This document shows, one piece after another, positions 1-64,000 of a stretch of 64,000 bases of DNA. How positions within the stretch are numbered: the first letter of the stretch is position 1; each line of letters opens with the position of its first letter. The position numbers were made by a program, and so were the translations under genes. The DNA is taken from NCBI GenBank assembly GCA_965203445.1, contig OZ241883.1, positions 1,440,001 through 1,504,000 on the forward strand, written 5' to 3'. Source of the DNA: Candidatus Oxydemutator sp. GTDB lineage: Bacteria > Pseudomonadota > Gammaproteobacteria > Poriferisulfidales > Oxydemutatoraceae. The notes below the pieces were generated by a model. The model searched no databases. It was not told the origin of the DNA and was given only the letters and a program-made list of their open reading frames with translations.

Positions 1-3
1 GGA

Positions 4-603
4 ATGTCGGCAGACGAAGCATTTGACTTTGTCGCATGTTTTGTCGAATACCGCAAGGCATTTATTCTCCTGAGAGAATATGATGAAAAAGTAGAAAGGG
101 AACAAGCTGGATCAGAAAACAGAGAAACAGAAGCGCCGGACATAGAAAAGCTTTATCTGATCATTGAAGAATTTAAGGCATGTTTAGCGTCGTGTGGTGA
201 AAATGTAGCCAAGTTCGGTGTTCCCAATAACGGGCGTTTGGATCAGGTTGTTCATAACCTGTACCAGACCTGGGATCAGGAAGAACTGTATCCGGGTCTG
301 GAGAATAAGGCGGCACACCTTTTTTACCTCTTGATAAAAGACCATATTTTTGTCGACGGCAATAAGCGGATCGCCTCTTTCCTGTTTCTCTGGTTTATAG
401 AACGCCACGATATGTTGGTCGGATCGAGAGATGAAAGAACAATCCCATATAATATCCTCTATGCACTTGCTATCCATGTTGCAGAAAGTGATCCCAAGGA
501 CAAAGATACGAATGTCCAACTCATTTGCAACATTATTGCAAGTTATTCGACATTCCTGCCAAGCGACCTGCCTGCGGAAATGCCGGGAGAACAAGAAAAA
601 TGA
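4..603 (+). CDS. Fic/Doc family protein (RhuM-Fic-like C-terminal part; may be 5'-truncated by window edge)
   Basis: Doc-type Fic motif HIFVDGNKRIA, preceded by ELYPGLENKAAHLFYLLIK. Confidence 0.8.
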   Translation: MSADEAFDFVACFVEYRKAFILLREYDEKVEREQAGSENRETEAPDIEKLYLIIEEFKACLASCGENVAKFGVPNNGRLDQVVHNLYQTWDQEELYPGLENKAAHLFYLLIKDHIFVDGNKRIASFLFLWFIERHDMLVGSRDERTIPYNILYALAIHVAESDPKDKDTNVQLICNIIASYSTFLPSDLPAEMPGEQEK

Positions 604-897
604 ACCTGTCTCAAAATCAAAGATCTCATGTATTATTCATTGCGCTGATCATATGGTACGATTGAGCGACGAGCAATGGAAACGCATACGCAAGCATTTC
701 CCAGAAGAAAACATCCCGCCGGATCGGGCCGCAGACTGCGTCGCTGTGAAAGACGCTGGATAGTGGAGAGGTCTTTTACATGGCTACGATGGCAACGACG
801 GTTGTCAGTACGGTGGGAGTATTACGCGCATAACTTTTTTGGCTTTGTGCAACTGGTTGCCATGATGATATTGATCAGGCAATTTTGAGACAGGCCC
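602..897 (+). mobile_element. Internally deleted IS5-family element (MITE-like, 296 bp)
   Basis: 16-bp TIRs GAACCTGTCTCAAAAT (602-617) and ATTTTGAGACAGGCCC (882-897), AT flanking both sides. Transposase N-terminus MVRLSDEQWKRI (653) is joined out of frame to C-terminus RRWIVERSFTWLRWQRRLSVRWE (to 888); DDE core missing. Confidence 0.85.
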
Positions 898-908
898 ATA
901 GAAGAAAC

Positions 909-2036
909 ATGAGAACTTATCATTTGTTCATCAGTCATTCCTGGACGTATACCGATCACTACAAAAATTTGGTCAATCTTTTGAATCAAGCAAGATCTTT
1001 CGGTTATCGCAATCTCTCGATCCCTAAGGATGATCCTGTACACAGTAGTACAGGTAAAGAGTTGTCCTCGGCAATCCGCAACAAAATGGAGTCATGCGGT
1101 GTTGTTATAGTTTTAGCGGGTGTATATGTTGGCTACAGCAAATGGATAGACAAAGAGATTAAAATTGCCCGAAGTGGCTTTTCAAAACCCAAGCCGATTT
1201 TGGTTATAGAACCCTGGGCAAGTAAGAGGACCTCCAAGATGTCGCCACGCGAGGCGGTCGAATATTTCCAAGACAAAAGCTACGCGGTTTCGGAAAATTG
1301 GTGGAGCATTTGGCTTGAAGCCAATGCGCGCGCATTCACGGTCGCCAAGGCTACCAAACTAAGCGTCCTTGCCGAGATTCGCGGAGCGCTCGCCGAAGCG
1401 TCGGTGGAGGGGACAACCGAGCGCGAGTTTGTCAAAGCGCTGAAGCCGCGCCTGCAAAAACTCGGGTGGTGGGGTCGTCGTGCCGACGGGCAGATGCTCG
1501 GTTCGTCACGGCGCCTGGAGACGATATTCCGCACCAACATGGCGTCGTTCTACAACGCCAGACGCTGGCGCGAACAGGCGCGCCGCGCCATGGCTTCCGT
1601 CGGCGCGCGCCCCTATCTGCAATATGTCGCGGTGCATGATCTCAGCACCCGGCCCTCGCACGCAGCGTTGCACGGCAAGGTGTTTCCGCACGATTCCAAG
1701 TTCTGGGATGCGTGGTATCCGCCCAACGGCTTCAACTGCCGCTGCCGCGTGCGCGCGCTGACCGAGGATCAGGTGCGGCGCAGGAAGCTGAAGGTGGAAA
1801 AGGACTTCGAGCTGCCGGAGATCCAAAGGCAGGTCGGGATAGACCGCGCGACCGGCAAAGTGATACGCCGACCGGTGCGCGGGTTCAGGGGGCGCGACGC
1901 CGCCGGCAAGCCGATAACGATAACACTACCTCCGGGATTCGACTACAACCCTGGAAAAGGTGCTAGAAATAATGCCGATAAAATCGTCGAGTGGAACACC
2001 GATAGCATTGTTTCGGCGATAAAGGAGTTGGCCTAG
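909..2036 (+). CDS. ThsB-like (MTH538/DUF1863) TIR-domain protein with in-frame inserted phage Mu gpF (MuF) domain
   Basis: TIR motifs YHLFISHSW, SKWIDKEI (catalytic Glu), KPILVIEPW and terminal ADKIVEWNTDSIVSAIKELA. Between them (about 1239-1961) MuF motifs ARAFTVAKAT, LQKLGWWG, RRLETIFRTN, TRPSHAALHG, YPPNGFNCRCRV, GFDYNPG. Confidence 0.85.
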   Translation: MRTYHLFISHSWTYTDHYKNLVNLLNQARSFGYRNLSIPKDDPVHSSTGKELSSAIRNKMESCGVVIVLAGVYVGYSKWIDKEIKIARSGFSKPKPILVIEPWASKRTSKMSPREAVEYFQDKSYAVSENWWSIWLEANARAFTVAKATKLSVLAEIRGALAEASVEGTTEREFVKALKPRLQKLGWWGRRADGQMLGSSRRLETIFRTNMASFYNARRWREQARRAMASVGARPYLQYVAVHDLSTRPSHAALHGKVFPHDSKFWDAWYPPNGFNCRCRVRALTEDQVRRRKLKVEKDFELPEIQRQVGIDRATGKVIRRPVRGFRGRDAAGKPITITLPPGFDYNPGKGARNNADKIVEWNTDSIVSAIKELA

Positions 2037-2485
2037 TGGCCGAAAACAAACAGGAACTCTTGGAAATCTACAAACTCCACGCCGAACTCGCAGACCGGGT
2101 GAGTCAGAGGCGGGAAGGCGCGAACCGACTTTATGTAAGTTTGTTGACGGGCTTCCTAATTCTCCTGGCTGCTTTGCTCAGATTTGGGACGGGAATAATG
2201 CTTGTTTGGGTTGTATTAGCCATGTCTGGCGCTTTAGGCCTCGTGCTTTCCGCGTCATGGTATATTATTATCCGATCTTACCGTCAGTTGAATAGCGGCA
2301 AGTTTAAGGCGTTACATGAATTAGAAGGGGAACTGGCCTATCCTTTCTTCAAACGCGAATGGGAGTTGCTGGAAAAAGGGAGAGAGATAAGCCGTTATTG
2401 GAAATTGACAGTCGTTGAGACGTCTCTCCCCATCGGTTTTTTTGCTCTTTCCATTGGCTTAATAATTATCGCTATTGTAATTTAA
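2036..2485 (+). CDS. Small multi-TM membrane protein (RipA-like family), putative effector
   Basis: YKLHAELADRVSQRREGANRLY, two TM helices, SYRQLNSGKF, C-terminal TM; GTG overlaps the TAG of the TIR gene. Confidence 0.7.
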   Translation: MAENKQELLEIYKLHAELADRVSQRREGANRLYVSLLTGFLILLAALLRFGTGIMLVWVVLAMSGALGLVLSASWYIIIRSYRQLNSGKFKALHELEGELAYPFFKREWELLEKGREISRYWKLTVVETSLPIGFFALSIGLIIIAIVI

Positions 2486-2486
2486 G

Positions 2487-2543
2487 TGGAAAAAATCTCT
2501 CAAAATCACCCCTGTCAAAGGGCGTCCCATGCTGCATTGGGTA
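2487..2543 (+). pseudogene. Relic duplicate of the first 19 codons of the Mod-like methyltransferase
   Basis: Encodes [18 protein letters not shown] as at 3694-3750; 10 nt differences, 9 synonymous, start TTG changed to TGG. Confidence 0.85.
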
Positions 2544-2643
2544 GAACCTCGACTATGGGCAAGCAGTCACTGCTATAATATGGTTACTGGCCATAGGTAT
2601 GGCGAACTATAATTTTTATCAGACCGAATAGAGAATAAATCAT

Positions 2644-3495
2644 ATGGGACCACTCGACGATTACATAAAGGAGCAGCTCGACAATCACATTGTCGAAATT
2701 GGGTCACAATTGGGTAACACTGACACAATATCAATAATAAGTCCCATTGTGTCTGGTGTTGATACAAGGGTCAGGCATGGCATCGAAATGATCCAAACCA
2801 AGAAAAGCAAGATAGCAATCATTCTGCACACCCCCGGGGGCATCGTTGAGATTGTTGAGAGGATAGTTGAGGTAATCAGAAATTTTTATGCTGAAGTTAT
2901 AGTTATTGTGCCGGATCAGGCAATGTCGGCAGGAACCGTTTTAGCATTGAGTGCTGACAAGATAATGATGGACTATTTTTCACGGCTGGGCCCTATTGAC
3001 CCTCAGATCCCTAAAGACGATAGGCTTGTCCCGGCATTGTCTTATTTGAATCAGTATGAAAGGTTGAATGAAAAAGCCCGGGAAGGCCATTTGACCACGG
3101 CAGAATATGCAATGCTTCAACAGCTCGATGTAGGCGAACTATACCAGTTCGAGCAGGCCCGCGAGCTTTCAGTAGAACTCCTGCGCAAGTGGCTGTCGCA
3201 ATACAAGTTTAAAGATTGGATAACTACAGAAAGTAGAAAAGTGCCAGTTACAGAAGAAATGAAGCAAGAACGAGCCAAAGAGATCGCTGATTTATTAAAT
3301 AATCCTGAAAGGTGGCATTCTCATGGACGTGGGATTGGTATTGATACTTTAAGGAACGAGTTGAACTTGAAAATTGAGGACTACTCGGAAAAATCGCAGT
3401 TATCGGACAGTATAAAGAATTACTTTAATCTTTTGGTGGATTACCTGACCCGAGAAAAAGTAAACTCTTTTGTGCATGCAGGGAGGTATTTTTGA
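2644..3495 (+). CDS. SDH-family ClpP-fold serine protease
   Basis: Motifs LHTPGG, AMSAGTVLALSADKIMM, LGPIDPQ, WHSHGRGI. Confidence 0.8.
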   Translation: MGPLDDYIKEQLDNHIVEIGSQLGNTDTISIISPIVSGVDTRVRHGIEMIQTKKSKIAIILHTPGGIVEIVERIVEVIRNFYAEVIVIVPDQAMSAGTVLALSADKIMMDYFSRLGPIDPQIPKDDRLVPALSYLNQYERLNEKAREGHLTTAEYAMLQQLDVGELYQFEQARELSVELLRKWLSQYKFKDWITTESRKVPVTEEMKQERAKEIADLLNNPERWHSHGRGIGIDTLRNELNLKIEDYSEKSQLSDSIKNYFNLLVDYLTREKVNSFVHAGRYF

Positions 3496-3497
3496 TC

Positions 3498-3692
3498 ATG
3501 TCGAATGAATCTGAAAAAAAATATCAAACTGGTGATGAGATATTGGGGAATAACCCGAAAGTATCCAAGCGAGTTGTTGCCCAGTATCGTAAGTTGGAAA
3601 AGCAGTTGGAGAAGCTTGGTGTAGATACAAAACCGCATTACACGTTATCTCCACCGCTTGGCGGAACTATTGCTGGTTTATCAAAGAAATAG
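3498..3692 (+). CDS. Small basic hypothetical protein
   Basis: GGGAGG RBS at 3481-3486; packed between protease stop and methyltransferase start. Confidence 0.6.
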
Positions 3693-3693
3693 T

Positions 3694-5259
3694 TTGAAGA
3701 AATCTCTCAAAATTACTCCCGTTAAGGGACGTCCGATGCTGCATTGGGTGGGGAAGAAGCCGCTGGACGTGGTGCGGTATTTTCCGGCGCAGTTGTGCGA
3801 GAGCGTGGGGGTGGACAAGCCGCCTGCCGAGGCGTCGTACGAGCAATTTGTCGAAGGGGGCTATAACCTGCTTTATCACGGCGACAACAAGGAGATTTTG
3901 TCGTCATTGCTGGTGGCCGGGTTTCGCGGCCAGGTGGATTTGATCTACATTGATCCGCCGTTTGACAGCGGTGCGGATTACGTGCGTCGCGTGAAATTGC
4001 GCGGTGTGGGGAACGGCAATAACAGCAACGGCGAGAGAATCTCCGGCGAGGGACAGTCGCCGGTCGAGCAGGTCCAGTACCACGACATCTGGGCCAATGA
4101 CAATTATTTGCAGTTCATGTATGAGCGGCTGATTCTGATGCGGGAGTTACTGAGCGATAAAGGGAGCATTTATCTGCATTGTGACTGGCACAAAAGCCAT
4201 CACTTGCGGTTTTTGTTGGATGAGGTGTTTGGGGCGGAGAATTTTATTAACGAGATCATCTGGCACTATCCTAATTCTGGTAAATTAGTAACAAGCGTTT
4301 GGCGCATCCCAATGTTGAATATTGGGCATGAACGCCTTAATTTCCCCACCCAAAAGCCCGAGGCCTTACTCGAGCGCATCATCAAAGCCTCGAGCAACGA
4401 GGGTTCCATCGTTCTCGACTGTTTCTGCGGCAGCGGCACGACGGCCGCGGTCGCCGAGAAGTTGGGGCGTCGCTGGATTATGGCCGACCTCAATAAAGGC
4501 GCGATTCAAACCACTATGAAACGTTTGCAGGACGTCGTCGCCGACAAGAACGGCGACCTTGCGGAGGAGCCCGCGCGCGGCTTCATTCACTACCGCGTCA
4601 ACAACTACGACTACGCCAGACAGGACGAGTTGAAAAAGATCGTCATCTCCAAGTATGGCGTCCGCAAAGACAACGGCGATTTGTTTTTTGACGGCAGAAT
4701 CGGCGAGCAACTGGTCAAAATTATTGACTTGAACCGGCCGTTCACGCGCCTGGACGTTCAGATTATCAAGGACGAGTTGGCCCAAAACCGCCCGGACGAG
4801 ACGCGCGATATAGTGGTTTTCTGCAACGGCAGCGAGATGGAGATTATCGTCGAGCTGGCCAGGGAGAAAAGCCCGATCAACAAGATCATCGTGCGCGACA
4901 TTCAGCGCGACGGCGTAACCACCGACCACCCGGCCGAGGCGGACGTATCCATTGTCAAACGCGGAAAGAAGGCGAAAATCACCATCGCCGAGTACATCAG
5001 CCCGTCCATTCTGGCGAGAATGGAGATAGACCGGACTTTGTTTGACGAGCAGATTGACGATTTCCGCGCCCAGATTGACTGCGTGCTGATAGACACCGAC
5101 TACAACGGCAGGCACTTCAACGTTGTGGAAAGCGATCTGCCGGCGAAGAAAAACGATTACGTGCGGGGCGAATACGAGGTCGCGCTTCCTCGTCCCGGCG
5201 CCGCCGTGGCGGTGAAAATCACCGATATGTTGGGCGAGGAAACGGTTGTTACCGGATAG
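3694..5259 (+). CDS. Beta-class DNA methyltransferase, type III Mod-like, central segment apparently deleted
   Basis: IYIDPPF (motif IV) precedes [14 protein letters not shown] and DCFCGSGTT (motif I); C-terminal [11 protein letters not shown]; TTG start inferred from the duplicated 5' copy. Confidence 0.8.
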
Positions 5260-5367
5260 GTTTTGTCCGGGACTGAGCGCGTGCGAGTATTCGTAGTATC
5301 CGTGTCCGTGTCGGAACGATTTCCATTGCATGTTCCCTTTCCCTCCGGGAAAGGATCGGGGTGAGGA

Positions 5368-6285
5368 TTACACTGCGGGCCCGTCCGACCGGCGCCGTTC
5401 CCTGGCGGCGGCCTTGCGGCCCACGGCCACCCGCATTTTGCCGGTGTAGTCGCGCACGCCGCGCACCGCGCAAAGACCGGCGGCCTCCATCATCGCGCGC
5501 ACGTTGGCACCCTGCCTGGGCGCGTGTTCGACGATCAGGCGTCCGCCGGGCCGTAAGTACGCGCCGGCGTTCGCCGTGATCGTGCGCAGGTGCGCCAAGC
5601 CGTCTTTGCCCGCGAACAGGGCCGCGGCGGGTTCGTGGGCGGCGACGGCGGCCTCCAGTTCGGGATCGTCGTCGCATACGTAGGGCGGATTGCTTGTGAT
5701 CAGATCGAAGCGCCGCGCGCGCGGCAGCCGCTCGAACCAGTCGCTTAGCAGAAACCGGATGCCGGGCAGGCCATGGCGCCGGGCGTTGCGGCGCGCCACC
5801 TCGAGCGCCCGTCGCGATACGTCGGTGGCGGTCGCCGCGACGTCTTTGCGCGCGTGCGCCACGGCGACGACGACGTTGCCGCAGCCGGTGCCGAGATCGA
5901 GCACGCGGGCCGCCTGCGGCAGGTTCGCAAGCGCCTCACAGACGATGCTCTCGGTCTCGGGGCGCGGTGCCAGCACCGCTTCGCTCACCTCGAAGTCAAG
6001 CGAGTAAAACTCGCGGCGTCCCCTCAGGTAGGCCAGCGGCACTCCGGCCGCGCGCCGCGCGACGGCGTCGTGCAACCGCTCCCCGGTGCGCGTGTCGAGA
6101 CGTCGTTCGCCGTTTGCGTACAGCCACGCGCGGCTTCGCGCAAGCGCGTGGCACAGCAGGTAGTCGGCGTCGGCGTCGTGGCCGCGCGCGGCGAGCCACG
6201 CGCGCAGCCCGCGCCGCGCCTCGCCCAACGTCGCGCCGGCGAAACGCGGCGGCGTGTCATGCGTATCGGGCGCGCCCCCCGTCAT
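5368..6285 (-). CDS. prmC: Release factor glutamine methyltransferase
   Basis: [20 protein letters not shown]; ATGA overlap with prfA. Confidence 0.93.
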
Positions 6286-7367
6286 TCGTCGCGCCCGAGT
6301 TCGGCCAGCAGCTCGGCCTGGTGTTCGTTGATCAGCGGCTGGAGCAGCGGGTCGAGCGCGCCTTCCATCAGTTGCGGCAGTTGGTACAGCGTCAGACCGA
6401 TGCGGTGGTCGGTGACGCGCCCCTGCGGATAGTTGTAGGTGCGTATGCGTTGCGAGCGGTCGCCGCTGCCTATCAGATCGCGCCGATCCGCCGCCTGCCG
6501 TTGTTCCCGTGCGCGGCGTTCGGCGTCGAGCAACTTCGCCTTCAGCAGCGCCAGCGCGCGCGTCTTGTTGCGGTTTTGCGAACGCTCGGCCTGGCATTCG
6601 ACGACCATGCCGCTCGGCAGGTGGGTTACGCGGATCGCCGAGTCGGTCTTGTTGACGTGCTGGCCGCCGGCGCCCGAGGCGCGAAAGCGGTCTATGCGCA
6701 GGTCGGCAGGATTGATGTCGACGTGGTCTATGTCCTCGGTCTCCGGCAACACCGCCACGGTCGCCGCCGACGTGTGTATGCGCCCCTGGGCCTCGGTCTC
6801 CGGCACCCGCTGCACGCGGTGCGCGCCGGACTCGAACTTCAGCCGCGAATACACGCCCTTGCCGTTGACGCGCGAGATCAGCTCCTTGAAACCGCCGTGC
6901 TCGCCGTCGCGCGCGCTGAGTATCTCGATTCGCCATCTCCTGCCTTCGGCGTAGTGTTGGTACATGCGAAACAGGTCGCCGGCGAAGATCGCGGCTTCGT
7001 CGCCGCCGGTGCCGGCGCGGATTTCGAGAAACACGCCGCCGTCGTCGTGCGGGTCCCGCGGCAGCAGCTGCCGTTGCAGTTCGCGTTCGAGTTCGTCGCA
7101 CAGCGCCTCGAGCGCGGCCAATTCCTCCCGCGCCATCTCGCGCAGCTCGGCGTCGTCGTCGGCCAGTTGGCGCGTCTTTTCGACGTCGTCCATGCACGCG
7201 CGGTAGGCGCCGAACGATGCGACGATGCGATCCAGGCGCGCGTATTCGCGCGCGCGCTCGCGGTAGCGTCGCTGGTCCGCGGCGGCGTCGGTGCGCGCGA
7301 GTTGTTCGGCGAGCGCGCGGTGGCGGCGTTCGATTTCTTCCAGTTTTTTCAGAATGGACGCCTTCAT
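6282..7367 (-). CDS. prfA: Peptide chain release factor 1
   Basis: [34 protein letters not shown]. Confidence 0.97.
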
Positions 7368-8638
7368 CTTTCGTCGTCGTCCAGGCCGAAGAGTTTTCGC
7401 GCGTTCTCGAGCAGCGCCTTGTCGTCGTTTTTGGCGGCTTCCTGAATCGCCGCGGTCGGCCGGTGCATCAGTTTGCCGGTCAGCGCGTGCGCGAGGTGGC
7501 GCAGGGCCTCGGCGCCGCCCTTGTCCCGGCGCAGCAGCCGCGTCGCGTCGGCGAGCGCGTCGTCGCGGTGCCGCTCGGCGCGCGCGCGGAATTGCCGGAT
7601 CAGCTCGCCCGCCTGGCGCACGTCCAACCATTCGACGAATTCGGCGACGCGTCGCTCGACGATGCGCTCGGCTTTGTCGGCTTCGCGCAGCCGGTTGCGC
7701 TGGTTGACGTCGGCGATCTCGACCAGGTTGTCGAGGGTGTACAGATACACGTCCTCGAGCGCGGCGACCGCCGGCTCGACGTCGCGCGGCAGCGCGACGT
7801 CCACGATATAGACGGGGCGGCGTTTGCGCACCTTCAGCGCGCGCTCGATCATGGCCTTGCCGACGACCGCGTCTTTGCCCGAAGTGCCGCTGACGATGAC
7901 GTCGTAGCGCGGCAGCGCGTCGCCGAGCGCGCCGAAGGCGACGCTGTCGGCGCCGCAGGCGGCGGCGAGTTCGCGCGCTCTTTGTGGCGAGCGGTTGGCG
8001 ATTGCAAGCGCGCCGATACCGGCGCTTTTGAAGTGCCGTATCGTCAGCTCGATCATCTCGCCGGCGCCTATCATCAACGCGCGTTTCGCGGACAAATCCT
8101 CGAAGATCTTTTTGCACACGTCCACCGCTATCGAGGCGTACGAGATCGGGTGGCGCCCGAGGTCGGTCTCCGAACGCGCCTGTTTGGCGGTCGCCAAGGC
8201 GTGCTCGAACAATCTTCCCAGCGCACCGCCGCCGGCGCCGCCCGCGTCCTCGCCGAGCGCCGCCCGGTAGGCCGCCTTGACCTGTCCCGTCACCTGCGGT
8301 TCGCCGACGATGGCCGAATCGAGACCGCTGGCGACGCGCAGCAGGTGGCGCACGGCGCTTGTGTCGCGCAGCGTGAACAAGTGGCCGTCGAGTTCGCGCG
8401 CGTCGAGGCCGTGGTAGCCGCACAGCCACGCGGTGATGCCGCCGGCGCGGTAGTTTCCGCCGGTCGCGGCGTAGATTTCGAGACGGTTACAGGTCGAGAC
8501 GATGACGCTCTGTTCAAGGGCCGTCGCGCGGCGCAGATCGGTCAGCGCCGAGGCGATGGAATCTTCCGGCAGCGCGACTTTTTCGCGCACGTCGAGCGGT
8601 GCGCTATGGTGGTTTAAGCCGACGACGAGCAGCGTCAT
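7364..8638 (-). CDS. hemA: Glutamyl-tRNA reductase
   Basis: [36 protein letters not shown]. Confidence 0.97.
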
Positions 8639-8744
8639 TTGCGTCGTTTGGAGGGGTGGGGGGAGCGCCGCGCGCGCCGACTAACCGCCACGCGCGGCAC
8701 GCGGCGCGGGGGCAGCGGGCTTGGTCGTCGTGGCGATCATAAAG

Positions 8745-9821
8745 TCAGTGTAGCAAACGACACGCCAAAAGGGAATTGCATGTATGAGGCCACCACATTC
8801 TGGACAAATGAGGTAGTTGTTTTTGGATGGCTTGGCACGGGGTGATATTCCCCAGGCTCCGGTGCGGGCGCTCGCCGTTGTAGCGTTCCAGATACCTGAA
8901 CAACGCATCGTTGAAAGCATACAGATCATCAAATAATCTGTCTTCCCGGTAGTCCACGAACTCCTCCTGCACGGTTCTGTTGAAGCGCTCGCATAATGCG
9001 TTCATCTTCGGACAACGCGGGTAAGTGTAACAGTGTTCTATACCCGCACGCTTCAGGTATTCGTCGAACTCTCCCTGATACTCGCTGCCGTTGTCCGTCA
9101 GCACTTTCTCGATGCGCCCCGGAAACACTTCGCACACCAGGCGCATGAAACACGCCGCGTCGCGACTGCTGGCGCGGCGACTGGCCAACGCCAACGCAAA
9201 GCGACTGCTGTGATCCGTCGCCGTGAAGATATGGCGGCGACTGTTTCTCACGAAGCGCACTATCGTATCAACCGCCACGCAATGGCCTGCATGCCCGGCA
9301 TGGAAGTCTTTGCCCAAGCGCTGGCGCGGTCGGCGCTTGAACTCCTTGCGCCGACCGCGACTGTCCAGGCGAACCGCCACCTTGCGCATCTTGTCCGGGG
9401 CATCCGCTATCAGGCGGCCTATCGTGCGCTCCCCGGGACATCTCACCCCGCGCTTGGCGCACCACGCAACCAGCAGCACGTGAACCTTCTCCTTGCCTAA
9501 ATTCGGGTGGCGCTCACGCAAGCGTCTGATCTCTTGGACCACCGCCACCGGCCACCGCCGCACCCGCCTGTTCTTGGGCGCCTTGCTGACGTCGTGCAAC
9601 CCACTGAGACCGCCTTCGCGGTGGCGCTTGCGCCACGCATACAGGGTGCTGCGCGAAACCCCGAAGGCGTCTTGGGTTGCAGGCAAGCCATGATTATCCC
9701 AGAATATGAGGGCGTCGTATTTGCGTTCGGCACTCGTTGCCATAATAGCCTCCATTCGGTTTGCATAGGAAGCTATTTTACGCAACCCTGGGACGCGGTA
9801 GCCGACGTGCTTTATTTGCAT
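8745..9821 (-). CDS. IS481-family DDE transposase
   Basis: HTH FGVSRSTLYAW; rve core AVDT, LTDNGSEY, CERFNRTVQEE, YNGERPHRSL; stop codon lies outside the TIR. Confidence 0.9.
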   Translation of the reverse strand: MQIKHVGYRVPGLRKIASYANRMEAIMATSAERKYDALIFWDNHGLPATQDAFGVSRSTLYAWRKRHREGGLSGLHDVSKAPKNRRVRRWPVAVVQEIRRLRERHPNLGKEKVHVLLVAWCAKRGVRCPGERTIGRLIADAPDKMRKVAVRLDSRGRRKEFKRRPRQRLGKDFHAGHAGHCVAVDTIVRFVRNSRRHIFTATDHSSRFALALASRRASSRDAACFMRLVCEVFPGRIEKVLTDNGSEYQGEFDEYLKRAGIEHCYTYPRCPKMNALCERFNRTVQEEFVDYREDRLFDDLYAFNDALFRYLERYNGERPHRSLGNITPCQAIQKQLPHLSRMWWPHTCNSLLACRLLH

Positions 9822-9876
9822 GTCGGCTACCTTTCTGCGGCTAAGATATTGTCCAGAATGTTTCTGGCCCTATACA
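8781..9876 (-). mobile_element. IS481-family insertion sequence, complete
   Basis: TGT...ACA termini; imperfect TIRs TGTATGAGGCCACCACATTCTGGACAA (8781-8807) and TTGTCCAGAATGTTTCTGGCCCTATACA (9849-9876); 5-bp TSD TTGCA (8776-8780, 9877-9881). Confidence 0.9.
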
Positions 9877-9919
9877 TTGCAACGAAGCTTCGGCGACTAC
9901 ACAACCAGACCCCACAAGA

Positions 9920-9950
9920 CCCTCTCCCTTTGGGAGAGGGTGGCCGAAGG
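9920..9950. repeat. REP-like GC hairpin
   Basis: CCCTCTCCC-TTT-GGGAGAGGG followed by TGGCCGAAGG. Confidence 0.5.
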
Positions 9951-10058
9951 CTTGGGCCCAGGAATGTATGGCGACGGCTGCTTGAACAGGCGTTGGGGCG
10001 TGTAGAATGTATCGGCACCGGCTGGCCGCGGGCCAGGTTCCGGCACTTGGATCGGGCG

Positions 10059-11783
10059 ATGGAGACGACCTCAACGCAAATTTCGGGCGCAACGGCAGCC
10101 GTTCGTCGGGCGAACGCCGTGGCCGCGTTGTGCCTGTGCCTCGGCGCCTGCGCCTCGCCGTCGCCGTATTCGGGGGCGTTCGACGCCGCGCCCGGGCCTG
10201 AGACCATAGCCTTGTCCGACGGCGTCTATCAATTTCTGGCCGGCGATCTGTCGTTGCGTTACGGCAACGTCGAGGAGGCGCTCGCGCATTACGGCGAGGC
10301 GTTGGCGCACGGCCCCGACCCGGCGTTGTTTCGGGCCGCGATCTCGATTGCGGTGCAAAACGAGCTCTATCCGCAGGCCGCGCAACTAGCCGAGCGCTGG
10401 CGCCGTCTTGCGCCGGACGATCTCCAGTTGAACAAGACGCTGTTTCTGATCTATCTGAAATTGGAGGACTACGAGGCGGCGCTGTCGTACCTCGAGATCA
10501 TAATCGGCGACGACTGGGCGCCGGCGCCGGACTATTCGTCGCTGTGGCCGCGCAGCATAGGGGCCGAACAGAGTTTGCAGTACGCCGGCGCGTTGCGCGA
10601 CCGGTTCGCACAAAATGCAAAGGCCCATCTGCTCTATGCGCTCGTCGCCTTCCGCTACGGTCGCTATCAGGAAGCGGCCGACTCGGCCGCGCGCGTGTTG
10701 TCGTTGCGGCCGAATTTTTCCGCGGGCCACCTGATCAGGGCCGATGCCCTGTTCCAGCTTGGTCACGCGCGAGAGGCGCTGCTTTTGTTGCGCCGCCAGG
10801 CCGAGCGGCACCCGCGCGACCGTGCCTTATTGCTGAAAACGGCCGCCGCCCACTGGCGCCACGACCAGGAGCACGTCGCCTACGAGTTGTATCAAAAAGC
10901 GCATCGGTTGTATCCGGACGACCCTGAGGTGCTCCAGGCGTTAGGCGTGCTGCGGTTGCACCGAGGCGAGCATCACCAGGCGCGCGATTTGTTCAAGAAG
11001 CTTGGGACGCTCGAGGCGGAGCGCAATCGTTCTGCGTATTACCTGGGGCGCGTGGCCGAGGATGAGGGCGACCTGCCGTCGGCGCTCGAACGCTACCGCG
11101 CCGTGACCTCGGGGCCTTTCTACAACGAGGCGCGCATCGGGCAGGCGCGCGTACACCAGCGGCGCGGGCGCGCCGATCTGGCGCGCGCGCAGCTGGCGAC
11201 GGCGCGCCAGCGCGCGCAAGATCCGCAGGCGCGCATCGCGCTGTTCATCGCCGAAGCCGAAATGCTGGCCGAGGCGCAGGACAAAGAAGCGGCGTTCGGC
11301 GTCTATACGCGCGCCCTGGCCGAATACGCGAACTCGCCGAACCTGCTGTATTCGCGCGCGATGCTGGCACTTTCGATGGATCGCTTCGGGGTCTTCGAGA
11401 GCGACCTGAAGAGCATCATCGAGCGCGACCCGGTCAACTGGCGCGCGCTCAACGCTCTCGGCTACGTGCTGGCCGACCGCAACGAGCGCCTGCACGAGGC
11501 GCGCGACTACATCCGGCGCGCGCTCGCGCTGCAACCGGAAAGCGCGGTGATACTCGACAGCATGGGCTGGGTCGAGTTTCGTCTGAACAACCTGGCGGGC
11601 GCCAGGGACTTCCTGCAAAGGGCCGCGGACAAGACGCGCCACCCCGAGGTCATGGGGCACCTGGTCGAGGTGTTGTGGGTGCAGGGAGAACGGGCGCGCG
11701 CGCTCGAAATGTTGGAGCAGGCGTCGCGCGAGTTTCCGGACGACGAATATCTGGCGCGCCTGCGCCGGATGCACGCGCGGTAG
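10059..11783 (+). CDS. TPR-repeat lipoprotein (conserved upstream of lolB)
   Basis: Lipobox LGAC, TPR repeats, ALNALGYVLAD, ILDSMGWV; start uncertain. Confidence 0.85.
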   Translation: METTSTQISGATAAVRRANAVAALCLCLGACASPSPYSGAFDAAPGPETIALSDGVYQFLAGDLSLRYGNVEEALAHYGEALAHGPDPALFRAAISIAVQNELYPQAAQLAERWRRLAPDDLQLNKTLFLIYLKLEDYEAALSYLEIIIGDDWAPAPDYSSLWPRSIGAEQSLQYAGALRDRFAQNAKAHLLYALVAFRYGRYQEAADSAARVLSLRPNFSAGHLIRADALFQLGHAREALLLLRRQAERHPRDRALLLKTAAAHWRHDQEHVAYELYQKAHRLYPDDPEVLQALGVLRLHRGEHHQARDLFKKLGTLEAERNRSAYYLGRVAEDEGDLPSALERYRAVTSGPFYNEARIGQARVHQRRGRADLARAQLATARQRAQDPQARIALFIAEAEMLAEAQDKEAAFGVYTRALAEYANSPNLLYSRAMLALSMDRFGVFESDLKSIIERDPVNWRALNALGYVLADRNERLHEARDYIRRALALQPESAVILDSMGWVEFRLNNLAGARDFLQRAADKTRHPEVMGHLVEVLWVQGERARALEMLEQASREFPDDEYLARLRRMHAR

Positions 11784-11790
11784 GGCGGCG

Positions 11791-12453
11791 GTGCGCGGAC
11801 GACGACGACGGGCCGCGCTCAGGTGCTGCCTCCTGGGCGCGGCGCTGGCGTGCGCCGCTTGTGCGCCGAGGCAGCAACCCGACGCGGCCGCGCCCGTGCC
11901 CACGGCCACGGCCGAACTGCTGACGGCGCAACGTGCGCGCGTAGAAAGCCTGCGGTCGTGGAGGGTGCGCGGCGACATCTCGATGCGCGGCGGCGCTTCG
12001 ACGCGTGGCTGGCGCGGGCGATTTTATTGGGAACAGGCGGGGCGGCGTTTCAAGATGCGCTTGTCGAGCATGATCGGCGGCACGCTGATGATGATCAGCG
12101 GCGAGTTCGGCGGCGAGGTGAGCGCGATAGCGGCCAACGGCGACCGCCGGCGCGCCGACACGCCGGAACAACTGGTGCGCGAGATGTTGGGCGTGAAAGT
12201 TCCGGTTACGAATCTGCGCTTCTGGATTGCCGGCGCGCCGGCCTACGGCGCGCGCGCCCACGACGCGCGCGCCCACGGGGATCGGTTGCGCTCGTTCGCG
12301 CAATCCGGCTGGCGCGTGCGCTACGCGGCGTGGCACTCTCCGCATCAGCTCCCCGAACGCATCGTATTGTCGAACGAGCGCGCGGACGACGGCACCTCGA
12401 TTGCGATCTCGATTCGCTCGTGGGAGGACGTGACCTGGATCGCGCCCCGGTGA
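11791..12453 (+). CDS. lolB: Outer membrane lipoprotein receptor LolB
   Basis: Lipobox, WRVRGDI, FYWEQ, PVTNLRFWIAG, QSGWRVRY; synteny before ispE. Confidence 0.85.
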   Translation: MRGRRRRAALRCCLLGAALACAACAPRQQPDAAAPVPTATAELLTAQRARVESLRSWRVRGDISMRGGASTRGWRGRFYWEQAGRRFKMRLSSMIGGTLMMISGEFGGEVSAIAANGDRRRADTPEQLVREMLGVKVPVTNLRFWIAGAPAYGARAHDARAHGDRLRSFAQSGWRVRYAAWHSPHQLPERIVLSNERADDGTSIAISIRSWEDVTWIAPR

Positions 12454-12505
12454 ATGTGCACTGATGAAAGCGCCTCGATAAATGTGCCCTGCTGAAGGCG
12501 CTCTG

Positions 12506-13387
12506 GTGAAGGCGTCGCCGTCCGCCGCGAGCGTCTGGCCCGCGCCCGCCAAGCTGAATCTTTTCCTGCACGTCACCGGACGCCGCGCCGACGGGCGCCA
12601 CGACTTGCAGACGCTGTTTCAACTGCTCGATTATTGCGACGAAATCACGATAGCCGCGCGTGCGCGCGGCGGCGTGCACGTCGAATGCGACGCCGATATT
12701 CCGCCCGCCGACAACCTCGCGCGCCGCGCCGCGCTGCTGCTGAAGGACGCGACCGGCACGTCGCGCGGCGCCTTTGTTACGGTCGCAAAGCGCATACCGC
12801 AAGGCGCCGGTCTCGGCGGCGGCAGTTCGGATGCGGCGACGGTGCTGCTCGCGTTGAACCGGCTTTGGGAATGCGGGCTTGAGCGCCGCGATCTGGCGCG
12901 TCTCGGCGCGCGTCTCGGCGCCGACGTGCCGGTCTTCGTCGGCGGGCGCAGCGCCTGGGCCGAAGGCACCGGCGAGCGGCTGTCGCCGATGGAACCGCCG
13001 CCGCGATGGTACGCGGTGTTCGTTCCCGCCGTCGTGGTCTCGACCCGCGAGATGTTCCAGGCGCCCGACCTGCGCCGCGACTATCCGAGCGTGACGCTTG
13101 CGGACTACCGCGCCGGCGCCACCGTCAACGTCTTCGAGGAACTTGCGGCGGCGCGCCATCCCGAGATTGCGCGCGGCCTGGACTGGCTGAGCGGCCACGC
13201 ACCGGCGCGGTTGACCGGCACCGGCGCCGCTTTCTACGCCGCTTTCGAGCGCGAAGAGCAGGCCGGCGCAGTCCTCGCGCGCAGGCCCGCCGGACTTGGC
13301 GGCTTCATCGCGCGCGGCGTCGCCGAATCGCCGCTGCACCGCAGATTGGGCGAAAGATTGGGCGAAATCGGGGCCGACGGGCTATAA
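12506..13387 (+). CDS. ispE: 4-diphosphocytidyl-2-C-methyl-D-erythritol kinase
   Basis: PAPAKLNLFLHV, KRIPQGAGLGGGSSDAA, LGADVP. Confidence 0.95.
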   Translation: MKASPSAASVWPAPAKLNLFLHVTGRRADGRHDLQTLFQLLDYCDEITIAARARGGVHVECDADIPPADNLARRAALLLKDATGTSRGAFVTVAKRIPQGAGLGGGSSDAATVLLALNRLWECGLERRDLARLGARLGADVPVFVGGRSAWAEGTGERLSPMEPPPRWYAVFVPAVVVSTREMFQAPDLRRDYPSVTLADYRAGATVNVFEELAAARHPEIARGLDWLSGHAPARLTGTGAAFYAAFEREEQAGAVLARRPAGLGGFIARGVAESPLHRRLGERLGEIGADGL

Positions 13388-13398
13388 TTGGCACGGGT

Positions 13399-13473
13399 TG
13401 GGCCGTCGCCAAGTGGTAAGGCACCGGGTTTTGATCCCGGCATTCGCAGGTTCGAATCCTGCCGGCCCAGCCA
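13399..13473 (+). tRNA. tRNA-Gln(TTG)
   Basis: Cloverleaf TGGGCCG...CGGCCCA-GCCA; anticodon loop TT-TTG-AT; TATAAT at 13383. Confidence 0.96.
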
Positions 13474-13494
13474 CTTTCTACTCCGCGCACGTCT

Positions 13495-14457
13495 ATGGAT
13501 TCTCACGCAGCGACGATGTCGGTTTTCTCCGGCGGCGCCAATCGCGCGCTGGCCGAGAAAATCGCGGGCGCCATCGGCCTGGCGCTCGGGCGCGCCACCG
13601 TCGGACGTTTCAGCGACGGCGAGGTGCAGGTCGAGATCCACGACAACGTGCGCGGGCGCGACGTGTTCATCGTGCAGCCGACGTGCGCGCCGACCAACGA
13701 CCACCTGGTGGAATTGCTGATCATGATAGACGCGCTGCATCGGGCGTCGGCGGGGCGCATCACCGCGGTCATTCCGTATTTCGGCTACGGGCGCCAGGAC
13801 CGGCGCGCGCACTACATGCGGGTGCCGATCTCGGCCAAGGTCATCGCCAACGTCATCAGCAGCGTGCAGGCCAACCGCGTGCTGATAGTGGATCTGCACT
13901 CCGACCAGGTGCAGGGGTTTTTCGATCTGCCGGTGGACAACGTCTATGCGTCGCCGGTGCTGCTCGAGGACATCCGCGCGCGCAACCACGACGACATGAT
14001 CATCGTCTCGCCCGACGTCGGCGGCGTGGTGCGCGCGCGCGCGCTGGCCAAGCGTCTCGACGACGCCGGCCTTGCGATCATAGACAAGCGGCGCCCGCGG
14101 CCGAACCAGAGCGAGGTCATGAACATCATCGGCGACGTCGCCGGCAAGTCGTGCGTGATCATTGACGACATCGTGGATACCGCCGGCACTCTGTGCGAGG
14201 CCGCGGCCGCGCTGAAAGAGCAGGGCGCGGTCAAGGTGCTGGCCTACGCGACCCACCCGGTGCTTTCGGGCGGCGCCGTCGCGCGCATCGCCGCCTCGGC
14301 GCTCGACGAACTGGTCGTCACCGACACGATTCCGCTGTCGCCGGACGCGGCCCAATGTGCGCGCATCCGCCAGATCAGCATTTCCTCGATGCTGGCGCAG
14401 GCGATACAGCGCATCAACCGCGAGCAATCCATCAGCAGCCTGTTCATGGATCTGTAG
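13495..14457 (+). CDS. prs: Ribose-phosphate pyrophosphokinase
   Basis: [41 protein letters not shown]. Confidence 0.97.
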
Positions 14458-14568
14458 AGCGGCGGCGTTTGCCGGCGCAGCGGCCTGACAGCGGCGCGCG
14501 GATGGAGTATCATGCGCCGCCGCCCCACTTGGGGAACAAGAGGACGCGGGAACGACGGGGACAAAGAC

Positions 14569-15234
14569 ATGCAAAAAGAATTTGAAATCAGCGCGCGGCC
14601 GCGCGACGACGTGGGCAAGGCCGTAAGCCGCCGTATGCGCGGCGCCGGTCTGGTGCCGGCGGTGGTGTACGGCGGCAAGGGCGAGGCCGTGTCGCTTGCG
14701 CTCAAGCACAGCGAACTGGTGCAGCACCTGGAGCACGAGGCGTTTTATTCGCATATCCTGACGCTCAAGGTCGGTGCCAGGCAGGAGAAGGTCATCCTGC
14801 GCGACCTGCAACGCCACCCGAGCGAACCGCGCGTGCTGCACGTGGACTTCATGCGCGTTACCACCGACCAGCGCATCACGATGAACGTGCCGCTGCATTT
14901 CATCAACGAGGACGCCTGCATCGGCGTCAAGCAGCAGGGCGGTATCGTAAGCCACCTGCAAACCGAGGCCGAAGTCTCGTGCCTGCCGCAGGACCTGCCC
15001 GAGTACATCGCGGTCGACATCGAGAAACTGGAACTCGGCCACTCGTTGCACCTGTCCGACGTAACGCTGCCCGAGGGCGTGACCCTGGTCGCGCTGACGC
15101 ACGGCGAGGAAGCCGACCACGCGATAGTGTCGGTCATCAAACCGCGCGTCGCCGCGATGGAGGAAGAGGAAGCCGCGGCCGAGGGGCAGGCCGAGGAAGG
15201 CGCCGCGGAGGAGAAGGAGGGCGACGACAAGTAA
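14569..15234 (+). CDS. rplY: 50S ribosomal protein L25/Ctc
   Basis: GKAVSRRMR, VPAVVYG, LHVDFMRV, acidic tail. Confidence 0.95.
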   Translation: MQKEFEISARPRDDVGKAVSRRMRGAGLVPAVVYGGKGEAVSLALKHSELVQHLEHEAFYSHILTLKVGARQEKVILRDLQRHPSEPRVLHVDFMRVTTDQRITMNVPLHFINEDACIGVKQQGGIVSHLQTEAEVSCLPQDLPEYIAVDIEKLELGHSLHLSDVTLPEGVTLVALTHGEEADHAIVSVIKPRVAAMEEEEAAAEGQAEEGAAEEKEGDDK

Positions 15235-15250
15235 CGGAGGTTTTTCTCGA

Positions 15251-15508
15251 ATGGATCCAAAACAAGAAATTGTAGACAAAAACTATGCCGCTTTCCGCAA
15301 GGCATTGCCCGGGATTATGCAGCAGCAGGCCGGCCGCTTTGCGCTGATGCGGCACGCCGAGATCGTTGATTTTTTCGATACCGCGGCCGATGCGGTCACG
15401 ACCGGAAAACATCTTTACAAAGACGGCGAATTTTCGATCCAGAAAGTAACGCAAACGCCCATCAATCTTGGGCGCTTCTCGTATGCCGGGTATTGGGGAG
15501 TTCGATAA
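15251..15508 (+). CDS. Small hypothetical protein (DUF5678-like)
   Basis: GGAGG RBS; GRFALMRHAEIVDFFDT...FSIQKVT pattern. Confidence 0.55.
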   Translation: MDPKQEIVDKNYAAFRKALPGIMQQQAGRFALMRHAEIVDFFDTAADAVTTGKHLYKDGEFSIQKVTQTPINLGRFSYAGYWGVR

Positions 15509-15612
15509 TAAAGGCGGAAATTGTTGATTGGATGGGGCTGGGGCGCAAGTGACGTCGAGTTCTCTGCAATAATGTGATATGACATTTTGTTAATTAAAAG
15601 TAAAAGTTTTTG

Positions 15613-16098
15613 ATGCTGCCGCCGAATCCCAATACGAGAGATTTTAGTTGGGACGTTTCTGAAGTTGCTTCTGCACTAAAGATTTCAAAGAAAGATGTTC
15701 TGACCTATTTTACTGACGGCAGGAGGGTTTCGTTTCTTCTCGAACGCAGAATCGCGTACGAGGTTTTTAAGGGTACTGTGGCTGCCAGTGAGGGAGCCGG
15801 CTATGACGTGCTTGACCAAGATAATCGGAAGTGGGAAGTCCGAAGCATATCTGCTAAAGGGGTGTATTTTTGCCCTAGCTATATGGTAGGTTCGGGTAGG
15901 CGATTTAATGAACAAGGGTTTTTAGAGAAACTGGATCAAATAGCCGGCTATGCACTATCTGATATTTCTAAGTTTCCTACTATTCCTTATTGGATTGTTC
16001 CTACGAAAATTGTGTCAAATTGGTGGGGGGAGGGGCGGTTGGGCAAAACGACCAAAATCACTCGAGACAAAGCAATGGAATTATTGAGGGAATTATAG
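15613..16098 (+). CDS. Putative type II restriction endonuclease (PD-(D/E)xK-like)
   Basis: AT-rich; GYDVLDQDNRKWEVRS motif; directly upstream of a methyltransferase. Confidence 0.6.
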   Translation: MLPPNPNTRDFSWDVSEVASALKISKKDVLTYFTDGRRVSFLLERRIAYEVFKGTVAASEGAGYDVLDQDNRKWEVRSISAKGVYFCPSYMVGSGRRFNEQGFLEKLDQIAGYALSDISKFPTIPYWIVPTKIVSNWWGEGRLGKTTKITRDKAMELLREL

Positions 16099-16106
16099 AG
16101 GGATTT

Positions 16107-17384
16107 ATGCTGGATCCTCAGTCTTCACTTTTATCAGATAACTTGACAGCTGCTCGCAAGCTGACCAGCGAAGAGTTTCAATCCGCATTATGTGGATTTA
16201 ACGAGTTCGACAAAGAAACCTCCGTCCAATCTTTCTCTGGTTTTGATGACGGACTCCCGGTGTTCGTCAACGAGTTCTGGACTGCGAAGCAGAGGGCGGC
16301 TTGTGCGCTGCATGAGATTTCTTATCGGGCCTGCTTCAAGCCCCAGTTGCCCCGCTTTTTCATCCGGCGTCTGACCGATCCCGGGGAGGTCGTTTATGAC
16401 CCGTTCATGGGGCGCGGCACCACCGTGATCGAGGCCGCGCTGCTCGGCAGAAAGCTGGTCGGTTGCGACGTCAATCCGCTGAGCCGCATTCTGGTCAAGC
16501 CGCGCCTTTCGCCTCCGGATATGCACCGGATCGAGCGTCGCCTGGCGATGCTCGACCTGGGGCGCGCTCCCGGCGAGATGCGCGACGACCTCCTGGTTTT
16601 TTACCACCCGAAAACGCTGCGCCAGATTGTAAATCTGCGGAACTATCTGCTGGACAAAGAGGCCGCTGGAAAACTCGACGAAGTGGACGACTGGATCAGG
16701 ATGATTGCGACGAACAGACTGACGGGACATTCGCCGGGTTTCTTTTCGGTGTACACTTTGCCGCCCAACCAGGCTTTGTCCGTAGAATCGCAACGCAAGA
16801 TCAACGAGAGGCGCAACCAGACTCCGCCTGAAAGAGACGTGGTTGCCATTGTCCTGAAAAAAAGCAGGTCTCTTCTGGTCGGGGTTGATTCCGCCTGTAT
16901 CGGGCGGCTTGAGGAAATTTCTTCCGGCGTTCAGCTTTTGACGGGGAGCGCCGATGCCACTCCCGAAATACCGCATTCAAGCGTCAGTCTGGTCGTGACT
17001 TCTCCCCCTTTTCTCGACGTGGTCAATTACTCGAAGGATAATTGGCTTAGATGCTGGTTCAACGGTATTGATGCCGCGGCTATTCCGATATGGCAGTTCA
17101 AGAAGGCCGAGGATTGGCAAAAGGCGATGAACAAGGTCTTTGTCGAGATGCACCGGATATTGGCGCCCGGCGGCTTCGTCGCGTTTGAAGTCGGCGAGGT
17201 GCGCGGGGGGACGTTACCGATGGAAACCCTGGTTGTTCCGGCGGCCGCGGCGGCGGGCTTGCACCCGGTTTTGATCATGATCAACGATCAGCAATTTACG
17301 AAGACGGCAAATTGCTGGGGTGTTTCCAATTTGCGCAAGGGAACAAACACCAACCGCATTGTCCTGCTTCAGAAAAGGGATTAG
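16107..17384 (+). CDS. DNA methyltransferase, probable N4-cytosine
   Basis: Motif I YDPFMGRGTT followed by motif IV VTSPPF. Confidence 0.85.
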   Translation: MLDPQSSLLSDNLTAARKLTSEEFQSALCGFNEFDKETSVQSFSGFDDGLPVFVNEFWTAKQRAACALHEISYRACFKPQLPRFFIRRLTDPGEVVYDPFMGRGTTVIEAALLGRKLVGCDVNPLSRILVKPRLSPPDMHRIERRLAMLDLGRAPGEMRDDLLVFYHPKTLRQIVNLRNYLLDKEAAGKLDEVDDWIRMIATNRLTGHSPGFFSVYTLPPNQALSVESQRKINERRNQTPPERDVVAIVLKKSRSLLVGVDSACIGRLEEISSGVQLLTGSADATPEIPHSSVSLVVTSPPFLDVVNYSKDNWLRCWFNGIDAAAIPIWQFKKAEDWQKAMNKVFVEMHRILAPGGFVAFEVGEVRGGTLPMETLVVPAAAAAGLHPVLIMINDQQFTKTANCWGVSNLRKGTNTNRIVLLQKRD

Positions 17385-17436
17385 ATTTTCGCGCCCAGTT
17401 TCCCGACGATGATAGATCCATGCAGGGGAGAGCACG

Positions 17437-18018
17437 ATGACTGAAACCGCCGGCATCCGCCTCGTCGTCGGCTTGGGCAACCCCGGCGACGAGTACGCCG
17501 GCAACCGCCACAACGCCGGCGCGTGGTTTGCCGACCGTCTCGCGCGCCGGCACGGGGGCGTTTTCAAAAGCCGCGGCAAATTGCTCGGTTCCAGCTGCCG
17601 CATCGAGGCGGGTTCGCGCGCGCTGTGGTTGTTCAAGCCCTCCACTTTTATGAACGACAGCGGGCGTGCGTTGCGGGCGTTCGCCGATTTTTACAAGATC
17701 GAGACGCGCAATATGCTGGTCGCGCACGACGAGATTGATTTTGAGGTCGCTAAGACGCGCCTCAAACGCGGCGGCGGCCACGGCAGGCACAACGGCCTTG
17801 TGGACGTCATTCGCCACCTCGACGCCGATTTCTGGCGTTTGCGCGTAGGCGTCGGCCACCCGGGCGACCGCGACAAGGTGGTGCGCCACGTGCTGAGCGA
17901 CCCGGGCGGAGACGACACCGCCGCGATCATGGCCGCCATCGAGCGCGCCTGCGACGTGGTCGAGCGCTTGGCGGAAGGCGACTTCGACGCCGCGATGACC
18001 GCGCTGCATACCGACTGA
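17437..18018 (+). CDS. pth: Peptidyl-tRNA hydrolase
   Basis: VVGLGNPG, RHNAG, KPSTFMNDSG, HNGL, RLRVGVGHP. Confidence 0.96.
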   Translation: MTETAGIRLVVGLGNPGDEYAGNRHNAGAWFADRLARRHGGVFKSRGKLLGSSCRIEAGSRALWLFKPSTFMNDSGRALRAFADFYKIETRNMLVAHDEIDFEVAKTRLKRGGGHGRHNGLVDVIRHLDADFWRLRVGVGHPGDRDKVVRHVLSDPGGDDTAAIMAAIERACDVVERLAEGDFDAAMTALHTD

Positions 18019-18029
18019 GGAGACGGCGC

Positions 18030-19121
18030 GTGGGCTTCAAGTGCGGCATAGTCGGCCTGCCGAACGTCGGCAAATCCACGTTGTTCAACGCGGTGACCCG
18101 CGCCGGCGTCGCGGCGGAAAATTATCCGTTCTGCACGATTGAACCGAACGTCGGCATCGTCGCGGTGCCCGATTCGCGCCTCGACAAGTTGGCGGCGCTC
18201 GCGCGTTCGGCGCGCAGCGTGCCGACGGTGCTCGAGTTTGTGGACATCGCCGGCCTGGTCGAGGGCGCGGCGCAGGGCGAGGGGCTGGGCAACCGCTTTT
18301 TGTCGCATATCCGCGAGACCGACGCCATCGCCCAGGTGGTGCGCTGCTTCGACGACGACGAGGTCGCGCACGTCGCGGGCCGCGTCAATCCATTGTCCGA
18401 TCTGGAGACGATCAACACCGAACTGCTGCTGGCCGACCTCGAGGTCGTCGAGCGCGCCGTGGCGCGCGCCGACAAGAGCGCCAAGGCCGGCGGCAAGGAA
18501 ATGCTTGCGAGAAAGGCCGCGCTCGAACGCCTGCACAGGCAGCTCGCCGCCGGCGACGACCTGCGCAACCTCGACGCGGACGAGAAAGAGCGCGCGCTGA
18601 TGCGCGAGTTGAACCTGGTGACCGCCAAACCGATGCTGCTGGTCGCAAACGTCGGCGAGGCCGACATCAAGGACAATCCGCACCGTTTTGCCGTCGAGGA
18701 CTACGCCGCGCGTCACGGGTTCGGCGTGGTCGAGGTGTGCGCCCAATTCGAGGCCGAGCTGGCCGGCCTGCCCGCGGACGAACGCGGCGAGTTTTTGCGG
18801 GACGCGGGGTTGGCCGAGGCCGGCCTTGACCGCGTAACGCGCGCCGGCTACCGACTGCTCGACCTGTTGACGTTTTTCACCGCCGGCGAGAAAGAGGCGC
18901 GCGCGTGGACCGTCGCGCGCGGCGCGCTGGCACCGCAGGCTGCCGGGCGGATACACGGCGACTTCGAGAAGGGCTTTGTCCGTGCCGAGATCATCGCCTA
19001 CGAAGACTACGTCGCCTGCGGCGGCGAACAACAAGCCAGAGACGCCGGCAAATGGCGCCTCGAAGGCAAGGACTACGCAATCCAGGAAGGCGACGTCGCC
19101 CACTTCCGCTTCAACGTTTGA
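18030..19121 (+). CDS. ychF: Redox-regulated ATPase YchF
   Basis: GIVGLPNVGKSTLFN, NYPFCTIEPN, DIAGLV, GLGNRFL. Confidence 0.97.
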   Translation: MGFKCGIVGLPNVGKSTLFNAVTRAGVAAENYPFCTIEPNVGIVAVPDSRLDKLAALARSARSVPTVLEFVDIAGLVEGAAQGEGLGNRFLSHIRETDAIAQVVRCFDDDEVAHVAGRVNPLSDLETINTELLLADLEVVERAVARADKSAKAGGKEMLARKAALERLHRQLAAGDDLRNLDADEKERALMRELNLVTAKPMLLVANVGEADIKDNPHRFAVEDYAARHGFGVVEVCAQFEAELAGLPADERGEFLRDAGLAEAGLDRVTRAGYRLLDLLTFFTAGEKEARAWTVARGALAPQAAGRIHGDFEKGFVRAEIIAYEDYVACGGEQQARDAGKWRLEGKDYAIQEGDVAHFRFNV

Positions 19122-19318
19122 GTGGGCGGGGCGTCAGGAAGTGCGCTCCACGTGGTTTTCCGCAAGCGGCTTGGGGAGAAGCCGTGCGGCCTTAAGCCTT
19201 TACTACTTAAGGGCCTATAGTGATCTCCCTTGAGTGATTTTCCTTGAGGAAGCCGCTGTAGTAGAATGCTTGAGCAACAAGCGGCCATTTTCTGCATGGC
19301 CGACTGCGAGGGATAAAA

Positions 19319-19516
19319 ATGGCAAAAGTGGATAAAAAATATAAACATCGTGCGATAGGCAAAGTCGTCAGAGAAGGCATGCCCACGATGTACGTTACCC
19401 ATACTGGCGGCTGGTTCGCCGACGTTGACGAGTTGCTGCGCGATGAGAAAGTACAGCGGTTGTTCAAAGAAGCCGCCTCTCTGGTTCTGCATGAGAAAGA
19501 AAGAGATTCTTCTTAA
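19319..19516 (+). CDS. Small hypothetical protein
   Basis: GAGGG RBS, TAGAAT -10 near 19262; 65 aa. Confidence 0.5.
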   Translation: MAKVDKKYKHRAIGKVVREGMPTMYVTHTGGWFADVDELLRDEKVQRLFKEAASLVLHEKERDSS

Positions 19517-19667
19517 ATCCGCCGATTTGTCCGGCGGGTAATATCGGCAGTATTTTCCCGTGTAGATTGGTGTGTTTATTATCCCTGCCTTTTCAATGTT
19601 TGAGTGGGTTTCGTAGTGGCGACTATGTGTCCTATATATTGTTTCATTTTCTTAAGAACGTAGTTGC

Positions 19668-19685
19668 GGGGGGGGGGGGGGGGGG
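19668..19685. repeat. G18 homopolymer
   Basis: 18 consecutive G about 30 bp before the CRISPR array. Confidence 0.8.
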
Positions 19686-19714
19686 CACTTATTAAACCTG
19701 AAAGGGCTGATGTG

Positions 19715-22326
19715 GTTGGTTGTGATCTAGAGGCTTTGGTCGGTTACACTACCAATAAGAAGAGACAATACAAATGCACCTGTTGTGAATTGCGGATAGG
19801 CTTTGGTCGGTTACACTTCGGCTCCAGGCGGCGGCGCCGACAAGCTCGTTGTGAATTGCGGATAGGCTTTGGTCGGTTACACTCAAATACGCCATCGGTC
19901 TGGCCCCTTTCCTGTTGTGAATTGCGGATAGGCTTTGGTCGGTTACACTATCCGCTGATGGACATGATGGTGGCCCGCCGTTGTGAATTGCGGATAGGCT
20001 TTGGTCGGTTACACTGAAGAGCCGGAATTACAATTACATCCGGAAGTTGTGAATTGCGGATAGGCTTTGGTCGGTTACACTTTCTTTCTTCTTCTCGAAG
20101 AGTTTTGCACGGTTGTGAATTGCGGATAGGCTTTGGTCGGTTACACTAGGAAACGAGAAAGGTATTGATGCAAACAGGTTGTGAATTGCGGATAGGCTTT
20201 GGTCGGTTACACTCATGCGAGTGGGCGGGAGATGAACCGGCCAGTTGTGAATTGCGGATAGGCTTTGGTCGGTTACACTAAAAAATCAGAGATTGGACAA
20301 TAAAAACTAGTTGTGAATTGCGGATAGGCTTTGGTCGGTTACACTTTCGGTGTAATAATCCCCCCATATCGCGCAGTTGTGAATTGCGGATAGGCTTTGG
20401 TCGGTTACACTGTGAAGCTAAAAGTAGCGTTCAACGTAGCGGTTGTGAATTGCGGATAGGCTTTGGTCGGTTACACTGCCCTGCGAGGAGATCGCAGAGT
20501 CGCTCGGGTTGTGAATTGCGGATAGGCTTTGGTCGGTTACACTCAGGGGATTGTTGCCTTCCTGGTGCGTGGTGTTGTGAATTGCGGATAGGCTTTGGTC
20601 GGTTACACTGCCCTGCGAGGAGATCGCAGAGTCGCTCGGGTTGTGAATTGCGGATAGGCTTTGGTCGGTTACACTCAGGGGATTGTTGCCTTCCTGGTGC
20701 GTGGTGTTGTGAATTGCGGATAGGCTTTGGTCGGTTACACTGGTCCGCGATCACAAATGCCTTGTCCAGCGGTTGTGAATTGCGGATAGGCTTTGGTCGG
20801 TTACACTTGGTCGCAGGTAGCACGCTGGAAAGAGTGTGTTGTGAATTGCGGATAGGCTTTGGTCGGTTACACTTGTTCCGTGCACGGTTCTAATAGCCTC
20901 GTGGTTGTGAATTGCGGATAGGCTTTGGTCGGTTACACTAAACCTCCCGGACTTCATCCGCGCTCCACTGTTGTGAATTGCGGATAGGCTTTGGTCGGTT
21001 ACACTCCAAAAAAGGAGAAAAACATGTTGCCAAAGTTGTGAATTGCGGATAGGCTTTGGTCGGTTACACTTTCGGTGTTTCGGTGTTATCTGTAGGCTTT
21101 GTTGTGAATTGCGGATAGGCTTTGGTCGGTTACACTCATATGCTCTATCGCCTTGGGCAGTCGGATGTTGTGAATTGCGGATAGGCTTTGGTCGGTTACA
21201 CTTCTGGGCGCAAATCCAGCGCTGGAAAGATAGGTTGTGAATTGCGGATAGGCTTTGGTCGGTTACACTCTGCATCCCAATCTCGTCCATGCTCGTCCTG
21301 TTGTGAATTGCGGATAGGCTTTGGTCGGTTACACTTTTCAGCAAAAAAGGGACCCTCGATTTTTGGTTGTGAATTGCGGATAGGCTTTGGTCGGTTACAC
21401 TATTCCTCCTATTCATAAAACATACAGGGACGTTGTGAATTGCGGATAGGCTTTGGTCGGTTACACTTTGATTACTCATCGTATCTCCTCCAGTTTCGTT
21501 GTGAATTGCGGATAGGCTTTGGTCGGTTACACTTTGTCGGTCGTGGTCTCGTTATCCTCATGAGTTGTGAATTGCGGATAGGCTTTGGTCGGTTACACTT
21601 GCACGACTCCGGTCCGCCGCGGCAGAAGTGTTGTGAATTGCGGATAGGCTTTGGTCGGTTACACTGGATATGTTGATAAACGCCGTGCGGCGCGGTTGTG
21701 AATTGCGGATAGGCTTTGGTCGGTTACACTTTTTGCACATTTCTTACCTATAAGCGCGAGGTTGTGAATTGCGGATAGGCTTTGGTCGGTTACACTATTC
21801 CTCGCTATCCCGGCAATCACGATCTGGTTGTGAATTGCGGATAGGCTTTGGTCGGTTACACTCTCGACAGCTTTTCCAAAAGCTTTATCTTCGTTGTGAA
21901 TTGCGGATAGGCTTTGGTCGGTTACACTCCTGAATTATGACCCGGAAAACAGTGATCCGCGTTGTGAATTGCGGATAGGCTTTGGTCGGTTACACTAATC
22001 TGTAATTTTGATTTCCTGCCCCGGCGTTGTGAATTGCGGATAGGCTTTGGTCGGTTACACTAAAATTATTTTGAACTTGAAAAGCGTATTTTGTTGTGAA
22101 TTGCGGATAGGCTTTGGTCGGTTACACTAGGTAATGAATACTTTACTGAGGTAACTGAGTTGTGAATTGCGGATAGGCTTTGGTCGGTTACACTAAGAAG
22201 GAGGAAGAGTGATGTTCAGTGATTGTTGTGAATTGCGGATAGGCTTTGGTCGGTTACACTCCGGCAGATAAAGTGGCCGCTATTCAATATGTTGTGAATT
22301 GCGGATAGGCTTTGGTCGGTTACACT
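19715..22326 (+). CRISPR. Type II-C CRISPR array: 39 identical repeats plus 1 degenerate repeat, 39 spacers (37 unique)
   Basis: 36-nt repeat GTTGTGAATTGCGGATAGGCTTTGGTCGGTTACACT from 19782 to 22326; spacers 29-32 nt; degenerate terminal repeat 19715-19750. Confidence 0.98.
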
Positions 22327-22376
22327 ATCCCTTTCACAGCTATTTGAATTTGCTGAGAGTTTTTGGCGAGGAAAGA

Positions 22377-22709
22377 TTACAGGAACGATAGTTGAGGTGG
22401 CGGTTGTTCCACTGGCTTTCGTTTTTTTCCATAGTAGACCTGTATTTTTCCGAATTGTTTGTCGGTGATTTTCAGGATTCTGACCTCGCCATGTGGTGGC
22501 AGGTGATGTCGGACTCGCGTTATATGGACTTGTGTATTTTCTTCGCTGGCGCAATGGCGCATATATACGGAGTACTGCATCATGCTGAAGCCGTCATTCA
22601 GGAGGTGCTTACGAAACAAAGCATACCGCTTTCTTGCCTGCGGTGTCTCTGTCGGAAGATCAAATAACACTATGACCCACATAGTGTACATCCCCCCGAA
22701 GGTGAACAT
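22377..22709 (-). CDS. cas2: CRISPR-associated Cas2
   Basis: MWVIVLFDLP, FRKHLLNDGFSMMQYSVY. Confidence 0.96.
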   Translation of the reverse strand: MFTFGGMYTMWVIVLFDLPTETPQARKRYALFRKHLLNDGFSMMQYSVYMRHCASEENTQVHITRVRHHLPPHGEVRILKITDKQFGKIQVYYGKKRKPVEQPPPQLSFL

Positions 22710-23605
22710 CAGGTGTTCTCTATCCTTGTCGGGATCTCCAGTTTTTTTGTCTCACCAGAGATGGCAGATTTCAGATTTGCCGCCATGTGATGACTGGCAA
22801 CCATCAAGGGCATGCGGTTTCCTTTCCACGTGACTGTATCGCCGATCAAGCCCAGCAATTTCTGTTTGTTGTTTTTAGAGATTTCCGGTTCCGTTTCTTG
22901 TCGTGCAATCTGCCAGACCAGTAGATCAACCCACGGGCGGAATGGTTCCATCATGTCGTCGGCCAGACACAGACTATTGTATTGATTTTTGTGATGCAAT
23001 CCTAAAGACGGATGCAATCCAGTGCCGACCAATGCTCTTGCCACCATCGCTCGCACAATCGCATAGCCGTAATTCAATAGCGCATTGATGCCTCCCTGAT
23101 CTTGATTGCGGCGGAAAGTCGGCCCCATCAGGGAGCGCCAATACAGTTGCGCCGCTTGTGCCTCATGGTTTTCGCTGTCTCCGGTCTTTACTTTGGCAAC
23201 CATTCGATCCAAAGCAGGTGAAGAAACGCCCATGCGTTTCAGTGTGTCCGCCTGCTGGCCGATTTTGTGACGGACTATCTGACGCCATAGCTGTTTGCAA
23301 GTCGGCTTGGAAATAGATGTTTGGCGTTCCAGTACTTTCGTATGCAGGCTGTGTCCTTCGCTGACTGGTAAGACTATGGAATAGGGAAGATGCCGCGGAT
23401 CGCAAAAAATGATGACGGCGTTATTTTCCTGGCAAGCGACTATCACTGCCTGTGTGATGACGATGGCCGGATGTTGCAATATCAATACACCGATGTCTTC
23501 GACGGGGATTGTGGCAACTGTTTCTTCCCTTTTTTCGACCAGCAACTGATTGTTGCGAAGCCTGATGCAGGCGTGTTCGCTAATGTCAACGATGCGCTTA
23601 ATCAT
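22709..23605 (-). CDS. cas1: Type II Cas1
   Basis: ENHEAQAAQLYW, NALLNYGYAIVR, LGLHH, LADDMMEPFRP. Confidence 0.97.
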   Translation of the reverse strand: MIKRIVDISEHACIRLRNNQLLVEKREETVATIPVEDIGVLILQHPAIVITQAVIVACQENNAVIIFCDPRHLPYSIVLPVSEGHSLHTKVLERQTSISKPTCKQLWRQIVRHKIGQQADTLKRMGVSSPALDRMVAKVKTGDSENHEAQAAQLYWRSLMGPTFRRNQDQGGINALLNYGYAIVRAMVARALVGTGLHPSLGLHHKNQYNSLCLADDMMEPFRPWVDLLVWQIARQETEPEISKNNKQKLLGLIGDTVTWKGNRMPLMVASHHMAANLKSAISGETKKLEIPTRIENT

Positions 23606-26600
23606 TCTATGATCTTGCCTATGGCATTTACATTTACCTTTTGCATTTGATACGTATTCATGAGAGTTGATATCGGTTTGTGTAATTTCTCGCTGGAGTT
23701 GTCTGTAGTAGATGCAGTATGTAGCCGCAACATCAGCATGTTGATAAGTTGATCGAGTTTTTGCACCCGATAAACTCCTTGCCCACTTCCGTTCTTGATG
23801 ATGACAAGATCATTAATGTGCAGTGCCATTAAGAACTCGTAGTGCTCGCCATGATCTATTTTGACAATAGGGCATTTGTTTCGTTTGATTCCGCGGGTAC
23901 GATGCGCGGCTTCCATCATGGTGACAAATACACCTTCATATTCTTGTGTTTTCTTATGCCTGATAATTTCAACGTGGTGTGTGTTCCCATACGTCATCCA
24001 TTTGAAAGGCTTACCTTGTTTATCAACAATGCCGTATTTCCTGTTTTCCAAGTCTCGCTTTTTTATTTTCGCTTGCAGTGTGCGCACACGCTTGATCGGC
24101 GTTGTGCCGTCTTTGTGATACACGGTTTTTCCTTCGGAAAATGCTTCTCTAGGCTTGTTGCCATATTGCTCCAAATGAGTGAGTACTTGTTTTTTGACGA
24201 CTGGGTCAATAATTTTTTTGACCTGGGGAAGGGTAATAGCGCTATCCAGGCTTTTTCTGTACACCGTCCCGATTCCTTCAATGAAACCGGCCCCGGTATC
24301 CTCATGCAAAGCCCCGCTTATCTTTCTTATCGGGACGTGAGAAACTATGACTTTCTTCAAGTGCCTTTTGGTTTCGTCGCACAGTTCGGGCCAGGGAGGG
24401 GCTGTGAGAAGGTCACGCATAGTCAATCCGGTGCGCTCATCCGCATTCAGCTTTTTGGCATTTTTCACCAACGCGTCATAGAAACCTTTGTCTATACAAG
24501 CGGTGACTACGGCATCTATCGCATGGTGACGATGGTCGTCTCGTTCTTTTTCGCCTGTTTCGCCAAGCAGATGATTCAAACCCCAGTGGCGACGCAGCCA
24601 GTCGGTCATCACGCCCCGCGTAAAAGTGATCTTGACGCCAAGTGATTCAAGATATTTGCGGGCTTCCGTGCAGATGTATCTTGTGTCGTTTAATTGATTG
24701 GCACTAAAACCATTTTCCGCTAAATTGGACGCGGTCCGGTAAAATTTATTCCGCTTTGATTCCAGGCCCTTGTCCCAGCGATCAATCGCCTGGGTAATCT
24801 GCTCCCACTTTTCTTTGTCGCCGCCATAAGCGTCTTTCGGTGTCTTGTTCCCCTTCTGGCGATTCTCTTGCGCGTAACAGACTACTTTGTTCATATAAGA
24901 GTCATCCAATGACTGGCTCAACGGCAAGATATGATCAATTTCTACCTGATCACTGAATAGAGTTTCTAAACCGATGGGCTGGTTGCTGTAGGCGCATAGT
25001 TCTTTCTGCTCTTTCCACAGGCGATATTTGATTTTGTCGGTGCGCGTCGCTCGAGAACTCATCGTTCGGTTGCTCTCGGCGATAGCGCTCTTCTTTTCTT
25101 CAGCCTCCTGATTGGCTTTAGTGTTTTCCTTTTGCCGTTCCATATGCTTTTTGTATCGCTTTGTGTTCATCTCCAAATCACGCGCCATTTCTATGCGAAT
25201 GACGTCCGGTTTTCCGTGCTCGGCGATAATTGCATTGACCACGCGGCGCAGTTCATGCAGCGCCTTCTGGACTATGGGGTTCGGGATTTCCGGAGGGAGT
25301 CCCAAACGTTTTACAGGTTCGGGTTGTTTTTGTTCGTAACCATATCCGGCGGTTTCCCTTGCTTTCGAGTATATTTCCCCTTCCATGAGGAACGGCAACA
25401 TCTTTTTGATTGCCTTGGAAGAAAGATTGGAATGGCCCGGTTCAAACTCGATCATGCAAAGACGTACGGCGGTGTTTCCGTCCAAGCCCCAATGTTGGAT
25501 CAGTCTATTTTTCAGAACCGGTTTTTTCTTTATCGTGATCAAGTCCTCCGCCAGTTCCTCTTGTTTTTCCCGTGAGTAGTCATCCCACTCAGGCAAAACC
25601 GCTCTTATGGCGCAAGCGGTGGTGTTCCCCTTCAAGTCTTTTATGTCGGTGTCCAGCTGAAACTTGATGGTTTGAGCAAAACCAAGGCATTTACGAATTT
25701 TTTTAAGCGTTGGTTTCGGGTCGGTTTCAAACAGCCGCCGCAGTTTTTCTTTGCCTTTTTCGTCCAAGAATACGTATTCTTCCTTGTCGGGATCAAAATA
25801 GCGCAAGTGGTTTATGTCCAGCAGATAGCGGAATTTCTGGTACTCCAGTCGTGCCGTCCGACAACGCCGATAATTTTTTTCCAGTGAGCATTTGCCAACC
25901 CGGTCGGGATCGAGCTTGAGCGGTCTTTGATGAAAAATAATCCGCTCCATTTTTGTTTTCACGTCATCGTCGAGTATGGAGTGATGTTCGGCTTGCTTTT
26001 CCCATATCGCATTCAGTTCTTCTTTGTACATCTGCCGGTCGGTGCGAAGATGTCCGCCGTCGTGATCACGGTTACGCTTACATGTGTGTTTGCCCAACGA
26101 GGCCAGGTATTCTCCGAGCGTTCTGCAATCAGCCCGTTCGATCTTTCCTCTTAATTCACTGATGTCTTTCTTGAAGGCCGTTTCTTCTTTGTCTTCTCCT
26201 CTGGTTTCGGAATCGTCATCGCCCATTTCGTCGAGGACCGCCATCACGTCCGGGTCATCCAGCATTTCTTGACCGAGCAAGGTTTTTTTATTGCTCAGGA
26301 AACCTCGTCTTTGCACCAGATGCAGGAGTACGCGCCCCAGCTCATATGAAGTCAGTGGTTCGTCCAGAGCTTTTGCTCTCAGTTTGTAGGGGTCGCCGAG
26401 TTCGTTAAGAACAATTTCCGGCTGCGAGTGATTCTCGAGCGAGGCCGGCAGAAGTTGCAGTCTGACGAGATAACCCAGCATGGTCTGCTTGCGTCTGGCT
26501 CTTCGTTGAAGAACCCTGCGGGCCAAGCGGCGTTTCCGGCGCTCCTGGTTTTTTGGCGTCGGTGTTTTGTCCTCGACCGCCTTGTTAAAAATGCGGACGC

Positions 26601-26706
26601 CGAGATCAATCAGCCCGATGGGTTTTTCCTCTCCATCGGTCTTAAGCAGCGCCCAACCTATGGAATTGCTGCCAAGATCCAACCCCAGGGCTTTTTTCTT
26701 GCTCAT
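23602..26706 (-). CDS. cas9: Type II-C Cas9 (1034 aa)
   Basis: RuvC-I LGLDLGSNSIGW, Arg-rich bridge helix, RuvC-II IEMARD, HNH EIDHILP...NKVV...NRQKGN, RuvC-III HHAIDA; GGAG RBS; no csn2 or cas4. Confidence 0.97.
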   Translation of the reverse strand: MSKKKALGLDLGSNSIGWALLKTDGEEKPIGLIDLGVRIFNKAVEDKTPTPKNQERRKRRLARRVLQRRARRKQTMLGYLVRLQLLPASLENHSQPEIVLNELGDPYKLRAKALDEPLTSYELGRVLLHLVQRRGFLSNKKTLLGQEMLDDPDVMAVLDEMGDDDSETRGEDKEETAFKKDISELRGKIERADCRTLGEYLASLGKHTCKRNRDHDGGHLRTDRQMYKEELNAIWEKQAEHHSILDDDVKTKMERIIFHQRPLKLDPDRVGKCSLEKNYRRCRTARLEYQKFRYLLDINHLRYFDPDKEEYVFLDEKGKEKLRRLFETDPKPTLKKIRKCLGFAQTIKFQLDTDIKDLKGNTTACAIRAVLPEWDDYSREKQEELAEDLITIKKKPVLKNRLIQHWGLDGNTAVRLCMIEFEPGHSNLSSKAIKKMLPFLMEGEIYSKARETAGYGYEQKQPEPVKRLGLPPEIPNPIVQKALHELRRVVNAIIAEHGKPDVIRIEMARDLEMNTKRYKKHMERQKENTKANQEAEEKKSAIAESNRTMSSRATRTDKIKYRLWKEQKELCAYSNQPIGLETLFSDQVEIDHILPLSQSLDDSYMNKVVCYAQENRQKGNKTPKDAYGGDKEKWEQITQAIDRWDKGLESKRNKFYRTASNLAENGFSANQLNDTRYICTEARKYLESLGVKITFTRGVMTDWLRRHWGLNHLLGETGEKERDDHRHHAIDAVVTACIDKGFYDALVKNAKKLNADERTGLTMRDLLTAPPWPELCDETKRHLKKVIVSHVPIRKISGALHEDTGAGFIEGIGTVYRKSLDSAITLPQVKKIIDPVVKKQVLTHLEQYGNKPREAFSEGKTVYHKDGTTPIKRVRTLQAKIKKRDLENRKYGIVDKQGKPFKWMTYGNTHHVEIIRHKKTQEYEGVFVTMMEAAHRTRGIKRNKCPIVKIDHGEHYEFLMALHINDLVIIKNGSGQGVYRVQKLDQLINMLMLRLHTASTTDNSSEKLHKPISTLMNTYQMQKVNVNAIGKIIE

Positions 26707-26732
26707 CTGAAATCTCCATGTATAATGGTAGC

Positions 26733-26836
26733 CAAGTGTACCGACCAAAGCCTATTTGCTTTTCATACCAAGAAAATGCATTTTCGTAGGCAACGCTTTC
26801 AAGCGACCAGAGCCCTCCCAGCCGGGGGCTCTTTTT
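26733..26836 (+). ncRNA. tracrRNA
   Basis: Anti-repeat AGTGTACCGACCAAAGCCTATTTGCTTTTCATACC (26735-26769) with G:U-compatible changes; TATAAT at 26721; downstream hairpins; terminator AGAGCCCTC/GGGGGCTCT-TTTT (26809-26836). Confidence 0.88.
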
Positions 26837-26894
26837 ATTCCTGCATTTACTTGATTATCCCACAACCGGCATATAATGGACCTCATCTTCCGGC

Positions 26895-26971
26895 GGCTAT
26901 GTAGCTCAGTTGGTTAGAGCACGGCATTCATAATGCCGGTGTCGCAGGTTCAAGTCCTGCCATAGCCACCA
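26895..26971 (+). tRNA. tRNA-Met(CAT), elongator type
   Basis: GGCTATG...CATAGCC-ACCA; anticodon loop TT-CAT-AA. Confidence 0.95.
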
Positions 26972-26972
26972 C

Positions 26973-27611
26973 TCACAACGACCAGTCGAACAACCTGCGG
27001 TACCACGGCCTCGGTCGCAGGCGGCAGGTCGCCAGCTGGCGCTCGTAGGTTGTTTTGCGGCGCTGGACTTTGTTCGCCACTTTCACCAGCCAGGTTTTGG
27101 CGGCGTAGCTTTTGCTGCGGTAGCCGCTGCGGCCCTCGTGGTAGGCCAGGTAGAGCGCGTAGGCGTTGTTCGGTTTGATCCTGAGCTCGCGCACGCTCTT
27201 GTGGTTGTACCAGCCGATGAAGTCGACCGCATCCTCGAAGTTGCTGCGTCGCGCAAGCGGACTCCTGGTTTCCTTTCTGTATTCGTCCCAGGTTTCGTCC
27301 AAGGCCTGGGCATAGCCGTACGCGGATGACTCTCTGCCGAACCACGGTAGAAACCCCAGCAATTTCCGGCGCGGCGGTTTCGCTCTGGCCTTGAACGAGG
27401 ATTCCTGATGGATAAAGGCGAGCAGCACGGCGATCGGGACGTTCCAGCGCTGTTGCGTATCCCTGGCGGCCTCATACCAGTGGGCGCGTTGCGAGAGCAT
27501 GTGGCAGGCGTCGGCGATATTGTGCGGCTGCGGCTCGGCGCAGCCGGCCAGCGCGAGGGCGGTGGCGCCGGCAATAAGTGCGCCAGCGCGCCCGTTTTTT
27601 GTTTTCTTCAT
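26973..27611 (-). CDS. Lytic-transglycosylase (SLT)-like lipoprotein
   Basis: Lipobox LAGC, FIHQESSF, SSAYGYAQA, YLAYHEG. Confidence 0.8.
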   Translation of the reverse strand: MKKTKNGRAGALIAGATALALAGCAEPQPHNIADACHMLSQRAHWYEAARDTQQRWNVPIAVLLAFIHQESSFKARAKPPRRKLLGFLPWFGRESSAYGYAQALDETWDEYRKETRSPLARRSNFEDAVDFIGWYNHKSVRELRIKPNNAYALYLAYHEGRSGYRSKSYAAKTWLVKVANKVQRRKTTYERQLATCRLRPRPWYRRLFDWSL

Positions 27612-27633
27612 CGCCTTCGGCTTGTCCGTCGTG

Positions 27634-28485
27634 CTATCTGCGGTCCGCAGTTACCAGGATGCGGTCAAACAGGCGCGTCGTCAGCCATCGTTTCATGTAC
27701 CACAGCATTGTCGCCGAGAGTGTGATCCGGTAGCGCGTCTTCGGGCGTTTGCTTTCAAGCGCGTGCAGCAGGCAACGGACTACGGTTTCGGGTGGCTGGC
27801 GCGCGATGCGTGAGGGGTGGTCCGAACGCAGGCGCTCGCGCAGCAACTGGTGTTGCGATGCGAATCTGTCGTCTCCCGTCTCGATGCCGTGTTGCAAGTG
27901 GTGCAGACTTCTTTGCGCGAATAACGTCTGCGTCGGCCCCGGCTCGATTAGCGACACGTGGATGTCGGTATCCACCAGCTCCAGGCGCAGTGTGTCGTTC
28001 CATCCCTCCAACGCGTGTTTTGACGAAACGTAGGCGCCGTACAGTGGCATCGGCAAGTAGCCCAACAACGAGCTGTTCTGGACGATGCGCCCGTGCCCCT
28101 GCCGGCGCATCGCCGGCAACAAGCGCCTCGTCAGTTCGTGTTGGCCGAACAGATTGGTCTCGAACTGCCGCCGCAGGCTGTCGCGGGGGATGTCCTCGAG
28201 CGCGCCGTACTGGCCGTAACCGGCGTTGTTGAACAGCGCGTCGAGCGTGCCGCCGGTTTTTTCGAGTATTTGCGCGACGCAATCAACGATGCTTTGCGTA
28301 TCGTCGAGGTCGAGCCGTACGGTTTCGAAACCGTCGGCGACGAGGGTCTCGATGTCTTTCCGCGCGCGCGCGGTCGCAAACACCCGGTAGCCGCGCCGTT
28401 TCAACACGTCCGCCGCGCAGCGGCCTATGCCGGAAGAGCAGCCGGTGATCAGAATAGAGCGCGAAGTGGCGCGTGTTTCGTCCAT
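27634..28485 (-). CDS. Short-chain dehydrogenase/reductase (YbbO-like)
   Basis: ITGCSSGIG, NNAGYG, YVSSK. Confidence 0.9.
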   Translation of the reverse strand: MDETRATSRSILITGCSSGIGRCAADVLKRRGYRVFATARARKDIETLVADGFETVRLDLDDTQSIVDCVAQILEKTGGTLDALFNNAGYGQYGALEDIPRDSLRRQFETNLFGQHELTRRLLPAMRRQGHGRIVQNSSLLGYLPMPLYGAYVSSKHALEGWNDTLRLELVDTDIHVSLIEPGPTQTLFAQRSLHHLQHGIETGDDRFASQHQLLRERLRSDHPSRIARQPPETVVRCLLHALESKRPKTRYRITLSATMLWYMKRWLTTRLFDRILVTADRR

Positions 28486-28490
28486 TTCGC

Positions 28491-28808
28491 TCAGTTGCCC
28501 GCCGGCTTGCGGCAGACGTAGATACCGAATACCTGGCGCGCGTTCTCGATTTGCGAGGTCGGCAGCACGGTGTCGCCGCCGATGCGCCTGGCGAAATTGC
28601 GCGCTTCGTTCTCGAGCCCCTCTGCGATTTTCTCCTCGCTGAGCACCGTCGAGTGAAACTTGCCGAGTCCCACGCGGGTGCTGCCGATCTGGTCGCACCG
28701 CTTGACGCCCTCCGGGTCGCCGACGCGAACCGCGCGTCCGTCAAGCGTCAGCTGCGGCGTGCAAGCGGCGACGAGCAGCGCGAGCGCGACGGTATGCGCG
28801 TGTCTCAT
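28491..28808 (-). CDS. Small lipoprotein (DUF4156-like)
   Basis: Lipobox VAAC, ARNFARRIGGDTV, terminal YVC. Confidence 0.65.
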   Translation of the reverse strand: MRHAHTVALALLVAACTPQLTLDGRAVRVGDPEGVKRCDQIGSTRVGLGKFHSTVLSEEKIAEGLENEARNFARRIGGDTVLPTSQIENARQVFGIYVCRKPAGN

Positions 28809-28864
28809 CAGGGTCTGGGGGCGTCGTCCGTCATGTCGGGCCTGCCACGCTCCATTATATCCCC

Positions 28865-30595
28865 TTACGCCGCCGCCTCGACGCGCATACGCACGACCGC
28901 CTCGGCGCAGGCGGTGAGCGACAGCATCGCGGTCTGCCGGTCGCGTCTTCGCAGGCACTCGACCTGCCCGTTTTCGAGATTTTTCTCGCTGACGACCAGG
29001 CGCCAGGGCAGGCCGATCAGGTCGCCGTCGGCGAACAGCACGCCGGGGCGCGCGTCGCGGTCGTCCAACAGCACGTCCACTCCGGCCGCAAGCAGCGCCT
29101 GGTAAAGGCGGTCGGTTTCGGTTTTTACCTTCGGGTTGCGGTGGTAGCCGACCGGCGTCAGCGCCACCTCGAAAGGCGCCATCGGCGGCGGCCAGACGAT
29201 GCCGTGCTTATCGTGGTTCTGCTCGATTGCCGCGGCGACGATGCGCGAGATGCCGATGCCGTAGCAGCCCATGTGCACGGTGCACGGTTTGCCGGCCTCG
29301 TCCAGCACCGACACGTCCATCGCCTCGCTGTAGCGGGTGCCGAGTTTGAAGATGTGTCCGACCTCGATGCCGCGCCGTATGTGCAGGCGCCCGCGCCCGT
29401 CGGGGCCGGGGTCGCCTTGTTCGACGTTGCGAAAGTCGCCGGTCTCCGGTTCCGGCAGGTCGCGCCCCCAGTTCACGTTCACCAGATGGTAGCCTTCCTC
29501 GTTGGCGCCGGTTGCGAAGTCGGCCATTTCGGCCGCGGCGTGGTCGGCCAACACCGGTACCCGCAGGCCGACGGGCCCGAGCGAGCCGGGCGGGCAGCCG
29601 ATGGTCTCGATAATTTTCCGTTCGTCGGCGAACGTGAGCGGATCGGCGACGGCCGGGTGCCTGGCGGCCTTGACGACGTTGAGTTCGTGATCGCCGCGCA
29701 CAAAGACGCCGACGATGCCGCCGTCGACGCCGTTGACGAACAACGCCTTCAGACACCGCCGCGCCGGCAGCTCGAGGAGCGTGGCCAGCGCCTGGATGGT
29801 CGTGGCGCCGGGAGTCTCTATCTTGTGCATTCTGGCGCCGCACCTGTTGGCGTCGCGCTCGCGTCGGGAGACGGCGGGTGCGGTCGGTGCCAGTTCGACG
29901 TTGGCGGCGTAATCGCCGTCGTCGGAGAACGCGATTCGATCCTCGCCGGTGTCGGCGAGGATATGGAACTCATGCGAGGCGTCGCCGCCGATGGCGCCGG
30001 TGTCGGCGAGCACCGCGCGGTAGTCCAGCCCGAGGCGCTCGAAGATGCGGCCGTAGGCCGAGAACATCGCGCGGTAGGTCACATCGAGCGAGGCGTCGTC
30101 GCAGTGGAAGGAGTAGGCGTCCTTCATCAGAAATTCGCGCGCGCGCATGACGCCGAAGCGCGGGCGGATCTCGTCGCGGAACTTGGTCTGTATCTGGTAG
30201 TAGTTGACCGGCAGCTGGCGGTAACTGGACAGCTCGCCGCGCGCGAAGTGGCAGATGACCTCCTCGTGCGTCGGCCCGAACACGAAATCGCGTCGGTGGC
30301 GGTCCTTGATGCGCAGCAACTCGGCGCCGTATTTGTCCCAGCGTCCCGATTTCCGCCACAGGTCGGCGGGCTGCACCGCCGGCATCAGCAGCTCGCAGGC
30401 GCCGGCGGCGTCCATCTCCTCGCGCACGACGGCGCCGACCTTGCGCAGCACGCGCAGCCCCATCGGCAGCCACAGATACAAGCCGGACGAGAGTTTGCGA
30501 ATCAGGCCGGCGCGCAGCATCAGCCGGTGGCTGACGACCTCGGCGTCGGCGGGTTCCTGCTTGAGCGTGTGAAAGGGGAAGCGTGAAACGCGCAT
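28865..30595 (-). CDS. proS: Proline--tRNA ligase
   Basis: SHRLMLRAG, GPTHEE, KFRDEIRPRFGVMRAREF, GIEVGHIF, MGCYGIG. Confidence 0.97.
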   Translation of the reverse strand: MRVSRFPFHTLKQEPADAEVVSHRLMLRAGLIRKLSSGLYLWLPMGLRVLRKVGAVVREEMDAAGACELLMPAVQPADLWRKSGRWDKYGAELLRIKDRHRRDFVFGPTHEEVICHFARGELSSYRQLPVNYYQIQTKFRDEIRPRFGVMRAREFLMKDAYSFHCDDASLDVTYRAMFSAYGRIFERLGLDYRAVLADTGAIGGDASHEFHILADTGEDRIAFSDDGDYAANVELAPTAPAVSRRERDANRCGARMHKIETPGATTIQALATLLELPARRCLKALFVNGVDGGIVGVFVRGDHELNVVKAARHPAVADPLTFADERKIIETIGCPPGSLGPVGLRVPVLADHAAAEMADFATGANEEGYHLVNVNWGRDLPEPETGDFRNVEQGDPGPDGRGRLHIRRGIEVGHIFKLGTRYSEAMDVSVLDEAGKPCTVHMGCYGIGISRIVAAAIEQNHDKHGIVWPPPMAPFEVALTPVGYHRNPKVKTETDRLYQALLAAGVDVLLDDRDARPGVLFADGDLIGLPWRLVVSEKNLENGQVECLRRRDRQTAMLSLTACAEAVVRMRVEAAA

Positions 30596-30855
30596 CTTAT
30601 TGCCCGCGTACGAGTATAGCAGAAGAAATTTTCGGGAATGTGTATGCGGGAATTGTGTATGGGATTTATGTAGTGACTTATCCCCCTGAATCAGGGCCGC
30701 GGGCATAGAGAGAAATTGCATTCTCTCGGGCCGCTTTGACGGCGGCAACCCCGACGTTGTCCGACGCGCCGCATTCCCCAGATTTTCGCCCCGGCGCGGG
30801 TTTCTGGTAAAGTGGCGACGCTGGCGGCCCTCTCGCGCCGCTTGGTGCAGCGCAG

Positions 30856-31923
30856 ATGAATCCCTTCCGACAATGGTTTGAACGCTCTTTTTCCAACCCG
30901 CAGGTAGCGGTTTTGCTGGCGTTGCTGGTCGTCGGTGCCGTCGTCATCGGCTTCGCCAGCCGCATACTGGCACCGCTGATGATCGGCCTGGTGCTGGCTT
31001 ATCTGCTCGACGGCCTGGTGGAGTTGTTGCAGCGTTCGCGGTTGTCGCGATCCTTGTCCTTGACGCTGGTGTACGCCGGCTTCGTCGCCGCCGTGATTTT
31101 GGTGCTGTTGGTGCTGGCGCCGCTGATGGCGCAACAGATCGCCGATTTTCTGCGCGCGCTGCCCTTGATTTTCAGTCGCGGCCAGGAGCTGCTCGCGCAA
31201 CTGCCGGAAAAGTACCCGCAGTACTTCGACGAACGGCAGATACAGGGCGTCATCTCCAGTATGCGCAGCGAGGTCGCGCACATCGCGCAGGGCATGCTGA
31301 CGACCCTGCTGTCCTCGGTCGGCGGCTTCATCACCGCGCTTATTTATCTGGTGCTGGTGCCGCTGCTGGTGTTTTTCTTCCTGAAGGACAAGAGCCTGCT
31401 GCTCGGATGGTGCGCGAACCTGCTGCCGCGCAAGGAGAATCGCATGCTGACTACGCGGGTCTGGCGCGAGGTCAACCAGAAAATCTCCGGCTACATCCGC
31501 GGTAAGCTGATCGAGATTCTCATCGTCTGGTTCGTCACCTGGATCGTGTTCCAGCTGCTCGGGTTGCAGTATGCGCTCCTGCTGTCTTTCCTGGTCGGCA
31601 TCTCGGTCGTGATCCCGTTTCTCGGCGCCGCCGTGGTCACGATCCCGGTCGCGCTGGTCGGCTACGCGCAGTGGGGGCTTACGTCGGATTTTCTGTACGT
31701 GATGGTCGCCTACGCCGTCATCCAGTTTTTGGACGGCAACCTTCTGGTGCCGCTGTTGTTTTCCGAGATCGTCAACCTGCACCCGATAGCGATTATTTCG
31801 GCGGTGTTGATCTTCGGCGGCTTGTGGGGAATCTGGGGCGTGTTTTTCGCAATTCCGCTGGCGACGCTGGTGCACGCGGTGTTGAAGGCGTGGCCGCGCG
31901 GAGGCGCCGCGTCGGCGCGTTAG
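30856..31923 (+). CDS. AI-2E family transporter (PerM-like)
   Basis: Multi-TM, YIRGK, QFLDGNLLVP, LHP, GVFFAIP. Confidence 0.9.
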   Translation: MNPFRQWFERSFSNPQVAVLLALLVVGAVVIGFASRILAPLMIGLVLAYLLDGLVELLQRSRLSRSLSLTLVYAGFVAAVILVLLVLAPLMAQQIADFLRALPLIFSRGQELLAQLPEKYPQYFDERQIQGVISSMRSEVAHIAQGMLTTLLSSVGGFITALIYLVLVPLLVFFFLKDKSLLLGWCANLLPRKENRMLTTRVWREVNQKISGYIRGKLIEILIVWFVTWIVFQLLGLQYALLLSFLVGISVVIPFLGAAVVTIPVALVGYAQWGLTSDFLYVMVAYAVIQFLDGNLLVPLLFSEIVNLHPIAIISAVLIFGGLWGIWGVFFAIPLATLVHAVLKAWPRGGAASAR

Positions 31924-31927
31924 CGCC

Positions 31928-32401
31928 TTAATCGAGCGCGCGCACCGCGTCGAGCACTTCCTCGACGTGTCCCAGGATCTTGACCTTGCGCCACTCGCGC
32001 CGCAGCACGCCTTTTTCGTCGAGCAGAAAGGTGCTGCGCTCGATGCCGCGCACCTTCTTGCCGTACATGTTCTTCGTCTTGACGACGTCGAACAGCGTGC
32101 ACGCCTCCTCGTTCTCGTCCGACCCCAGGTCGAACGGAAACTTGTACCTCTGCTTGAACTTGTCGTGCGACTTGACGCTGTCGCGCGAGACGCCGATGAC
32201 CTTGGCGTTGTGGCGCGAAAAGCTGCGGATCTTGTCGCGGAAGTTCCGGCTCTCGATGGTGCAGCCGGGGGTATTGTCGCGCGGGTAGAAGTAGATCACG
32301 ACCTTGCTGCCACGCAGCGCCGCCAGCGAGAGTGTGCCGCCGCCGCTTTTGGGCAGTTCGAAATTCGGGACTTTTTTGCCGATGGCAACCGTGTCGCTCA
32401 T
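31928..32401 (-). CDS. bcp: Peroxiredoxin Bcp
   Basis: YFYPRDNTPGCT, GVSRDS, IERSTF. Confidence 0.9.
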   Translation of the reverse strand: MSDTVAIGKKVPNFELPKSGGGTLSLAALRGSKVVIYFYPRDNTPGCTIESRNFRDKIRSFSRHNAKVIGVSRDSVKSHDKFKQRYKFPFDLGSDENEEACTLFDVVKTKNMYGKKVRGIERSTFLLDEKGVLRREWRKVKILGHVEEVLDAVRALD

Positions 32402-32535
32402 AGTGATGCTCCTTGCAGGCTCGATCGGGCGACGATTGTATCATTGCCGTTTGCCGACGGGCGGCGCCGGCTCGTTCGGGGCCGCCGCGCGGCGCCGGGA
32501 ACGGCGGTGCCGGCGGCGTCGGATATAATCCCCGA

Positions 32536-33414
32536 ATGTTCCAGGGCAGCATGGTCGCCATCGTCACGCCGATGCGCGAGGACGGTGCGATTGACTATCC
32601 GGCGTTCGCCGACCTGATCGAGTTCCACGTGGACAGCGGCACCGACGCGCTGGTGCCGGCGGGTACCACCGGCGAGTCGGCGACGCTCGATTTCGACGAG
32701 CATTGCGAGGTGGTGCGCTTCGCCGTCGCGCGGGCGCGCGGGCGCGTCCCGGTCATCGCCGGCACCGGCGCCAATTCCACGCGCGAGGCGCTGGAGCTCA
32801 CGCGCCGCGCGCAGCAGGACGGCGCCGATGCCTGTCTGCTGGTGACGCCGTACTACAACAAGCCGACGCAGGAAGGGCTGTACCGCCACCACGAGTTGAT
32901 CGCCAGGGAGGTGAACGTCCCGCAGATTCTTTATAATGTGCCCGGGCGCACCGCCTGCGACATGTTGCCGGCGACGGTGCAGCGGCTGAGCCGGGTGGAC
33001 GGCATCGTCGGCATCAAGGAAGCCACCGGTTCGATCGAGCGCGGTATCGAGATCATGCAACTTTGTGGAAAAGATTTTTCGGTGTACAGCGGCGAGGACG
33101 CCACCGCCGCGGAGTTGATGTCGCGCGGCGCCAGGGGCGTGATTTCGGTCACCGCGAACGTGGCGCCGGCGCAGATGCACGCGATGTGCGAGGCGGCGCT
33201 TTCGGGCGACGACGAGCGCGCCCGGGCGCTCGACCGGAAGTTGCAGGGCCTGCACGAGACGTTGTTCATAGAGTCCAATCCGATTCCGGCGAAGTGGGCC
33301 TTGTCCGAGGTGCGCAAGATCCCGCCGGGCATACGCCTGCCGCTAACGCCGTTGTCGCCGGAGCACCATGCGGACGTGCGCGCCTCGATGCGCCGCGCCG
33401 GGGTGTCGCCATGA
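32536..33414 (+). CDS. dapA: 4-hydroxy-tetrahydrodipicolinate synthase
   Basis: GTTGESATL, PYYNKP, LYNVPGRT, GIKEA. Confidence 0.97.
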   Translation: MFQGSMVAIVTPMREDGAIDYPAFADLIEFHVDSGTDALVPAGTTGESATLDFDEHCEVVRFAVARARGRVPVIAGTGANSTREALELTRRAQQDGADACLLVTPYYNKPTQEGLYRHHELIAREVNVPQILYNVPGRTACDMLPATVQRLSRVDGIVGIKEATGSIERGIEIMQLCGKDFSVYSGEDATAAELMSRGARGVISVTANVAPAQMHAMCEAALSGDDERARALDRKLQGLHETLFIESNPIPAKWALSEVRKIPPGIRLPLTPLSPEHHADVRASMRRAGVSP

Positions 33415-34457
33415 GGGCGCGCGTGCCGTTCGTCGCCGCCTGCGTCTGGCTCGCCGGCTGTTCGGCGTCGCGGGAGGATTCCTCGTGGTTCGACCAGCTC
33501 GACCTGCCGAGTTTCGGTTCCGACGTTTTCATGGGCGGCGACAATGCGCCGCTCGAGGTGCCGCCCGATCTCGACGCCATAGACGCCGACGACAGCCTGC
33601 GGATTCCCGGCGGTAAGGGACGGATCAGCGTCGCCGACGACGCCGCGCTCGGTAGCCGCGTGCTGCCCCAGCGCCTGGATTTGCGCCTGCGGCGCGACGG
33701 CGGTCTCGTGTGGCTCGCGGTGGACGTAAGCCCGGTCGCGTTGTGGCCGCGGATACGGGAGTTTTTGCGACGCGGCGGTTTCGAGATCGCCGAAAACGAC
33801 CCGACGCACGGCTACATCGAGACCGCGTGGCGCGAACGCCGCCTGCAGGTTGCCGGCGAACGGGATTACGCGCGCTTGCGCACGCGCCTGCACGTTCGTC
33901 TGGAACGCGAGCCGAACGCGGTGACCAACTTGTTTCTGTCGTCGCGCGACGCCGGTTACGCGCGCGGCGAATGGCGCCTGCTGCCGCCGGATAGCGGCTT
34001 CGAGCGGCGCATGTTGCTGCGTTTCCGCGATTATCTCGCGGCCGGGCGCGAAGTGGCGAGTCCACGCATGGCGTCGCTCGACGACGTCAAGACCGCGCTC
34101 GACATAGACAACGTCGCGGGGGTCGCGGTGTTGACGATCGGCCAGCGTTACCGCAGGGCGTGGCGTCGCGTCGGTGCCGCCCTCGAGCGCGCCGGCATCG
34201 AGACGTTCGGCGACGACCGCAGCCGCGGCATTTACCTGGTGCGCGACACCGGCGTCTCCGCCGGCGGCGCACGTTCGATAGACGGCGTAGCGGCCCGCGC
34301 CGAACCGTTGCAGCTGCATTTGCTTGCAAAGGGCGACCGCACGCTGGTGACGGTGCACCCGAACGTCGGCGGCGACGACGTGCCGTACGCGCTCGCGCAT
34401 CGGATCCTGAAGCGGCTCCGGATGGCGTACGAAGTGGGGGACGTGGTCTCGCGCTGA
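33411..34457 (+). CDS. bamC: Outer membrane assembly lipoprotein BamC
   Basis: Lipobox LAGC, PLEVPPDL, GYIETAW; follows dapA. Confidence 0.8.
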   Translation: MRARVPFVAACVWLAGCSASREDSSWFDQLDLPSFGSDVFMGGDNAPLEVPPDLDAIDADDSLRIPGGKGRISVADDAALGSRVLPQRLDLRLRRDGGLVWLAVDVSPVALWPRIREFLRRGGFEIAENDPTHGYIETAWRERRLQVAGERDYARLRTRLHVRLEREPNAVTNLFLSSRDAGYARGEWRLLPPDSGFERRMLLRFRDYLAAGREVASPRMASLDDVKTALDIDNVAGVAVLTIGQRYRRAWRRVGAALERAGIETFGDDRSRGIYLVRDTGVSAGGARSIDGVAARAEPLQLHLLAKGDRTLVTVHPNVGGDDVPYALAHRILKRLRMAYEVGDVVSR

Positions 34458-34524
34458 AACGCCCCGTCCCGATGGTTTGTTGCGCGCGGTTGGCCGCTTA
34501 TGACAAAATAACTCCTTTCGGAAA

Positions 34525-34743
34525 ATGGCAGAAGACACTTTTCATCATAAGGACGACGAGCCGGGCTTTGTCATCGGCTGGAAGTATAAGTACAAGTTCG
34601 AGTCCGGGCAGTACGACGAGGAGATGACGTACGGAGAAGCCAGACGGCGCGTCTCGCGGCTTCACGACGAGCACCCCGACATGACGTTCTGGCCGAAGAA
34701 AAAGCACGTCACGTCGGCGTTTTACAATCCCGATGCACACTGA
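34525..34743 (+). CDS. Small hypothetical protein
   Basis: 72-aa ORF with host-like codons filling the gap before leuC. Confidence 0.6.
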   Translation: MAEDTFHHKDDEPGFVIGWKYKYKFESGQYDEEMTYGEARRRVSRLHDEHPDMTFWPKKKHVTSAFYNPDAH

Positions 34744-34788
34744 GGCCGTGCGCCCGCGGCGCGCGCCCGTGCGCCGCGAGCTTGCCCG

Positions 34789-36192
34789 ATGGCGGGGCTG
34801 ACGCTGTACGACAAGCTGTGGCGCGACCACCTGGTGCGCGAGGAGGCCGACGGCACCGCTCTGCTCTACATAGACCGCCATCTGGTGCACGAGGTCACGT
34901 CGCCGCAGGCTTTCGAGGGCTTGCAACTGGCCGGGCGCAGGCTGTGGCGCGCGTCTTCCATAGTCGCCGTCGCCGATCACAACGTGCCGACGCAACACCG
35001 CGAGCGCGGCGTCGGCGACCCGGTCTCGCGCGTGCAGTTGGAGGCGCTGGCGCGCAACTGCGACGCGCATAGGCTGACCTACTACGGTCTCGGCGACGAA
35101 CGCCAGGGCATCGTCCACGTCATCGGCCCCGAGCGCGGCGTCACGCTGCCCGGAAGCACGCTGGTGTGCGGCGATTCGCACACCTCGACGCACGGCGCGT
35201 TTGCGGCCCTGGCGATGGGCGTCGGCACGTCCGAGGTCGAGCACGTGTTTGCGACGCAATGCCTGCTCACGAAAAAATTGCGCAACATGCGGGTGCGCGT
35301 GGGCGGCGCGTTGGCGCGCGGCGTCACGGCCAAGGATCTGGTGCTCGCGATCATCGGCGAGATCGGCACGGCCGGCGGCGCCGGCTGCGCCGTCGAGTAC
35401 ACTGGCGCCGCGATCCGCGCTCTCTCGATGGAGGGCCGTATGACCGTCTGCAACATGACGATAGAGGCCGGCGCGCGCGCCGGACTGGTCGCGTACGACG
35501 ACGTCACGCGCGATTATCTGTGCGGACGCCCGTCGGCGCCGACCGGCGCTGCGTGGGAGCGGGCGCTTGCGACGTGGCGCGATCTGCATTCGGACGAAGA
35601 CGCGGTCTTTGATCGGGAAGTCGCAGTGGACGCCGGCGCCGTCGAACCGCAGGTTACGTGGGGAACCTCACCGGAAATGGTCGCGCCGATTGGCGGGCGT
35701 GTTCCCGACCCTGATGACGAGGAGGACCCGGTCAAGGCCGAAGGCTGGCGCAAGGCGCTGTCCTATATGGACTTGCGTCCTGGCACTGCGATTCGTGACA
35801 TCGTTCTCGACAAGGTTTTCATCGGGTCGTGCACGAACTCGCGGATCGAGGACTTGCGCGAGGCGGCGGGCGTCGTTAAGGGACGCCGCGTCTCCGCCGA
35901 CGTTCGCCAGGCGCTGGTAGTGCCCGGTTCGGTGCCGGTCAAGCGCCAGGCCGAGCGCGAGGGCCTGCACCGCGTGTTCCTGGAGGCCGGTTTTGAGTGG
36001 CGCGACCCTGGTTGCTCGATGTGCCTCGGCATGAACGAGGATCGCCTGGGCGCGGGCGAGCGCTGCGCCTCGACGTCGAACCGCAATTTCGAGGGACGCC
36101 AGGGGCAGGGCGGGCGCACCCATCTGGTCAGCCCGACGATGGCGGCGGCGGCGGCGGTGTACGGGCGCTTCGTGGACGTGCGCGAGATCTGA
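34789..36192 (+). CDS. leuC: 3-isopropylmalate dehydratase large subunit
   Basis: [38 protein letters not shown]. Confidence 0.97.
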
Positions 36193-36276
36193 GGCCGCGC
36201 GCCCGGGAAATTACGTGACGGCGGCGCTCTTTTTTGCGCGAAAGCGCGGCTGCTTTCTCGTCGCCTGGGGTTCGTG

Positions 36277-36930
36277 ATGCGTCCGTTTCAGGTCCGCCGG
36301 GGAATCGTCGCGCCGCTCGACCGCGCCAACGTGGATACCGACGCGATTATTCCGAAACAGTACCTGAAGTCGGTCAAGCGCACCGGTTTCGGGCCGAATC
36401 TGTTCGACGATTGGCGCTATCTCGATCCGGGCGAGATCGGATCGGATCACGCGCGCCGGCGCCGCAATCCCGATTTTGTATTGAACCGGCCGCGCTACCA
36501 GGGAGCCGGTGTTTTGCTTGCGCGCGAGAACTTCGGCTGCGGGTCGTCGCGCGAGCACGCGGTGTGGGCGCTGACCGACGCCGGTTTTTTTGCCGTCGTC
36601 GCCCCGGTGTTCGCCGATATTTTCTGCGCCAATGCGTTCAAGAACGGGCTGCTGCCGGTGGCGCTGCCGGCGGCCGCGGTGGACGAGATGTTCGCGCGCA
36701 CCGAGGCGCGCGCGGGTTACGCGCTGACGATAGACCTGCCGGCGCAGCGCGTCTGCGACGACGAGTCCTCGTGGGCGTTCGAGGTGGATGCGTTTCGCAA
36801 GCGGTGCCTGCTGGAGGGGCTGGACGAGATCGGTTTGACGCTGCGCCACGCCGACGATATTCGTGCGTATGAGGAACAACGCAGAAAGACCGCGCCGTGG
36901 CTGTTCGACGACTTGAGGCGCCTCTCGTGA
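36277..36930 (+). CDS. leuD: 3-isopropylmalate dehydratase small subunit
   Basis: [24 protein letters not shown]. Confidence 0.97.
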
Positions 36931-38033
36931 ACGAGCCGCCGAAGCGGATTCTGCTGTTGCCCGGCGACGGCATCGGGCCGGAAGTCGTGGCCGAGGCCGT
37001 CAAGGTCGTGGACTGTATGCGCGCCGCGGGTGATCTCGACGCCGAGTACGAGTACGGCCTGATCGGCGGCGCCGCCTGGGAGGAATGCGGCAGTCCGCTG
37101 CCCGAACGGACGCTGGCCGCCGCCCGCCGCTGCGACGCGGTGCTGATGGGCGCGGTCGGCGCGCCGCAATACGAGAAACTGGCGCGCGAGCTGCGTCCGG
37201 AACGGGGGCTGCTCGGCATCCGCCGCGCTCTCGGCCTGTTCGCAAACCTGCGCCCGGCGCTGTCGTTCGCGCCGCTCGCCGCGGCCTCGAGCCTGAAGGC
37301 CGACAAGGTGGCGGGCCTCGATCTGCTGATCGTGCGCGAATTGACCGGGGGCGTCTATTTCGGGGAACCGCGCGGCATCCGCACCGGCGCCGACGGCGTG
37401 CGCGTCGGCTTCAACACGATGGCCTACCGCGAGGACGAGATCGTGCGCATCGCAAAGGTCGCGTTCGCCGCGGCCCAGGAGCGCGGCGGGCGTCTGTGCT
37501 CGGTGGACAAGGCCAACGTGCTCGAAGTCTCGGAGTTGTGGCGCGACGTCGTAGCGCGCGTCGCGCGCGATTATCCCGACGTCGAATTGAGCCACCTCTA
37601 CGTGGACAACGCCGCGATGCAACTGGTGCGCGAGCCGAAGCAGTTCGACGTGATCGTCACTTCCAATCTGTTCGGCGACGTGCTGTCCGATTTGGCGGCG
37701 ATGCTGACCGGTTCCATCGGCCTGTTGCCGTCGGCGTCGCTGAACGCAAGCGGTGACGGTTTATACGAGCCGGTGCACGGTTCGGCGCCCGACGTCGCCG
37801 GGCGCGGCGTCGCCAACCCGCTCGCCGCGATTTTGTCGTTTGCGATGCTGCTGCGTTATTCACTGAAACTGCCGGACCTGGCCGCGCGCCTCGAGCGCGC
37901 GGTGGCGGCGGCCCTGGCGCGGGCGCGCACCGCGGACATTGCGGCGGGCGCGCCGGCGATCTCGACGCGCGCGATGGGCGACACCGTGGTTACGTGTTAC
38001 GCCGAGGCATCCGACGTCGCGGCGTTGCGGTGA
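36927..38033 (+). CDS. leuB: 3-isopropylmalate dehydrogenase
   Basis: [41 protein letters not shown]. Confidence 0.97.
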
Positions 38034-38108
38034 CCGGCGGCGCCGCGTTTCCGGTGTCGGAGCCGGTCTGCTTGCGACGGCGGACGTCGTCGTAGTCTGC
38101 AATAGTTT

Positions 38109-38756
38109 TTGGCGGTGCTGCGGGTTGAGTCGTTGCGTCGGGACGGTCTCGGCCCGATCTCGTTGACGATAGGCGACGGCGAATGTCTCGCGGTCACCGG
38201 CCCTTCCGGTTCCGGAAAATCATTGCTGCTGCGCGCAATCGCGGATCTCGACGCGAACGAGGGTTCGGTGTTCGCGGGCGCCCTCGAGCGGGCGCGGACG
38301 CCGGCGCCGGCGTGGCGGCGGACGGTCGCCTACGTCCCGGCCGAGCCGGGCTGGTGGGGCGACGTCGTGCGCGATCATTTTGATTCGCCGTATCCGACGG
38401 CGCTCGTGCAGTCCATGGGGTTTGGGCGCGAGGTCTTCGAGGCCCGCGTCTCGCGGCTTTCCACCGGCGAACGCCAGCGGCTCGCGCTTGCGCGTTGCCT
38501 CGCGCGCTCGCCCGAGGTGCTGTTGCTCGACGAGCCGACCGCGGCCCTGGACGAGCACAACAAGCGGGAGGTCGAGGCGACGTTGACGGCGTGTCTTGCC
38601 CGCGGCGCGTCGCTGTTGCTGGTAACCCACGACCTCGCCCAGGCCGCGCGCCTCGCCGCGCGCTCGCTTACGCTGGAAAACGGACGCCTGGCCGCCGGCT
38701 CGCCCGGGTCTGGGTGGGAGCGCCCGCAGCACTCGCTACACCCAGGGCGCCGATGA
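38109..38756 (+). CDS. ABC transporter ATP-binding protein (FetA/YbbL-like)
   Basis: GPSGSGKS, LSTGERQR, LLLDEPT. Confidence 0.85.
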   Translation: MAVLRVESLRRDGLGPISLTIGDGECLAVTGPSGSGKSLLLRAIADLDANEGSVFAGALERARTPAPAWRRTVAYVPAEPGWWGDVVRDHFDSPYPTALVQSMGFGREVFEARVSRLSTGERQRLALARCLARSPEVLLLDEPTAALDEHNKREVEATLTACLARGASLLLVTHDLAQAARLAARSLTLENGRLAAGSPGSGWERPQHSLHPGRR

Positions 38757-39550
38757 GAGACTACGTCTCAATCGGCTACGGCGACCTCGCGCTGGCGTCG
38801 GTGCTGCTCGTCGCAAACGCCGGTTTTTCGATAGCGCTCAGACTCGGGCTGGAACGCCAGATGTTGGTCGCGGCGGCGCGCATGACCGTCCAGTTGCTGC
38901 TGATCGGCGCGCTCCTCAAGTTTTTGTTCGCGCTGGCGTCGTTGTGGGTGACGCTGCTTGCGATGTCGGTCATGGCGGCGGTCGCCGGCTACGAGATCAA
39001 CGCCCGCCAGGAGCACCGCATCGCCGGCGGCGGAAGCTACGTCCTGGGCGCGCTGACGGCGCTGATCGCGGGCTTTCTGGTGACGGCGTTCGCGCTCGCC
39101 GCGCCGATCCGCCCCGAACCCTGGTACGCGCCGCACTTTGCGATTCCGCTGTTCGGCATGATCCTCGGCAACGCGATGACCGGCATCAGCCTGGGCCTCG
39201 ATACGCTGACGACGGCGGTGCGCCGCGAGGCCGCATCCATCGAGGCGCAGTTGACGTTGGGCGAGACTTTTCGGTGCGCGATGCGCCCGGTCGTTCGGCG
39301 CGCGCTGCGCAGCGGCTTCATGCCGATCATAAACGCGATGGCGGCGACCGGCGTTGTGGCGTTGCCTGGAATGATGACCGGGCAGATTCTCGCCGGGGTG
39401 GACCCGTCGGAGGCCGTGAAGTATCAAATACTGGTGATGCTGCTGATCGGCGGCGGCACCGGGCTGGGCGTGTTGCTTGCGGTGTTCGGGGCGGTGCGCC
39501 TGCTCACCGACGAGCGCCATCGCCTGCGGCACGACCAGCTGGGCGGGTAA
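38753..39550 (+). CDS. ABC permease, UPF0014 (FetB/YbbM-like)
   Basis: RMTVQLLLIG, IPLFGMILGNAM, LPGMMTGQILAG, AVKYQI. Confidence 0.88.
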   Translation: MRDYVSIGYGDLALASVLLVANAGFSIALRLGLERQMLVAAARMTVQLLLIGALLKFLFALASLWVTLLAMSVMAAVAGYEINARQEHRIAGGGSYVLGALTALIAGFLVTAFALAAPIRPEPWYAPHFAIPLFGMILGNAMTGISLGLDTLTTAVRREAASIEAQLTLGETFRCAMRPVVRRALRSGFMPIINAMAATGVVALPGMMTGQILAGVDPSEAVKYQILVMLLIGGGTGLGVLLAVFGAVRLLTDERHRLRHDQLGG

Positions 39551-39663
39551 GGGCCAGGCGGCGCCCTTGTGCGTGCTTGTACATGCGTCCGGTGCGTTGC
39601 GCGACGGATCGTCGCGCGGTGTCTGATACGGCGGTGTGTTTCGCAGGGCGCGTCAGGGCGCGA

Positions 39664-40464
39664 TCACCGTTTTTCGCCGGACGCGGCAGCGGAGGTATAA
39701 ACCTTATCGCAGGTTTCGGAACTGCTCCTCAGTTTTATCAATTCGGCGATCTTTTCATCGCCGATCTGGCGTCCTACGGGCGCGAAAAGCGCTCGTGACC
39801 TTGAAGCTGCGTCAGCCGCCGGAGTTTGCACGTAGTAGACGGCGATACTTTTCCTGTAAGTTCCTTGCGGCATCGTCAGTCCTCTGCTCATTCCGTGCCA
39901 TGCATTGGTGGTGTCAAAGATAACCGCGCGGTTGCAATACGGGACGATTTCCCTGGCCAGATCGCCCGGTGCGTCGGCGCTGCCTGGAAGCCACATTCCG
40001 AGCCACCCCCCGTACTCTTTCTTAAAGTCTTTTTCGAGATAGACGAGGAGATTGAGCTTGCGCTGCATGCCCGTCTTGGGGTGTATCGAGTAATCCAAAT
40101 GCGGGTTCAGATTTCCGCCGTTCGCGTGTATATGCAGTCCTCCCCCGTGGAGACCGATGTCCGCGTGCAGCTTGGCGCTCGCCAGCCCTTCCAGAAAATG
40201 AACGAACTCGGGAGAATTGAGTTCTATGAATACCTGATACTGGAGCCGATTGAAAGAATCCCATGCGTTGAGAGTTTTTTTGTTTTCCAGCGGATTGTCA
40301 TACGTGTTCCAGTTCCCGCCGTTGTAATCCGGGAATCCCCGCGACAGTTCCTCGGCAATATCCGCGCGGAAAAAGTTCTCTATCACTACGTGTGGATAGG
40401 GAACGTTTTTCGTGAACGCGTCGGGGCTGATCTCGAGAGCGTCTTTGTTTATGAAACTGTACAT
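39664..40464 (-). CDS. 2OG-Fe(II) oxygenase
   Basis: PYPHVVIENF, GGGLH, HLD, NRAVIF, WHG, RKSIAVYY; lower GC; start chosen downstream of the G24 tract. Confidence 0.85.
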   Translation of the reverse strand: MYSFINKDALEISPDAFTKNVPYPHVVIENFFRADIAEELSRGFPDYNGGNWNTYDNPLENKKTLNAWDSFNRLQYQVFIELNSPEFVHFLEGLASAKLHADIGLHGGGLHIHANGGNLNPHLDYSIHPKTGMQRKLNLLVYLEKDFKKEYGGWLGMWLPGSADAPGDLAREIVPYCNRAVIFDTTNAWHGMSRGLTMPQGTYRKSIAVYYVQTPAADAASRSRALFAPVGRQIGDEKIAELIKLRSSSETCDKVYTSAAASGEKR

Positions 40465-40508
40465 TTGTGGTTCTCCCAATGTAGCGTCGTCCGCGTCGTC
40501 CGTAAAAC

Positions 40509-40532
40509 GGGGGGGGGGGGGGGGGGGGGGGG
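40509..40532. repeat. G24 homopolymer
   Basis: 24 consecutive G upstream of the oxygenase ATG. Confidence 0.8.
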
Positions 40533-40727
40533 TAGAGGATATGCCATCGTTTTGCGGACGCGGGTGTTGCTGAAATTGGTCATAATCTGGAAATTGTATA
40601 CGATTTCCCCGAGATTTTCTCAAGGATGTCTGAGGACAATCGTATCCGTTTGACGTTTCACGGGCCGGGGAATCCCACCCTCCGATGGCGGGATGGTATC
40701 CTGATACGGGGAGCGGGGGACGAATCG

Positions 40728-41795
40728 GTGACGCACAACGGCAACGCGGCCAGGATCAACGTGGCGATAGTCGGCGCGACCGGCGCGGTCGGCGCGATCA
40801 TGCGCCGCGTCCTCGAGGAGCGCGATTTTCCCGTCGCGCGGCTGTACCTGCTCGCCAGCAGCCGCTCGGCGGGCGAGACGCTGGACTTTCGCGGCGCCGC
40901 CGTCGTCGTCGCCGACCTCGAGGACTTCGACTTTTCCGGCGTGCAGCTCGCTTTTTTCTCGGCCGGCGCGTCGGTGTCGGCGCGCCACGCACGGCGCGCC
41001 ACGGCCGCCGGCTGCGTCGTCGTGGACAACACCTCGTGCTTTCGCTACGACGACGACGTTCCGCTGGTCGTGCCCGAGGTCAATCCCGGCGCGCTCGCGC
41101 ACTACGACACGCGCGGCATCATCGCCAATCCGAACTGTTCGACGATTCAGATGGTGGTCGCGCTGAAGCCGCTGCACGATTTGTTCGGCGTCGTGCGCGT
41201 CAACGTCGCGACCTACCAGGCGGTGTCCGGCGCCGGGCGCCGCGCGGTTCGTGACATGCTGGCGCAGTCGCGCGCGCGCCTGGCCGAGCGCCCGCTCGAA
41301 CCGGGAATCTATCCGAAGCCCATCGCGTTCAATGCGCTGCCGCAGATAGACGTGTTCCTCGACAACGGCTATACGAAGGAAGAGATGAAGATGGTCTGGG
41401 AGACGCGCAAGATATTGGGCGACGAGCACATCGGGGTCAATCCGACGACGGTGCGCGTGCCGGTCGTGCACGGGCATTCGGAGGCGGTGCACGTCGAGTG
41501 CGCGCGCGACGTCGACGTGGACGCCGCGCGCGCGGCGTTGGCCGGCGCCGCCGGCGTTACCGTCGTGGACGAGCGGCGCGACGGCGGCTATCCGACGGCC
41601 GTGACCGAGGCCGCGGGCAGCGACGACGTCTTCGTCGGGCGCCTGCGCCGGGACATCTCGCATCCGCGCGGCCTCGATTTGTGGGTCGTAAGCGACAACC
41701 TGCGCAAGGGCGCGGCCACCAACAGCGTGCAAATTGCCGAGATGCTATTACGCGAGTATCCGCTGCCGTGGCGCCGCGCTCGAGGTGACGGATGA
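40728..41795 (+). CDS. asd: Aspartate-semialdehyde dehydrogenase
   Basis: IVGATGAVG, IANPNCST, YQAVSGAG, DNLRKGAATN. Confidence 0.95.
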   Translation: MTHNGNAARINVAIVGATGAVGAIMRRVLEERDFPVARLYLLASSRSAGETLDFRGAAVVVADLEDFDFSGVQLAFFSAGASVSARHARRATAAGCVVVDNTSCFRYDDDVPLVVPEVNPGALAHYDTRGIIANPNCSTIQMVVALKPLHDLFGVVRVNVATYQAVSGAGRRAVRDMLAQSRARLAERPLEPGIYPKPIAFNALPQIDVFLDNGYTKEEMKMVWETRKILGDEHIGVNPTTVRVPVVHGHSEAVHVECARDVDVDAARAALAGAAGVTVVDERRDGGYPTAVTEAAGSDDVFVGRLRRDISHPRGLDLWVVSDNLRKGAATNSVQIAEMLLREYPLPWRRARGDG

Positions 41796-43063
41796 GACGC
41801 TGCGTTTTTGTCGCGTTGTTTTTCTGCTGCGCGGCGCAGGCGCTGGAATTGGGCGAACCGCTGGTCGAGAACGCGCCTGGCGAGACGCTCGACGTCAGCA
41901 TCCCGCTGCTGGGCGTCGGCGAGACCGACCGCGCGTTGCGTCTGGTCGGAGCCGACCGCGCCGCTTACGCCGAGGCCGGAATCGAATACACGCCGCTGCA
42001 CGAGCGCCTCGTGTCGGAATTGGTGCTGGGTGGGTCGTCGCCGCGCGTCGTCGTCAGCAGCATCGGGCCGGTGTACGAGGCCGCGTTCGACCTGGTCGTC
42101 GGCATCGCCGGCGTCGCCGGCGCGTCGTTCAAACCGGTGCGCATCGTCCTGAAGACGCCGCCGTCGCCCGCGCCTGAAATAATGACGCCGCCCGGGGTGC
42201 TCGCGCGCCTGCTGTCGCTGCTCGCCGAAGAGCGCGGTCTGTCGCGCACAGCCGCGTTCGCCGAGCTCAAGCGCCTGGTCGCCGGCGGTTCTTACCGCGA
42301 GGGCGACAGGCGTCTGGTGATGGGGTTCAAGCGGGGTGATTTTGCCCCGGCTTTCGTCGGCGGCGTCGAGGCGCTGCTCGATGACGAGGCCGGCGCCTTG
42401 TTCCGGCGGCGCGTGGATCAGGGTCGCGGCGCCCATGCCTTGTCCGAGGTATTGTTCGGCGACGGCGAATACGCGCTGCTCGCACAATTGTTGGTCGCCG
42501 GTACGGTAAGCGCGATGCGAGACGGCGAGGGCGTGCCGCAACGCCTTCGCCGGCTGAACGAGAAAGTTGCGGCGCTTGAAAACCGCATCGTCGAGCTTGG
42601 CTATCTGCTGGAACGCGGCGCGGGCGAACCTCGGGAGGAGGCGCGCGTGCGCTGGTGGGAGCGCGTTGCCGGGCTGCTTGCGCACCACGGTTGGCACAAC
42701 CGCCGCCTGTTGTCACGGCCAGCGTGGATCGGTTTTGCCGCCTTTTGGGGATTGTTGCTGTTGTTGCTGGCGTGGCGGCAGTGGCGGCGCTTGCGCGCGG
42801 CGCCTGGTGCCGATACCGTCCGAGCGACGGGCGAGCGGGCGCCCGCGGCGCCGGGTTCCGGTGTTTTGCCCGGACAGAGGGAACTCGAGCAGGCGCGCAC
42901 GCGCGGCGCCGCGGACACGGCCGCCGGCAAGTTGCACCTGGCCTACGCCTATATCGAGATGGGCGAGTCGGAAAAGGCCTCGAGCCTGCTGGACGAAGTC
43001 ATCCGCGACGGCGACGCCGGGCAGGTCGAGCGCGCGCGCAGTTTGCAGGGGAAGTTGGGGTGA
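41792..43063 (+). CDS. fimV: FimV/HubP-like protein (divergent)
   Basis: Signal peptide plus ALELGE, TM, C-terminal KLHLAYAYIEMGESEKASSLLDEVI; asd-fimV-truA synteny. Confidence 0.7.
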   Translation: MRRCVFVALFFCCAAQALELGEPLVENAPGETLDVSIPLLGVGETDRALRLVGADRAAYAEAGIEYTPLHERLVSELVLGGSSPRVVVSSIGPVYEAAFDLVVGIAGVAGASFKPVRIVLKTPPSPAPEIMTPPGVLARLLSLLAEERGLSRTAAFAELKRLVAGGSYREGDRRLVMGFKRGDFAPAFVGGVEALLDDEAGALFRRRVDQGRGAHALSEVLFGDGEYALLAQLLVAGTVSAMRDGEGVPQRLRRLNEKVAALENRIVELGYLLERGAGEPREEARVRWWERVAGLLAHHGWHNRRLLSRPAWIGFAAFWGLLLLLLAWRQWRRLRAAPGADTVRATGERAPAAPGSGVLPGQRELEQARTRGAADTAAGKLHLAYAYIEMGESEKASSLLDEVIRDGDAGQVERARSLQGKLG

Positions 43064-43836
43064 GGCTCGCCGCGTGTCTGGAGTACGACGGTGCGGATTT
43101 TTTCGGATGGCAGAGTCAGGCACACGCGCGCAGCGTGCAGGATTGCGTCGAGGCGGCCTTCTCCCGGGTCGCCGATCACGAGCTCAAGGTCACGTGCGCC
43201 GGGCGCACCGACGCCGGCGTCCACGCCACCGGGCAGGTCGCGCATTTTGAGTCGCACGCGCGGCGCCGCGCCGACGACTGGCGACGTGGTGCCGACGGCC
43301 ATCTGCCGGACGACGTACGCGTGCGCTGGGTGCGCCCGGTGGGCGATGAGTTTCACGCTCGTTTCAGCGCGCTCAGGCGTCGCTACCGTTACGTCATCCT
43401 GAACGCGCCGGCGCCGTCGGCGCTGTTGCGTCGTCTCAGCGGTTGGGAATACCGTCCGCTGGACGCCGGGGTCATGCACGAGGCCGGGCAGACGTTGGTG
43501 GGCGAGCACGACTTCAGTGCGTACCGAAGCGCCGGATGCCGCTCGAGGACGCCGACGCGTCGCGTCGAAAGCCTGCGCGTCCACCGCGACGGGCGTTTTA
43601 TCTACGTGGACGTTTGCGCCAATGCCTTTTTGCAGCACATGGTGCGCAACGTCGTCGGCGTGTTGCTCGAAATCGGACGCGGCGAAAAACCGCGCGATTG
43701 GGCGCGCCAGGTGCTGGCCTCGCGCGACCGTACGCAAGGCGGCGTCACCGTCGCGGGTGCCGGGCTGTATCTGGTCGGGATAGAATACGACGCGCGTCAC
43801 GCCCTGCCCGACGGTGCGATATGGCCGCGCTTTTGA
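43060..43836 (+). CDS. truA: tRNA pseudouridine(38-40) synthase
   Basis: EYDGADFFGWQ, AGRTDAGVHA, FHARFSA, FLQHMVR. Confidence 0.96.
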   Translation: MRLAACLEYDGADFFGWQSQAHARSVQDCVEAAFSRVADHELKVTCAGRTDAGVHATGQVAHFESHARRRADDWRRGADGHLPDDVRVRWVRPVGDEFHARFSALRRRYRYVILNAPAPSALLRRLSGWEYRPLDAGVMHEAGQTLVGEHDFSAYRSAGCRSRTPTRRVESLRVHRDGRFIYVDVCANAFLQHMVRNVVGVLLEIGRGEKPRDWARQVLASRDRTQGGVTVAGAGLYLVGIEYDARHALPDGAIWPRF

Positions 43837-43861
43837 CAGGGCCGCATCGGCGGCGCGGATT

Positions 43862-45094
43862 ATGGCTTTGATCGTGGAAAAATTCGGCGGCACCTCGGTC
43901 GGATCGGTCGAGCGCATCCGCCACGTGGCCTCGATAGTCGCGGCGGATTGCGCGCGTGGCGACCGGGTCGTCGTCGTATTGTCGGCGATGGGCGGCGAGA
44001 CCGACCGCCTGACGGAGTTGGCGCGCGCGGTGGACGCCGATTGCGGCGGGCGCGAACTCGACGCGCTGCTTGCGACCGGCGAGCAGGCGAGCGTTGCCCT
44101 GCTTGCGCTTGCGCTCGGCGGCGAGGGGCTTGCGGGAGTGTCGCTGAGCGGCGCCCAGGTGCGCGTCCTGACCGACGACGCGTACAACCGCGCGCGTATC
44201 GTCTCCATAGAGACCGACGCCATTCGCGGCCACGTCGCCGCCGGCAGGGTACCCGTAGTCGCCGGTTTTCAGGGCGTCGACGGCGACGGTAACGTCACGA
44301 CGCTGGGGCGCGGCGGCTCCGATACCACCGCGGTCGCCGTGGCCGCGGCGCTCGGCGCGCGCGAGTGCCGCATATACAGCGACGTGGACGGCGTCTATAC
44401 CACCGACCCGCGCATCGTGGACAAGGCGCGGCGTCTCGACCGGATTACGTTCGAGGAAATGCTCGAGATGGCGAGTCTCGGATCGAAGGTTCTGCAAATA
44501 CGCGCGGTCGAACTGGCCGGTAAGTATAATGTGCCTCTCAAGGTGCTTTCGGCCTTCCGCGCGGGGTCGGGCACGCTGATCACCTACGAGGACGACGACG
44601 TGGAAAATCCCGGCATCGCCGGTATCGCCTTCAACCAGGACGAGGCCCAACTGACGGTGCGCGGGGTGCCCGACGAGCCGGGGGTCGCGGCGCGGTTGCT
44701 GGGGCCGGTGGCCGACGCCGGCGTCGAGGTGGACATGATCGTGCAAAACGTCGGTTCGCGCGACGGTGTCGCCGACTTTACGTTCACCGTCCATCGCCGC
44801 GATTACCGGCGCGCGCGCGAGATTGTGGAGCGCACCGTGGCCGGGTTGGGCGCCGGGCGCGTCACCGGCAACGCGACCATCGTCAAGGTCTCGCTGGTGG
44901 GCGTCGGCATGCGCTCGCACTCCGGCGTCGCCTCGAAGATGTTCCGCGCGCTTGCCGACAACGGCATAGACATTCGCATGATCTCGACGTCCGAGATAAA
45001 AATATCGGTGGTGCTCGAGGAGAAGGACATGAAGTCCGCGGTGCGCGTTTTGCACGACGCCTTTGAACTCGAAAGCGACGGTGGTGCGCCGTGA
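43862..45094 (+). CDS. lysC: Aspartate kinase
   Basis: KFGGTSV, TLGRGGSDTTA, DVDGVYTTDP, ACT domains. Confidence 0.96.
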   Translation: MALIVEKFGGTSVGSVERIRHVASIVAADCARGDRVVVVLSAMGGETDRLTELARAVDADCGGRELDALLATGEQASVALLALALGGEGLAGVSLSGAQVRVLTDDAYNRARIVSIETDAIRGHVAAGRVPVVAGFQGVDGDGNVTTLGRGGSDTTAVAVAAALGARECRIYSDVDGVYTTDPRIVDKARRLDRITFEEMLEMASLGSKVLQIRAVELAGKYNVPLKVLSAFRAGSGTLITYEDDDVENPGIAGIAFNQDEAQLTVRGVPDEPGVAARLLGPVADAGVEVDMIVQNVGSRDGVADFTFTVHRRDYRRAREIVERTVAGLGAGRVTGNATIVKVSLVGVGMRSHSGVASKMFRALADNGIDIRMISTSEIKISVVLEEKDMKSAVRVLHDAFELESDGGAP

Positions 45095-45168
45095 GCGTGT
45101 AAGTGCTTTGTTTCCGCGCCGTTTTTATTTTCGTATATACTACACTCTCACCAAGAGAGGTCCTGAAA

Positions 45169-45378
45169 GTGTTAATTTTGACAAGAAGAGTGGGCGAGAC
45201 CCTGATGATCGGCGACGACGTGACGATCACGATCTTGAGCGTACGCGGCGGCCAGATTCGCGTCGGTGTCAACGCACCGAAAAACACCGCCGTGCACCGC
45301 GAAGAAGTGTACGAGAAAATGCGCAAGGAAAACGCCGCCACCGTCCCGCAGGCTTCCGCTCCCGGCAGTTCCTTCTGA
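45169..45378 (+). CDS. csrA: Carbon storage regulator
   Basis: [17 protein letters not shown]...VHREEVY. Confidence 0.96.
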
Positions 45379-45435
45379 AAAAGAAGTTCCGCAAAACGGC
45401 CCGCGAAAGTGATCTTTATGATCCGTGCGCGACGC

Positions 45436-45466
45436 CCGTCGGCATCGTTCCAAACGATGCCGACGG
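45436..45466. other. Perfect 14-bp stem hairpin between csrA and tRNA-Ser
   Basis: CCGTCGGCATCGTT-CCA-AACGATGCCGACGG. Confidence 0.6.
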
Positions 45467-45624
45467 CGAGGACGGGAACCCGCCCGCCAAACTTGCCCGC
45501 CGGGTTGTCGCCACGTTCCGGCAACGTCCCGCGGCAGCATTGGCCGAGATCGGGCTATTCCCTGTAAAGAATTGATATTCTGTTGAAAATATGCTGCCGG
45601 TCGTGTTATTATCGCCAGCCCAGC

Positions 45625-45717
45625 GGAGAGATGGCCGAGTGGCTGAAGGCGCTCCCCTGCTAAGGGAGTATGGGGTGATGAGCCCCATCGAGGGTTCGAA
45701 TCCCTCTCTCTCCGCCA
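45625..45717 (+). tRNA. tRNA-Ser(GCT)
   Basis: GGAGAGA...TCTCTCC-GCCA; long variable arm; anticodon GCT. Confidence 0.96.
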
Positions 45718-45806
45718 GCTGCGCGACACGTTGTTGACGGATTAGTCCGGGGTATTCACGGTAGCCTGCTTTGGGGCGCTTGTTTGTCCCTGAGTAAGCC
45801 CGACAC

Positions 45807-46535
45807 TCAAATGCTTCTTTCTGCGGCCGTCCTCGCGGCCTCTGCTTCGTGAAACCGTCCGAGTTTTTCAAAACTCCAGAATTTTATCCGTTTCCGCATG
45901 TCTCCAAACGTCGGCTCGCGCTTCTTGCTTTCAAAAACGTCCACCTTCTTTCTATTGGAGACGATATACATGTCCGCCGCGTAATCTCGTAGCGTGCTGA
46001 ATTTTTCTAGTGAGCGAAGAAAATCGGTCGTGTATTCGACTTCAAACAAAGAGGCCGGCATCCGACGTTCATTAAACCAGATGACGTCTATTGTCTTTGC
46101 GTGTCGCATCAATTCCGGATAACCGAATTCCGGCAATTCGGCCAGGTCGCATAGATCCATCAGACGCTTGCCGCCGGGCACGGCAAGCCTTTTCCTGTCT
46201 TGCATCGGGGTGTAGGTGCTGTATCCTCTCATGCGGCCTAATTCAAGCAACAGGCCTTGATAATAACCGTGCCGATCCGATTCATTTTTCTTTGATACAG
46301 GTGTGTCCGCCGTCAGGTGCTCGAACTTGTCATGTTCTTTTTCCAGGCAATAGAGGCCGGGTTTGATTTTTCTGATTGCATCACTTTGTTGCGCTATTCT
46401 GCGCACGGAAGCAAAAGGTGTTCTGGTTTTCCACGTCAGTGCATGGTCGCTGAAGGTCTCCTGGTATAGTTGTTTTAGCGTGGCGCATCCCCCCAACCGC
46501 TCTAAGGCCACGATTACTTGTTCGGTTTGTGTCAT
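45807..46535 (-). CDS. Winged-HTH plus PD-(D/E)xK-like nuclease, no cognate methyltransferase nearby
   Basis: N-terminal LERLGGCATLKQLY...TPFASVRRI...PGLY; C-terminal IDVIW...FEVE. Confidence 0.65.
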   Translation of the reverse strand: MTQTEQVIVALERLGGCATLKQLYQETFSDHALTWKTRTPFASVRRIAQQSDAIRKIKPGLYCLEKEHDKFEHLTADTPVSKKNESDRHGYYQGLLLELGRMRGYSTYTPMQDRKRLAVPGGKRLMDLCDLAELPEFGYPELMRHAKTIDVIWFNERRMPASLFEVEYTTDFLRSLEKFSTLRDYAADMYIVSNRKKVDVFESKKREPTFGDMRKRIKFWSFEKLGRFHEAEAARTAAERSI

Positions 46536-46729
46536 GGACGACAATCATAACAAAATTTCTCGCCTGCTTTCAGGCGGGCGGGGTTGTCCGATGAATGAAA
46601 AGCGCGTCGTATGGACGTGGGTGTGTGGAGGTGGCTCACTTGACTGGGCGGTTGGTAATGACGGTATTACCTGCGCCCCCTCGCTGAATACAGGGTGCGA
46701 CTGGCGCACAGCGGGGGAGGAGGCAACTC

Positions 46730-46975
46730 GTGCGGACAAAAGCGCACCAGACGAAAGTCGGCAAATTGACGAAGAAATACCAGGCGACCATTCCGGTGCA
46801 GGTGCGCCGTGTTTTGGAATTGAAGGTTGGAGATTCCGTCGCGTTCGATATAGGCGACGACGATGTGTATCTTCGCAAAGCCAGGCCGATAGACCGGGTT
46901 TTCGCCGAGGCTCTGGAAAGCACGTTGAGCGAGTGGGCGTCAGAGGCCGACGACAAGGCATATCGTGGTCTATGA
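46730..46975 (+). CDS. AbrB/MazE-type antitoxin
   Basis: KLTKKYQATIPVQVRRVLELKVGDSVAF, LSEWASEADDKAY. Confidence 0.85.
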   Translation: MRTKAHQTKVGKLTKKYQATIPVQVRRVLELKVGDSVAFDIGDDDVYLRKARPIDRVFAEALESTLSEWASEADDKAYRGL

Positions 46976-47312
46976 TGCTTTCGACGTCATCGTCGTCCCG
47001 TTTCCGTCCACGGGCAGGAGCGCGATAAGGCGTCGCCCCGCCCTGGTATTGTCGGTGGCCGCCGCCTTCGACCGCAAGACGAACCATGCGGTGTCGGCAA
47101 TGATCACAAGCGCCGACAATTCCAGTTGGCCGCTGGACGTGCCGCTCAGTGATCTTGACGCGGCGGGACTGGTCTCGCCGTCGGTGGTGCGGATGAAGTT
47201 GTTCACCCTGGACAATCGGTTGGTTTTACGCAAAGCGGGCGCCCTTGCCGCAAATGACCGCGGCACGGTATGCAAGGCGCTCGCCCGACTGCTCACTATT
47301 GGCGCGAGGTAA
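46965..47312 (+). CDS. MazF/PemK toxin
   Basis: DVIVVPFP, RRPALVLS, AMITS; overlaps antitoxin. Confidence 0.88.
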   Translation: MVYDAFDVIVVPFPSTGRSAIRRRPALVLSVAAAFDRKTNHAVSAMITSADNSSWPLDVPLSDLDAAGLVSPSVVRMKLFTLDNRLVLRKAGALAANDRGTVCKALARLLTIGAR

Positions 47313-47550
47313 AGCGTCCGACGGCCGGCCCGGCCCACCGCCGTGCACGACCAACCGGTTTTTTGTCGCCGGTTCCGGGATTGCGCGGTTGATGGGGCGG
47401 TTTGCAAAATAGTCGTCGTCGGCCCGCTCCTGAAGTAGTTCGGCCGGCGTCGGAGAGCGCGGGCCGACGCCGACGCCCGCGATCCAATCGTTTGCGGTGT
47501 TTTCAGTTGCCGCCTTTGCCTGCATGAACGCGGGCATTCGACCAAGCGGC

Positions 47551-47900
47551 AAGACGAGTCGGCCGATAAGCCGGGTTCTGTCGAGAACGGTCATTCATCT
47601 GGGGCGTACGTCGCCGCACGCCTCTTGCGGTCTACCCGGAAGCCGCGCGCGGGCCACGCGTCGCGCAATGCGCATGCCTCCCTATTTAACCTTGCTCCGG
47701 GCGGGGTTTGCCCTGCCGCCGATGTTGCCATCGGCGCGGTGCGCTCTTACCGCACCTTTTCACCCTTGCCGCGCACGCGGCGGTATATTTTCTGTGGCAC
47801 TTTCCATAGGCTCACGCCTTCCAGGAGTTACCTGGCGCCCTTGCCCTGCGGAGCCCGGACTTTCCTCTGTGCGAACACAGCGACCGTCTGGCCGACTCGT
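47551..47900 (-). ncRNA. rnpB: RNase P RNA
   Basis: Minus strand GAGGAAAGTCCGGGCTC, AGTGCCACAGAAA, ACAGAACCCGGCTTAT; terminal P1 helix GAGTCGGCC/GGCCGACTC. Confidence 0.96.
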
Positions 47901-47958
47901 GCGCAAGCATAACACGCTACGGCGCAATCCGGCGGTCTATTGTAATATCCGCGTTGCG

Positions 47959-48453
47959 ATGGCCGTGTGCGCGAACATCCGTATCGTCTCTGGCGGACAG
48001 ACCGGCGTGGATCGCGCGGCGCTCGACGCCGCGCTCGACGCCGGCGTCGAATGTGGCGGCTGGTGTCCCGAAGGGCGCGCGGCCGAGGATGGACGCCTGG
48101 ACGAACGCTACCCGCTCGACGAACTCGAGGGTGGCGGCTACATGGAGCGCACCCGCCGGAACGTGATCGACAGCGACGCGACGCTGATCCTTTACTTCTC
48201 CGAACTCGAAGGCGGCACGCTGATCACCCGCCAGTTTTGTATCGAAAACGGCAGGCCTTGCCTGGCGGTGGACGCCGTGCGCGAGAACGCCGCCGTCGCC
48301 GCCGGCCGCGTCGCGTCGTTCGTCGCGCTCCATCGCGTCGCTACGCTCAACGTCGCCGGGCCGAGGGCCAGCAAGCAGGCCGGGGCGTATCGCTACGCCA
48401 AAGAGGTCGTCGCGCGCTGGCTTGCCGGCGCGACCGGCGCTTCGGCGGCTTGA
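47959..48453 (+). CDS. SLOG-fold putative molybdenum carrier protein
   Basis: IVSGGQTGVDRAALD, GGWCPEGR, RTRRNVIDSDAT, LNVAGPRAS. Confidence 0.85.
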   Translation: MAVCANIRIVSGGQTGVDRAALDAALDAGVECGGWCPEGRAAEDGRLDERYPLDELEGGGYMERTRRNVIDSDATLILYFSELEGGTLITRQFCIENGRPCLAVDAVRENAAVAAGRVASFVALHRVATLNVAGPRASKQAGAYRYAKEVVARWLAGATGASAA

Positions 48454-48740
48454 GCGCGGATGGACACGCTCGAACGTCTGCGCCGCGTCAGGCAGTCGCA
48501 CGACTACTGCAATCGTATGCCGGCCGCGGCTCTGGCCAGCGCGGCTTGCACGGTCGGCTTCGCGCCATGGTGCGCCAGTGCGCCGCTGCTCGATGAATAC
48601 GAGCTTGGCGTCGGCGACGATCAGGGCCGCGCCCTGATGGCTTCCGACTGGCGCCGGTACAGGTGCAGGATTTCCGGCATACGCGCTGGATTCGGCGGTT
48701 TTGGCGGCCTCGCCTTATAATTTGTCGCTCTGGGCGGCGT

Positions 48741-48829
48741 GCGAAAGTGGCGGAATTGGCAGACGCGCCGGCTTTAGGTGCCGGTGGGGGTTGTTCCCCG
48801 TGAGAGTTCGAGTCTCTCCTTTCGCACCA
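48741..48829 (+). tRNA. tRNA-Leu(TAG)
   Basis: GCGAAAG...CTTTCGC-ACCA; anticodon TAG; variable arm. Confidence 0.95.
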
Positions 48830-48907
48830 TCTTGCGAAGGCCGCGAAGTGCGGCGCCGGGCGGCGGGGGTATAATTCCGCTCGTCGGGAAAATTGCGATG
48901 GTAGTCC

Positions 48908-50224
48908 ATGGATTTTTCGGTTGAAACGGCGGGCGCCCTCGGGCGCAAGTTGCGCATACGCGTGGCCGCCGAAGACGTGCGCAGGCAGGTGGAGCAGCGC
49001 CTGCGCAAATTGTCCAAGAGCGTGCGTCTCGACGGCTTTCGTCCCGGCAAAGCGCCGCTTCAAGTCGTCGAGCAGCGTTTCGGACGCGAGGTCTTCAACG
49101 AGACCGCCTACGATTTGATGCAGTCGCACTATGACCAGGTGTTGCGCGAGGAATCGCTGAAACCGGCGGGTCCCCCGAAGTTCGGCGACGTGCAGGCGCG
49201 CCCGGGCGAGGCCCTGGAGTTCACCGCCGCGGTCGAGATTTACCCCGAGTTCGAGGTCGCGGCGATGGACGACGTCACAATCGAGAAGCCGCACGCCGAG
49301 GTGAGCGAGGCCGACGTGGACGACATGGTCGAGCGCGTGCGCAAGAACCATACCGACTGGAAAACAGTGGCGCGCGCGGCGCGCCGCGGCGACCGCCTGG
49401 TCGTGGACGTCACGCGCCGAGGTGCGAGCGCGGACGCGCCCGGCATCGCCGAGGACGTTGCGCTGGTGGTGGGCGAAGACCGTATCCTGGGCGCCGCCAC
49501 CGAGCAATTCGAAGGCGCGTGCGCGGGCGACGACCGCAGCGTGCGCGCCGCGGGCGACGCCGAGACGGCCGCGGACGGCGTCGGCGAGACCGTCTATAAA
49601 GTCACCGTGAAATCGGTCGAGGAAGCCGTTATTCCCGAATTGGACGAGGCTTTTTTCAAGACCTGCGGCGTCAAGGAAGGCGGCCTGGACGGCTTGCGCG
49701 CGATGTTGCGCGAGGGCATGGAAAACGAACTGCGCACGCGCCTTGCGGCGATGCTGAAGCGGCGCGTGATGGACGCGCTGCTCGGGCAGAATGCATTCGA
49801 GGTACCCGCCGTCATGGTCGCGCGCGAGATCGAAAACCTGCGTCGTGACGCGATGCGTCGCTTTCAGATAAAGGAGGGGGATGAACGACGCCTGCCGGAC
49901 GACCTGTTCGGCGACGAGGCACTGCGGCGCGTGCGCCTGGGCTTGTTGTTGCACCGTTACGCCGAACAGCACGGTATCCGCGCCGACCGTGCCGCCTTCG
50001 AGACCAAGCTTAACGAACTGACCGCCACCTACGAAGATCCCGACGCCGCCAGGAGTTATTACCGTGGCGACGAGCGGATGCGCCTGTCGGTCGAGGCCCT
50101 GGCGGTCGAGGACGGCGTCGTCTCCGACGTGCTCGGCAAGGCGCGGGTGGAGCGCCGGGCCTATTCTTTCGACGCCGTTGTCCGCGCCGGCGCGCACCCG
50201 GAGAAAACCGATGACCCGGCGTAA
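48908..50224 (+). CDS. tig: Trigger factor
   Basis: [10 protein letters not shown] signature; tig-clpP-clpX-lon synteny. Confidence 0.93.
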
Positions 50225-50837
50225 CGAGGCGCGCGCCCCCGAGAGCGCGGGCGGCCTGGTTCCGATAGTCGTCGAGCAGACCTCGCGCGGCGAGCGTTCG
50301 TACGACATCTATTCGCGTCTGTTGAAGGAGCGCGTGGTGTTCGTCGTCGGCGCCATCGAGGATCACATGGCGAATCTCGTGGTCGCCCAGATACTGTTTC
50401 TCGAATCGGAGAATCCGGACAAGGACATTTCGCTGTACATCAACTCGCCGGGCGGTTCGGTCACGGCCGGGCTTGCGATCTACGATACGATGCAGTTCGC
50501 AAAACCCGACGTCAGCACCCTGTGCGTCGGCCAGGCGGCGAGCATGGGCGCGTTGCTGCTGGCCGGCGGCGCGCGTGGCAAGCGCTACGCGCTGCCGCAC
50601 ACCAAGGTGCTGATCCACCAGCCGCTGGGCGGTTACCAGGGGCAGGCCAGCGACGTGGACATCCACGCCAGGGAAATCCTGAAAGTGCGCGACCAGGTCA
50701 ACCGCATCTTCGCCGAGCACACCGGCCAGAAGCCGCAGCGGATACGGCGTGACACCGAGCGCGATCACTTCATGGACGCGCAGGAGGCGTGCGCGTACGG
50801 GCTGGTGGACGAAATCCTGAGGCAGCGCGGATCTTGA
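50211..50837 (+). CDS. clpP: ATP-dependent Clp protease proteolytic subunit
   Basis: [28 protein letters not shown]. Confidence 0.97.
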
Positions 50838-50872
50838 TGGGATAGAATGGGAGCGCGCTTCGGGAGCCGATC

Positions 50873-52126
<1,254 letters not shown>

Positions 52127-52234
52127 CGTCCTTACCATGCGTGCGCCGCTGCGCGTTTTTTGCGGCAATGATTGAAATTTGCGCGCGCAACCCCCATAGT
52201 GTCCGCAGAAACCCTAGCACCCGGGAGGCAGCCC

Positions 52235-54685
<2,451 letters not shown>

Positions 54686-54862
54686 CGCGGGTGGCGGGCG
54701 TCGTCGCCCGCTATTGCTTCCGGTTTTGTTGTAAAATCCGCCCGTCGCAAGCACTTTCGGTTGGCCTCGGACGACGTGTGCGTTCGCGGGCGCTTAAGCC
54801 TACGGAAGTATTCGCGGCCACACCTAACTTTTATCCATACATCCAAGGAGACCAGACAATAA

Positions 54863-55135
54863 ATGAATAAATCCGAGCTAATCGAGTCAGTCGCAAGCAG
54901 TGCAGACATGTCGAAGGCGGAGGCGCAGCGCGCCGTGGAAGCCATGGTAAATTGCATCGCTGGCAGTCTGCGCAAGGGAGAGCAGGTGACCATCGTCGGT
55001 TTCGGCACCTTCCTGGTGCGCCAGCGCGGCGCCCGCACCGGACGCAACCCGCGAACGGGTGAGACCATAAACATTGCCGCCAGCCGGGTGCCTGCCTTCA
55101 AGGCCGGCAAAAGCCTGAAGGAGTCGCTGAACTGA
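54863..55135 (+). CDS. hupB: DNA-binding protein HU
   Basis: MNKSELI, GFGTF, GRNPRTGE. Confidence 0.95.
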   Translation: MNKSELIESVASSADMSKAEAQRAVEAMVNCIAGSLRKGEQVTIVGFGTFLVRQRGARTGRNPRTGETINIAASRVPAFKAGKSLKESLN

Positions 55136-55151
55136 CGTGCCGCCGAGTTCG

Positions 55152-55224
55152 GGGTGCTTGGCTCAGCGGGTAGAGCGCCGCCCTTACAAGGCGGAGGTCG
55201 GGGGTTCGATTCCCTCAGCACCCA
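55152..55224 (+). tRNA. tRNA-Val(TAC)
   Basis: GGGTGCT...AGCACCC-A; anticodon TAC; followed by CCG rather than CCA. Confidence 0.93.
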
Positions 55225-55236
55225 CCGGAAATTTCA

Positions 55237-55313
55237 GGAGTGGTAGTTCAGCTGGTTAGAATACCGGCCTGTCACGCCGGGGGTCGCGGGTTCGAGTCCC
55301 GTCCACTCCGCCA
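55237..55313 (+). tRNA. tRNA-Asp(GTC)
   Basis: GGAGTGG...CCACTCC-GCCA; anticodon GTC. Confidence 0.96.
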
Positions 55314-55361
55314 CTTGTCTCACGGCTGCCTGGCGCCTGTGGCGCATAGACGCTTATAATG

Positions 55362-55396
55362 ACGGGGGCCGGCCGACTGGCCGGCCCCCGTTTTTT
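55362..55396 (+). terminator. Intrinsic terminator after tRNA pair
   Basis: ACGGGGGCCGGCC-GACT-GGCCGGCCCCCGT followed by a T run. Confidence 0.8.
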
Positions 55397-55407
55397 ACGC
55401 AAGGAAC

Positions 55408-57297
55408 ATGCTTCTAAGTATACGAGAAAAAGCCACCGGTTGGGTCGCCTACGCGATCGTTTTCTTCATCTCCATCCCTTTCGCGCTGTGGGGGATACAG
55501 CAGTATTTCGGTTGGAGCGACGCGCCGATCGTGCTCGAGGTCGGCGACGCCGAGGTCAGCACCGTGCAGCTCGGGCGCGCCTTCGCCCAGCGCAAGCGCG
55601 ACGTCGAGGCCGCGACGCAGGGTGGCGAGATGCCGCCGGACCAGGCTATCTTGTCGCAGGTCGTCGGCGAATACCTGGGCCGGGAATTGTTGACCCAGGC
55701 GATTGTGCACCACGGCTACGAGGTCGCCGACGCGGTGCTGGCGCGGACGATCACGGAGCTGCCGCAGTTCCAGACCGACGGCGTATTCGACGCCCGCAAA
55801 TATACGTCGTTCTTGCAGGCGCAGCGGATTCCGAAGACCGCCTTCGAGGACAACTACCGCGAGCAGCTCAAGCGCGACCAGTTCCTGGACGCGGTGCGTG
55901 TCTCGAGCTTCATCCTCGAGGGCGAGCGGCGGCGCTACGCGGCGCTCTTCAACCAGCAGCGCAAAGTTCGTTACGTGGTCGTCGCCGCCGACAATTTTAT
56001 CGAGCCGGGCAGCGTCGACGACGAGCAGGCGAGGCGGCACTACGACGACAACCGCGATCACTACCGCTCGATGCTGCGGGCGCGCTTTCGCTACGTCGAG
56101 ATCAAGGCCGATGAACTGGTGGACGCCCAGGTCCTCGGCGAGGACGAGATCGCGCAATACTACGAAGCCAACGCCGAGGAATTCTCGTCGCCCGAGCGGC
56201 GGCGCCTGCGCTATATCCTGGTTTCGGACGAGGAACGCGACGCGCCCGAGGTCGCGGCGCGCGTCGAGGAGATCAACGCGCGCCTGGCCGCGGGCGACGA
56301 CTTCGCCGACGTCGCGCGGCGCTATTCCGACGATCCCCTGACCGCCGAGGACGGCGGCGAACTGCCGTGGCTCGGCGTCGAAGACGTCGGCGTCGACGCC
56401 GTGCGCGAGGTGGTCTTCGCGCTGGGCGAGGGCCAGGTGAGCGAGCCGCTTGCCGGCGACGCCGGCGTGCAGATCTTCCAGCTGGCGGAGATCGAACCGT
56501 TCCGGCGGCAGCCGTTGGCCGAGGTGCGCGACGAGCTGGTGCAGTCGCTGAAAACGCAGCGCGCCGAGGAGACGTACTCCGGTCTGGTCAACGAGCTCTC
56601 CAACCTCGCCTATGAGCAAGGCGAGTTGTTCTTCAGGGTACTGACCAGGGAATACGGAAACCTGGTGCGGATCCGCGTGAGCGACTGGCTCGAAGCCGAC
56701 GAAGAGGAGGGACTTTTCGCGTATCCCAGGGCCAAGCAGATCGCGTTGACGCGGCTGGTGGCGGGCGAGGAATACAACAGCGGTCTGGTCGAGGTGGAGC
56801 GCGGCCACGCGCTGTTCTTCGCGCTCGAGGAAAAGATCGATCCGCTGCCGCAGGAATTCGACGCCGTGAGGGAAGACATTATCGCCGGCCTGCTCGCGCG
56901 TCGCGCCGAGCAGGCGGCGCGCGCACGGCGGGATGAATGGCTGGCCACGCTGCGCGCCGGCACCGCGACGCTGGACTCGCTGACCGCGGACGGTGCGTTC
57001 ACGCCGGTGGATGCCGGCTACATACACCGTTTCGACACCGAGCATCCCGCGGCGGTCGTCGAGGTCGCCTTCTTGATGCGGCAATCGCAGGATGCCGCGG
57101 CGTACGACTCGGCGCTGGTCGAGGGCGACGTCGCGATCGTCGAGTTGTCGGGCGTTCGCGTCGGCGATGATCTCGAACCGGAAGCGCTGTCGTACTCCGA
57201 CCGTGAAACGCAGGCCGTGGTCGAAAGCCTGCGCGGCGAGTTCAAGGTCAAGCTCCACCAGGAGCGGTTGCAGGAGTTGCTCGAGGAGTCTTTCTGA
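55408..57297 (+). CDS. ppiD: Periplasmic chaperone PpiD
   Basis: N-terminal TM (IPFALWGI), SurA-N domain, parvulin FADVARRYSDD...GGELPW; synteny after hupB. Confidence 0.9.
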   Translation: MLLSIREKATGWVAYAIVFFISIPFALWGIQQYFGWSDAPIVLEVGDAEVSTVQLGRAFAQRKRDVEAATQGGEMPPDQAILSQVVGEYLGRELLTQAIVHHGYEVADAVLARTITELPQFQTDGVFDARKYTSFLQAQRIPKTAFEDNYREQLKRDQFLDAVRVSSFILEGERRRYAALFNQQRKVRYVVVAADNFIEPGSVDDEQARRHYDDNRDHYRSMLRARFRYVEIKADELVDAQVLGEDEIAQYYEANAEEFSSPERRRLRYILVSDEERDAPEVAARVEEINARLAAGDDFADVARRYSDDPLTAEDGGELPWLGVEDVGVDAVREVVFALGEGQVSEPLAGDAGVQIFQLAEIEPFRRQPLAEVRDELVQSLKTQRAEETYSGLVNELSNLAYEQGELFFRVLTREYGNLVRIRVSDWLEADEEEGLFAYPRAKQIALTRLVAGEEYNSGLVEVERGHALFFALEEKIDPLPQEFDAVREDIIAGLLARRAEQAARARRDEWLATLRAGTATLDSLTADGAFTPVDAGYIHRFDTEHPAAVVEVAFLMRQSQDAAAYDSALVEGDVAIVELSGVRVGDDLEPEALSYSDRETQAVVESLRGEFKVKLHQERLQELLEESF

Positions 57298-57373
57298 GGT
57301 TGCGCGCGCGCCGCGCACGCCGGACGAGAGGCCGCGGCGGCGACGCCGGCGTTTTCTTGAGGAGAATCAGACC

Positions 57374-58663
57374 ATGAAAAAAATTGCGCTGCACTGGCAG
57401 ATCGTCATCGCGCTGGGACTGGCCGTGGTCGTCGGCCTGCCGACGACGCCGCAGACCGAGGTGTTCGGCGTGCGCCTCTACGACGTGCTCGGTTTCTTCG
57501 GGCAGATGTTCATGAACGCGCTGAAGATGATCGTCATCCCGCTGGTGTTCGCCTCGATAGTCACCGGCGTCGCGTCGGTCGCCGGCGAGCGCGGGTTTGC
57601 GCGCCTGGGCACCAAGACCTTCAGCTACTACCTCGCCACCAGCCTGTTCTCGATCATCACCGGCCTCGCGCTGGTCAACGCGATCCAGCCGGGCGCCTTC
57701 TTCACCGGTTCGCCCGACGCGCTCGGCTTGTCCGCCGATACGTCCGAGGTCATGGACAAGGTCGGCGGGCGCGGTTTTGGCGACCTGGTCGGCGTGTTCG
57801 TGCGCATGATACCGGTCAACGTGTTCCAGGCCGCCGCCGAGGGCCAGTTTCTCGCGATCATATTCTTCGCCGTCGTGTTCGGCTACTTCATGGCCAGGGT
57901 GCGCGAGGAATTCGCGTCGCCGCTGGGCGATTTCTGGGAAGCCGTCTATCGGGTGATGATGAAGATCACGCTGTGGGTCATCCGCTTCGCGCCGCTCGGC
58001 GTGTTCGCGCTGGTCGGCAAGGTGGTGATGTCTTCGGGGCTCGAGGTGTTCAAGCTGCTGTTCTGGTTCTTCATCACCGTGTTGGCGGCGCTCGCGGTGC
58101 ATTTCTTCGTCGTGCTGCCGCTGATTTTGCGTTTCGTCGCGCGCCTGAGTCCGCTCGCCTATCTGCGGGCGATGCTGCCGGCGGTGTTGATGGCGTTCTC
58201 GACCGCGTCGTCGTCCTCGACGCTGCCGCTTACGATGAACTGCGCGCGCAACCGCGTCGGCGCGTCGAACCGCGTCAGCGGCTTCGTGCTGCCGCTGGGC
58301 GCCACCGTCAACATGGACGGCACCGCGCTCTACGAATGCGTCGCGGTGCTTTTTATCGCCCAGGTCTATGGCGTGGAGATGTCGCTTGCGACCCAGATCG
58401 TGGTCGTGCTGCTGGCGCTTTTGACCTCGGTCGGCGTCGCCGGCGTGCCCGCGGCCAGCCTCGTCGCGATCACGCTGATCCTGACCGCGGTCGGCCTGCC
58501 GGCCGAGGCGATCGGTCTGATCCTCGCGGTCGACCGCGTGCTCGACATGTGCCGCACCAGCGTCAACGTGTACAGCGACGCCTGCGCCACCGGCGTCGTC
58601 GCGCGCAGCGAAAACGAGGAGTTGCTGAAGCCGGAATTGCTGAAGCCCCAGAGCGCTGCGTGA
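57374..58663 (+). CDS. Dicarboxylate/amino acid:cation symporter (GltP family)
   Basis: [41 protein letters not shown]. Confidence 0.93.
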
Positions 58664-58724
58664 CTGCTTCGTGACCGCTTCGGTCTGACCCGCGCCGCCC
58701 GGCCCAGGCGACTCGCGTCGTCGG

Positions 58725-59504
58725 CTATGGCCTGCTCATGCCGAGCAGGTTGTAGCCCGCGTCGACGTGCAGCACCTCGCCGGTGACGCCGCTCGCGTAA
58801 TCCGAGCACAGGAAAGCCGCGGCGTTGCCGACCTCTTCTATCGAGACGTTTCTGCGCAGCGGCGCGTTGCGCTCGACGTGCTCCAACATCCTGCGGAAGT
58901 CGCCGATACCGGCGGCGGCCAGGGTCTTGATCGGCCCCGCCGAGATCGCGTTGACGCGCGTGCCTTCGCGCCCGAGGCAGTCCGCGAGATAACGCACGTT
59001 GGCCTCCAGGCTGGCCTTGGCCAGCCCCATCACGTTGTAGTTGGGCACGACCTTCTCGGCGCCGAAATACGTCAGCGTCAGCAGTGCGCCGCCGTCTTGC
59101 ATCAGCGGCCGCGCGCCGGCGGCGAGCGCCGTGAAGCTATAGCAGCTGGTCTCGTGGGCGGTCGTGAAACCGGCGCGGCTGGCGTTGCCCAGGTAGTCGC
59201 CGCCGAGCTCCTCGCGCGGCGCGTAGGCGATGGAATGTACGACGACGTCGAGCTTCTGCCAGCGCGCGCCGAGCGCCTCGAACAGCGCCGCGATCTGGGC
59301 GTCGTCCTGCACGTCGCAGGGGAGCGTGATGGTCGCGTCGCATTGCGCGGCCAGTTCCTCCACGCGCCCGCGCAGGCGCTCGTTCTGACAGGCAAAGGCG
59401 AGTTCGGCGCCTTCGCGTCGCATTGCCCGCGCGATGCCCCACGCGATGGAGCGGTTGCCGGCGACACCGGTGATCAGCGCGCGTTTTCCTTCCAACAGTT
59501 TCAT
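58725..59504 (-). CDS. fabI: Enoyl-ACP reductase
   Basis: [37 protein letters not shown]. Confidence 0.96.
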
Positions 59505-59872
59505 GCGGGGGTCTCCCTGGGGTTTCGTGGTTTTGTGGATTTTCCCTCGGCGGCGGGTTCACGGGCCGGGATGGATGGTTGCGCGCCGCCGGAACCACGG
59601 GCCGGCGACGGTTCTCGCGGCGGCGTATTCCCATCATAGCAGACCGCGCAAGCAGCGCAACTATGCGCCCGCAACTATCGGCCCGCGACCATCCGCATAC
59701 GCGGGCGGCGACACAAAGCGGCCGCGCGTTCGGCATGATCCGCCGTTTGTACGCGTTGGTTTTCCCCTGCCGGAATGCTTCCCGCCCACGCGGAAACGAC
59801 ATAGGGAAAAGGCGCGGACGGCGGCGCTACGTGCTGCGGTCGTTCGCCGCCTTTCCTCTATAATGGCGCGCC

Positions 59873-62020
59873 ATGCCCGTCTTTTACCGCATATGCGCCG
59901 CGACCGCGGCGATTCTGTCGCAGGCGTGCGGTGACGGCGCGTGGAACAACCCCTACGCCGACGCCGCCGACGCCAACGTCCTGTATTCGAGCTTTTCCGA
60001 ACGCCCCAAGCACTTCGATCCGGCGCGCTCCTACAGCAGCAACGAGTATGAGGTGCTGGGACAGGTCTATGAACCGGCGCTGCACTACCACTACTTGAAG
60101 CGCCCGTACGAACTGATGCCGTTGACGGCCGCGGCGATGCCGGAAACGACGTACCTGAACGCCGCCGGGCGCACCGTGCGCGACGCCGCCGACGCCGCGT
60201 TCATCGCCTACGAGATCACGCTGCGCCCCGGCGTCCGCTACCAGCCGCACCCGGCGTTCGCCAGAAACGACGACGGCGGCTACCGCTACCGCCCGCTGGC
60301 CGCGGCCGAACTCGACGACTACCACGAGTTGCGCGACTTTGCCGAGACCGACAGCCGAGAGCTGCGCGCCGCGGACTACGCCTACCAGATCAAGCGCCTC
60401 GCCGACCCGGCGCTGCATTCGCCGATTGCGAGCATCCTCGAGGACTACGTCGTCGGTTTCAAGGAGCTGCGCGAGCACCTGGCCGCGGCGCGCCGCGAAT
60501 TGGCGCCGGGCGCGTGGCTTGATCTGCGCGCCTTCGAGATGCGCGGTCTGCGCGTGCTCGACGCGTACCGCTACCGCGTCGTCGTGCGCAGCGACTATCC
60601 GCAATTCATCTATTGGCTGGCGATGCCGTTCTTCGCGCCGATGCCGTGGGAGGCCGACGCCTTTCACGCGCAGCCGGGTTTCGAGGAGCGCAACCTGACG
60701 CTCGACTGGTACCCGGTGGGCAGCGGCGCCTATATGCTGACCGAGAACAATCCGAACGTGCGCATGGTGCTGGAACGCAACCCCAACTTCCGCGGCGCGC
60801 GCTATCCGCACGCGGGCGAGGACGGCGACGCCGCGCGCGGTCTGCTCGCCGACGCCGGCGCGTCGCTGCCGTTCATAGAGCGCGTGGTCTACAGCCTCGA
60901 GAAGGAAAACATCCCGTATTGGAACAAGTTTCTGCAGGGCTACTACGACGCTTCCGGCATCTCCTCGGACAGCTTCGATCAGGCCGTGCAGCTGGGTTCG
61001 GGCGGCGAGTTCGCGCTGACCGACGACATGCGCGAGCGTGGCATCCGCTTGTCGGTGACGTACGCGCCGACCGTGTATTACATCGGCTTCAACATGCTCG
61101 ATCCGGTCGTCGGCGCCGCCGGCGGCGAGCGCGCGCGCAAGCTGCGCCACGCGATCTCGATCGCGATTGATCAGGAGGAGTTCATCTCGATCTTTCTGAA
61201 CGGGCGCGGCGTCGCCGCCCAGGGGCCGCTGCCGCCCGGCATTTTCGGCCACCGCCAAGGCGCCGCCGGCGCCAATCCCGTCGTCTATGACTGGCGCGAC
61301 GGGCGCGCCGTGCGCAAGCCGCCCCAGGCGGCGCGGCGCCTGCTGGCCGAGGCCGGCTACGCGGGCGGCATAGACCGCGACACCGGCAGGCCGCTGGTGC
61401 TGTATTTCGACTCGGTCGGCACCGGCCCCGACGCCAAGGCGTGGCTCAACTGGATGCGCAAGCAGTTTGCGAAGCTGGACGTCCAACTGGTCGTGCGCAG
61501 CACCGACTACAACCGCTTTCAGGACAAGCTGCAAAAGGGCACCGCGCAGATCTTTCGCCTGGGCTGGAACGCCGACTACCCCGACCCGGAGAACTTCTTT
61601 TTTCTGTTCTACGGGCCGAACGCCAAAGTCGCGCACCAGGGCGCCAATTCCTCGAACTACCGGAACCCCGAGTACGACCGCCTGTTCGAGCGCATGCGCA
61701 GCCTGCCGAATTCGCCCGGGCGCCTCGCGGTCATAGACGAGATGCACGAATTGTTGCGCCGCGACGCGCCGTGGATCTGGGGCTTTCACCCCAAGTCCTT
61801 CGTGCTGCACCACGAGTGGCTCGCCAACGCCAAGCCCAATCAGATGGCGCACAACGGCTTGCGCTATCTCAAGCTGGACCCGGCGTTGCGCGCGCGCCGC
61901 CGCGACCAATGGAACCGCCCGCGCATGGGCCCGGTCGTCGGTCTCGCCGGCGCGCTGCTCGCGTTCCTGGCGCCGGCGGTCGTGATCTACCGGCGCCGCC
62001 GGCGCGAGGCCGCGCTGTGA
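59873..62020 (+). CDS. Peptide ABC transporter substrate-binding lipoprotein (family 5)
   Basis: Lipobox-like SQAC, PKHFDPA, PVGSGAY, GWNADYPDPENF. Confidence 0.9.
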   Translation: MPVFYRICAATAAILSQACGDGAWNNPYADAADANVLYSSFSERPKHFDPARSYSSNEYEVLGQVYEPALHYHYLKRPYELMPLTAAAMPETTYLNAAGRTVRDAADAAFIAYEITLRPGVRYQPHPAFARNDDGGYRYRPLAAAELDDYHELRDFAETDSRELRAADYAYQIKRLADPALHSPIASILEDYVVGFKELREHLAAARRELAPGAWLDLRAFEMRGLRVLDAYRYRVVVRSDYPQFIYWLAMPFFAPMPWEADAFHAQPGFEERNLTLDWYPVGSGAYMLTENNPNVRMVLERNPNFRGARYPHAGEDGDAARGLLADAGASLPFIERVVYSLEKENIPYWNKFLQGYYDASGISSDSFDQAVQLGSGGEFALTDDMRERGIRLSVTYAPTVYYIGFNMLDPVVGAAGGERARKLRHAISIAIDQEEFISIFLNGRGVAAQGPLPPGIFGHRQGAAGANPVVYDWRDGRAVRKPPQAARRLLAEAGYAGGIDRDTGRPLVLYFDSVGTGPDAKAWLNWMRKQFAKLDVQLVVRSTDYNRFQDKLQKGTAQIFRLGWNADYPDPENFFFLFYGPNAKVAHQGANSSNYRNPEYDRLFERMRSLPNSPGRLAVIDEMHELLRRDAPWIWGFHPKSFVLHHEWLANAKPNQMAHNGLRYLKLDPALRARRRDQWNRPRMGPVVGLAGALLAFLAPAVVIYRRRRREAAL

Positions 62021-62994
62021 TCGCCTACGTCGTGCGGCGCGCGCTCTACGCGCTGCCGATACTGATCGGCGTCAACGTACTGACGTTCTCGCTGTTCTTC
62101 ATCGTCAACTCGCCCGACGACGTCGCGCGCATGCACCTGGGCCACCGCCACGTGACCCAGGAGCAGGTGGATACGTGGAAGCGCGAGCGCGGCTACGACC
62201 GCCCGTTGTTCTACAACGCCGCCGCCGCCGGCGCCGCGAAACTGTCCGACACGATCTTCTTCGACGAATCGTTGCGCCTGTTCGTGTTCGACTTCGGGCG
62301 TTCCGACAGCGGGCGCGACATCGGCTACGACGTCCGCCAGCGCATGTGGCCGAGCCTCGCGATCGCGGTGCCGACGCTGCTGATCGGTCTGCTGGTCAAT
62401 ATCACCTTCGCGCTGACGATGGTGTTTTTCCGCGCCACCTACGTCGAGTTCTGGTCGGTGATACTGTGCATCGTCGTGATGTCCATATCCGGTCTGTTCT
62501 ACATCATCGGCGGCCAGTACGTGGTCGGCAAACTGCTGAAATTGGTGCCGATCTCGGGCTACGACACCGGTCTTGCGGCGATCCAGTTCGTCGTGTTGCC
62601 GGTGTTCATCGGCGTCGTCTCCGGCATCGGCGCCGGCAGCCGCTGGTACCGGACGATCTTTCTCGAGGAGGCGGGCAAGGACTACGTGCGCACCGCGCGC
62701 GCCAAGGGCCTGGGCGAGTTTACGATACTGTTCCGCCACGTGCTGCCGAACGCGCTGATACCGATCCTGACCGGCGTCGTCGTGATCCTGCCGCTGTTGT
62801 TCATGGGCAGCCTGATCATCGAGTCGTTCTTCGGCATCCCCGGTCTCGGCAGCTACACGATAGACGCGATCGCGCGCGAGGACTTCGCAATCGTGCGCTC
62901 GATGGTGTTCCTCGGATCGGTGCTCTACATCGTCGGCCTGCTGCTGACCGATATTTCGTACACCATCGTCGACCCGCGCGTGAGGCTGGGCTGA
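62017..62994 (+). CDS. Peptide ABC transporter permease (DppB-like)
   Basis: DYVRTARAKGL, HVLPNALIP, IESFFGIPGLG, DPRVR. Confidence 0.92.
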   Translation: MIAYVVRRALYALPILIGVNVLTFSLFFIVNSPDDVARMHLGHRHVTQEQVDTWKRERGYDRPLFYNAAAAGAAKLSDTIFFDESLRLFVFDFGRSDSGRDIGYDVRQRMWPSLAIAVPTLLIGLLVNITFALTMVFFRATYVEFWSVILCIVVMSISGLFYIIGGQYVVGKLLKLVPISGYDTGLAAIQFVVLPVFIGVVSGIGAGSRWYRTIFLEEAGKDYVRTARAKGLGEFTILFRHVLPNALIPILTGVVVILPLLFMGSLIIESFFGIPGLGSYTIDAIAREDFAIVRSMVFLGSVLYIVGLLLTDISYTIVDPRVRLG

Positions 62995-64000
62995 TGCCGG
63001 TCGTGCTGCTGACCGACGCCTTCTTCTTCGCGCTGACCGCGCTGGTCGCGGTCTATGCCTTCGTCGTGACCAGAAAGCCGCACCTGCAAGGCGCGTGGCG
63101 CAAACTGGCGCGCGACCGCACGGCCATGGTGGCGCTCGTCGTGATCGCGTTTTACTTCGTCGTCGCGCTGCTCGACTCGATCCACTTCCGCCCGCGCCTC
63201 GAGACGGGCGCCGACGGCGCCGGCGTCTATGCCAACGAGGTGGTCAGCCTCCTGGATCGCCTAGTGCTGCCGTTGGGCGAGCGCTTCGAGAAGACCTATT
63301 CCGAGCCGTTTGCGACGCACGCCTACGTCAAGGAGACGTTCGAGGAGGACGGCGTCGTGCGCCGCGACTACCCGCGCCTTGCGTACGGCGGCGCCCATCT
63401 CGACGATGCCGCGCACGCGGCCTCGGACATCGCGTGGCGCGCCGTGTCGTGGGCCGCGGCCGGGGCCTCGGTATGCGCCGCGCTGTTCACGCTGGCGTGC
63501 GCCTGGGGCGCGCGCCGGCGCCGCCGGCGCGCCCTCGATCTGATGCGCGCGGTCGCGCGTGGCGCCACCGAATTGCCGCTGCGCGCGGTCGCAATCACGT
63601 TCGCGCTGCTCGTCATCGCGGTGTTCGTCGCCGCCGGCCTGAGCGCCGACTATCACGTGTTCGGCACCGACAAGATCGGCCAGGACGTGCTCTATCAGGC
63701 GTTGAAGAGCGTGCGCACCGGTTTTCTGATCGGCACGCTGACGACGCTGATCATGCTGCCGTTCGCGCTGCTGCTGGGCGTCTGCGCCGGTTACTTTCTG
63801 GGTTGGGTGGACGACGTCATCCAGTATCTGTACACGACGCTGAACTCGATTCCGGGGGTGTTGCTGATAGCGGCGATGGTGCTGATGCTGCAACTGTACA
63901 TGGATCAGCACGGCGAGCGCTTCGACGATCTGGTCACGCGCGCCGACGCGCGCCTGTTGTTCCTGTGCGCGATATTGGGCATCACCAGCTGGACCGGCTT
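62994..64000 (+). CDS. Peptide ABC transporter permease (DppC-like), truncated by window end
   Basis: TGATG overlap; HVFGTDKIGQDV, AGYFLGWVDD. Confidence 0.85.
   Translation, partial: MPVVLLTDAFFFALTALVAVYAFVVTRKPHLQGAWRKLARDRTAMVALVVIAFYFVVALLDSIHFRPRLETGADGAGVYANEVVSLLDRLVLPLGERFEKTYSEPFATHAYVKETFEEDGVVRRDYPRLAYGGAHLDDAAHAASDIAWRAVSWAAAGASVCAALFTLACAWGARRRRRRALDLMRAVARGATELPLRAVAITFALLVIAVFVAAGLSADYHVFGTDKIGQDVLYQALKSVRTGFLIGTLTTLIMLPFALLLGVCAGYFLGWVDDVIQYLYTTLNSIPGVLLIAAMVLMLQLYMDQHGERFDDLVTRADARLLFLCAILGITSWTG

Follow-up and report, generated by a model that had tools for sequence, protein, structure and literature searches.

Understanding of how bacterial TIR proteins recognise phages is only beginning; in the accessible text of the relevant papers, the examples known are ThsB, which senses capsids, and SpbK, which is clustered by a portal (PMC12578639, PMC12847820). 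The window, i.e. the whole stretch of 64,000 nucleotides analysed here, contains a gene in which a ThsB-type TIR is interrupted by a phage MuF domain. The question raised by this locus is whether the chimera is an evolved phage sensor or an accident. The accident is the more likely of the two; the chimera is judged to be neutral or function-impairing, and we infer that it lacks adaptive value. Either outcome is of consequence. If the chimera works, a phage structural domain grafted into a TIR would have conferred a new sensor specificity in one step, and the retargeting of Thoeris-type systems could follow a simple design rule; a true sensor would be a natural bacterial integrated-bait receptor, caught at birth. 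If it fails, the locus is still a clean natural case of defence-island shuffling by in-frame capture of phage coding sequence.

Anatomy of the chimeric gene

The chimeric open reading frame has an alternative TTG start at position 885; ATG 909 is taken as the start because TIR homologues begin with MK(T)YHLF. The relevant features of the window are the following.

909..2036, + strand: chimeric ORF of 375 aa (P0001), consisting of the TIR N part, the MuF insert, the TIR tail and the stop codon TAG (2034-2036)
909..1238, + strand: TIR N part, residues 1-110, with strands A-D and the catalytic E83 in WIDKEI (Pfam ThsB_TIR, E 2.7e-14)
1239..1958, + strand: MuF insert, residues 111-350, 720 bp (Pfam Phage_Mu_F, E 3.2e-24)
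1959..2033, + strand: TIR tail, residues 351-375, with GARNNAD, strand E (KIVEW) and helix E (TDSIVSAIKELA), from alignments with uninserted TIRs
1239..2036, + strand: alternative 265-aa product (MuF plus TIR tail) from an internal ATG, equal to the source's gene call P0002
2036..2485, + strand: 8xMP membrane protein, 149 aa, GTG start (Pfam PF24838, E 2.3e-31)
600..899, no strand assigned: IS remnant with an internal deletion, bounded by 18-nt inverted repeats (600-617 and 882-899), from the inverted repeat and genomic copies

The TIR sequence reaches ...EPWASKRTSK (residue 110) and picks up again at GARNNADKIVEW... (residue 351); at the same point, the uninserted homologue P0123 reads ...ERTSQ-GARDNADKIAKW... 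Joined together, residues 1-110 and 351-375 (110+25) make up a 135-aa ThsB-type TIR, which is the modal length among its homologues, and by alignment with uninserted 135-aa TIRs the number of TIR residues lost at the insertion is zero. The earlier note had proposed an in-frame insertion within the TIR, in place of an end-to-end fusion, with the break after EPWASKRTSK, and the alignment bears this out on both counts. Its estimate of an insert of about 240 aa beginning at 1239 stands as well, but the end lies at 1958 and not at 1961, since G351 is aligned as a TIR residue and does not belong to the insert. The insert's 'own Met' needs a correction too: it is a conserved internal MuF residue, in KM(P/E)PREAV, and not the start codon of MuF proteins, since homologues reach 11-12 residues further N-terminally.

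The insertion splits the TIR connector between the fourth and fifth strands (D and E), a site that is not demonstrably a neutral loop. Lys codons flank both junctions (AAG at 1236-1238, AAA at 1956-1958). Two other interpretations of this layout were rejected. An intein or self-splicing element would require a nucleophile as the first residue of the insert and His-Asn with a further nucleophile at the C-terminal junction, and these are absent from an insert that begins with MSP and ends with NPGK followed by G; a MuF toxin with swapped ends is incompatible with flanks that amount to exactly one TIR.

Both families were matched by profile searches: ThsB_TIR (PF08937, DUF1863) covers residues 7-106 and profile positions 1-99 of 100 (53.8 bits; cut-off 21.2), and Phage_Mu_F (PF04233) covers residues 156-281 (86.3 bits; cut-off 29.6). 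Five ThsB models of PADLOC match the chimera at E <= 1e-3. TIR residues 1-110 are 81% identical to P0122, the best match among uninserted 135-aa TIRs. The TIR part keeps all 39 columns conserved at >=95% and 45 of the 48 conserved at >=90%. These include E83, an invariant column of a 48-sequence TIR alignment, so that the catalytic Glu in WIDKEI is indeed intact as first reported. Foldseek with the TIR part matches the ThsB structures 8wcf, 9b7d, 6lhy and 8fz9; neither the chimera nor 8xMP had a match when its sequence was searched against the PDB.

Judged by its sequence, the insert derives from a MuF-PBECR2 head protein resembling Mu gp30; it comprises the MuF domain of such a protein, with the C-terminal effector absent. 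It is 70% identical to P0003 and, over residues 241-351, 87% identical to P0257 (both MuF-PBECR2 proteins), and 43% identical to gp30 of phage D108. Across 232 MuF homologues, 26 of the 27 columns conserved at >=95% are kept, as are 36 of the 39 conserved at >=90%. Fold matches of the insert in BFVD are MuF/head-morphogenesis proteins; among solved structures in the PDB, Foldseek had no match to the MuF part. The insert lacks about 11 residues at its N-terminal side, and it also lacks a WPRW stretch that its closest relatives have. At the C-terminal end the homology stops at NPGK, where the effector linker starts in relatives; only 25 TIR residues follow, with neither PBECR2 nor another toxin domain among them. 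The idea that MuF itself has an ADP-ribosyltransferase fold was dropped, as the accessible literature describes only ADP-ribosyltransferases fused to MuF.

Structure prediction with AF2 gave results that depend on the alignment supplied. With an alignment of both families, which is noisy in its last 19 columns, the MuF part is folded and the TIR tail is unplaced, with pLDDT below 40. With a TIR-only alignment, residues 356-375 reach a pLDDT of ~95 and form a strand (358-361) and a helix (364-374), which returns strand E and helix E to the TIR core. The predicted folds of the two parts therefore come from separate models. Three other mixed-family alignments were discarded because MAFFT drew MuF N-termini onto the TIR.

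Occurrence, composition and assembly

The earlier note recognised no described system with this architecture, and the searches agree: no second instance of TIR plus MuF was found in clusters, representatives, genome, metagenome or viral loci, or phage or plasmid collections. Among the matches listed for the whole protein against 5.8 billion clusters (at least 120), all carry only PF04233; P0002, the 265-aa call from this window itself (100% identity), is the sole listed match to reach 71% cover. A phmmer search of 1.84 billion representatives gave a similar result, in that all of the matches listed (at least 150) cover only about residues 105-367. Comparison of the TIR part with proteins of 206-657 aa yielded 7 matches from 48 candidates, with MuF in none. 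All 53 genome loci of the TIR family are uninserted; 46 metagenome and 80 viral loci match through the MuF part only, at 33-48% identity. A further 412 phage and 147 plasmid records match, none at >=80% query cover, and an exact 28-mer across the 5' junction had no match in viral contigs. No paper linking MuF to TIR was found; PMC9503650 is on topic and draws no such link in its accessible text. The literature on integrated decoys likewise yielded no bacterial TIR carrying a phage domain.

It is extremely improbable that the junctions are absent from the organism's DNA and were created during assembly or sequencing. The genome is apparently a metagenome-assembled single contig and the GC content shifts sharply at each junction, both of which would suit an artefact, but the chimera is in frame at both junctions and no residue has been lost. 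The earlier note had named the spanning of both junctions as a check, and one re-assembled Logan contig does bridge them: the contig, 3340 nt long and assembled from run X1 at a depth of 30.4, matches 861-2700 throughout, with neither a difference nor a gap. Because X1 is probably the source sample, the re-assembly is independent but the sample is not. In contigs of three runs no alternative joint across 1239-1958 is reported, although contigs drop rare variants; of these runs, X2 (same sample) and X3 (another study) contribute short pieces only, which leave the junctions uncovered and are silent on the allele elsewhere.

A higher GC content of the insert had been noticed from the start, and it was confirmed, with a rise from ~0.42 to ~0.65 across the insert. 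The insert as a whole has a GC content of 0.625, and the GC steps coincide with the junctions. GC at third codon positions (GC3) is 0.47 in the TIR flanks, equal to that of the TIR of locus L011, versus 0.75 in the insert. The chimera is read as young and as a one-off event because the insert keeps a host- or phage-like codon composition and the flanks keep the low-GC composition of the mobile island, and because the same island took several other insertions. Compositional blending is absent, which argues against a long history under selection.

The defence island and the 8xMP partner

The 8xMP gene follows directly on the chimera, its start overlapping the TIR stop by 1 nt. Of the 53 uninserted TIR loci, 37 have an 8xMP homologue: it lies directly downstream in 26, further downstream (0.7-1.9 kb) in 4, directly upstream in 5 and on the opposite strand in 2. 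The pair of TIR and 8xMP is spread over bacterial and archaeal phyla. Like Thoeris systems with membrane effectors (type II, Macro-TM; type V, DUF2270/ThsF; type VII, SLATT/ThsH; 10.64898/2025.12.03.692087, as far as its accessible text goes), the cassette combines a small ThsB-type TIR and a multi-pass membrane protein in a defence island. In contrast to those named types, the partner is 8xMP (PF24838): this is the only Pfam family found in it, with no match to DUF2270, SLATT or Macro at E <= 0.1, and PADLOC gave 0 matches. The accessible part of the same paper, by Yirmiya et al. (2025), reports 29 putative Thoeris effector types. A literature search on 8xMP found nothing relevant. The uninserted pair was matched to no named Thoeris type, and is itself of interest.

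In relatives, the order of the island is res-TIR-8xMP-mod, and in 5 loci the identity of Res is 69-71%. In the present island, res and TIR are separated by an orphan HORMA gene, Fic and the IS remnant, and ahead of mod sits an SDH-protease cassette, with a 54-nt stretch of the mod 5' end directly repeated on its two sides; the island has taken at least three insertions besides MuF. Relatives show IS, PIN-like or small-ORF insertions too, between TIR and 8xMP. The neighbours of the insert are the IS remnant, Fic, 8xMP, the SDH protease and the R-M methylase, with no portal or terminase genes beside it. Genome-wide match searches found no second MuF in the window's own genome, nor does this genome contain a cognate portal. 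A genome of the same genus does have a Mu-like head module (portal, MuF-PBECR2 and gpG-like), the MuF of which is 59.5% identical to the insert; the contig examined contains its portal gene only in part.

The expression signals of the chimera look damaged at the sequence level. The IS remnant, which has longer genomic copies (81-91% identical), ends 9 nt short of ATG 909; at this place close relatives carry the ribosome-binding site GAGGAG, and only AGAAG is found upstream of the ATG here, right after the IS end. No sigma-70-like site was found within 600-909 and no promoter-like site within 909-1238. The internal ATG 1239, on the other hand, has AAGAGGA 8-14 nt upstream, and the source's gene caller annotated exactly the 265-aa P0002. 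These observations would fit the proposal that only the product of the internal start matters, in which case the TIR N part would not be made and Thoeris-type signalling would be dead; free MuF could be inert, or could rival the phage MuF for portal sites. Such an outcome seems distinctly improbable. The choice of the gene caller is weak evidence, as callers trained on a genome of 63-69% GC penalise the low-GC TIR, and with no promoter-like site in 909-1238 a transcript would need to begin upstream anyway.

Accident or phage sensor

The locus probably records a recent illegitimate capture of phage DNA and no architecture that has become established. In a Thoeris-like cassette of two genes (a ThsB-type TIR of 135 aa, then 8xMP), the TIR gene would have acquired a 720-bp piece of a gene from a high-GC phage, of a type infecting the host lineage, in a single illegitimate recombination, presumably of the microhomology type. 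The Lys codon at each junction may be the trace of this event; the closest MuF homologues likewise have Lys at both positions, and the TIR itself just one such codon at this point. Crossovers at Lys codons would keep the frame without selection. An accident is favoured by the chimera being a singleton in all collections searched, by its compositional youth with GC3 steps at the junctions, by the insertion-prone island, by expression signals that look damaged, by the internal start taken by the source's gene caller, and by the availability of a suitable kind of donor in the same genus. Several features sit less comfortably with it. The insert corresponds very nearly to a single complete MuF domain, in sense orientation and in frame at both ends and without TIR loss; a random fragment would achieve this in an estimated ~1 in 18 cases on frame and orientation alone. 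Neither part shows decay in its conserved columns, which a very recent event would explain equally well. The 8xMP gene remains intact, in tight coupling to the chimera. AF2 folds the MuF part and, from the TIR-only alignment, restores strand E and helix E to the TIR core, and a portal-binding domain on a TIR fits the activation mode described for SpbK in the accessible text of PMC12847820.

It is this last point that makes a working integrated sensor mechanistically credible by analogy, even if it is an unlikely reading of the locus. In the uninserted cassette, phage-triggered TIR assembly would lead to an NAD-derived signal, which would activate the 8xMP membrane effector so that the infected cell is stopped. 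In a sensor, MuF would dock to Mu-like portal dodecamers or procapsids and cluster the TIRs head-to-tail, and the signal would open 8xMP. Published work, in the portions accessible, offers precedents for the separate steps: the MuF protein gp7 of SPP1 is a portal binder located in the capsid (PMC5576092), clustering on YonE, a dodecameric portal, activates the TIR NADase SpbK (PMC12847820), and ThsB proteins of Thoeris sense capsid proteins (PMC12578639). The chimera itself is suitably equipped, with a whole MuF domain whose conserved residues are intact, a TIR that keeps its catalytic Glu and all invariant residues, both parts folded in separate AF2 models, and an intact 8xMP; Mu-like phages with a related MuF are hosted by the same genus. 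Against a sensor, no further example turned up in the collections searched, compositional blending is absent, and the IS end abuts the start codon of the chimera, displacing the usual region of the ribosome-binding site. The insert also lacks the 11 conserved N-terminal residues and the WPRW stretch. The both-family AF2 model leaves the TIR tail unplaced, and the outcome of the TIR-only model depends on the alignment supplied. Moreover, the insertion adjoins strand E and helix E of the BE interface, which is required for TIR activity according to the accessible text of PMC12847820, and an insert near this interface is as likely to hinder assembly as to favour it. There is no sign that the TIR-MuF architecture has been selected for. 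Recent capture remains the preferred reading, and the lesson is that a striking architecture seen once needs evidence of selection before it is named a system.

Comparison with known systems helps to define what is peculiar to the chimera. Among described ThsB proteins none is known to have a foreign domain inside the TIR fold, as the chimera has. SpbK, from ICEBs1 of Bacillus subtilis, is recruited and clustered by the SPbeta portal YonE (PMC12847820, accessible text), and the chimera could in principle work alike, with MuF as a natural portal ligand. In the same source, the portal-binding part of SpbK is an N-terminal domain of its own, ahead of the TIR, whereas the candidate binder of the chimera is a phage domain inside the TIR; SpbK is a stand-alone NAD+-depleting effector with experimental proof, whereas the TIR of the chimera belongs to a predicted cassette of the signalling type.

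The insert shares conserved residues and the predicted fold with MuF head proteins and polymorphic toxins (Mu gp30/F, SPP1 gp7). Unlike the head proteins, it lies outside a prophage and without adjoining portal or terminase genes, and unlike its MuF-PBECR2 relatives it lacks the C-terminal PBECR2 effector. In MuF polymorphic toxins, as the accessible text of PMC5576092 and PMC5512222 has it, MuF is an N-terminal trafficking module; here it is embedded in another protein.

The concept shared with plant immunity is that of an immune protein bearing a domain taken from the interaction network of the other side, a model cited in the accessible part of PMC11702601. The integrated domains of plant NLRs (e.g. 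RRS1-WRKY) resemble the host proteins that effectors target; they are found repeatedly in different lineages and have experimental support. A domain integrated as a decoy would be expected to recur, or to be conserved by selection, within the receptor lineage, and no second instance was found here in any search; in addition, the domain is itself viral and lies inside the catalytic domain. A distant relative is the TIR-like protein MTH538 (DUF1863; PDB 1EIW), which has no insert and no known defence role; the profile of the uninserted TIR family matches 1EIW with an E value of 2.4e-5, over a range that covers the region of the insertion site.

Anatomy of the interrupted TIR gene

The chimeric reading frame (909-2036, +) runs without interruption and codes for 375 aa. 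Its Pfam matches, ThsB_TIR (residues 7-106, E 2.7e-14) and Phage_Mu_F (residues 156-281, E 3.2e-24), confirm the claim of the earlier note that MuF sequence lies within a TIR gene. When aligned with uninserted TIRs, the N-terminal part ends with ...EPWASKRTSK at residue 110 and the TIR resumes as GARNNADKIVEWNTDSIVSAIKELA (residues 351-375); the uninserted 135-aa TIR P0123 reads ...ERTSQGARDNADKIAKW... unbroken across this point. The flanks sum to 135 aa, the modal homologue length, and no TIR residue is lost, so the insertion was rightly described as in-frame and internal, with flanks that join to a normal-length TIR. The MuF insert occupies residues 111-350 (nt 1239-1958), in the connector between strands D and E and not at a domain end. 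An insert at about 1239-1961 with its own Met had been proposed; the start stands, the end lies at 1958, and the Met is an internal MuF residue, since close relatives carry MPxKVDLALAFK ahead of the KM(P/E)PREAV with which the insert begins.

TIR residues 1-110, searched against proteins of 30-205 aa, matched 1451 of 1455 candidates; in the best 120 of these, homologues are nearly all 134-137 aa long and at most 81% identical. The TIR retains 39/39 columns conserved at ≥95% and 45/48 at ≥90% (47 homologues), including the catalytic Glu, E83, reported earlier as intact.

With an alignment of both families (36 rows), AlphaFold2 gave a model of mean pLDDT 72 in which the TIR core folded, as did the MuF part, and residues 352-375 were unplaced (pLDDT <40), exactly where that alignment is noisy. 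With a TIR-only alignment (48 rows), the TIR core reached pLDDT 86-95 and residues 356-375 about 95, forming a strand (358-361) and a helix (364-374). The predicted return of the fifth strand and last helix to the TIR is a sign of compatibility and does not amount to proof, since tail and core are already linked by the alignment used. In Foldseek, the TIR part resembles ThsB structures 8wcf, 9b7d, 6lhy and 8fz9 (probability ~1.0, ~105 columns), and the insert resembles viral MuF/head-morphogenesis models (top E 2.5e-16).

A TIR-8xMP cassette in an insertion-prone island

The genes around the chimera, in the window and in its upstream flank (L010), are as follows.

L010 12782-15382: ResIII-type gene, 866 aa, upstream of the window
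L010 15367-15888: orphan bacterial HORMA gene (PF18138, E 1.6e-37)
L010 15935-16603 (window 4-603): Fic/DOC protein (PADLOC candidate PDC-S23, E 1.6e-43)
Window 600-899: remnant of an IS that has an internal deletion and 18-nt inverted ends, situated after fic and before the TIR gene
Window 2036-2485: 8xMP membrane protein (PF24838, E 2.3e-31), directly after the TIR gene
Window 2644-3495: SDH/ClpP-like protease gene, accompanied by a 66-aa ORF, before mod
Window 3658-5259: Mod-type methylase

The GTG start of 8xMP shares 1 nt with the TIR stop. An 8xMP homologue is present in 37 of 53 uninserted loci (26 directly downstream of the TIR, 5 directly upstream, 2 on the other strand and 4 at 0.7-1.9 kb downstream), which makes TIR and 8xMP a conserved cassette. 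With a 135-aa TIR, it spans Latescibacterota, Patescibacteria, Proteobacteria, Bacillota, Bacteroidota and archaea (L011-L063). The cassette may be likened to Thoeris with a membrane effector, and is a candidate Thoeris-type system not matched to a named type. Yirmiya et al. 2025 (10.64898/2025.12.03.692087) divide Thoeris into 11 types, with 29 classes of putative effector; in a comparison with passages of its text, 8xMP was not placed among the 29. For the partner, Pfam gives 8xMP only and PADLOC gives no match; PADLOC 2023 holds no 8xMP model, and the searched literature yielded no 8xMP paper. A 151-nt contig piece from a run of another study (X3; depth 2, thin coverage) is identical to the 8xMP gene at window 2102-2252.

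Five Latescibacterota loci (L011-L014, L018) share the order res-TIR-8xMP-mod, and these four genes may together form a composite island or system; their Res proteins are 69-71% identical to the ResIII protein upstream of the window. The island in the window derives from this layout, with the HORMA gene (no CD-NTase is visible nearby), the Fic gene and the IS remnant placed between res and TIR. At least five longer IS copies, 81-91% identical, lie elsewhere in the genome. A 54-nt direct repeat (85% identical; 2489-2542 and 3696-3749) that corresponds to the mod 5' end brackets the protease gene and the 66-aa ORF, which resemble a cassette that entered the 5' region of mod. At another uninserted TIR locus (L017), a 71% identical protease lies beside a mod remnant.

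The island family takes insertions often: four Latescibacterota loci (L012 at 3405-5344, L013, L014, L018) carry 0.7-1.9 kb between TIR and 8xMP, and these stretches hold a DDE transposase, a PIN-like ORF and a small antitoxin-like ORF. L012 retains a duplicated 31-residue 8xMP start.

Source and singularity of the insert

All 120 whole-protein matches listed carry PF04233, most also PF18810 (PBECR2), and they cover only the middle 59-71% of the chimera. Closest to the insert come P0003, at 70% identity, and P0257, at 87% over residues 241-351; each runs on past ...DYNPGK into ...WPRWDP... and then a PBECR2 domain. By its sequence, the insert is the MuF part of a head protein of the Mu gp30 kind, and it shares 43% identity with gene 30 of phage D108. 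About 11 residues are missing at its N-terminal end, and it stops at the point where the effector linker would start. A genome of the same genus has a Mu-like head module (portal fragment, the MuF-PBECR2 protein P0005 and a gpG-like gene) whose MuF is 59.5% identical to the insert; a search of the window's own 2.38-Mb genome found no further MuF. Gene context rules out a MuF head gene, and the chimera is neither a MuF toxin nor an intein.

Lys codons at the junctions (AAG 1236-1238, AAA 1956-1958) may mark the crossovers. In the nearest MuF proteins, both matching places hold Lys (FK/M and PGK/, the slash marking the junction), and in the TIR family there is a single K or Q. Crossovers at matches this short would add a stretch with a length divisible by three, so that the frame could be kept without any selection.

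An independently built Logan contig from run X1 (3340 nt, depth 30.4) spans 861-2700 and both junctions with zero differences or gaps, which excludes an assembler artefact. X1 is probably the source sample, hence not a second sample. Across the three runs compared, no Logan contig listed shows an alternative joint across the insert. That the junctions are artefactual is thus considered exceedingly improbable.

No second TIR-MuF protein was found in any collection searched. Against proteins of 206-657 aa, the TIR part gave 7 matches among 48 candidates, none with MuF; five of six inspected are ordinary TIRs whose extensions look like miscalled starts or read-through, and the sixth, P0246, joins a TIR to the end of 8xMP, apparently through a deletion. 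An exhaustive phmmer search of 1.84 billion representatives listed 150 matches, all to the MuF part only; a dual-part protein would have outscored these. The 80 viral and 46 metagenome loci likewise match the MuF part only, and none of the 412 phage and 147 plasmid records matched covers 80% of the chimera. The source gene caller annotated only a 265-aa internal ORF (P0002); like miscalls elsewhere would appear as MuF plus TIR tail at ~71% cover, a value shown only by the window's own protein among the whole-protein matches listed. The checks proposed in the earlier note thus gave junction support, no independent homologue, and uninserted alleles at all 53 genome loci found with the 135-aa TIR P0122 (in 51, the match spans residue ≤5 to ≥132 within 381-408 contiguous bases; two are partial). 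Its statement that no described system has this architecture agrees with the searched literature, where no paper on a TIR-MuF-TIR protein was found.

P0246 (261 aa, a metagenome protein) is another broken cassette: its TIR runs to ...EPWGSEKTSI and there passes straight into the C-terminal portion of 8xMP (...EWEILERGKNTSRY...). The deletion apparently starts within a few residues of the chimera's MuF insertion site.

Accident or sensor

The insert is higher in GC, as previously remarked, with GC3 of 0.75 versus 0.47 in the TIR flanks (the value of the L011 TIR). Among island genes, GC3 is 0.51 (8xMP), 0.46 (SDH), 0.44 (Fic), 0.49 (HORMA), 0.76 (res) and 0.73 (mod), and the surrounding genome has 63-69% GC. 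The sharp steps at both junctions imply that the chimera is too recent for its parts to have converged. The insert keeps 26/27 columns conserved at ≥95% and 36/39 at ≥90% (232 MuF homologues); at these two cut-offs it stands 14th-16th from the bottom of the 232, and at 80% it holds the median place. Two of its misses, S263 and K264, fall in a motif (DSKFW) that also deviates from consensus in P0003 and P0257 (DSEFW); these share S263, and at 264 they too lack the consensus Pro, with Glu instead of Lys. Such retention, in the TIR as in the insert, would fit a very recent event or constraint equally.

The chimera is probably a recent accidental capture of phage DNA. The integrated sensor of the earlier note, a TIR that works with MuF as portal bait, would gain from an insert that makes up almost a complete domain, lies in sense and in frame, costs the TIR no residue, and is of a kind that could plausibly arm it: MuF binds portals (PMC5576092), and clustering on a dodecameric portal activates the TIR NADase SpbK (PMC12847820). 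However, the chimera stands alone and is young, its island is prone to insertions, and such events will turn up by chance in any large scan in which in-frame, recognisable cases alone are flagged. The recurrence that marks integrated decoys was not seen. Upstream signals also look damaged: the IS ends 9 nt before ATG 909, at the position of GAGGAG in close relatives, leaving just AGAAG, and no sigma-70-like site was found within 600-909. A functional sensor is unproven, rather unlikely, and less likely than accident. That only an internal MuF product matters is more doubtful still; AAGAGGA lies 8-14 nt upstream of ATG 1239. A small share of the probability is allotted to none of these readings.

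The window's own genome has seven further ThsB_TIR matches (G000:C1, 2.38 Mb; sites at ~1,031,750-1,033,505, 917,372 and 1,209,095-1,217,624). Three cluster near 1.03 Mb, and four of the seven open long frames of 440-1135 aa.
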